Of a DNA stretch of 26,760 nt, positions 1 to 26,760 are shown piece after piece (the stretch's first letter is position 1; every line of letters starts with the position of its first letter). The DNA comes from a virus (taxonomy: Duplodnaviria > Caudoviricetes): positions 1 to 26,760 of the IMG/VR virus record IMGVR_UViG_3300036833_000021; one strand, written 5' to 3'. Below the pieces are notes generated by a model, which worked only from the letters and a program-made list of their open reading frames with translations, was not told the DNA's origin and made no database searches. Position numbers and translations under genes: made by a program.

Positions 1-51
1 ATCTACAGCCTTGATCGATAAATGTTTTAACCCCCCTACCGGTGATGGCTG

Positions 52-528
52 ATGCCTGGACGTCGACCGAAGCCGACCGCACTGCATCGCCTACAGGGTA
101 CCTATCATACCGGCAAGCACGGCCGCGACCGTGCGCATGAGCCGATCGCGCAAGGCGAGTTGCATGATCCGCCGACTGATCTGACGCCGACGCAAGAAGC
201 AGCGTGGCGTTATGCAATTGCGCACGCGCCGCGAGGTGTGTTGAAGTTCATTGATCGCGAGGTATTGCGTTCATGGGTCGAGACACTTGATCGCAAGAAC
301 GAAGCAATGCAATTGCTTGAAGCAGAAGAAAACGCTGTTCTGTGGCTGACTTCACCAGCACATCGCATTGTTGATCGTACTACTGTGATCTTGGTGCGCT
401 TAGCAGGTGAGCTTGGTTTTTCACCGGCTGCACGACCACGATTGCATGCTGAACCAGCGCCGATCACAGAGAATGACGACGCGAACCCGTGGGCGCGGCT
501 GCGATTGCTGCCCGGTGGCAAGGACTGA
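52..528 (+). CDS. terS: Terminase small subunit, P27 family
   Basis: N-terminal GRRPKPTALHRLQG and C-terminal ELGFSPAARPRL...NPW match the P27-family TerS pattern; lies upstream of TerL. Confidence 0.92.
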   Translation: MPGRRPKPTALHRLQGTYHTGKHGRDRAHEPIAQGELHDPPTDLTPTQEAAWRYAIAHAPRGVLKFIDREVLRSWVETLDRKNEAMQLLEAEENAVLWLTSPAHRIVDRTTVILVRLAGELGFSPAARPRLHAEPAPITENDDANPWARLRLLPGGKD

Positions 529-531
529 CTA

Positions 532-816
532 ATGGCTCAGATCAGCGGCTTGACGATCGGCGCGACCAATGTTGTCGCCAGCGTCGCACGGCCACGACGT
601 TTTCTCGGCATCTTCAATCAATCGACCACTGCCACCGTGTACATTGCGTTTGATAAACCTGCGGTTGCCGCTGCAACGGCTGGACAATTGACATTGGAGC
701 CGATCAGCGCGACCGGCTCCGGGGCTACCGGGTTTCAATGGATCGACTTTGTTCCGGATAATCAAATCAACCTGATCGCTTCGGCCGTTGCCACACCAGT
801 CACTCTGATCGAATGA
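532..816 (+). CDS. Hypothetical 94-aa beta-rich protein, possible head decoration/accessory protein
   Basis: Fills the terS-terL gap and has an ATGA overlap with terL; R-x2-L-x-I-x-N-x-S...VYIAF beta-strand pattern. Confidence 0.7.
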   Translation: MAQISGLTIGATNVVASVARPRRFLGIFNQSTTATVYIAFDKPAVAAATAGQLTLEPISATGSGATGFQWIDFVPDNQINLIASAVATPVTLIE

Positions 817-2480
817 CGAGCTTTGTCGGCGATGCCATCGCTTATGCGAAGGGCCTCGCCGCCGGTGATATTCCGAGCAGCTTTCACGCGCGCCTCGTGG
901 CCGAGCGGTTTCTAAATGACCGCGCGGCCGGCGAATGGGAATTCCGCGAAGAACTGGCAGACCGCGCGATGCTTTTCGCCAGCATGATGACCAACATCAA
1001 AGGTCCGGATGCCGGCCGCCCGATCGAGCTGATGCCATGGCAGAAATTGGTCTTCGCCAACGTTTTCGGCTTTGTCGAGCCGGGCACGACGACGCGCCGT
1101 TTCCGCCAGGCCGCGGTATTTGTGCCGAAGGGCAACGGCAAGACGACGATTAGCGCGCCGCTCGCCCTCTACATGACGTTTGGCGAGGATGAGGGCGGCG
1201 CCGAGGGCTACGCCGCGGCGGTGACGCGCGATCAGGCCCGCATCCTCTTCGACACCGCACAGCACATGGTGCGCCGCTCCCCGCAAATGCGCACTGAATG
1301 GGGTGTAGGCGTGCTGACGAATTCGATCTTTCAGCAGGAGACCGCCTCGAATTTCGTGCCGATCTCCAGCGACGCCAAGGCGCTCGATGGGCTCAACGTG
1401 CAATGCGCCGTGTGCGACGAGATCGGCTCGCACCGCACCAGCGAGGTCTACGATGCGCTTATCACGGCGATGGGGAAACGTCGGCAACCGTTTCTCCTCA
1501 GCATCTCGACCGCCACCGGCAACACCGCCGGCATCGGCAAGCAGCTATGGGACTACGGGCTGCGGGTTCTGCAAAAAAGTCAGAGCGATGATCGGTTTTT
1601 CGCCGCGATCTACTCCATCGACGACACCGACGACCCGTGGGCCGAAGAGACCTGGATAAAGGCTAATCCCGGCTGGGGCCAGTCGGTGCAACCCGACGCG
1701 ATCCGCGCGATCATGCGCCAGGCGCGCAACAACCCCGCTCAGGAAGCCGCGGCGCGCACGCGGCATCTCAACATGTGGATCGGCGCCGACGAGGCGCTGT
1801 TTTCGACGCGAGCGTGGTTGAGCTGCGCTCGTCCGGATCGGCGCTTGGATGATTTCACCGGCCGGCGCTGTCACGTAGCACTCGATCTGGCGAGCAAGAC
1901 CGATCTCGCAGCGCTGGCGATCGTGTTTCCGGAATACGGCGACGGCGCGCTACACTACACCGCGTTTGTCCGCTGCTACCTGAATGAGTCTGCCGTGCTT
2001 GAGGCGCGCAACGCGTCTTATCCCGGCTGGGCCGCGGATGGTGACCTGGTTGTCACGCACGGCGACGAAACCGACTATTCGACGATCGAGGCCGACATCC
2101 GCGACCTCTGCAAGCGCTTCCGGGTCGAGAGCCTGGCTTATGACCCGTGGGGCTCGACGCAGATGGCCCAGCGGCTCACCGAGGAGCGGGTGCCGTGCGT
2201 CGAATTCCGCGCGACGACCGCCAATTTCTCCGAGCCGACCAAAGAACTCGATGCCGCGATGCGCTCGGGCCGGATCGCCCATGACGGCAACGGCGTGCTC
2301 GCCTGGTGCATCGGCAATGTCGTCGGCCATTACGATGCGCGTTCGAACGTCTATCCGCGCAAGGCGCGGCCGGAGAACAAGATCGATGCCGCGACCGCGC
2401 TGATCATGGCGATTGCGCGCTGCATGACCGAGCCGGGGCCGTCGGTTTACGCCACCAGGGGTTTGATCACGCTCGGATGA
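813..2480 (+). CDS. terL: Terminase large subunit
   Basis: LMPWQ adenine-binding motif, Walker A VPKGNGKT, Walker B CAVCDE, coupling motif ISTA, WIKANP, RNase H-like LDLAS..D, YDPW and KIDAATA. Confidence 0.98.
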   Translation: MTSFVGDAIAYAKGLAAGDIPSSFHARLVAERFLNDRAAGEWEFREELADRAMLFASMMTNIKGPDAGRPIELMPWQKLVFANVFGFVEPGTTTRRFRQAAVFVPKGNGKTTISAPLALYMTFGEDEGGAEGYAAAVTRDQARILFDTAQHMVRRSPQMRTEWGVGVLTNSIFQQETASNFVPISSDAKALDGLNVQCAVCDEIGSHRTSEVYDALITAMGKRRQPFLLSISTATGNTAGIGKQLWDYGLRVLQKSQSDDRFFAAIYSIDDTDDPWAEETWIKANPGWGQSVQPDAIRAIMRQARNNPAQEAAARTRHLNMWIGADEALFSTRAWLSCARPDRRLDDFTGRRCHVALDLASKTDLAALAIVFPEYGDGALHYTAFVRCYLNESAVLEARNASYPGWAADGDLVVTHGDETDYSTIEADIRDLCKRFRVESLAYDPWGSTQMAQRLTEERVPCVEFRATTANFSEPTKELDAAMRSGRIAHDGNGVLAWCIGNVVGHYDARSNVYPRKARPENKIDAATALIMAIARCMTEPGPSVYATRGLITLG

Positions 2481-3829
2481 GCCTGTGGTCCTGGCTGACC
2501 TCTTCCGGACAGCCATCACCGCCGCCGCCGCGGGTCGAGCCGGCGCTCGTCGCCGCGATGGGCGCGCCCGAACAAAAGCAACCGGGCGACATCGTCGGCT
2601 CGCTCAATAGCCTGGCCTTCCCCCAACCGCTGCTCTACGCCGCGCTGGGGGGCTACGCCAGCAACACCGGCGTTCCCGTTACCCCGTTCACCGCGCTGCA
2701 GAGTGCTGCGGTCTACGGCTGCGTGAAGTGCCTCAGCGAGGACATCGCCGGTCTACCAGTGCAAGTGCGGCGCCGTACCGCCGATGGCGGTTGGGTGATC
2801 GACACGATGCACCCGCTCAACCGGCTCTTTCGCCGGCCGAACCGGTGGATGTCCGCGCACCAGTTCTGGTCCTACGCACTGACCGCGTTCGCGCTGCGCG
2901 GCAATTCCTACATCGTCATCAACCGCGATATGACCGGCGCGCCGATCGAGCTGATCCCGGTCACGCCCGACCGCGTCACCGTAAAGCTCAGCGCCGTCGA
3001 CGGCATCCCCTGGTATCTGGTCAACGCGCGCCAGATCGGCATCGGTGTGTGGGTCCCGCCCGAGGACATGATTCATATGCGGAACATGTCGGTCGACGGC
3101 TACCTGGGGCTGTCGCCGATCGCCTGTGCCCAGGACGTCATCGGTCTGGCGTTGGCCGCCCAGCAGCACGGCGCGGTGCTATTCCGCCAGGGCGGGCAAG
3201 TCGCCGGCGTGCTCAAACATCCAGGACGCCTGGGCACCGAGGCCGCGGGCAATCTCGCCGAGAGCTGGCGCGACACGCATGCCGGCGTTCAGAACGCGCA
3301 TAAGATCGCGATCCTCGAGGAAGGGATGACCTTCGACAAAATCGCGTTGACCAATGAAGACGCGCAATTCCTCCAGACTCGGCAATTCCAAGTTCTCGAC
3401 ATCTGCCGCATTTTCCGCGTCCCGCCGCATAAGCTGGCCGAGTACGGGCGCGCCACGTTCAATAACATCGAGCAGCAGCAGCAGGCCTATGTCGACGATG
3501 CGCTAGGCCCGTGCACCGATCAGCTCGAGGGGCTGATGAACGACCAGCTGCTGTTCGACGACGAGCGTGAGCTCTACGCGACGCACTTCGATTTTACTGG
3601 TCTGCTGCGCGGTGACACGATCCGGCGCTACCAGAGCTACGCAATCGGCCTCACCAACGGTTTTCTGAACGCCAATGAGGTGCGCGCCCTTGAGAACCTG
3701 AACCCAATCCCCAACGGCGACGAATACCGGGTGCAGCTCAACACCGGCAGCACTGCAGACACTGGTGCCAGCGTACCAAAGCCGCCGTCGATCAGCGAGG
3801 GCGAAGGCGAGAGCGAGGGCGGCGCATGA
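2477..3829 (+). CDS. Portal protein, HK97 family
   Basis: Start re-assigned to ATG 2477 (ATGA overlap with the terL stop). Motifs AVYGCV..LSEDIA.LP, HPL..L..RPN..M, GLSPI, ILEEGM, QFLQTR.FQV.DICRIFRVPPH, NEVRALENLNP. Confidence 0.97.
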   Translation: MSLWSWLTSSGQPSPPPPRVEPALVAAMGAPEQKQPGDIVGSLNSLAFPQPLLYAALGGYASNTGVPVTPFTALQSAAVYGCVKCLSEDIAGLPVQVRRRTADGGWVIDTMHPLNRLFRRPNRWMSAHQFWSYALTAFALRGNSYIVINRDMTGAPIELIPVTPDRVTVKLSAVDGIPWYLVNARQIGIGVWVPPEDMIHMRNMSVDGYLGLSPIACAQDVIGLALAAQQHGAVLFRQGGQVAGVLKHPGRLGTEAAGNLAESWRDTHAGVQNAHKIAILEEGMTFDKIALTNEDAQFLQTRQFQVLDICRIFRVPPHKLAEYGRATFNNIEQQQQAYVDDALGPCTDQLEGLMNDQLLFDDERELYATHFDFTGLLRGDTIRRYQSYAIGLTNGFLNANEVRALENLNPIPNGDEYRVQLNTGSTADTGASVPKPPSISEGEGESEGGA

Positions 3830-3996
3830 AACAACTTGCACACGTGAAACAATGTTCAAAGTGCCAAGCAAAACAACGCCGTCAGGGGCAACGATGGTGT
3901 GCCGAGTGCCACGCCGCTTATCAGCGGGAATGGCGAAAAACGCATCCTCACGCCTTCACTAAGAGCTGGCCCGAAATCGAGGAAGCGACGCGCTGA
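3826..3996 (+). CDS. 56-aa CxxC..CxxC zinc-finger protein, possible HNH endonuclease N-terminal remnant (below the ORF-track cutoff)
   Basis: Manual translation MKQLAHVKQCSKCQAKQRRQGQRWCAECHAAYQREWRKTHPHAFTKSWPEIEEATR*; ATGA overlap with portal and TGATG overlap with the protease. Confidence 0.7.
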   Translation: MKQLAHVKQCSKCQAKQRRQGQRWCAECHAAYQREWRKTHPHAFTKSWPEIEEATR

Positions 3997-4697
3997 TGGA
4001 CTTCGTGTTGTCGCACCGCTTCAAGGCGCTTCATGTCACGCGTGGGTCGAACGGGCTACCGGTCCGCGCCAAGGATGCGGGCATCATCGCCGGCGTCCGC
4101 AAGCTTGCAGCCGGCGCGCCGGTTCAGCAGCTCGACGACCGGACATTGCGATTCACGATCTCGACCGGTGCGGTCGACCGCGACCAGGATACGATCAGCG
4201 TCGGCGGATGGCAGCTCGACCACTTCATGCGCAACCCGGTCGTGCTGTGGTCGCACCGCGCCGACGAGCTGCCGATCGGCAAGGTCGTCGACATCGGTCG
4301 CGACGATAGCCGTCTTCATGCCGCGGTGCGGTTCCTGCCTGGCGGCTACGGTGCCGCCAGCGAGACCGCGGACATCGTCTATCGTCTCACGGCCGATGGC
4401 TATCTTGCGGCGACCTCGGTCGGGTTCCGCCCGGTCTCGTGGGACTTCACCGACGACGAGACGCGCGGCGGCAACGACTGGTTTCCCGGCATCGATTTTC
4501 ACGAACAGGAACTGGTCGAGCTGTCGCTCTGCACCGTGCCGAGCAACCCCGAGGCGCTGATCGACGGTGCCATCCCGATCCAACCCGGCGGCGGCAGCCA
4601 GGATGTCGCTCCGGTCATCTCGCCGGCCCCGGTGCAGCTGATCAATTACGACCGCTACCGGCGCCGTGTGCGCGCCGCACTCGTTGGGGTGTTCTAA
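3996..4697 (+). CDS. Prohead maturation protease, HK97 family
   Basis: DRDQD, NPVVLWSH (catalytic His), PIGKV, ATSVGF (catalytic Ser), ELSLCTVPSNPEA; lies between portal and capsid. Confidence 0.95.
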   Translation: MDFVLSHRFKALHVTRGSNGLPVRAKDAGIIAGVRKLAAGAPVQQLDDRTLRFTISTGAVDRDQDTISVGGWQLDHFMRNPVVLWSHRADELPIGKVVDIGRDDSRLHAAVRFLPGGYGAASETADIVYRLTADGYLAATSVGFRPVSWDFTDDETRGGNDWFPGIDFHEQELVELSLCTVPSNPEALIDGAIPIQPGGGSQDVAPVISPAPVQLINYDRYRRRVRAALVGVF

Positions 4698-4700
4698 ACT

Positions 4701-4706
4701 GGAGGG
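4701..4706 (+). promoter_or_regulatory. Shine-Dalgarno site of the major capsid gene
   Basis: GGAGGG 7 nt upstream of ATG 4714. Confidence 0.75.
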
Positions 4707-4713
4707 CAAACAC

Positions 4714-6501
4714 ATGGCCGCATACCGCGAAAAACTACACGAGCTCCAACACAAGCGCGCCGCTAAGCGCGCCGAGCTCCAGGAGCTCATGAAGCAGGAC
4801 GACGGCGACGACGGCATGGACGACGACGGCAAGAACAAGTTTGACCAGATCATGGCCGAATTGCAGGAGCTCGAGGACCGCATCGGCCGTTGCGAGCGGG
4901 CGATCGCGGCCTCGGCACCGGAGGACGACGAGGAGCGCGCCGAGGGCGGCGACAACGACGACGAGAACGATGAGGAGGACGACGACGACGACGACGACGA
5001 TGAGGAGGACAAACGGCTGCGGCGGCTTCGCGTCCGCGGCAAGGGTGTAGTCGCCGTGAGAGGGGGTATCGGCCGCGGCGGCATGCGCGTCCAGGCGCAA
5101 CCCAAGCGCCGGCCCGCCCCAGGCAAGGGCTTTCGCATCGCTCGCATCATGATCGGCCTGGTGCACCAGAAATGGTATGGCCACGACAAAGCGCTGGAAT
5201 TCATCGACAACCGCTTTCACGACGATATCGTGACCCGCGCGCTCAACTATTCGGTCGTGGCCGAGGGCGGCGCATTGATCCCGCAGGATTTTATGGCCGA
5301 GCTGATCGAGCTGTTGCGCGCCAATGTCGTGGTGCGCGGCGCCGGCCCGATGACCGTGCAAATGCCGATGGGCAATTTGACGATCCCGCGGCTCGCCGCC
5401 GGGTCGACCGCCATGTACCAGGGCGAGCTCGACGACATCAGCGTTACCGAGCAGCTGTTCGACGACCTCAACCTAATCGCCAAGAAACTGACTGCGATGG
5501 TGCCGGTCTCAAACGACCTGATCCGCCGCGCGCCGATCGGAGTCGAGGCGATCATCCGCGACGACCTGCTCCAAGGCATCGCGCGCAAGGAGGATATTCA
5601 ATTCATCCGCTCGGATGGCACGAACAAGGGACCAATCGGATGGCGGTCACTGGTGTTGGCGGCGAACCTGCTGGTCGTGCCGCCGCTCGGCGCCACACCG
5701 CCGGCCGGGGCCGATCTTAACGCGGTCGTCGCCGCGTTAGCCTCGATGAAGTTGCTCCTAGTCAACGGCATGTCGCGGATGATCCGCCCGACCTGGTTCA
5801 TGGCGCCGATCATCCTCGAATACATCCGTACCCGACGCGACTCTGTCGGTGGTTTCTACTACCGCGACGAAATCGCCGCCGGGACGCTTGACGGTTTCCC
5901 GTATTTCACCTCGCAACAGATCCCGACCAATCTGGGCACCGGCAACGGTTCCGAAATCTACCTAGTCGATATGGCCGACGTGGTGATCGGCGACACGCTA
6001 AACATCATGGTCGATGCAAGCGATGTTGCGGCCTACTACGGCACCGATGGCAAAGTCGTCTCTACCTTCCAGCGCGACCAGTCGCTGTTCCGGGTCATCA
6101 CCGAGCACGATTTCAACATGCGGCACCTGCAAAGCCTCGCAGTGGCAACGACGAGTGATTGGGCATTCGCCGGGTTACCCGGCGTGGCCGGCGCGCCGTA
6201 CTCGACGCAGCCGCTCAACCCACATTGGGCACAGGCGCCGGCGGCCTGGCCGTCCAGTACTACGCACGATGCCGCGCCGACGATCTACAGCCCGGCGACC
6301 GTGCTCACGAGCGCCTTCGCCGGTACACTGACGGCCAACCCTGGCGGCGGGCCTTATCCGCTTACACCCGCAGGCCCGATCCCGACCGCCGAGGGCAGCG
6401 ATCCGCCGCCGACGCCGCCGCCCCCGGCACAGGAGCCCCCGCCGCCCCCGCCGGCCAGCGGCGGATCATCCGGCGGCAGTGGTAGCCGGTCCGCTCGATG
6501 A
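4714..6501 (+). CDS. Major capsid protein, HK97 fold, with N-terminal delta/scaffold domain and Pro-rich C-terminal extension
   Basis: Start re-assigned to ATG 4714 (RBS). Coiled-coil N-terminus, then GGALIPQDF..ELIELLR, KKLTAMVPVSNDLIR, GTLDGFP, STFQRDQSLFRVITEHDFNMRH. Confidence 0.96.
   Translation: MAAYREKLHELQHKRAAKRAELQELMKQDDGDDGMDDDGKNKFDQIMAELQELEDRIGRCERAIAASAPEDDEERAEGGDNDDENDEEDDDDDDDDEEDKRLRRLRVRGKGVVAVRGGIGRGGMRVQAQPKRRPAPGKGFRIARIMIGLVHQKWYGHDKALEFIDNRFHDDIVTRALNYSVVAEGGALIPQDFMAELIELLRANVVVRGAGPMTVQMPMGNLTIPRLAAGSTAMYQGELDDISVTEQLFDDLNLIAKKLTAMVPVSNDLIRRAPIGVEAIIRDDLLQGIARKEDIQFIRSDGTNKGPIGWRSLVLAANLLVVPPLGATPPAGADLNAVVAALASMKLLLVNGMSRMIRPTWFMAPIILEYIRTRRDSVGGFYYRDEIAAGTLDGFPYFTSQQIPTNLGTGNGSEIYLVDMADVVIGDTLNIMVDASDVAAYYGTDGKVVSTFQRDQSLFRVITEHDFNMRHLQSLAVATTSDWAFAGLPGVAGAPYSTQPLNPHWAQAPAAWPSSTTHDAAPTIYSPATVLTSAFAGTLTANPGGGPYPLTPAGPIPTAEGSDPPPTPPPPAQEPPPPPPASGGSSGGSGSRSAR
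4978..5001 (+). repeat. (GAC)7GAT trinucleotide run encoding poly-Asp in the capsid N-terminal domain
   Basis: Read directly; associated with a direct repeat of ACGATGAGGAGGAC (4967-4980 and 4997-5010). Confidence 0.9.
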
Positions 6502-6770
6502 ACACCCGGCGGCAATCGTTCGCCACCAATGCTGGGCCGCGCCTGGCCGTCCGGTTCCTGACGCGCTGGAACGTCTATTTCCGCGGCGATGTCGCTACTT
6601 TTCCAAACCGCATGTCGATGCGGCTGGTCGAGCGCGGGATCGCCGAGGCGGTCAACATCGCGCCGCTCGGAGAAATGCCGCCGGAAGGAATCGAACCCCA
6701 ATGGGCCTTGCGCCCACCGGGCGAGGCGCCGTTGCGCCAGGGCGGTGACGAGGATCTCGACACGCTCTGA
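6498..6770 (+). CDS. Small head-associated hypothetical protein
   Basis: VRF....YFRGDVATF......LVERGIAE pattern resembles small genes that follow HK97-type capsid genes; coupled on both sides. Confidence 0.7.
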   Translation: MNTRRQSFATNAGPRLAVRFLTRWNVYFRGDVATFPNRMSMRLVERGIAEAVNIAPLGEMPPEGIEPQWALRPPGEAPLRQGGDEDLDTL

Positions 6771-7399
6771 TGTTCGCCTCGCTGCGCGTAAAGACACCGC
6801 CGACGGTCGAGCCAGTCGACATCCTCACGGTCCGCCGGCATTGCCGCGTCGATTCCGACTACGACGACGATCTGCTGATCCTTTACGCGACGACGGCACG
6901 CGCGCTCGTCGAGGCATGGCTCAACCGGGCCTGCATCACTCAAGAGCTGGTCTACACGATCACCAATTCACCGCCGCCGACCGCTTCGCCGCTGGTGCCG
7001 CAATCGCTGATCGTCTTCCCGCTCAACTGGCCGCCGGTCATCCGCAAACCGATCGCGATCCCGCGCGCGCCCTGCCAAGCAGTCAGTTCTGTCCTCTGGG
7101 GTCAGACCGGCGATCTGGTCGCCGCGGACCCAGAGGACTACGTGCTCAACCTCGAGGTCGAGCCGGGGCAGATCATGCTCAAGGCGCCGCTGGTGCCAAT
7201 GATCCCGGCCTATTCGATGCAGATGACCTACACAGCCGGCTACGGCGCTACGCCCGCGACCGTGCCGGGGCCGATCGTGCACGGCATTCTGATGGTCACG
7301 GCCGCCCTATACGAAGGCCGCGGCGACATCGACAGCGCCCTGCCGGCGACCGCGTGGTCGGTCATGACGCCTTATCGGCTGTGGCAGTTTGCCGGATAA
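6770..7399 (+). CDS. Head-tail connector/adaptor (HK97 gp6 / phiE125 gp8-like)
   Basis: EPV....VRRHCRVD..DDDLL...AR..VE..LNRACITQ and YTAGYG....VP.PI..GIL....LYEGR. Confidence 0.9.
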   Translation: MFASLRVKTPPTVEPVDILTVRRHCRVDSDYDDDLLILYATTARALVEAWLNRACITQELVYTITNSPPPTASPLVPQSLIVFPLNWPPVIRKPIAIPRAPCQAVSSVLWGQTGDLVAADPEDYVLNLEVEPGQIMLKAPLVPMIPAYSMQMTYTAGYGATPATVPGPIVHGILMVTAALYEGRGDIDSALPATAWSVMTPYRLWQFAG

Positions 7400-7850
7400 C
7401 CCGACCGGCCAGATCGGCACCTCGAACGGTATCGGCGCCTTGCGCTGGCGCGTCATGCTCTACCGTCGCGACCAAGCGCCCGGTCCGAATAGCGGCATCG
7501 TCGAAAACCTCGTGCCGATCGCCACGGTCCAGGCCGATGTCCAGCCGACCTATCCGAGCACCTTCTACAATTCCGCGGCGATCGACATCCCGATCTCGCA
7601 TCTCATCCGCACCCGCTGGCTCGACTATGTCGAGAATACCCACGTCATCATGCGGACCACGCTGAGGCCGACCGATGGCACCTACCGCACCGAAATCTTC
7701 CGCGTCCGACGCCTCAAAGAAGTCGGAGGCCGCAAACGCTTCGCCGAATTCGAAGTCGAGCTCGAGCGCAGCCACACCACCCAAGGCGACACCGACGCAG
7801 AGCGCGAGAGCCTTTTTGCTGAGAATGGCACCGCACCGCTGGTTCATTAA
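7389..7850 (+). CDS. Head closure / head-tail joining protein (SPP1 gp16 / HK97 gp7-like)
   Basis: IGALRWRV.L, IATVQADVQP, SHLIRTRW, FRVRR...GGRKRF; TTG start, exact start uncertain. Confidence 0.8.
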   Translation: MPDNPTGQIGTSNGIGALRWRVMLYRRDQAPGPNSGIVENLVPIATVQADVQPTYPSTFYNSAAIDIPISHLIRTRWLDYVENTHVIMRTTLRPTDGTYRTEIFRVRRLKEVGGRKRFAEFEVELERSHTTQGDTDAERESLFAENGTAPLVH

Positions 7851-8393
7851 ATGAGCCAGCTCAAGATGAGCATCACCTCCTGGGGTGAGGTGGCGCTCGA
7901 CAAGAAAGAGCTGCGCGCATTGATGCGCAGCGCCGGAAACGACGTTAAAAGTAAGACCCAGCGATTGATCAACCGCAGCACCGGCAGCGGCCGCACCTAT
8001 CGCGGCGGCGGCGGGTCGGCCTATCGCGGCAACTACCGGCCGGGCGCCTATCGCGCCTCGGCGGCGGGCGAGCCGCCGGTGCGGATCTCCGGCACGCTAC
8101 ATTCATCGCTGCGAACCTACGTCTATCCGGAGGGCACCGGTTTTGCCGTGCGCGAGCGCGCGTTTTACGCTCTGTTCCTGGAAGCCGGCGCGCGCGGCGG
8201 CGGGAACCCGGGGGGAGGTGCCCGCCAACGAGTGCTCGCGCGCCGGCACCGGGCGCGTAGCGTCTTCACCTCGCGGGTGCTGCTGCCGCGGCCACATCTC
8301 GACCGCGTTATGCAACAAGAAGCGCCTAATCTGCAACACCGGGTGCGCAAGGCGTTCGATGACGGTCTGACCTGGCGGCAAACCAAGACGTGA
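7851..8393 (+). CDS. Neck/tail completion protein (HK97 gp10-like)
   Basis: Basic Arg/Gly-rich protein with SAAGEPP...SGTL..S, FYALFLEAG and PRPHL; syntenic position. Confidence 0.8.
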   Translation: MSQLKMSITSWGEVALDKKELRALMRSAGNDVKSKTQRLINRSTGSGRTYRGGGGSAYRGNYRPGAYRASAAGEPPVRISGTLHSSLRTYVYPEGTGFAVRERAFYALFLEAGARGGGNPGGGARQRVLARRHRARSVFTSRVLLPRPHLDRVMQQEAPNLQHRVRKAFDDGLTWRQTKT

Positions 8394-9088
8394 TTGTCGA
8401 CGCGACGATCCAGCAGCTGCGCACCTATTGCCCGCCGTTTGGCGGGCGGGTCGCCGGGGCCGCGGACTTTCAGCAAGGCCTGAAAAACTACAACGCCAAC
8501 ATGGCGCTGCCCGCCGCCTATGTGATCCTGCTCGACCAGGAATCGGACGGCAACCACAACATGGTCGGGCTCTACCAGTTCGTGCGCAAGACGATCGGCG
8601 TTGTCGTGGAGCTTGACGCGACAGGCGACCGCCGCGGCCAGGCGCCGGCTATGAGCACCGAGGCCATTCAGACGGCGCTAAACCTGGCGCTGCTCAACTG
8701 GCCGCCGGCTATGTGTCTGACGGTCAATCAGCAAGGCTACTGGTTCAGCGGAGGGCGCCCGCTCGATCTCGACCGCGCCCGGCTCTTCTACCAATTCGAA
8801 TTCGCGCTTAACACGGTGCTCGACGACACCGATGGCTGGCAGCCGCCATCCGTTCCGCTCGAGTCTATCGAGGTCGACATCTTCAAGGTGCCGCCGCAGG
8901 ACATGTTGGTCGACGAGCCGGCGGCGATTGTCAAGATCGCCACCTTCGGCTCGATCTGGGACGGCGGCCAATCGCTGTGGGACGGCGGCTTGACGACCTG
9001 GGATCAAACTGCCGTGGCAGGCAGTATTTGGGACGGCGATGCGACGACCTGGGACAACAATCAATCGCTCTGGGATTGGGGGATTTGA
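8390..9088 (+). CDS. Tail terminator (Mu gp37-like) with C-terminal WDGG-repeat extension
   Basis: I.QLR.YCP.FGGRVAGAADF, LPAAYVI, DRRGQ, ALLNW.P, RARLFYQFEF; GTG start overlaps the upstream stop. Confidence 0.8.
   Translation: MIVDATIQQLRTYCPPFGGRVAGAADFQQGLKNYNANMALPAAYVILLDQESDGNHNMVGLYQFVRKTIGVVVELDATGDRRGQAPAMSTEAIQTALNLALLNWPPAMCLTVNQQGYWFSGGRPLDLDRARLFYQFEFALNTVLDDTDGWQPPSVPLESIEVDIFKVPPQDMLVDEPAAIVKIATFGSIWDGGQSLWDGGLTTWDQTAVAGSIWDGDATTWDNNQSLWDWGI
8948..9085 (+). repeat. Six [ST]-x-W-D units (~7-aa period)
   Basis: SIWDGGQ SLWDGGL TTWDQTA(VAG) SIWDGDA TTWDNNQ SLWDWGI. Confidence 0.9.
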
Positions 9089-9091
9089 AAA

Positions 9092-9916
9092 ATGCCTTCG
9101 CAAATTGATCCAACCATTCCAGTTACCGGCACCCCGACTACCCAATCGGTACGCAATAACTTCGCCATCGCCGCCAACGAGATTTCAGCATTGCAGGCGA
9201 CACCTCCGGGCGGCGGCGGGGGCACACCGGGGAACCCGACCCAGACGATCGACGGCACGGTGCATCCTGGCACTGCGACGACCTACATGCGCTCGGATGC
9301 GGCGCCCGCGCTCGCTACGATCACCGGGTTGACGCCGGGCCCTTACACCAACACCAATCTGACGGTCGATGCTACGGGCCGAATTACTGTTGCCAATAAC
9401 GGCACAGCCCCTGCCGGAGCTACAGGTGCCAACCCGATCGCGCAGGTTGGTGCTACTCCGATCAACGGTACGGCGACGACCTACATGCGCTCGGACGCCG
9501 CACCGCAACTCGCCCCGATCGCGGGGGTGGCCGGCGCCTGGCAGAACGCGAACATCACCGTCGACGGGACCGGCCGGATCACCGCGGCGGCAAACGGCAT
9601 CCCAGGCGGCGCCGCCGTCGATACCGTAACACGCAATATCGCCGCAGCAGCAATCGCCCCTTGGACGGCGCTGCCCAGCGTCTTCAATGAGGTCACCACG
9701 GTTGCGGCTGTGGGTAACGGTTGTGCGCTCCCGGCCCCCGCAACAGTCGGCCAGATTTGCAAGGTCCGCAACAGCGGCGCCAACTCTTTGAACGTTTATC
9801 CGGCGGCGACTGCGGTAATCAACGCACAAGCTGCCGGCACATTTATTACCGTTCCCGTCAACACTACCGCTTATTTCGAAGCGGCGGCGGCAACTCAATG
9901 GTACACCGTGCCATGA
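9092..9916 (+). CDS. Fibre-like virion protein with an internal duplication (no signal peptide)
   Basis: N-terminal IDPTIP...TTQSVRNNF..A.NEISALQ helix, two TVD..GRIT.A.NG fibre-type repeats, and a C-terminal beta domain (LP....G....VRNSGANSLNVYP). Confidence 0.75.
   Translation: MPSQIDPTIPVTGTPTTQSVRNNFAIAANEISALQATPPGGGGGTPGNPTQTIDGTVHPGTATTYMRSDAAPALATITGLTPGPYTNTNLTVDATGRITVANNGTAPAGATGANPIAQVGATPINGTATTYMRSDAAPQLAPIAGVAGAWQNANITVDGTGRITAAANGIPGGAAVDTVTRNIAAAAIAPWTALPSVFNEVTTVAAVGNGCALPAPATVGQICKVRNSGANSLNVYPAATAVINAQAAGTFITVPVNTTAYFEAAAATQWYTVP
9269..9598 (+). repeat. Two ~45-aa repeats spaced 198 nt apart
   Basis: GTATTYMRSDAAPALATITGLTPGPYTNTNLTVDATGRITVANNG versus GTATTYMRSDAAPQLAPIAGVAGAWQNANITVDGTGRITAAANG; the DNA core GCGACGACCTACATGCGCTCGGA is identical. 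Confidence 0.9.
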
Positions 9917-10944
9917 AACTACTTGCTCTTGTTTTTGCACTATGTCTGGCGGCTGGCGCTGCCCATGCCCAGGCAGTCGCTGGACGCCCTCATCTGTTCA
10001 TGGCTACCGCTGTCGGCGGGACCGCCAATGCGCAGACCGTCACGACGGGCGGCGGGTTCGCCAATACTGCGATGGATATCGTCTGCGCCAACTTCACGAC
10101 GCCAAATACCGGAAGCGCCACGGTTGCTGTGGATGGGAAGGCCGCGCTGACCGTGCAGCGTCAGGTGCTGCCCACTGGACTTGTCAATTTGGGCGGCGGC
10201 GAGCTGACCGGTTACCAGTGTCTCCAGGTCAGCACGGCGACCCCGACGCCGACGTTTGTGCTCGGCGGCGTGACGGGCGGGATCACGGTCAATCCCGGTG
10301 CTCACCCGGTGACCGTCGCCGAGTGGACCTATGGCCAGACGTTCGTCTGCATCGCCGCGTGCAATTTGACCTTTCCTGCGGTGATTAACCTTCCTAACCA
10401 GGGCGGCGTGAACATCGCCACGGTGGGGGTGCAGGCGACATTGACGCCCGCTGCGGCCTCGGGCGATGCCATCAATGCGGGGCAGATCGGCGGCGGTGCG
10501 GCCAACACTGCGGTGACGTTTCCCGCCGATATACAGTCTTTTGTCGTTAACGGCGGGGCGAACGCGCTGAGCGTCCCAATGGGTCCGGTGCAGCCCTTCT
10601 CGTTTAGTTGGCTACCGGGGATGGATCTCAGTGTAGCGGCCAACGGTTTTGGCGTCTACCGGACGACGACGCCGCGCATCGTCTACGTCATCAGCTGCGA
10701 GAATGACGTCGTGTCGAACGCCGGCTCGATGCAGTTTTACCAGCAGACGGCGAGCGGCCTGATCGGAGCCGGGACGACGATATCGTCGTCCTTTAATATG
10801 GTGACATCGGCAGCGGGGACCGAGAGCGCGAACTTGCTGACGACTGTACCTACTGTTGTGCCGGCTAACTATTGGATCGGCGCCAAGGTCACCGGGGGAC
10901 CGATAACTGCAGGGGCGGGGCGATGCAACGGAAGCTTTCGCTAG
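9913..10944 (+). CDS. Signal-peptide protein with fibre-like domains (343 aa)
   Basis: Start re-assigned to ATG 9913 (ATGA overlap). MKLLALVFALCLAAGAAHA|Q Sec-type signal; GGTANAQTVT...NTGSATVAVDG fibre-type motif; 6 Cys in the mature part. Confidence 0.8.
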   Translation: MKLLALVFALCLAAGAAHAQAVAGRPHLFMATAVGGTANAQTVTTGGGFANTAMDIVCANFTTPNTGSATVAVDGKAALTVQRQVLPTGLVNLGGGELTGYQCLQVSTATPTPTFVLGGVTGGITVNPGAHPVTVAEWTYGQTFVCIAACNLTFPAVINLPNQGGVNIATVGVQATLTPAAASGDAINAGQIGGGAANTAVTFPADIQSFVVNGGANALSVPMGPVQPFSFSWLPGMDLSVAANGFGVYRTTTPRIVYVISCENDVVSNAGSMQFYQQTASGLIGAGTTISSSFNMVTSAAGTESANLLTTVPTVVPANYWIGAKVTGGPITAGAGRCNGSFR

Positions 10945-11114
10945 TTCTTTTGGCAGGGATGCTGCTGGTGTCGATGTCGGCTGACGCGTTCATCCTGCTG
11001 ATGCCGACCGGCGGCGCGCCGCCTGCGTGCTTCACCGCTCCGGCTACGGTTGGCAGCGGCACGGCACCTTTCAGCGTCGGAGTCGGCACGGCTCCCTTCA
11101 CGTTGTGTCCGTAA
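10923..11114 (+). CDS. Small secreted peptide (63 aa; ~41 aa mature, two Cys)
   Basis: MQRKLSLVLLAGMLLVSMSADA|FILLMPTGGAPPAC...TLCP; internal repeat VGSGTAPF / VGVGTAPF. Confidence 0.65.
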   Translation: MQRKLSLVLLAGMLLVSMSADAFILLMPTGGAPPACFTAPATVGSGTAPFSVGVGTAPFTLCP

Positions 11115-11129
11115 AGGAAAATTAATGCG

Positions 11130-11675
11130 ATGAAAAACCTGCTTACCGGATCGTTGATTGGGGCGGTGGTTGCCGCGGTTGTCGGCGGTACGGTCTGGTC
11201 GGCGACAAGCCTGATGTATCTTACCGGCGCTGTGCCCACGGTAGGACATATACTGACCTTTGCCGATACGAACGGTGGCGTAGTGGATGGCGGTCCTGCC
11301 GGGGCCGCTCCCACCCGCCCGTTCAGCCTGACGTGGGGCCCGGGGCAGAACCTGTCGGCGGCGACTCTGCCGATGGGCGTGTCGACCAATGCTGCGACGG
11401 TGGTTTCGGCTTGGTGCGCGGTCGGCGCCCTCAATGGCGCCGGTACGCTGGCTCTGTGGTATGCGGCGAGCGGGACGGCGCTGGGTAGCGGTACCCAGAT
11501 CAATGTGCCTGCACAAAACTGCAATGCTAACACCGGGGTTAACGCGACGCAGAACATGGGTGTTGGAGCTTCGCCTGCCAATGCAATCCCGGCGGGGGCT
11601 GTTTTCGGCGTGGTGGCTACCGGTTTCTCGACCACCGGCACCGGCAGCGGCGTCGTACATATCGTGCTGCAATGA
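11130..11675 (+). CDS. Signal-peptide/anchor beta-rich protein (181 aa)
   Basis: AAGGA RBS; hydrophobic N-terminus MKNLLTGSLIGAVVAAVVGGTVWS|A; TVGHILTFADTNGGVVDGG fibre-like motif; PFSLTWGPGQNLS resembles the C-domain of 9913-10944. Confidence 0.8.
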   Translation: MKNLLTGSLIGAVVAAVVGGTVWSATSLMYLTGAVPTVGHILTFADTNGGVVDGGPAGAAPTRPFSLTWGPGQNLSAATLPMGVSTNAATVVSAWCAVGALNGAGTLALWYAASGTALGSGTQINVPAQNCNANTGVNATQNMGVGASPANAIPAGAVFGVVATGFSTTGTGSGVVHIVLQ

Positions 11676-12658
11676 GACGGCTCTTCCTCTGCTGGCTGGC
11701 GCTGACCGCGGCGGTCGTCGCCGTCCTCGCGCTGGCCCCCTCTTGGCTGAGCCCTGGGCGCGCCAACATGGTCCAGATGCCGTTCACCACGGGCGGAGGG
11801 CCGCCGCCGTTCAGCAGCACCTGCGCGACGCCTGGGCCGTCCAACAATTTTATCTCTCGGGCACGCGCAGCCAACGGGGGTGCTGCACTGCCGACCACGC
11901 CGGCATACGAGACCGCTTACGACGCGATGATCTGCAAGCTCGTCGCAACCGATCCGACACCGGAATGGCCCACACTGGAAGCGTTGTGGATAATGGCGGC
12001 GCCGAACGCAGCTGTCGCCAACCTCAATCTGGTGGCCAACACCTTCCCACTGGTGCCGACCACGGCTGGCAATGCCCCGACCTTCACCGCAGGGGCGGGC
12101 TACACGGGCGTCTTGAACAGTGCAACCGTTTACATCGACACCGGGTTCATCCCGTCGTCGTCAGGCACCGGGAAGTACACGCTGAACTCGGCTCATGTGA
12201 TGGCGTGGAGCCTGACGAACCAGCAGACCAACAATTATCAACAGATGATGGGAACGCAAGATGCGTCCAACGGGACTATAATAGTTCCGTGGAGTGTTAC
12301 CAGTTTGTTCGGGCTAAATGAGGCCAACGGTGGTTTTGCGGGGATACCAGACGTCGACTCCTTGGGTTCGTATGTGGCCGTGCGCGTGGCAGTGGCGTCT
12401 CAGAGCGTCTATAGGAAGGGTACGTTTCAGTCACCCACCGATACGACCCATTCCAGCACGGCGCTGCCGACGCTTTCTTTCTACCTGCTGGCGAGCCATC
12501 CCACCGGCAGTCCGATCGGCGTTGGCCTGCAGCTTGCGGCGGCTAGCATCGGTGGATCGTTGACCGCCGCGCAGGTCAGCAGCAACAGCAACACGACCGG
12601 CACCGGACTGGTGCCGGCGGTCTGCGCGTATCTAACGACGGTGCATGGCTCATGCTGA
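11672..12658 (+). CDS. Signal-peptide protein with a probable ConA/LamG-like beta-sandwich (328 aa)
   Basis: MRRLFL + hydrophobic core + GRA|N; W..L.ALWIMAA...A.LNLV..PTFTAG.GYTG...YIDTGF.PS...ASIGGSLTAAQ recalls phage lectin-like virion proteins; 4 mature Cys. Confidence 0.75.
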   Translation: MRRLFLCWLALTAAVVAVLALAPSWLSPGRANMVQMPFTTGGGPPPFSSTCATPGPSNNFISRARAANGGAALPTTPAYETAYDAMICKLVATDPTPEWPTLEALWIMAAPNAAVANLNLVANTFPLVPTTAGNAPTFTAGAGYTGVLNSATVYIDTGFIPSSSGTGKYTLNSAHVMAWSLTNQQTNNYQQMMGTQDASNGTIIVPWSVTSLFGLNEANGGFAGIPDVDSLGSYVAVRVAVASQSVYRKGTFQSPTDTTHSSTALPTLSFYLLASHPTGSPIGVGLQLAAASIGGSLTAAQVSSNSNTTGTGLVPAVCAYLTTVHGSC

Positions 12659-13893
12659 AACTGATCGCCCTGCTGCTCCCGGTACTCGTCCTCGGGTTGC
12701 TCTTTGTCGAGGACGCGCCTGCGAGGCGCCTGCATTTTGGTGGTGGCCAAGTGGGCCTGCCGCCATTTTCGCAGGTGAATTTTGGCACCTTCAGCAAATA
12801 TGGGAATGGTCCGTGCCCGGCAACTCCCAAATGCATCAGCGGCGATACGTTTTTCAACACCTGGTCGAACGATGACAATATTTATGCCACAGCCGGCGAC
12901 GCTAGTCAGTGGAATGCTACCAGCTGCAACAATCCGTGTCAGACTGCGAACCTGCTGTTCAGCAAGCTCAGTGATTACAGCGCGTCGCTGACGGGTACAA
13001 CAACGAACGCAGGGGCTCTATGGAACGGAGGTGCGTCGACGACAGACAATGCCAACTACAAGGCGAGTGGTATAATCAGCGTCAACGGCACATTGATAGC
13101 CAGCGCCGTCCGGCAATGTCCCCAGAGTTGTCCGCAGGCGTCCATCTATACATCCGGCCAGCTGATCACATCTACCGATCAGGGCAAGACCTGGGCGCCG
13201 ACGCCGCCGGGAGGCGCTAACAATGCGCAACCTTACACATCGCCGACGTTCACCGATCCGAAATTTCGCCTGCCGTCCTTTATTCAATATGGCAAGGACG
13301 GGGGGCCGACCGCGGCGGATGGATCGGATCAGTACGTCTATGCACTGTCGTCGGATCAGAGCACTGGGCACATATCATCGCCGCCGTCGGGGGCAAATAC
13401 CGACTCGGATGCGTTCAACCTAGGCCGTGTGCTGGCGACGAAGCTCGCCGACGGATTGGCGAGCGACTGGACGTACTATCAGGGCCTCGACGGAAGCAAT
13501 CAACCGATTTGGGGTGCGCTGTCGACTACCGTGCCGGTGGTGTCGCAGCCGGGCGGTCTGTTCCAATACGGCCCCACGCCGCAGTACTTGCCGGCGTTTG
13601 GCACGTATATCATGATTACGTACGCCCCCGGTTGCTGCCCGAGCACCGCCGACTCAACATGGGACATCTGGCAGGGCGCGCACCCGTGGGGGCCGTGGAC
13701 CGTCGTGCAGCAGAGCCCTCACTGGTATAGCGGCAACCCGCAGGCAGGTGCCAACGGGTTTTATTATCCGGCGATCGTGTCGAAGTCGGTTGCAGTCGAT
13801 GGTGGTCGAACGTTCACTTTGCTGACCACCGGTGATTTTAACCAGCCCGCTACTATGTACACGATGTACATCGTGCCGGTGACGGTGCAGTGA
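12652..13893 (+). CDS. Secreted beta-propeller protein, DUF4185-like putative glycoside hydrolase (413 aa)
   Basis: Signal MLKLIALLLPVLVLGLLFVEDAPA|; GDTFFNTWSNDDNIYATAGD, Asp-box STDQGKTW, PSFIQYGKD...D.YVYA.S, HPWGPW, GFYYP; 8 Cys in four close pairs. Confidence 0.7.
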   Translation: MLKLIALLLPVLVLGLLFVEDAPARRLHFGGGQVGLPPFSQVNFGTFSKYGNGPCPATPKCISGDTFFNTWSNDDNIYATAGDASQWNATSCNNPCQTANLLFSKLSDYSASLTGTTTNAGALWNGGASTTDNANYKASGIISVNGTLIASAVRQCPQSCPQASIYTSGQLITSTDQGKTWAPTPPGGANNAQPYTSPTFTDPKFRLPSFIQYGKDGGPTAADGSDQYVYALSSDQSTGHISSPPSGANTDSDAFNLGRVLATKLADGLASDWTYYQGLDGSNQPIWGALSTTVPVVSQPGGLFQYGPTPQYLPAFGTYIMITYAPGCCPSTADSTWDIWQGAHPWGPWTVVQQSPHWYSGNPQAGANGFYYPAIVSKSVAVDGGRTFTLLTTGDFNQPATMYTMYIVPVTVQ

Positions 13894-14015
13894 TGATAAC
13901 GGCTCTTTGGCATGTCGCTCGATTGCTCCGCGCCCGGCCCGATATTTGGCGGGTGCTCGGCGTATTGCTGCTGGCTGTCCTATGGTCGGCTTTATGGATC
14001 TCGGCAAATGGATAA
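13893..14015 (+). CDS. 40-aa single-pass membrane peptide (below the ORF-track cutoff)
   Basis: Manual translation MITALWHVARLLRARPDIWRVLGVLLLAVLWSALWISANG*; TGATG overlap upstream, and its stop runs into the AAGGAG RBS of the next gene. Confidence 0.55.
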   Translation: MITALWHVARLLRARPDIWRVLGVLLLAVLWSALWISANG

Positions 14016-14028
14016 GGAGAAATGAACG

Positions 14029-14214
14029 ATGAAAGTGAAGCCTGCTGCGGGTCGCGCCGTGCGCCACCCGATACCACCCTATGAGCTGCTGCCGGCCGAG
14101 GGCCGCGAGGTTCCCGACAGTCAATACTGGCGCCGCCGCATCCGTGACGGTGACGTCGAGATCGTCACCGCCGACGGGGCGCCGCGCCGCCGTCCCGAGG
14201 GGAGTACCGCCTAA
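14029..14214 (+). CDS. Mu gp38-like / DUF2635 protein
   Basis: MKVKPAAGRAVRHP....LLPAEGREVP.SQYWRRRIRDGDV is the DUF2635 signature; sits upstream of the sheath as in Mu-like tails. Confidence 0.92.
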   Translation: MKVKPAAGRAVRHPIPPYELLPAEGREVPDSQYWRRRIRDGDVEIVTADGAPRRRPEGSTA

Positions 14215-14216
14215 AA

Positions 14217-14702
14217 ATGCCATATGCCGATCCGGAGCGGCGGCGCGAGTTCAATCGCCAATGGATGATTGAATATCGCATCGCCAATCCGGAAAACTCG
14301 CGCGAATCATTGCGACGCTGGCAAGCCAAGAATCCGAAATATAGGCGTGTCCGCTATCAAACGAACGAGCAGGCACGTCTGACCGACCTTCTGCGTGCTG
14401 CGGTTCGCACCGTTATGGTCTATCGCCGCAGCAACCGAGACTGGGACCAAGACGCCAAGCTTCGCGACGTTATCGGATGTAGCAAGCGAGATTTGCGCGC
14501 GCATATCGAAGCGCAATTCCTTCCCGGTATGTCCTGGGAGAACTACGGGCGCAAGGGCTGGGAGATCGACCACGTCAAACCGTGTGCGTTGTTCGATCTG
14601 ACCGATCCAGCGCAGCAAGCGATCTGTTTCCATTATACGAACCTGCGCCCGCTTTGGCGGATCGACAACATGCGTAGACCACGAAAGGAGGTCGTTGCGT
14701 AA
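14217..14702 (+). CDS. Free-standing HNH(N) homing-type endonuclease
   Basis: IGCS...L..HIEAQF.PGMSWENYG...WEIDHVKP...FDLTDP.QQ..CFHYTNLRPLW..DN; Arg/Tyr-rich helical N-terminus. Confidence 0.88.
   Translation: MPYADPERRREFNRQWMIEYRIANPENSRESLRRWQAKNPKYRRVRYQTNEQARLTDLLRAAVRTVMVYRRSNRDWDQDAKLRDVIGCSKRDLRAHIEAQFLPGMSWENYGRKGWEIDHVKPCALFDLTDPAQQAICFHYTNLRPLWRIDNMRRPRKEVVA
14685..14692 (+). promoter_or_regulatory. Strong Shine-Dalgarno site for the sheath gene, inside the HNH 3' end
   Basis: AAGGAGGT 9 nt upstream of ATG 14702. Confidence 0.8.
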
Positions 14703-16180
14703 TGGCGATAAGCTTTCAGTATTACCCCGACTCGAATAGGGTGCCAGGGGTATACGTGGAAATGGACGCATCGCAGGCTAATACTGCGACGACATTTCAA
14801 CGCTCGTTGGTGCTCGGGCAAATCGGCACGGCCGGCACTGCAATGCCGCTCGAGCCGTTCGAAGTCCAGTCGCTCACCCAGATCCAGACCGCCTGCGGGC
14901 GCGGCTCGATGCTGGCGCAGATGGCGCAGAACTACCTCTATGGCGACACTTTCGGCGACCTGTGGCTCTTGCCGTACCACGACAATGTCGCGGCGATTGC
15001 GGCCACTGGTAAGGTTCAGTTTGTCGGGCCCGCGACCGCCGCCGGTACGCTCAACCTTTATATCGGCGGCATCCGCGTGCAGGCCGCGGTTTACGCCGCC
15101 GACACCGCCGCGACAATCGCGACCGCAATGCAGGCGGCGATCGTCGCAAACCCGGATCTCGCCGTTACTTCGGTGATCGCCACCCCCACCGACACACTCG
15201 ATCTAACCGCCATCAACAAGGGCGCGGCCGGCAACGGCATTGATCTGCGGATGAATTATCTGGGCCTGCCCGGCGGCGAGAGCCTGCCGGCCGGCGTCAC
15301 CGTGACGATCACGCCGATGGCCGGCGGCACCGCCAATCCCGACATCACTGCCGGGCTCGCCAACCTCTCCGACCAGACATTTGATTTTATCGTCACACCC
15401 TACACCGACACCGCCAATCTCGACGCGATGAAGGTCTTTCTCGACGATGCTTCAGGCCGGTGGGCCTGGAGCGAAATGCTGTACGGCGGTGCGTTCAGCG
15501 CCTTCTCCGGCACACTGGGCCAATGCACGGCATTCGGCACCGGTCGCAACGACCAGCACATGAGCATCATCGCCTACCAGGACTCGCCCGATCCGCCATG
15601 GATCTGGGCTTCGCAGATCGGCGCCTTTTGCGCCGCCTCGCTGCGCGTCGATCCCGGTCTGCCGTTGCAATACATCGGCACCCAGCTCAAGGCGCCGCCG
15701 ATCCCGTCGCGCTGGACCCTCGGCGAGCGCAACACGCTGCTCTACGACGGGATGTCGACATTCCGGGTCGCCGATGACGGTACCGTCACGATCGAGCGGA
15801 TGGCGACGACCTACCAGCGCAACGTCGCCGGCGCCGACGACAACAGTTATCTCGACGTCGAAACCATGTATGGGCTGATGTTCGTGGCGCGCGATCTGGC
15901 GAATTATCTGCTCACCCGCTACGCCCGCAAGAAACTGGTCAGCGATCAGACTCAGATCCTCGCCGGGTCGAATTGCGTCAACGCGCTGATGATCAAGGCC
16001 TCGACCATCAGCGAATATCGCGCGCTCGAAGCAGCGGGCTATGTCCAGAACAGCACGATCTTTGCGCAGAACATCGTCGTCGAGAATGCCGGTCAGGGGC
16101 TCGTCAAGATCTTGGCACCTGTCGACCTGGTCAATCAGCTGCGCCAGATCGCCATCCTGTTGCAATTCCGCAAATCGTAG
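14702..16180 (+). CDS. Contractile tail sheath protein (Mu gpL-like)
   Basis: RVPGVYVEMDASQAN, CGRGSMLAQM, GTLNLYIGG, ERNTLLYDGMSTF, TTYQRN..G..DNSYLDVET, DLVNQLR..A.L.QFR. Confidence 0.97.
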   Translation: MAISFQYYPDSNRVPGVYVEMDASQANTATTFQRSLVLGQIGTAGTAMPLEPFEVQSLTQIQTACGRGSMLAQMAQNYLYGDTFGDLWLLPYHDNVAAIAATGKVQFVGPATAAGTLNLYIGGIRVQAAVYAADTAATIATAMQAAIVANPDLAVTSVIATPTDTLDLTAINKGAAGNGIDLRMNYLGLPGGESLPAGVTVTITPMAGGTANPDITAGLANLSDQTFDFIVTPYTDTANLDAMKVFLDDASGRWAWSEMLYGGAFSAFSGTLGQCTAFGTGRNDQHMSIIAYQDSPDPPWIWASQIGAFCAASLRVDPGLPLQYIGTQLKAPPIPSRWTLGERNTLLYDGMSTFRVADDGTVTIERMATTYQRNVAGADDNSYLDVETMYGLMFVARDLANYLLTRYARKKLVSDQTQILAGSNCVNALMIKASTISEYRALEAAGYVQNSTIFAQNIVVENAGQGLVKILAPVDLVNQLRQIAILLQFRKS

Positions 16181-16189
16181 AGGTCATCC

Positions 16190-16561
16190 ATGCCCGCTTG
16201 CGAAAGACTAGCCGGTATCACCGGACTCACCATCGACGGTACCGCCTACATGGTGGTCAGTGACGTCACCTGGTCACCGGCGCGGTGGAAGCGCGAGACG
16301 CTCGTCGGACTCGACAGCGTGCACGGCTTCAGCGAGGTGCCGATACAGGGCCATATCGAGGCGACACTGCGTGACAGCGGCGCGATCAGCGTTTCGTCTT
16401 TCAATGATATGCGCTGCGTCGAGGTGCTCGTCACTCTTGCCAACGGCAAGGTGGTCGGCGGGGCCAACATGTGGAACACCTCGGCGCTGGAGGTGCGCGC
16501 CGCGGAGGGCACCTTTCAGGTGCGCTTTGACGGGCAGACGGTCGGGGAGTCCACAGCGTAA
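16190..16561 (+). CDS. Tail tube protein (Mu gpM-like)
   Basis: RLAG...TIDG, KRETLVGLDSVHGFSE.P, LANGK, VRFDG; follows the sheath. Confidence 0.93.
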   Translation: MPACERLAGITGLTIDGTAYMVVSDVTWSPARWKRETLVGLDSVHGFSEVPIQGHIEATLRDSGAISVSSFNDMRCVEVLVTLANGKVVGGANMWNTSALEVRAAEGTFQVRFDGQTVGESTA

Positions 16562-16899
16562 TGCTCAACACCGCGGTGACCAACGGGCAGGGACGGAGCG
16601 ACGACGACGCGCCGCGCACACTCGACCTCATTATTGACCCGCCGGTCGAGTGGAACAACAACACGTATGAAAACCTGCACCTCGAGGAGCCGACCGCGCA
16701 CCAGGTCGAGCGCGCCGAAAGCGAATTGTCCGGCTCGGTCAACGTGCACGCCCTGCGCAAATACCAGATCGCGCTGGTGAGCCACTCCTCGGGCCTGCCG
16801 CGCCAGGTCGTCGAGCGCATGCGGATCAGCCAAGTCCGCGAGGCCGCCGATTTTTTATCGGCCTTTATCGGCGGTGGCCGGGAAACTGGCGAGACCTGA
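16561..16899 (+). CDS. Tail assembly chaperone (Mu gp41 / P2 gpE-like)
   Basis: L.LEEPTA, SGLP..V.ERM.IS....A.DFL; lies between tube and tape measure and contains a slippery site. Confidence 0.9.
   Translation: MLNTAVTNGQGRSDDDAPRTLDLIIDPPVEWNNNTYENLHLEEPTAHQVERAESELSGSVNVHALRKYQIALVSHSSGLPRQVVERMRISQVREAADFLSAFIGGGRETGET
16851..16857 (+). promoter_or_regulatory. -1 programmed ribosomal frameshift heptamer T TTT TTA
   Basis: In-phase X XXY YYZ (codons GAT TTT TTA) near the chaperone end, with an open -1 frame to TAA 17030. Confidence 0.85.
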
Positions 16900-17030
16900 T
16901 CGCCGATCTCGCGCGGTTCTGGCATTGGGCACCGCACGACGCTTTTTCGCTGACCGGCACGCAGATCGTCTGGTGGCTCGATCAGGCCAACCGCATCATC
17001 GCCCGCGAGCGGAGTGCGGCTGAGGAATAA
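16851..17030 (+). CDS. Frameshift extension of the tail chaperone (P2 gpE'-like)
   Basis: The -1 frame reads FFIGLYRRWPGNWRDLIADLARFWHWAPHDAFSLTGTQIVWWLDQANRIIARERSAAEE*, matching the GpE' pattern AD.A..(F/W)HW.P.......W...A. Confidence 0.85.
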   Translation, partial: FFIGLYRRWPGNWRDLIADLARFWHWAPHDAFSLTGTQIVWWLDQANRIIARERSAAEE

Positions 17031-17287
17031 TGGCATATAATCCGGAGGTACAGCGCCGATATCGGTCCAGCGAGAAGGGTCTTGCCACAAGCAGGCAGCG
17101 GGATCGCGCGCGCTCAGATAATAGATTAGAGTATAAGCGCGCCTATATTGCGGCCTGGCGACATCATATCAAACCATGCCAAACATTCGATTTAACCGAT
17201 CCGGCGCAACAGGCCGAATGTTTCCATTATACTAATCTTCGGCCGCTAAGGCGGGTCGACAATCAACGCAGACCGCGCAAGGATTAA
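17030..17287 (+). pseudogene. Internally deleted HNH endonuclease paralogue (85 aa; may still be translated)
   Basis: C-terminal 41 aa are 32/41 identical to the HNH at 14217-14702, but the GCS...GMSWENYG central region is absent. Confidence 0.7.
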
Positions 17288-17291
17288 GAAC

Positions 17292-19724
17292 TTGGCGGGA
17301 TATAGTGTCACCTTCTCGGTCGTCGACCAGGCGAGCAAGCAGATCGAGGCGATCAACAAGCGCATCGAGCAAATGCGCGCGCCGATGGAGCGCCAGGCGC
17401 GCGCGGTCCAGAAATTCGTCGATCTCTCCGGGCTCGGTAAGATCGCTGATGGTTTCAAAGCGATTGCCCGCACTGCGCTCGACGCGTTCAGCTCGATGAT
17501 CCGCATCGTGCCCGTGCTCGGGGCTCTGACGAGTGCGGCATCGATTGCCGGGATCGCCAAGCTGGTTGAGATCTGGGGGCAGTTCGGCTTGACATTGCAG
17601 CGCGACGCCGACCGCATCGGCACATCCGCGCAGTCTCTGCAGCAATTGCAGGACATGGTCCGGCTCGCCGGGGGTTCGGCCGACGATATGACCGAGTCGC
17701 TCAAAGAGCTGACCGATGCTGCGGCGGCGGCGTTTTCGGGGCGCGATCCCCAAACCTATGCGTGGTTTCAGCGCGCCGGCATCGCACTGACCGACATCAA
17801 CGGCAAGCTGCGCTCGACCACCGACATCTTGCCCGAGGTGATCAGATATCTCGACACCCTGAAGAACCCGGCCGACCGGATGACCGCTGCACTCGGACTC
17901 GGTGGTCAGGCGCTGTTCAAACTGACCGAGGACATGGAGCGCGCCAAGCGGCCTGGCGAAAGTCTCGCCGATACCTGGAAGCGGCTCAATGCCGAGGCAG
18001 CCAAGCAAGCCCCGCTGACCGATGCGCAGATCGCCGCCCAGCAACGCTATGCTGAAGCGACCGGCGCCCTGACCGTCAGCTTCGAACATCTCGAGCAGCA
18101 GATCGGCACGACACTGGCAACAGCGCTGACGCCATTCATCAACCAGCTGGCCGAATTTGTGCGGACCCACGAGCCGCAAATCACCGCAGCGGTCAATCGC
18201 CTCGTCACCGCCTTTGCCGACTGGATCAAGGGCATCGATTGGGCCAAGGTCGAGGCCGGCATAGAGAAGATTGGCGGCGCACTGCAATCGCTGATCGACA
18301 ATCTCGACACCGTCAAGACGGTCCTTGAGGGCATCGCCATCTTCATGGCGACGAAGTGGATATTGAGTTTCACCACCGCGTTCGCTCAAGGCATTATCGC
18401 TATCGGTCAACTTACCGGCGCACTCGGCTCCGTCGGCGCGATCAGTGCCGGTAGCGCCATCACCGGAGTCGGGCTCTTGGGCACGCTCGGCGCGGTCGCC
18501 GGTGTCCTGCTCTTGATCGAGGAAACCTGGCGGCATTGGCCCGATCTCGTCAACGCCGCCAAAGAGAGTCTTGGAGCGCTCGAATCCGGCGCAGCCCGTG
18601 TCGGCGGGAACTTTGGAGACTGGTGGAGGGGGCGCAGGACCAACGCGCCTACCCCAGCACCGAGCGGTCCCGCGGGTCCGCCGCGGCCATCGGGCGAGGC
18701 GACGCCCTTTTATGGTGGCGTGAACGATCCACTGGCGCTGATCATGGGTCCGGAATCCGGTGGCAAAAACCTGGCGCCCGGCACGTCCTCGACACCCGAG
18801 GGAACGCCGACCACCGCCAGCGGTTTTTATCAATTCCTCGAAAGCACCTGGCGCGAACAGGCGGGCAAGCTCGGTATCGACTTAGCGAAGTACCCAACCG
18901 CTTATTCGGCGCCGGCCAATGTGCAGAAGGCCGTCGCGGCGCAGCTCTACAACGAGAAAGGTTTTCAGCCGTGGACGACCGACCCGCGCTCGCCGATCCC
19001 CGGCATGATCGCGGCCCGCGGCGGCAAAGAGGCATTTCCTCAATATATCGATCCGCAACAATTCCTGAGGCCAGGAGGCGCCGGCGCGGCCCCGACCGGC
19101 GGCGGCACGGTCACGACCAAGGAAACGCCTGCAGGCGTCAATCCGGAGCTCCATGCCGCAATGGAGAAGGCATTCACCAACGTATTGCCCCCAGGCTATA
19201 GCGCGCGCGTGACCTCGGGAGTGCGCGAGGAGGCTGGTTCACAGCATGCCCTCGGCCAGGCCGAGGATTGGCAGATTTACGACCCCTCGGGCCAGCCGAT
19301 CCGCAATCGCGGCGCCGACATCTCCGGTTATTACCGCAAGGCCGCCGTCGAAGGATTGGCGCAATTGCAGATCAGCGACCCGGAGTTGGCGAAAAAATTT
19401 GCCTGGGGCGGACATTTCGGCACCGCGCTCGGCGGCGGCGGTGAGGCCGATCTGATGCATTACGACATCGGTGGTGTACGCGGGCGCATTGGCGACCCCT
19501 ACGGCGAACGCGCCGACGCCGCCGCCCGCGCCCGCGAACTCATGGCGCCGCAAGCCGAGGGCAAACCCGTGCAGGTCACCGGCGGGCCGCCGGTTTCCGG
19601 CTCCGTCGACGTCACCGTGACGCATCGCAACCCGCCGCCGGGTGTGACGGTCGCCGCCAAGGGCGCCGGCGACGTCAACGTCGCACCGCCGCGGATCGAG
19701 CAACAACAGCTCGCCGCCGCATAA
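17292..19724 (+). CDS. Tape measure protein with a lytic transglycosylase-like and an M15-like peptidase domain
   Basis: TTG start; YSVTFSVVDQAS N-terminus and long Ala-rich helical region; ESGG...ASGFYQFLESTW...SAPANVQKAVAAQLY...QPW; TSGVR...SQHALGQAED...WGGHF...DLMHYD. Confidence 0.92.
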   Translation: MAGYSVTFSVVDQASKQIEAINKRIEQMRAPMERQARAVQKFVDLSGLGKIADGFKAIARTALDAFSSMIRIVPVLGALTSAASIAGIAKLVEIWGQFGLTLQRDADRIGTSAQSLQQLQDMVRLAGGSADDMTESLKELTDAAAAAFSGRDPQTYAWFQRAGIALTDINGKLRSTTDILPEVIRYLDTLKNPADRMTAALGLGGQALFKLTEDMERAKRPGESLADTWKRLNAEAAKQAPLTDAQIAAQQRYAEATGALTVSFEHLEQQIGTTLATALTPFINQLAEFVRTHEPQITAAVNRLVTAFADWIKGIDWAKVEAGIEKIGGALQSLIDNLDTVKTVLEGIAIFMATKWILSFTTAFAQGIIAIGQLTGALGSVGAISAGSAITGVGLLGTLGAVAGVLLLIEETWRHWPDLVNAAKESLGALESGAARVGGNFGDWWRGRRTNAPTPAPSGPAGPPRPSGEATPFYGGVNDPLALIMGPESGGKNLAPGTSSTPEGTPTTASGFYQFLESTWREQAGKLGIDLAKYPTAYSAPANVQKAVAAQLYNEKGFQPWTTDPRSPIPGMIAARGGKEAFPQYIDPQQFLRPGGAGAAPTGGGTVTTKETPAGVNPELHAAMEKAFTNVLPPGYSARVTSGVREEAGSQHALGQAEDWQIYDPSGQPIRNRGADISGYYRKAAVEGLAQLQISDPELAKKFAWGGHFGTALGGGGEADLMHYDIGGVRGRIGDPYGERADAAARARELMAPQAEGKPVQVTGGPPVSGSVDVTVTHRNPPPGVTVAAKGAGDVNVAPPRIEQQQLAAA

Positions 19725-20548
19725 TGGCCGATCTGATCCCGGCCGGCATCGGCCCGCTGACGCAGACCGCCGGCACCAGCCTGGCGACCGATCAGAGCGG
19801 CGCCTCGTGGCTCGGCTCGACCTGGTATCAGCAGCTGCAGCCGGGATCGTGGCGCGGTGTCGGATTCGTGATGGACGCCGCGGAGAACAAAGCCGGCCGA
19901 CGCACCGCGATCCACGAGTATCCCTATCGCGATACCGTATGGGTCGAGGATCTCGGGCGCCTGCCGCGCCGCTTTAGCTTTCAGGCTTTCCAGGTCGGCG
20001 ACGACGTCTATCAGCAGCGCGACGCGATGATCCAAGCCTGCGAGCAGGCCGGCGAGGGCACACTGGTCCATCCGACGCTGGGCAGCGTGCAATGCGTGCT
20101 GATCGATTTCACGACCACCGACCGCCGCGAGCGGGGCCGTGTCGTCGAGCTCGCGTTCTCATTCGTCGTCTCCGGCGACATCCTCTTCCCGACGACGGCG
20201 CTCGCAACCGGCGCCAATGTCGACACGATCGCGGGGGCGTTGGGTCAGGCCTCGGCCGGAGATCTCTCGAGCACGCTTAGTGCCGCGCCGTTCATACCGC
20301 GCATGGCCGGTCTATCGATCTCCGGGTTCGGCAATCTGGCGAATCTCGCCGTCGACGATCCGACGCGCGCGCTCAACGCCGTCGCCGGGCTGCAGGGTTA
20401 TTACGGGCGTTATTCGACCGGCAATCGGAGCGTCCTGCAACCGCCATCGGCAACCGTGCAATCGGTGCTCGCCGACAGCATCACCTCGCGCCAGGCCGTG
20501 CTCGATGCGGTAGCACAGCTCACCGCCGCGACGAGCGCTCTGACGTGA
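19724..20548 (+). CDS. Mu gpN-like DNA circularisation protein, N-terminal part
   Basis: LQPGSWRGVGF, GRRTAIHEYPYRD..WVEDLGR, GEGTLVHPTLG (DNA_circ_N). Confidence 0.93.
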   Translation: MADLIPAGIGPLTQTAGTSLATDQSGASWLGSTWYQQLQPGSWRGVGFVMDAAENKAGRRTAIHEYPYRDTVWVEDLGRLPRRFSFQAFQVGDDVYQQRDAMIQACEQAGEGTLVHPTLGSVQCVLIDFTTTDRRERGRVVELAFSFVVSGDILFPTTALATGANVDTIAGALGQASAGDLSSTLSAAPFIPRMAGLSISGFGNLANLAVDDPTRALNAVAGLQGYYGRYSTGNRSVLQPPSATVQSVLADSITSRQAVLDAVAQLTAATSALT

Positions 20549-21123
20549 GCGAGCTCCGTTTTGCCCGTTCGACCGAATTCAGCGATGCCGCGACCGCGGT
20601 CGCACAGGCGCTGCTCGCCGCGACCAACGACCCGGCCGATGCGATTCGCCTCCTTCTGCCGCTCACCGAATGGCTCCCGCAGCCTCTGCCGGGCTCGGGG
20701 CCGCTATGGGTCACCGCTCAGGCGATCCAAGATGCCCTAACGAGCAACGTGCGCTGTGCGGCCTGCGCAGCGCTTGCGCAGGCTTCCGCGCTCTATCGCC
20801 CGATCAGCTACCAGGACGCCCAATCGATCCGGCTCTTGGTCTGCGGCGTGCTCGATGACGAGGCGACGCGCTGCGCCGATGCCGGGCGCGATGCCAGCTA
20901 TCAGGCTCTGCGCGATCTGCGCGCCGCCGTCGCCCTCGACCTCGCGGTGCGCGGCGCCAACCTGCCGGTGCTGATCGAGGTGACGACGCTGGTCTCGATG
21001 CCCTCGCTCGCCGAGGCGTGGACCCTCTACCAGGACACGACGCGCGAGCCCGACCTCGTGGCCTCGTCCGGCGCACCGCATCCGCTCTTTCTGCCGCTCG
21101 AATTTCCGGCGCTATCGCGATGA
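20545..21123 (+). CDS. Mu gpN-like DNA circularisation protein, C-terminal part
   Basis: DPADAIRLL..L, Y.P.SYQDA, LRDLRAAV..DL..RGA.L, PSL..A..LYQD..R..DLV.....HPLFLP..F.AL; GTGA overlap. Confidence 0.85.
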   Translation: MSELRFARSTEFSDAATAVAQALLAATNDPADAIRLLLPLTEWLPQPLPGSGPLWVTAQAIQDALTSNVRCAACAALAQASALYRPISYQDAQSIRLLVCGVLDDEATRCADAGRDASYQALRDLRAAVALDLAVRGANLPVLIEVTTLVSMPSLAEAWTLYQDTTREPDLVASSGAPHPLFLPLEFPALSR

Positions 21124-22316
21124 GCGATACCATCGACTTGCCGGATGTTTCCGTCACGGCCGACGCGCCGCACGGCGCATTGCCTCGGCAAAGCCGCCCC
21201 AGTACCCCCGATGTTTTGAGCCTGATCGTCGGCGGCCAGGAGTGGCAGGGTTGGCAGCGCGTCGCGGTCACTCGCAACATGGAGACGGTCCCCGCATCAT
21301 TCGATGTCGAGGTGACCGAGCACTATCCGACGACCGGTGATATCGCGATCAAGCCCGGTGACCCGTGCCAGGTCAAAATCGGCGGCGATCTCGTGATCAC
21401 CGGGTATGTCGACCGCTACACCGCCGCGTTCGGCCCCTATCAGCACACGGTGCGGATCGAGGGCCGCTCGAAATCGGAGGATCTCGTCGATTGCGCCGCC
21501 TTTGTCGGTTCCAAGGACAACCCGACCTATCAGATCATGGGCGGCACGACGCTGTCGATCGCCCAGCAGCTCGCCAAACCTTACGGCGTGACGATCTCGT
21601 CCACCGCCGGGGATGGCGTGCAGATCCCGCGGTTCAACATCAATCTCGGAGAAACTGCGTGGGAGATCATCGATCGGGTCACCCGCTACTCGCAGCTGAT
21701 CGCCTACGACCTGACCGACGGCTCGGTGCAGCTCTCACAGGTCGGGACCAAGAGTATGGGCTCCGGCTTCCGCCAGGGCGACAACGTCGAGCAGGCGAAC
21801 GTCATCTTCTCGATGGATCAGCGCTATTCGGTCTACGAGGGGCATCTCCTCTCGACGCAGGCGTATTTCACCGACCAGGGTGTTTCGGCGCCGGACAAGG
21901 GGACGATCGTCACCGATGATGGTGTCCCGCGCTTCCGCAAGCGGATCATCATTTCGGAGCAAATGCAGCTCGGCGAGCCGATCGTCAAACAGCGGGTGAT
22001 CTGGGAGCGCAACCGCCGCGCCGCGCGCTCGCAAGCCGTCAATGTCACCGCCGATTCGTGGCGCGACGCCAGCGGCACCCTGTGGGATATCAATCATCTG
22101 GCGCCGATCGAGCTGCCGGCGCTCAAACTGCCGCAGGCGACCTGGGTCATCGGCCAGATCACCTTCACCCGTGACGAGGCCGGGCAACACGCGCATGTCA
22201 CTCTGATGCCCAAAGAAGCCTTCATGCCCGAGCCGATCGTGCTGCAGCCGACACCGGTGCTCACCTCGGACGTCGAAAAGTACAACGCGACCAAGCCGAC
22301 GACACCGCAGCAATGA
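21120..22316 (+). CDS. Baseplate hub protein (Mu gpP/gp44-like)
   Basis: Start re-assigned to ATG 21120. L.VGG..W.GW..V.VTR, PGDPCQV.IG.DLVITGYVD, GRSK..DLVDC, V..WRD..G.LW..N, L.LMP.EAF.PEP. Confidence 0.95.
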   Translation: MSDTIDLPDVSVTADAPHGALPRQSRPSTPDVLSLIVGGQEWQGWQRVAVTRNMETVPASFDVEVTEHYPTTGDIAIKPGDPCQVKIGGDLVITGYVDRYTAAFGPYQHTVRIEGRSKSEDLVDCAAFVGSKDNPTYQIMGGTTLSIAQQLAKPYGVTISSTAGDGVQIPRFNINLGETAWEIIDRVTRYSQLIAYDLTDGSVQLSQVGTKSMGSGFRQGDNVEQANVIFSMDQRYSVYEGHLLSTQAYFTDQGVSAPDKGTIVTDDGVPRFRKRIIISEQMQLGEPIVKQRVIWERNRRAARSQAVNVTADSWRDASGTLWDINHLAPIELPALKLPQATWVIGQITFTRDEAGQHAHVTLMPKEAFMPEPIVLQPTPVLTSDVEKYNATKPTTPQQ

Positions 22317-23701
22317 GCGACACGTGGGGCTTGCAGACACAGATCGATCGCCTCTACCGCCGCATGCGGATGGTCGTGGCGCCGACGAAGATCCTGGCAA
22401 CCGACGATACCGACGTCATCCACAAGGTACAGCTGCGAGTCCAGAACACGCCTGAGATCCTCGACCAGGTCGGGGTCATGCAGATTTACGGGCTGGCCTC
22501 GCATGCCCCGGTCGGGACCGATGCGACCGCGCTTTTTGTGATGGGCGACCGGAGCAACCCGGTGGTCATCGCCACCGGCCAACAAAAGAGCCGACTGAAG
22601 AACCAGAAGCCCGGCGAGATCTCGCTCTACACCGACGAGGGCGACACGATCAAGATGCAGCGCGGCAACGCGATCGGGATCAACGGCCAGGAAAGTGCCA
22701 CGATCACGACCAAGACCGCGACGACGAATGCCTCGGACGCCTTTAACGTCGCCACAAAGACCGCGACGATCAACGGCAGTGATCAGATCAACCTGACGAC
22801 ACCGACGACCAACGTCAGCCAGGATCTGAAGGCGAACGGCAAGATCGACGCGAGCGGCGGGTTTTTTCAGAACGGCAACCCGATCGGCGGCGGTAGCGGA
22901 GGCGCCGGCCCGCCAGGGCCAGCCGGGCCAGCCGGCCCCGCGGGGCCAGCCGGACCTGCCGGACCAACGGGCACCGCCGGCAATTCGGTCCTGCACGGCA
23001 CCGGATCGCCCGCCGCCGGCATCGGCAACAGTGGCGATTTCTATATCGATACCGGTCCCTACAACATGTTCGGCCCAAAAACTACGGCATGGCCGACGCC
23101 GGGAACCTCGCTGATCGGGCCGCAAGGGTTGGCGGGCGCCACCGGCGCACAGGGGCCGCAAGGCATCCAGGGCGCCACCGGGCCGCAGGGACCGATCGGG
23201 AATACCGGGCCGCAAGGGCCGAATTGGAATGTCGGCGTAGGTTTGGCGCTCGATGCCGGGACACCCGCGACGATCCGAGTCGTAGTTCCAGCGCAATTTA
23301 ATAATCTGACCGCAGCCAATCCGACCGGCACGAGCTCGACGGCGTTTGTCATGATGGGGATGGGCTACACGATTACTCCGGCGGTCAACGGTGTGGTCGT
23401 GGTCGCAATTTCCGGACAAATCAACAATTCCGTCGCTGGCACTGTCTCGACTGTGCGTATTCATTATGGTACGGGGGCCGCGCCCGTTAATGGAGCCGCT
23501 CTAACAGGTACGCAGGCGACGCGCGGCAGTGGGATCAATACGCCGGGATACGCTGCGGGGCAGAATGTGCCGTGGTCGCTGACAGCGATCCTGAGCGGTC
23601 TTAGTGTCGGGACGCCGATTTGGATCGATCTCGCCGTAACCACCGGCAGCGGCGGAACCGCCACCATTGCCGCTATTGAAGCGGCGGCGTTCGAGATTTG
23701 A
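22313..23701 (+). CDS. Baseplate spike (Mu gp45-like) fused to collagen repeats and a C-terminal fibre-like domain
   Basis: Q.YGLASH.P.G, GDRSN.VVIAT, R......GEI.LY..EG, Thr-rich beta-helix repeats, then Gly-X-Y blocks and a beta domain. Confidence 0.9.
   Translation: MSDTWGLQTQIDRLYRRMRMVVAPTKILATDDTDVIHKVQLRVQNTPEILDQVGVMQIYGLASHAPVGTDATALFVMGDRSNPVVIATGQQKSRLKNQKPGEISLYTDEGDTIKMQRGNAIGINGQESATITTKTATTNASDAFNVATKTATINGSDQINLTTPTTNVSQDLKANGKIDASGGFFQNGNPIGGGSGGAGPPGPAGPAGPAGPAGPAGPTGTAGNSVLHGTGSPAAGIGNSGDFYIDTGPYNMFGPKTTAWPTPGTSLIGPQGLAGATGAQGPQGIQGATGPQGPIGNTGPQGPNWNVGVGLALDAGTPATIRVVVPAQFNNLTAANPTGTSSTAFVMMGMGYTITPAVNGVVVVAISGQINNSVAGTVSTVRIHYGTGAAPVNGAALTGTQATRGSGINTPGYAAGQNVPWSLTAILSGLSVGTPIWIDLAVTTGSGGTATIAAIEAAAFEI
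22907..23224 (+). repeat. Collagen-like Gly-X-Y repeats: 9 triplets (22907-22987) and 12 triplets (23117-23224)
   Basis: GPP(GPA)5GPTGTAGNS and GPQGLAGATGAQGPQGIQGATGPQGPIGNTGPQGPN. Confidence 0.92.
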
Positions 23702-23702
23702 T

Positions 23703-24407
23703 ATGGTCGGCTGGCTCGACCCGCCGCTCGACGCGCCGCCGGGGTCGTTACCGGAGAGCACCTGGGATCGCGGTGCATCGGTCTGGAATGGGGCCAGTGT
23801 ATCGATCTGGGATAGTCCCAGTGCGTCGATCTGGGATGGCGGGGCGTCGGTCTGGGATGGCGGTCGGTCGATCTGGGATCTGCCCGCGAGTCCGTTGCCG
23901 CAAGGCGGCAATGGCGGCGACATCCGCATCCTGTGGGACAACACCAACGCGCTCGGCGACTGGGGGTTGGCGCAGGGCGACCTCGAAACCGGCCAAGACC
24001 TCGAAACCGCGTGCTTGGTCTCGCTCTTCTCCGACGTGCTCGCGACTCCCGATTTTACGCCGACAGACGGCACGACCGATCGCCGCGGCTGGTGGGCCGA
24101 CCCGTACAACGACGAATCGCTGGGCTCGAACCTGTGGCAGCTCGACCGCGCCAAGAAAACCCGCGCGACGTTGGGCAACGCGCGCCGCTATGCGCTCGAC
24201 GCGCTCAACTGGCTGATCCTTGACGGTGTCGCCAAGCAAATCTTCGTCAACACATCTTGGCTCAGCCCGACCATGCTCGGCATCGCGGTCGCGATCATCA
24301 AGCCGGACGGATCGCAGACCCGCTTCATGTTCGGCTGGGCCTGGAGCGGGCTTGCGGTCGTCGCCTCACCGGTCCGGTTCGTCAATCCATTCCCGCAGCT
24401 GCCCTGA
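23703..24407 (+). CDS. Baseplate protein (Mu gp46-like) with N-terminal WDGG-repeat extension
   Basis: Start re-assigned to ATG 23703. DI.I.WD....GDW....GDL..G.DLETA.LVSLFSD, RGWWAD, GS.LW.L.R.K, YA.DAL.WL..DGVA. Confidence 0.92.
   Translation: MVGWLDPPLDAPPGSLPESTWDRGASVWNGASVSIWDSPSASIWDGGASVWDGGRSIWDLPASPLPQGGNGGDIRILWDNTNALGDWGLAQGDLETGQDLETACLVSLFSDVLATPDFTPTDGTTDRRGWWADPYNDESLGSNLWQLDRAKKTRATLGNARRYALDALNWLILDGVAKQIFVNTSWLSPTMLGIAVAIIKPDGSQTRFMFGWAWSGLAVVASPVRFVNPFPQLP
23757..23882 (+). repeat. Six S-x-W-[DN] units (7-8-aa period)
   Basis: STWDRGA SVWNGASV SIWDSPSA SIWDGGA SVWDGGR SIWDL. Confidence 0.9.
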
Positions 24408-25544
24408 ATGCCGTTTGTCCGCCCGTCGCTGACCGCGCTGCGCAACACCGCAATTCAGGATATCACGACCTCGGGCGTCCCGGGCCTCACGGGGCTGTTG
24501 CGCAACGCCGTGCTGCGCGTGCTCGCCTGGTGCATGGCGGGTCTTGCGTACAGCGTCTATGGCTATGCCGACTGGATCGCCCGCATGGGCGTTCCGTTCA
24601 CCGCCACGGACGAGTTTCTCTATGCCTGGGCGGCGCTGATCGGCGTCTATCCAAAGGCCGCGACCGCGGCCTCGGGCTCGGCCGCATTCACCGCCGGCAC
24701 ACCCGGCATCGTGCTGCCGGGCGGCACGCCGCTAACCCGCCAGGACGGCACGCCCTACGTGACGACCGCGGATGGGACGGTGGACGTCAACGGCAACGTC
24801 ACCGTGCCGATGACCGCGACGGCTTTCGGCGCCTACACCAATTGCGATGCAGGCACGGCGATCTCGATCGCGCAGCCGATCGGCGGCATCAACTCCGGCG
24901 GTCTGACCGTCGGTGTCGCGACCGGCGGCGCCGACGCCGAGACGACCGACGAGCTGCGCTCCCGCATGCTCGCCAAATACCGCGCGCCGCCGCAGGGCGG
25001 GGCAGCGAGCGACTATGTGCTGTGGGCGCTCGAGGTGCCCGGTGTGACCCGCGCCTGGTGCGAGCCGCTCGCCATGGGTACGGGCTCGGTGACGGTCTAT
25101 CCGATGCTCGACGAGGCCGAGGCGGTGCATGGCGGGTTCCCGCAGGGGACCAACGGCGTTTCGCACCTCGAGGCGCGCCCGGCCACCGGCATCGCGACCG
25201 GCGACCAGGGCGAGGTCGCCGACTATATCTACCCGCTGCAGCCGGTCACCGCGCTGGTCTATGTCGTGGCGCCAGTGGCCTATCCGGTGAACGTCACCCT
25301 CGAGGAGCTCGACCCCAACACGCTGGACGTTCAGAACGCGATCATCGCGGCGCTCGAGGACATGTTTCTGGCGATTGGGGAGCCCGGCGGCGTGCTCTAT
25401 CCCTCGGACCTGTACGAGGCGATCCTTGCCACGCCGGGGATCAATCATTTCAACATGACAGTGCCGGCCGGCGACATCGATCTGCCGACCAGCGCGCTGC
25501 CGGTCATGGGACAACTGACGGTGCTCGCACCGGGGCCGACCTGA
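24408..25544 (+). CDS. Baseplate wedge protein J (Mu gp47-like)
   Basis: MPF.RP.L..L, PFTATDEFL..W, GGADAE..DELR.R.L..Y..PPQGGA.SDY..WALEVPGVTRAW, QPVTA.V.V.AP. Confidence 0.97.
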   Translation: MPFVRPSLTALRNTAIQDITTSGVPGLTGLLRNAVLRVLAWCMAGLAYSVYGYADWIARMGVPFTATDEFLYAWAALIGVYPKAATAASGSAAFTAGTPGIVLPGGTPLTRQDGTPYVTTADGTVDVNGNVTVPMTATAFGAYTNCDAGTAISIAQPIGGINSGGLTVGVATGGADAETTDELRSRMLAKYRAPPQGGAASDYVLWALEVPGVTRAWCEPLAMGTGSVTVYPMLDEAEAVHGGFPQGTNGVSHLEARPATGIATGDQGEVADYIYPLQPVTALVYVVAPVAYPVNVTLEELDPNTLDVQNAIIAALEDMFLAIGEPGGVLYPSDLYEAILATPGINHFNMTVPAGDIDLPTSALPVMGQLTVLAPGPT

Positions 25545-26140
25545 TGCCGCTGCCGACATACTCCGCAAAGGAGTACGCCTACCAGTTTCAGCGCCTCTTG
25601 CCACGCGGGCGGGTGTGGCACCGCGGGCTCGGCATGGTCGAAGACGCCGATATCGAGGTGCTGATGCCGACGTGGGCGCGGCTGCAGTCGCGGCTCAACG
25701 ACCTGATCGCCGAGATTTTCCCGTGCTCGACCCTGCAGCTGCTGCCCGAATGGGAGGCCTCGCTCGGTCTGCCCGACCCGTGCACTGGCCCCTTGCCGAC
25801 GATCCAGCAGCGGATCGCGGCGGTCTGCGCCAAGTTTTCGGCGCGCGGCGGCCAGAGCAAAGACTACTATATCGCTGTCGCCAAGGCGCTCGGCTTCACG
25901 ATCACGATCACCGAATTCGCGCCGTTCCGCGCCGGTCTCAACCGCACCGGCGATCCGCTTAATGGCGAAGCGTGGGCGCTCACCTGGCGGATCAATGTAC
26001 TCGACCTTACGGTGATCTACTTCCGCACCGGTCTGTCGACGGCACGCGAGCGGCTGCGCGAGTGGAGCAACCTGCTGCTCGAATGCGTGATGAACGCAAT
26101 CAAGCCGGCTCATACGATTCTGGAATTCGCCTATTTTTGA
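25544..26140 (+). CDS. Baseplate wedge protein (Mu gp48 / YmfQ DUF2313-like)
   Basis: Start re-assigned to ATG 25544. LLPRGRVW, LLPEWE.SLGLPDPC, GGQS..Y.I.VA..LGF.ITITEF, LEC.....KPAHT.L.F.Y. Confidence 0.95.
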   Translation: MPLPTYSAKEYAYQFQRLLPRGRVWHRGLGMVEDADIEVLMPTWARLQSRLNDLIAEIFPCSTLQLLPEWEASLGLPDPCTGPLPTIQQRIAAVCAKFSARGGQSKDYYIAVAKALGFTITITEFAPFRAGLNRTGDPLNGEAWALTWRINVLDLTVIYFRTGLSTARERLREWSNLLLECVMNAIKPAHTILEFAYF

Positions 26141-26152
26141 TGGAGGGACGAC

Positions 26153-26338
26153 ATGCTGCAACCGACTGACGAATTGACGGTGCGCATGACTGCGGCCGAA
26201 TGGAACCAAATCCTGGCCGTGCTCAGCGAAGGTGCTTACCGGATCGTGGCACCCCTGATCATCAAGATCCGCGACCAGGGCATGGCGCAGGATCAGCGGC
26301 CGGCCAACAGCGAAGACGCCGCGCATGTTCCGCATTGA
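26153..26338 (+). CDS. Small helical hypothetical protein (tail-fibre associated)
   Basis: GGAGGG RBS; EWNQILAVL...Y..VAPLI.KI..Q amphipathic pattern; overlaps the fibre start. Confidence 0.7.
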   Translation: MLQPTDELTVRMTAAEWNQILAVLSEGAYRIVAPLIIKIRDQGMAQDQRPANSEDAAHVPH

Positions 26339-26760
26339 CAACACCAGCGCGGTCACTTCGCTACCGATCATTCCGCCGACCGGCATACCGGGGTTTTTCA
26401 CTAACGGCAACCCGACGCTCGGAATACAGGCGACAATCGTCGATGCCTGGTGGGCCAACATGCTGCAGGAGGAGATTCTCGCCGTCGTCAATGCGGCCGC
26501 GATCACCCCCAGCAAGACCGACAACGGGCAGCTGCTCAAGGCGCTGCATTCGATCTTTGCGACGGCGGGTCTCTATCTGCCGCTAGCGGGCGGCACGATG
26601 ACCGGGTTTCCGCTGCTGCTGGCGCGCGATCCGGTGCTGAATATGGAGGCGGCGACACGCCAGTTCGTGCTGGCTCAGCTCGGAGTAGGACAGACCGGGT
26701 TTCTGCCGCTGACCGGCGGCACGCTCCACAATCCGGGCCTCAGTGATCCGCTGGTGATCC
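26325..26760 (+). CDS. Tail fibre protein, Mu gpS-like N-terminus (runs off the window; not in the ORF track)
   Basis: Manual translation MFRIDNTSAVTSLP...GFFTNGNPTLGIQATIVDAWWANMLQEEILAVVNAAAITPSKTDNGQLLKAL...YLPLAGGTMTG...AATRQFV...FLPLTGGTL; no stop before the window end. Confidence 0.92.
   Translation, partial: MFRIDNTSAVTSLPIIPPTGIPGFFTNGNPTLGIQATIVDAWWANMLQEEILAVVNAAAITPSKTDNGQLLKALHSIFATAGLYLPLAGGTMTGFPLLLARDPVLNMEAATRQFVLAQLGVGQTGFLPLTGGTLHNPGLSDPLVI

Follow-up and report, generated by a model that had tools for sequence, protein, structure and literature searches.

A gene cassette in the virion operon of a tailed soil phage probably encodes an optional branched appendage, whose outer parts would fold in the periplasm and dock on the phage neck at lysis. 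The window, that is, the whole stretch of DNA analyzed (26,760 nt), is a phage contig with HK97-type head genes and Mu-like tail genes. As the preliminary description had it, seven genes (A to G) lie on the + strand between gp37, the tail terminator, and gp38. The features are as follows (↓, cleavage site).

gp37 Trp-Asp tail, 8948..9088, + strand: six W-D units at the C-terminus of the tail terminator (gene 8390-9088); PF23840 match
Gene A, 9092..9916, + strand: leaderless fibre of 274 aa; N-terminal anchor (aa 1-37), variable shaft and C-terminal knob (aa about 172-274), based on a 6-homolog alignment
Gene B, 9913..10944, + strand: predicted Sec-type leader AHA↓Q and six conserved Cys; three predicted beta domains, namely tail-fibre (aa 28-118), spike/XD-like (119-224) and cement-like jelly-roll tip (218-343)
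Gene C, 10923..11114, + strand: predicted leader ADA↓F; the mature peptide (42 aa) starts with a hydrophobic tag and has two Cys
Gene D, 11130..11675, + strand: predicted leader, short fibre motif and swappable tip (here a B-type jelly roll, C96/C131)
Gene E, 11672..12658, + strand: predicted leader GRA↓N, N-terminal tag, Gly linker and swappable cargo domain
Gene F, 12652..13893, + strand: predicted leader APA↓R, basic tag and eight Cys; candidate glycoside hydrolase, DUF4185/GH183-like
Gene G, 13890..14015, + strand: 41-aa hydrophobic peptide with a GTG start, coupled to F

The cassette was described earlier as almost wholly coupled into the late operon, with no promoter or terminator of its own seen, and both points were borne out. 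ATGA-type start/stop coupling extends from gp37 through G to gp38, and the successive intergenic gaps are +3, -4, -22, +15, -4, -7, -4 and +13. No + strand site was found at either cassette border in the terminator scan or in the promoter scan, which covered the sigma-70 consensus. The promoter-like sites numbered 5 (shuffles, 2.6 +/- 1.6) and the terminator-like sites 7 (shuffles, 6.6 +/- 2.6). The GC content at fourfold sites is 0.74 in the cassette and 0.86 in the core genes. A search of sequencing runs gave no RNA run with this sequence, and the one DNA run that it gave may be the source. Pfam and PHROGs searches of A-G gave no significant family. Gene G was considered as a membrane anchor of the cassette and dropped. 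Since it is not conserved in related cassettes, G is probably outside the module.

That B-F are exported, disulfide-paired proteins is a well-supported prediction. It is based on conserved A-x-A cleavage sites, co-variation of Cys residues, Cys-poor leaderless homologs and twin-arginine (Tat) variants. All the cleavage motifs quoted previously are present in the sequence, while the cut in D may fall at VWS↓A or at a site next to it. Leaders were called by our own signal-peptide heuristic, not by SignalP, and this heuristic flagged 1 of 809 distinct core virion proteins. The mature chains of B-F contain 6, 2, 2, 4 and 8 Cys, all even as claimed. The leaderless A also has two Cys; thus, an even count alone is not diagnostic. 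When proteins were clustered at 50% identity, the even:odd ratio was 23:5 in the flagged set, in which about five false positives were kept, and 90:141 in the unflagged set (Fisher p 2.4e-5; the loci are related to each other). AT-rich loci (GC below 0.55) were excluded from the Cys and Trp-Asp counts, and 12 AT-rich loci were re-read with a simple ORF finder.

In the wider B family, a leader was detected in 72 of 99 clusters, of which 67 have a non-zero even number of Cys, 2 an odd number and 3 none. Among 40 distant B rows, C58 and C103 are both present in 22, both absent in 16 and discordant in 2 (38/40 concordant). C262 occurs in 58/61 rows, with an alternative partner at about position 294 (32 rows) or 338 (26 rows). 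The two complete leaderless E homologs contain no Cys, whereas 11 of 13 leader-bearing ones have an even number. Leaderless versions of the same domains are mostly without Cys, and one of them occupies the same slot. Two F variants possess Tat leaders and odd Cys counts (5 and 1). Automatic gene callers, both our own and that behind database entry P0012 (314 aa), place the start codon of B at an internal ATG and so drop the leader; this may explain why this class of protein has been overlooked.

The structure of B was modelled with confidence (pLDDT 92.1) and comprises three domains, predicted to have tail-fibre, spike/XD and cement folds. Its best matches among solved structures are all virion appendages: the Pa223 capsid spike (Z 10.7) and the KHP40 cement protein (Z 9.9), followed by the tail fibres of 7-7-1 (Z 8.8) and Pa193 (Z 8.2). 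B aa 119-224 was also superposed on aa 79-180 of CBA120 TSP4, the XD hub, with a Z of 8.0 and an rmsd of 2.8 over 90 residues, which is middling for a beta-sandwich. Z values of 8-11 between beta-sandwiches are evidence of fold, not of function. From an earlier B model (7 sequences, pLDDT 43.7) only the confident N-terminal domain was used; its viral Foldseek matches were to fibre proteins, and against the PDB nothing was found at E 0.001. An Atlas lead for B ('Dec protein', 0.86) was dropped as being below the reliable range. Profile searches of A and B against PDB sequences gave nothing significant, and scans of genome and metagenome contigs with the B alignment detected no relative. In protein P0129, a single chain combines a leader with A's anchor and domains 1-2 of B; no viral locus was found for this protein. 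A virion-part ancestry of the cassette domains is backed by the B model, together with a leaderless fibre that occupies the slot and shares its anchor and tip with the cassette.

Gene A lies directly upstream of B in 6/6 loci that include upstream DNA. Homologs of its knob occur in many phage fibres, including those of large AT-rich phages; in 12 such large-phage loci inspected, no leader-bearing neighbour of an A-type knob was found. The Trp-Asp tail of gp37 is a candidate docking site for A. As a point beyond the preliminary description, A's anchor and a Trp-Asp tail on the virion protein encoded upstream tend to occur together: the gene directly upstream bears such a tail for 13 of 26 distinct anchor genes, compared with 12 of 1329 other genes (p 6e-18), and the other 13 anchor genes have no tail directly upstream. 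Among gp37 homologs, an anchor gene is next downstream in 7/11 with the tail and 5/39 without it. Trp-Asp repeats are also borne by gp46.

Gene C follows B in 7/7 loci, and a similar small gene follows a distant B-family gene in locus L157. The tip of B is matched by D (BLASTP E 2e-08), which in the Atlas neighbours small proteins of tailed phages (feature score 0.93-0.94, TM 0.79). Three D tip types occur among 8 cassettes, in all of which (8/8) the D tip type matches the E leader/tag type, with the N-terminal part of D and the E cargo shuffled. Thus, in a second new observation, the tip type of D travels with the N-terminal tag of E. Both this co-variation and that of the Trp-Asp tail with the anchor involve adjacent DNA, so linkage alone could give them. 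The E cargo domain belongs to no Pfam family; a weak Laminin_G_3 match in a slot-mate hints at a lectin-like role.

Gene F is predicted to encode a GH183-like glycosidase. F itself has no PF13810 match in the Pfam search; the family was found in 7/26 F homologs, one of them above the curated cut-off. This homolog, P0034, is 39% identical over 91% of F. D65 and D83 of F are invariant in 20/20 aligned sequences and, judging from their 18-residue spacing, may be the counterparts of D170 and D188 in DgGH4185b. More distant F relatives resemble ordinary secreted bacterial enzymes. The F slot holds cargos that resemble glycosidases, esterases and carbohydrate-binding proteins (weak matches to GH43, GDSL and CBM_4_9; DUF4185).

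The same cassette, with its gene order kept, was found in the virion operons of Mu-like myoviruses, DUF3383-sheath myoviruses and podovirus-like phages. The dataset numbers of the seven closest cassettes lie next to one another, and a single campaign may have yielded them all. Among 49 Mu-like loci, 37 have no gene of at least 100 aa in the slot, 10 have leaderless fibres there and 2 a leader-bearing cassette. These counts point to an accessory-fibre slot. In a prophage of a Xanthobacteraceae MAG, the slot is taken by a single leaderless protein in which a collagen shaft links A's anchor to a tip of the B/D type; it has 0 Cys, and the next gene encodes a leaderless homolog of an E-slot cargo. 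A tblastn search of 50,697 phage records gave no match to B, E or F and 3 weak records for A; none of the cultured INPHARED phages carries B, E or F.

Based on these results, we propose the following assembly. A would be made in the cytoplasm, and its N-terminal anchor would bind the Trp-Asp tail of the tail terminator. B-F would be exported via Sec (Tat in the two F variants), cleaved and oxidised. Once the inner membrane gives way during lysis, B would dock on the knob of A, and C, D, E and F would join by means of short N-terminal tags with affinity for tip domains. The appendage would display swappable glycan-binding and glycan-cutting heads, which may help the particle to attach to, or pass through, polysaccharide of the soil or the host. 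Export may allow the phage to reuse bacterial domains of the secreted, disulfide-dependent kind, for which the cytoplasm is a poor place to fold. From the two-compartment assembly put forward earlier, the export, the disulfides and the virion-type domains are retained on evidence; that B-F join the particle at lysis we infer as the probable outcome. We put forward a wider generalization only tentatively. In many soil phages, the particle might be completed outside the cytoplasm by means of a portable kit. A Trp-Asp tail, fusable to any of the virion proteins, would catch an anchor fibre made in the cytoplasm, and at lysis a periplasm-folded hub and Sec/Tat-exported lectin and glycosidase heads would snap on via short N-terminal tags. 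Such a kit would be a phage counterpart of the cellulosome, assembled in two compartments.

B-F might instead be exported late and act off the particle, as a free branched enzyme/lectin complex that is released at lysis and loosens biofilm or capsule or serves as a decoy, or else at the infected cell's surface, with A alone as a virion fibre. The leaders do direct these proteins away from the assembly site, and the enzyme- and carbohydrate-binding-like cargos of the F slot would suit such a role. Furthermore, the MAT proteins of Bdellovibrio are phage-like fibres with leaders that serve a cell and not a virion (PMC10769870, as far as the available text goes), and signal peptides occur on 5% of soil prophage CAZymes according to the accessible part of another account (PMC13507307). 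However, this explanation leaves unaccounted for the constant position of A before B across virion types, the presence in the slot of leaderless fibres that share this anchor and tip, and the anchor behind the leader in P0129. Tethering at the cell surface is further weakened because no mature chain of B-F starts with Cys, so that no lipoprotein tether is seen. We therefore regard an off-particle role as unlikely, while counting it as a serious competitor of the neck appendage.

Two other explanations are far less probable. The cassette could be an ordinary moron: a lysogenic-conversion unit with its own transcription, coding for envelope proteins and located in a tail operon by chance. It is optional and mobile, its fourfold-site GC is below that of the core genes, and relatives occur in MAG contigs, one inside a 1.16 Mb contig. 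This idea is made very improbable by the ATGA-type coupling from gp37 to gp38, the lack of border signals in the consensus scan and the virion type of the domains; moreover, 11 of 401 genomes in the order of the L130 host gave a match, and among the 10 matches listed none was leader-flagged. It is equally hard to credit that the hydrophobic N-termini are uncleaved membrane anchors or assembly helices, the proteins remaining cytoplasmic or tethered and the disulfides forming after lysis, as may hold for Cys-rich virions such as Milano. The Cys pair of the leaderless A would fit, and the virions of Milano and 7-7-1 are heavily disulfide-linked in the available text of their accounts (PMC10491603, PMC12796354), which means that disulfides in virions need not imply export. 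Nevertheless, among B homologs the cleavage region (92% identity) and the first mature residues (95%) are more conserved than the h-region (62%), leaders recur in diverse clusters of the B family, twin-arginine variants exist, and Cys pairs track leaders and not domains.

Tailed-phage assembly is taken to be cytoplasmic. If the proposed docking at the neck is true, a periplasm-matured appendage would constitute a second assembly compartment for tailed phages, virion composition would depend on the Sec/Tat and Dsb systems of the host, and some secreted glycosidases counted as auxiliary metabolic genes of soil viromes would be virion parts. Even with an off-particle role, the cassette would represent a widespread, modular exported complex made from virion parts. 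The locus adds parts that lend themselves to testing, namely a cytoplasmic adaptor, the tail-terminator segment on which it may dock, a hub and short tags. In a literature search, no account of such an assembly route was found for any tailed phage; supplementary SignalP tables could bear on the point. A term search of the available text of papers on phiCbK, Jabs, 7-7-1 proteomics and Circe found no signal-peptide virion protein.

The cassette shares features with several known systems. Like morons and like late proteins that are exported, for example PBSX XepA (PMC6834076, in the part available), it consists of optional genes inside a late operon, and the C-terminal jelly roll of XepA weakly matches the tip of B (Z 7.2). 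Unlike morons, it shows no promoter or terminator of its own in the consensus scan, and whereas XepA is listed as non-classically secreted in the same partial source, B-F have classical leaders. With the DUF4185/GH183 endo-D-arabinanases, as described in the accessible text (PMC10115798), the F homologs share PF13810 and two invariant Asp residues 18 residues apart. F itself is below Pfam detection, and its likeness to the characterised enzymes rests on its homologs and the Asp spacing.

As in the Agrobacterium phages Milano and 7-7-1 (PMC10491603 and PMC12796354, both available in part), an alphaproteobacterial-type myovirus has Cys pairs in appendage-like proteins, and the tip of B matches the C-terminus of the 7-7-1 tail fibre. 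In those phages, however, the crosslinks described in the available text lie in the core capsid, collar and sheath, whereas the Cys pairs of the cassette concentrate in leader-bearing accessory proteins; the same text does not mention signal peptides. The MAT fibres of Bdellovibrio are likewise phage-fibre-like, with signal peptides, mosaic tips and some disulfides; according to the part of the source available (PMC10769870), they are adhesins of a bacterial predator with a conserved 130-aa post-leader domain and often an S74 chaperone. In contrast, the cassette is phage-encoded, is located inside virion operons and has no Pfam match to the S74 chaperone.

The tailspike proteins of the Ackermannviridae are cytoplasmic and are not known to carry leaders. 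They form a branched complex around the CBA120 TSP4 hub with its XD domains (PMC8825819, in the text available), and the cassette would resemble this complex, as known from that text, in having an anchor, a hub with an XD-like domain and swappable glycan-active heads joined through their N-terminal parts. It differs in the export leaders and Cys pairs of hub and heads, in its neck gene slot and in its binding of part to part, which is here only proposed. Moreover, the cassette moves between myovirus- and podovirus-like phages. The TSP4-type complex attaches to the baseplate; in our case, the gene slot and the Trp-Asp tail point to the tail terminator, and gp46 bears Trp-Asp repeats as well.

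The cassette occupies positions 9092-14015 on the plus strand, between gp37 (tail terminator) and gp38. Gene A encodes a leaderless fibre with an N-terminal anchor, a variable shaft and a C-terminal knob, B-F encode leader-bearing proteins, and G encodes a 41-aa hydrophobic peptide. The preliminary description of A-G, with the leaders and the mature Cys counts of B-F (6, 2, 2, 4, and 8), matches the sequence. Proteins called leader-bearing by a signal-peptide heuristic (not SignalP) are termed flagged; of 809 distinct core virion proteins, one is flagged.

B was found at seven viral loci. The order B-C-D-E-F was kept in all seven as far as the contigs reach, and A lies directly before B at all six loci having upstream DNA. 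The carriers are one Mu-like myovirus, myoviruses with a DUF3383 sheath (an assignment tested with Pfam on locus L085) and podovirus-like phages with an SU10 adaptor and a PHROG 9953 capsid. Since the dataset numbers are close together, the seven loci may represent one sampling campaign. Distant B-family genes lie amid other flagged genes in loci L136, L155, L156, and L157, with capsid genes nearby in L136 and L155; no PHROG match was obtained for the two L157 genes tested. Nine flagged genes stand in a row at L157:7763-15387; one encodes a B-family protein, and next after it comes a gene for a C-like peptide that bears an E-like tag. The slot between gp37 and sheath was compared across 49 distinct Mu-like loci: it holds no gene of at least 100 aa in 37, a leaderless fibre in 10 (8 recognised by pattern, 2 by eye) and a leader-bearing cassette in 2. 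A second, unrelated leader-bearing cassette, composed of a tailspike-like 1042-aa protein with 18 Cys and two small proteins, was observed in the gp37-gp38 slot (L047:1259-2226, L058, L064:3087-7190, and L051:9375-9758). One podovirus-like cassette contig also has a gene (L091:3908-4609) for a leader-bearing protein whose C-terminus shows a PEP-CTERM motif.

In the GC-rich loci, clustered at 50% identity, the ratio of even, odd and zero Cys counts was 23:5:3 for flagged versus 90:141:170 for unflagged proteins (p = 2.4e-5, with about five false positives kept in the flagged count and loci that are not independent), and Cys density was threefold higher in the flagged proteins. The B family, collected by profile search, forms 99 clusters at 50% identity, 72 of them flagged; mature Cys numbers in these were non-zero and even in 67, odd in 2 and zero in 3. 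By our reading, the 27 unflagged clusters comprise 23 that begin mid-domain, 2 missed leaders and 2 complete leaderless fibres, both with odd Cys counts. C58 and C103 vary as a pair (22 both, 16 neither, 2 discordant in 40 distant rows), and C262 is almost invariant, with alternating partner Cys. By a strict pattern, the classical fibre docking motif stands behind the leader in 4 of the 72 flagged clusters. In the E family, 13 of 17 members are flagged (11 even, 2 odd); the others are two complete leaderless members without Cys and two fragments.

Leaderless relatives were also found. The B profile matched in 11 of 401 genomes from the order to which the L130 host belongs; none of the 10 matches listed is flagged, and 8 have no Cys in the matched region. 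One of them, the key case, is a leaderless protein in the same slot of L130 that combines A's anchor, a collagen shaft and a Cys-free B/D-type tip, and the next gene encodes a leaderless homolog of an E-slot cargo (E about 1e-14) with 4 Cys. Database protein P0129 joins a leader, A's anchor and B domains 1-2 in a single chain. At L083:12876-14168 and L084:12551-13810, the place of the Sec-type 8-Cys F is taken by F variants that carry twin-arginine leaders and 5 or 1 Cys. Since folding of Tat substrates takes place in the cytoplasm, Cys pairing follows the export route. Export and disulfide pairing of B-F are well supported, and we regard them as very probable.

F has DUF4185 proteins among its relatives (7 of 26 matches are so annotated). 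Its D65 and D83 are invariant in 20 aligned sequences and have the same spacing as catalytic D170/D188 of a characterised GH183 (PMC10115798).

The gp37 C-terminus consists of six Trp-Asp units. Such a tail is borne by the directly upstream gene for 13 of 26 distinct anchor genes versus 12 of 1329 other genes (p = 6e-18). An anchor gene comes next after 7 of 11 gp37 homologs with the tail versus 5 of 39 without it, and in three of the four tail-bearing exceptions a variant anchor, missed by the anchor profile, comes next. The tail is fused to differing virion proteins in differing phages. Within the window, Trp-Asp repeats occur in the tail terminator (8948-9088) and a gp46-like baseplate gene (23703-24407); in relatives, the same tail is carried by head-closure, gp48-like or small podovirus genes that immediately precede anchor genes. 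Genes of 54-95 aa at L019:1422, L021:8974, L036:1938, and L135:20072 encode nearly A's anchor alone. A's knob is also present in large phages; at the 12 loci read, no neighbour is flagged. In all 8 cassettes compared, each of the three alternative D tips is paired with an E leader and tag of its own; the D N-part and the E cargo are shuffled among these cassettes. From sequence, the tail/anchor and tip/tag pairings form a candidate docking code; since the DNA is adjacent in both, these patterns may reflect linkage.

The preferred reading, which we hold to be probable, is that the cassette encodes an optional branched neck appendage. A would be the base, made in the cytoplasm, and the hub (B) and heads would be exported, oxidised and then added to the particle at lysis. 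The B structure, predicted from 61 sequences (pLDDT 92.1), has a tail-fibre domain similar to the Pa193 tail fibre (Z 8.2, 27% identity), a spike/XD-like domain similar to the Pa223 capsid spike (Z 10.7) and TSP4 aa 79-180 (Z 8.0), and a tip similar to KHP40 cement (Z 9.9) or the 7-7-1 fibre tip (Z 8.8). The scores are moderate, and the top seven matches are virion parts without exception. The D tip is homologous to the B tip and resembles small tailed-phage proteins. We infer that B-F join the virion; the main rival, in which the exported complex acts free or on the cell surface, is possible if rather unlikely.

Identity of six B homologs to the window's B rises from 62% in the h-region to 92% in the cleavage region and 95% in the first mature residues, as a cleaved leader would show. 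The reading as uncleaved anchors that are oxidised after lysis fits poorly and is highly improbable. A-G are coupled to one another and to gp37 and gp38, and the reported absence of an own promoter or terminator agrees with a consensus scan, which found neither at the cassette borders. An ordinary moron is likewise a poor fit and very doubtful.

The window, a complete record of 26,760 bases, encodes terminases, portal, protease and HK97-type capsid, connector genes and, after these, a Mu-like contractile tail; genes for lysis or integration were not recognised within it. Among sheaths linked to a host, the nearest (76% identity) comes from a Xanthobacteraceae MAG contig, and the phage host is therefore likely a Gram-negative alphaproteobacterium. 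Other features are as follows.

532-816, gene for a 94-aa beta-rich protein of no family, between the terminase subunits and conserved in L083
14217-14702, endonuclease VII-like gene (PHROG 1035) inserted between gp38 and sheath, at several differing positions in relatives
17030-17287, shorter endonuclease VII-like remnant with a similar C-terminal stretch, preceding the tape measure gene
22313-23701, gp45 baseplate spike, 462 aa through a collagen stretch and an extra C-terminal domain (about 175 aa in most relatives)
26325-26760, leaderless Mu-type tail fibre gene of the ordinary kind, cut by the contig end

Because of this ordinary fibre gene, the cassette comes on top of a normal fibre. 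The summed depth of contigs in the probable source run was 22-40 over 9402-11303 (A-D) and about 14 in the rest, consistent with these genes being shared by further phages of the sample.

The cassette system is real and widespread, and apparently undescribed: the searched literature on exported virion proteins and comparators, mainly open-access main texts, describes no such system. Milano and 7-7-1 have disulfide-rich virions, and the available parts of their accounts do not mention signal peptides, whereas B-F are leader-bearing. In its proposed form, the system would resemble the branched TSP4 complex in architecture (PMC8825819) and the Bdellovibrio MAT fibres in export (PMC10769870).
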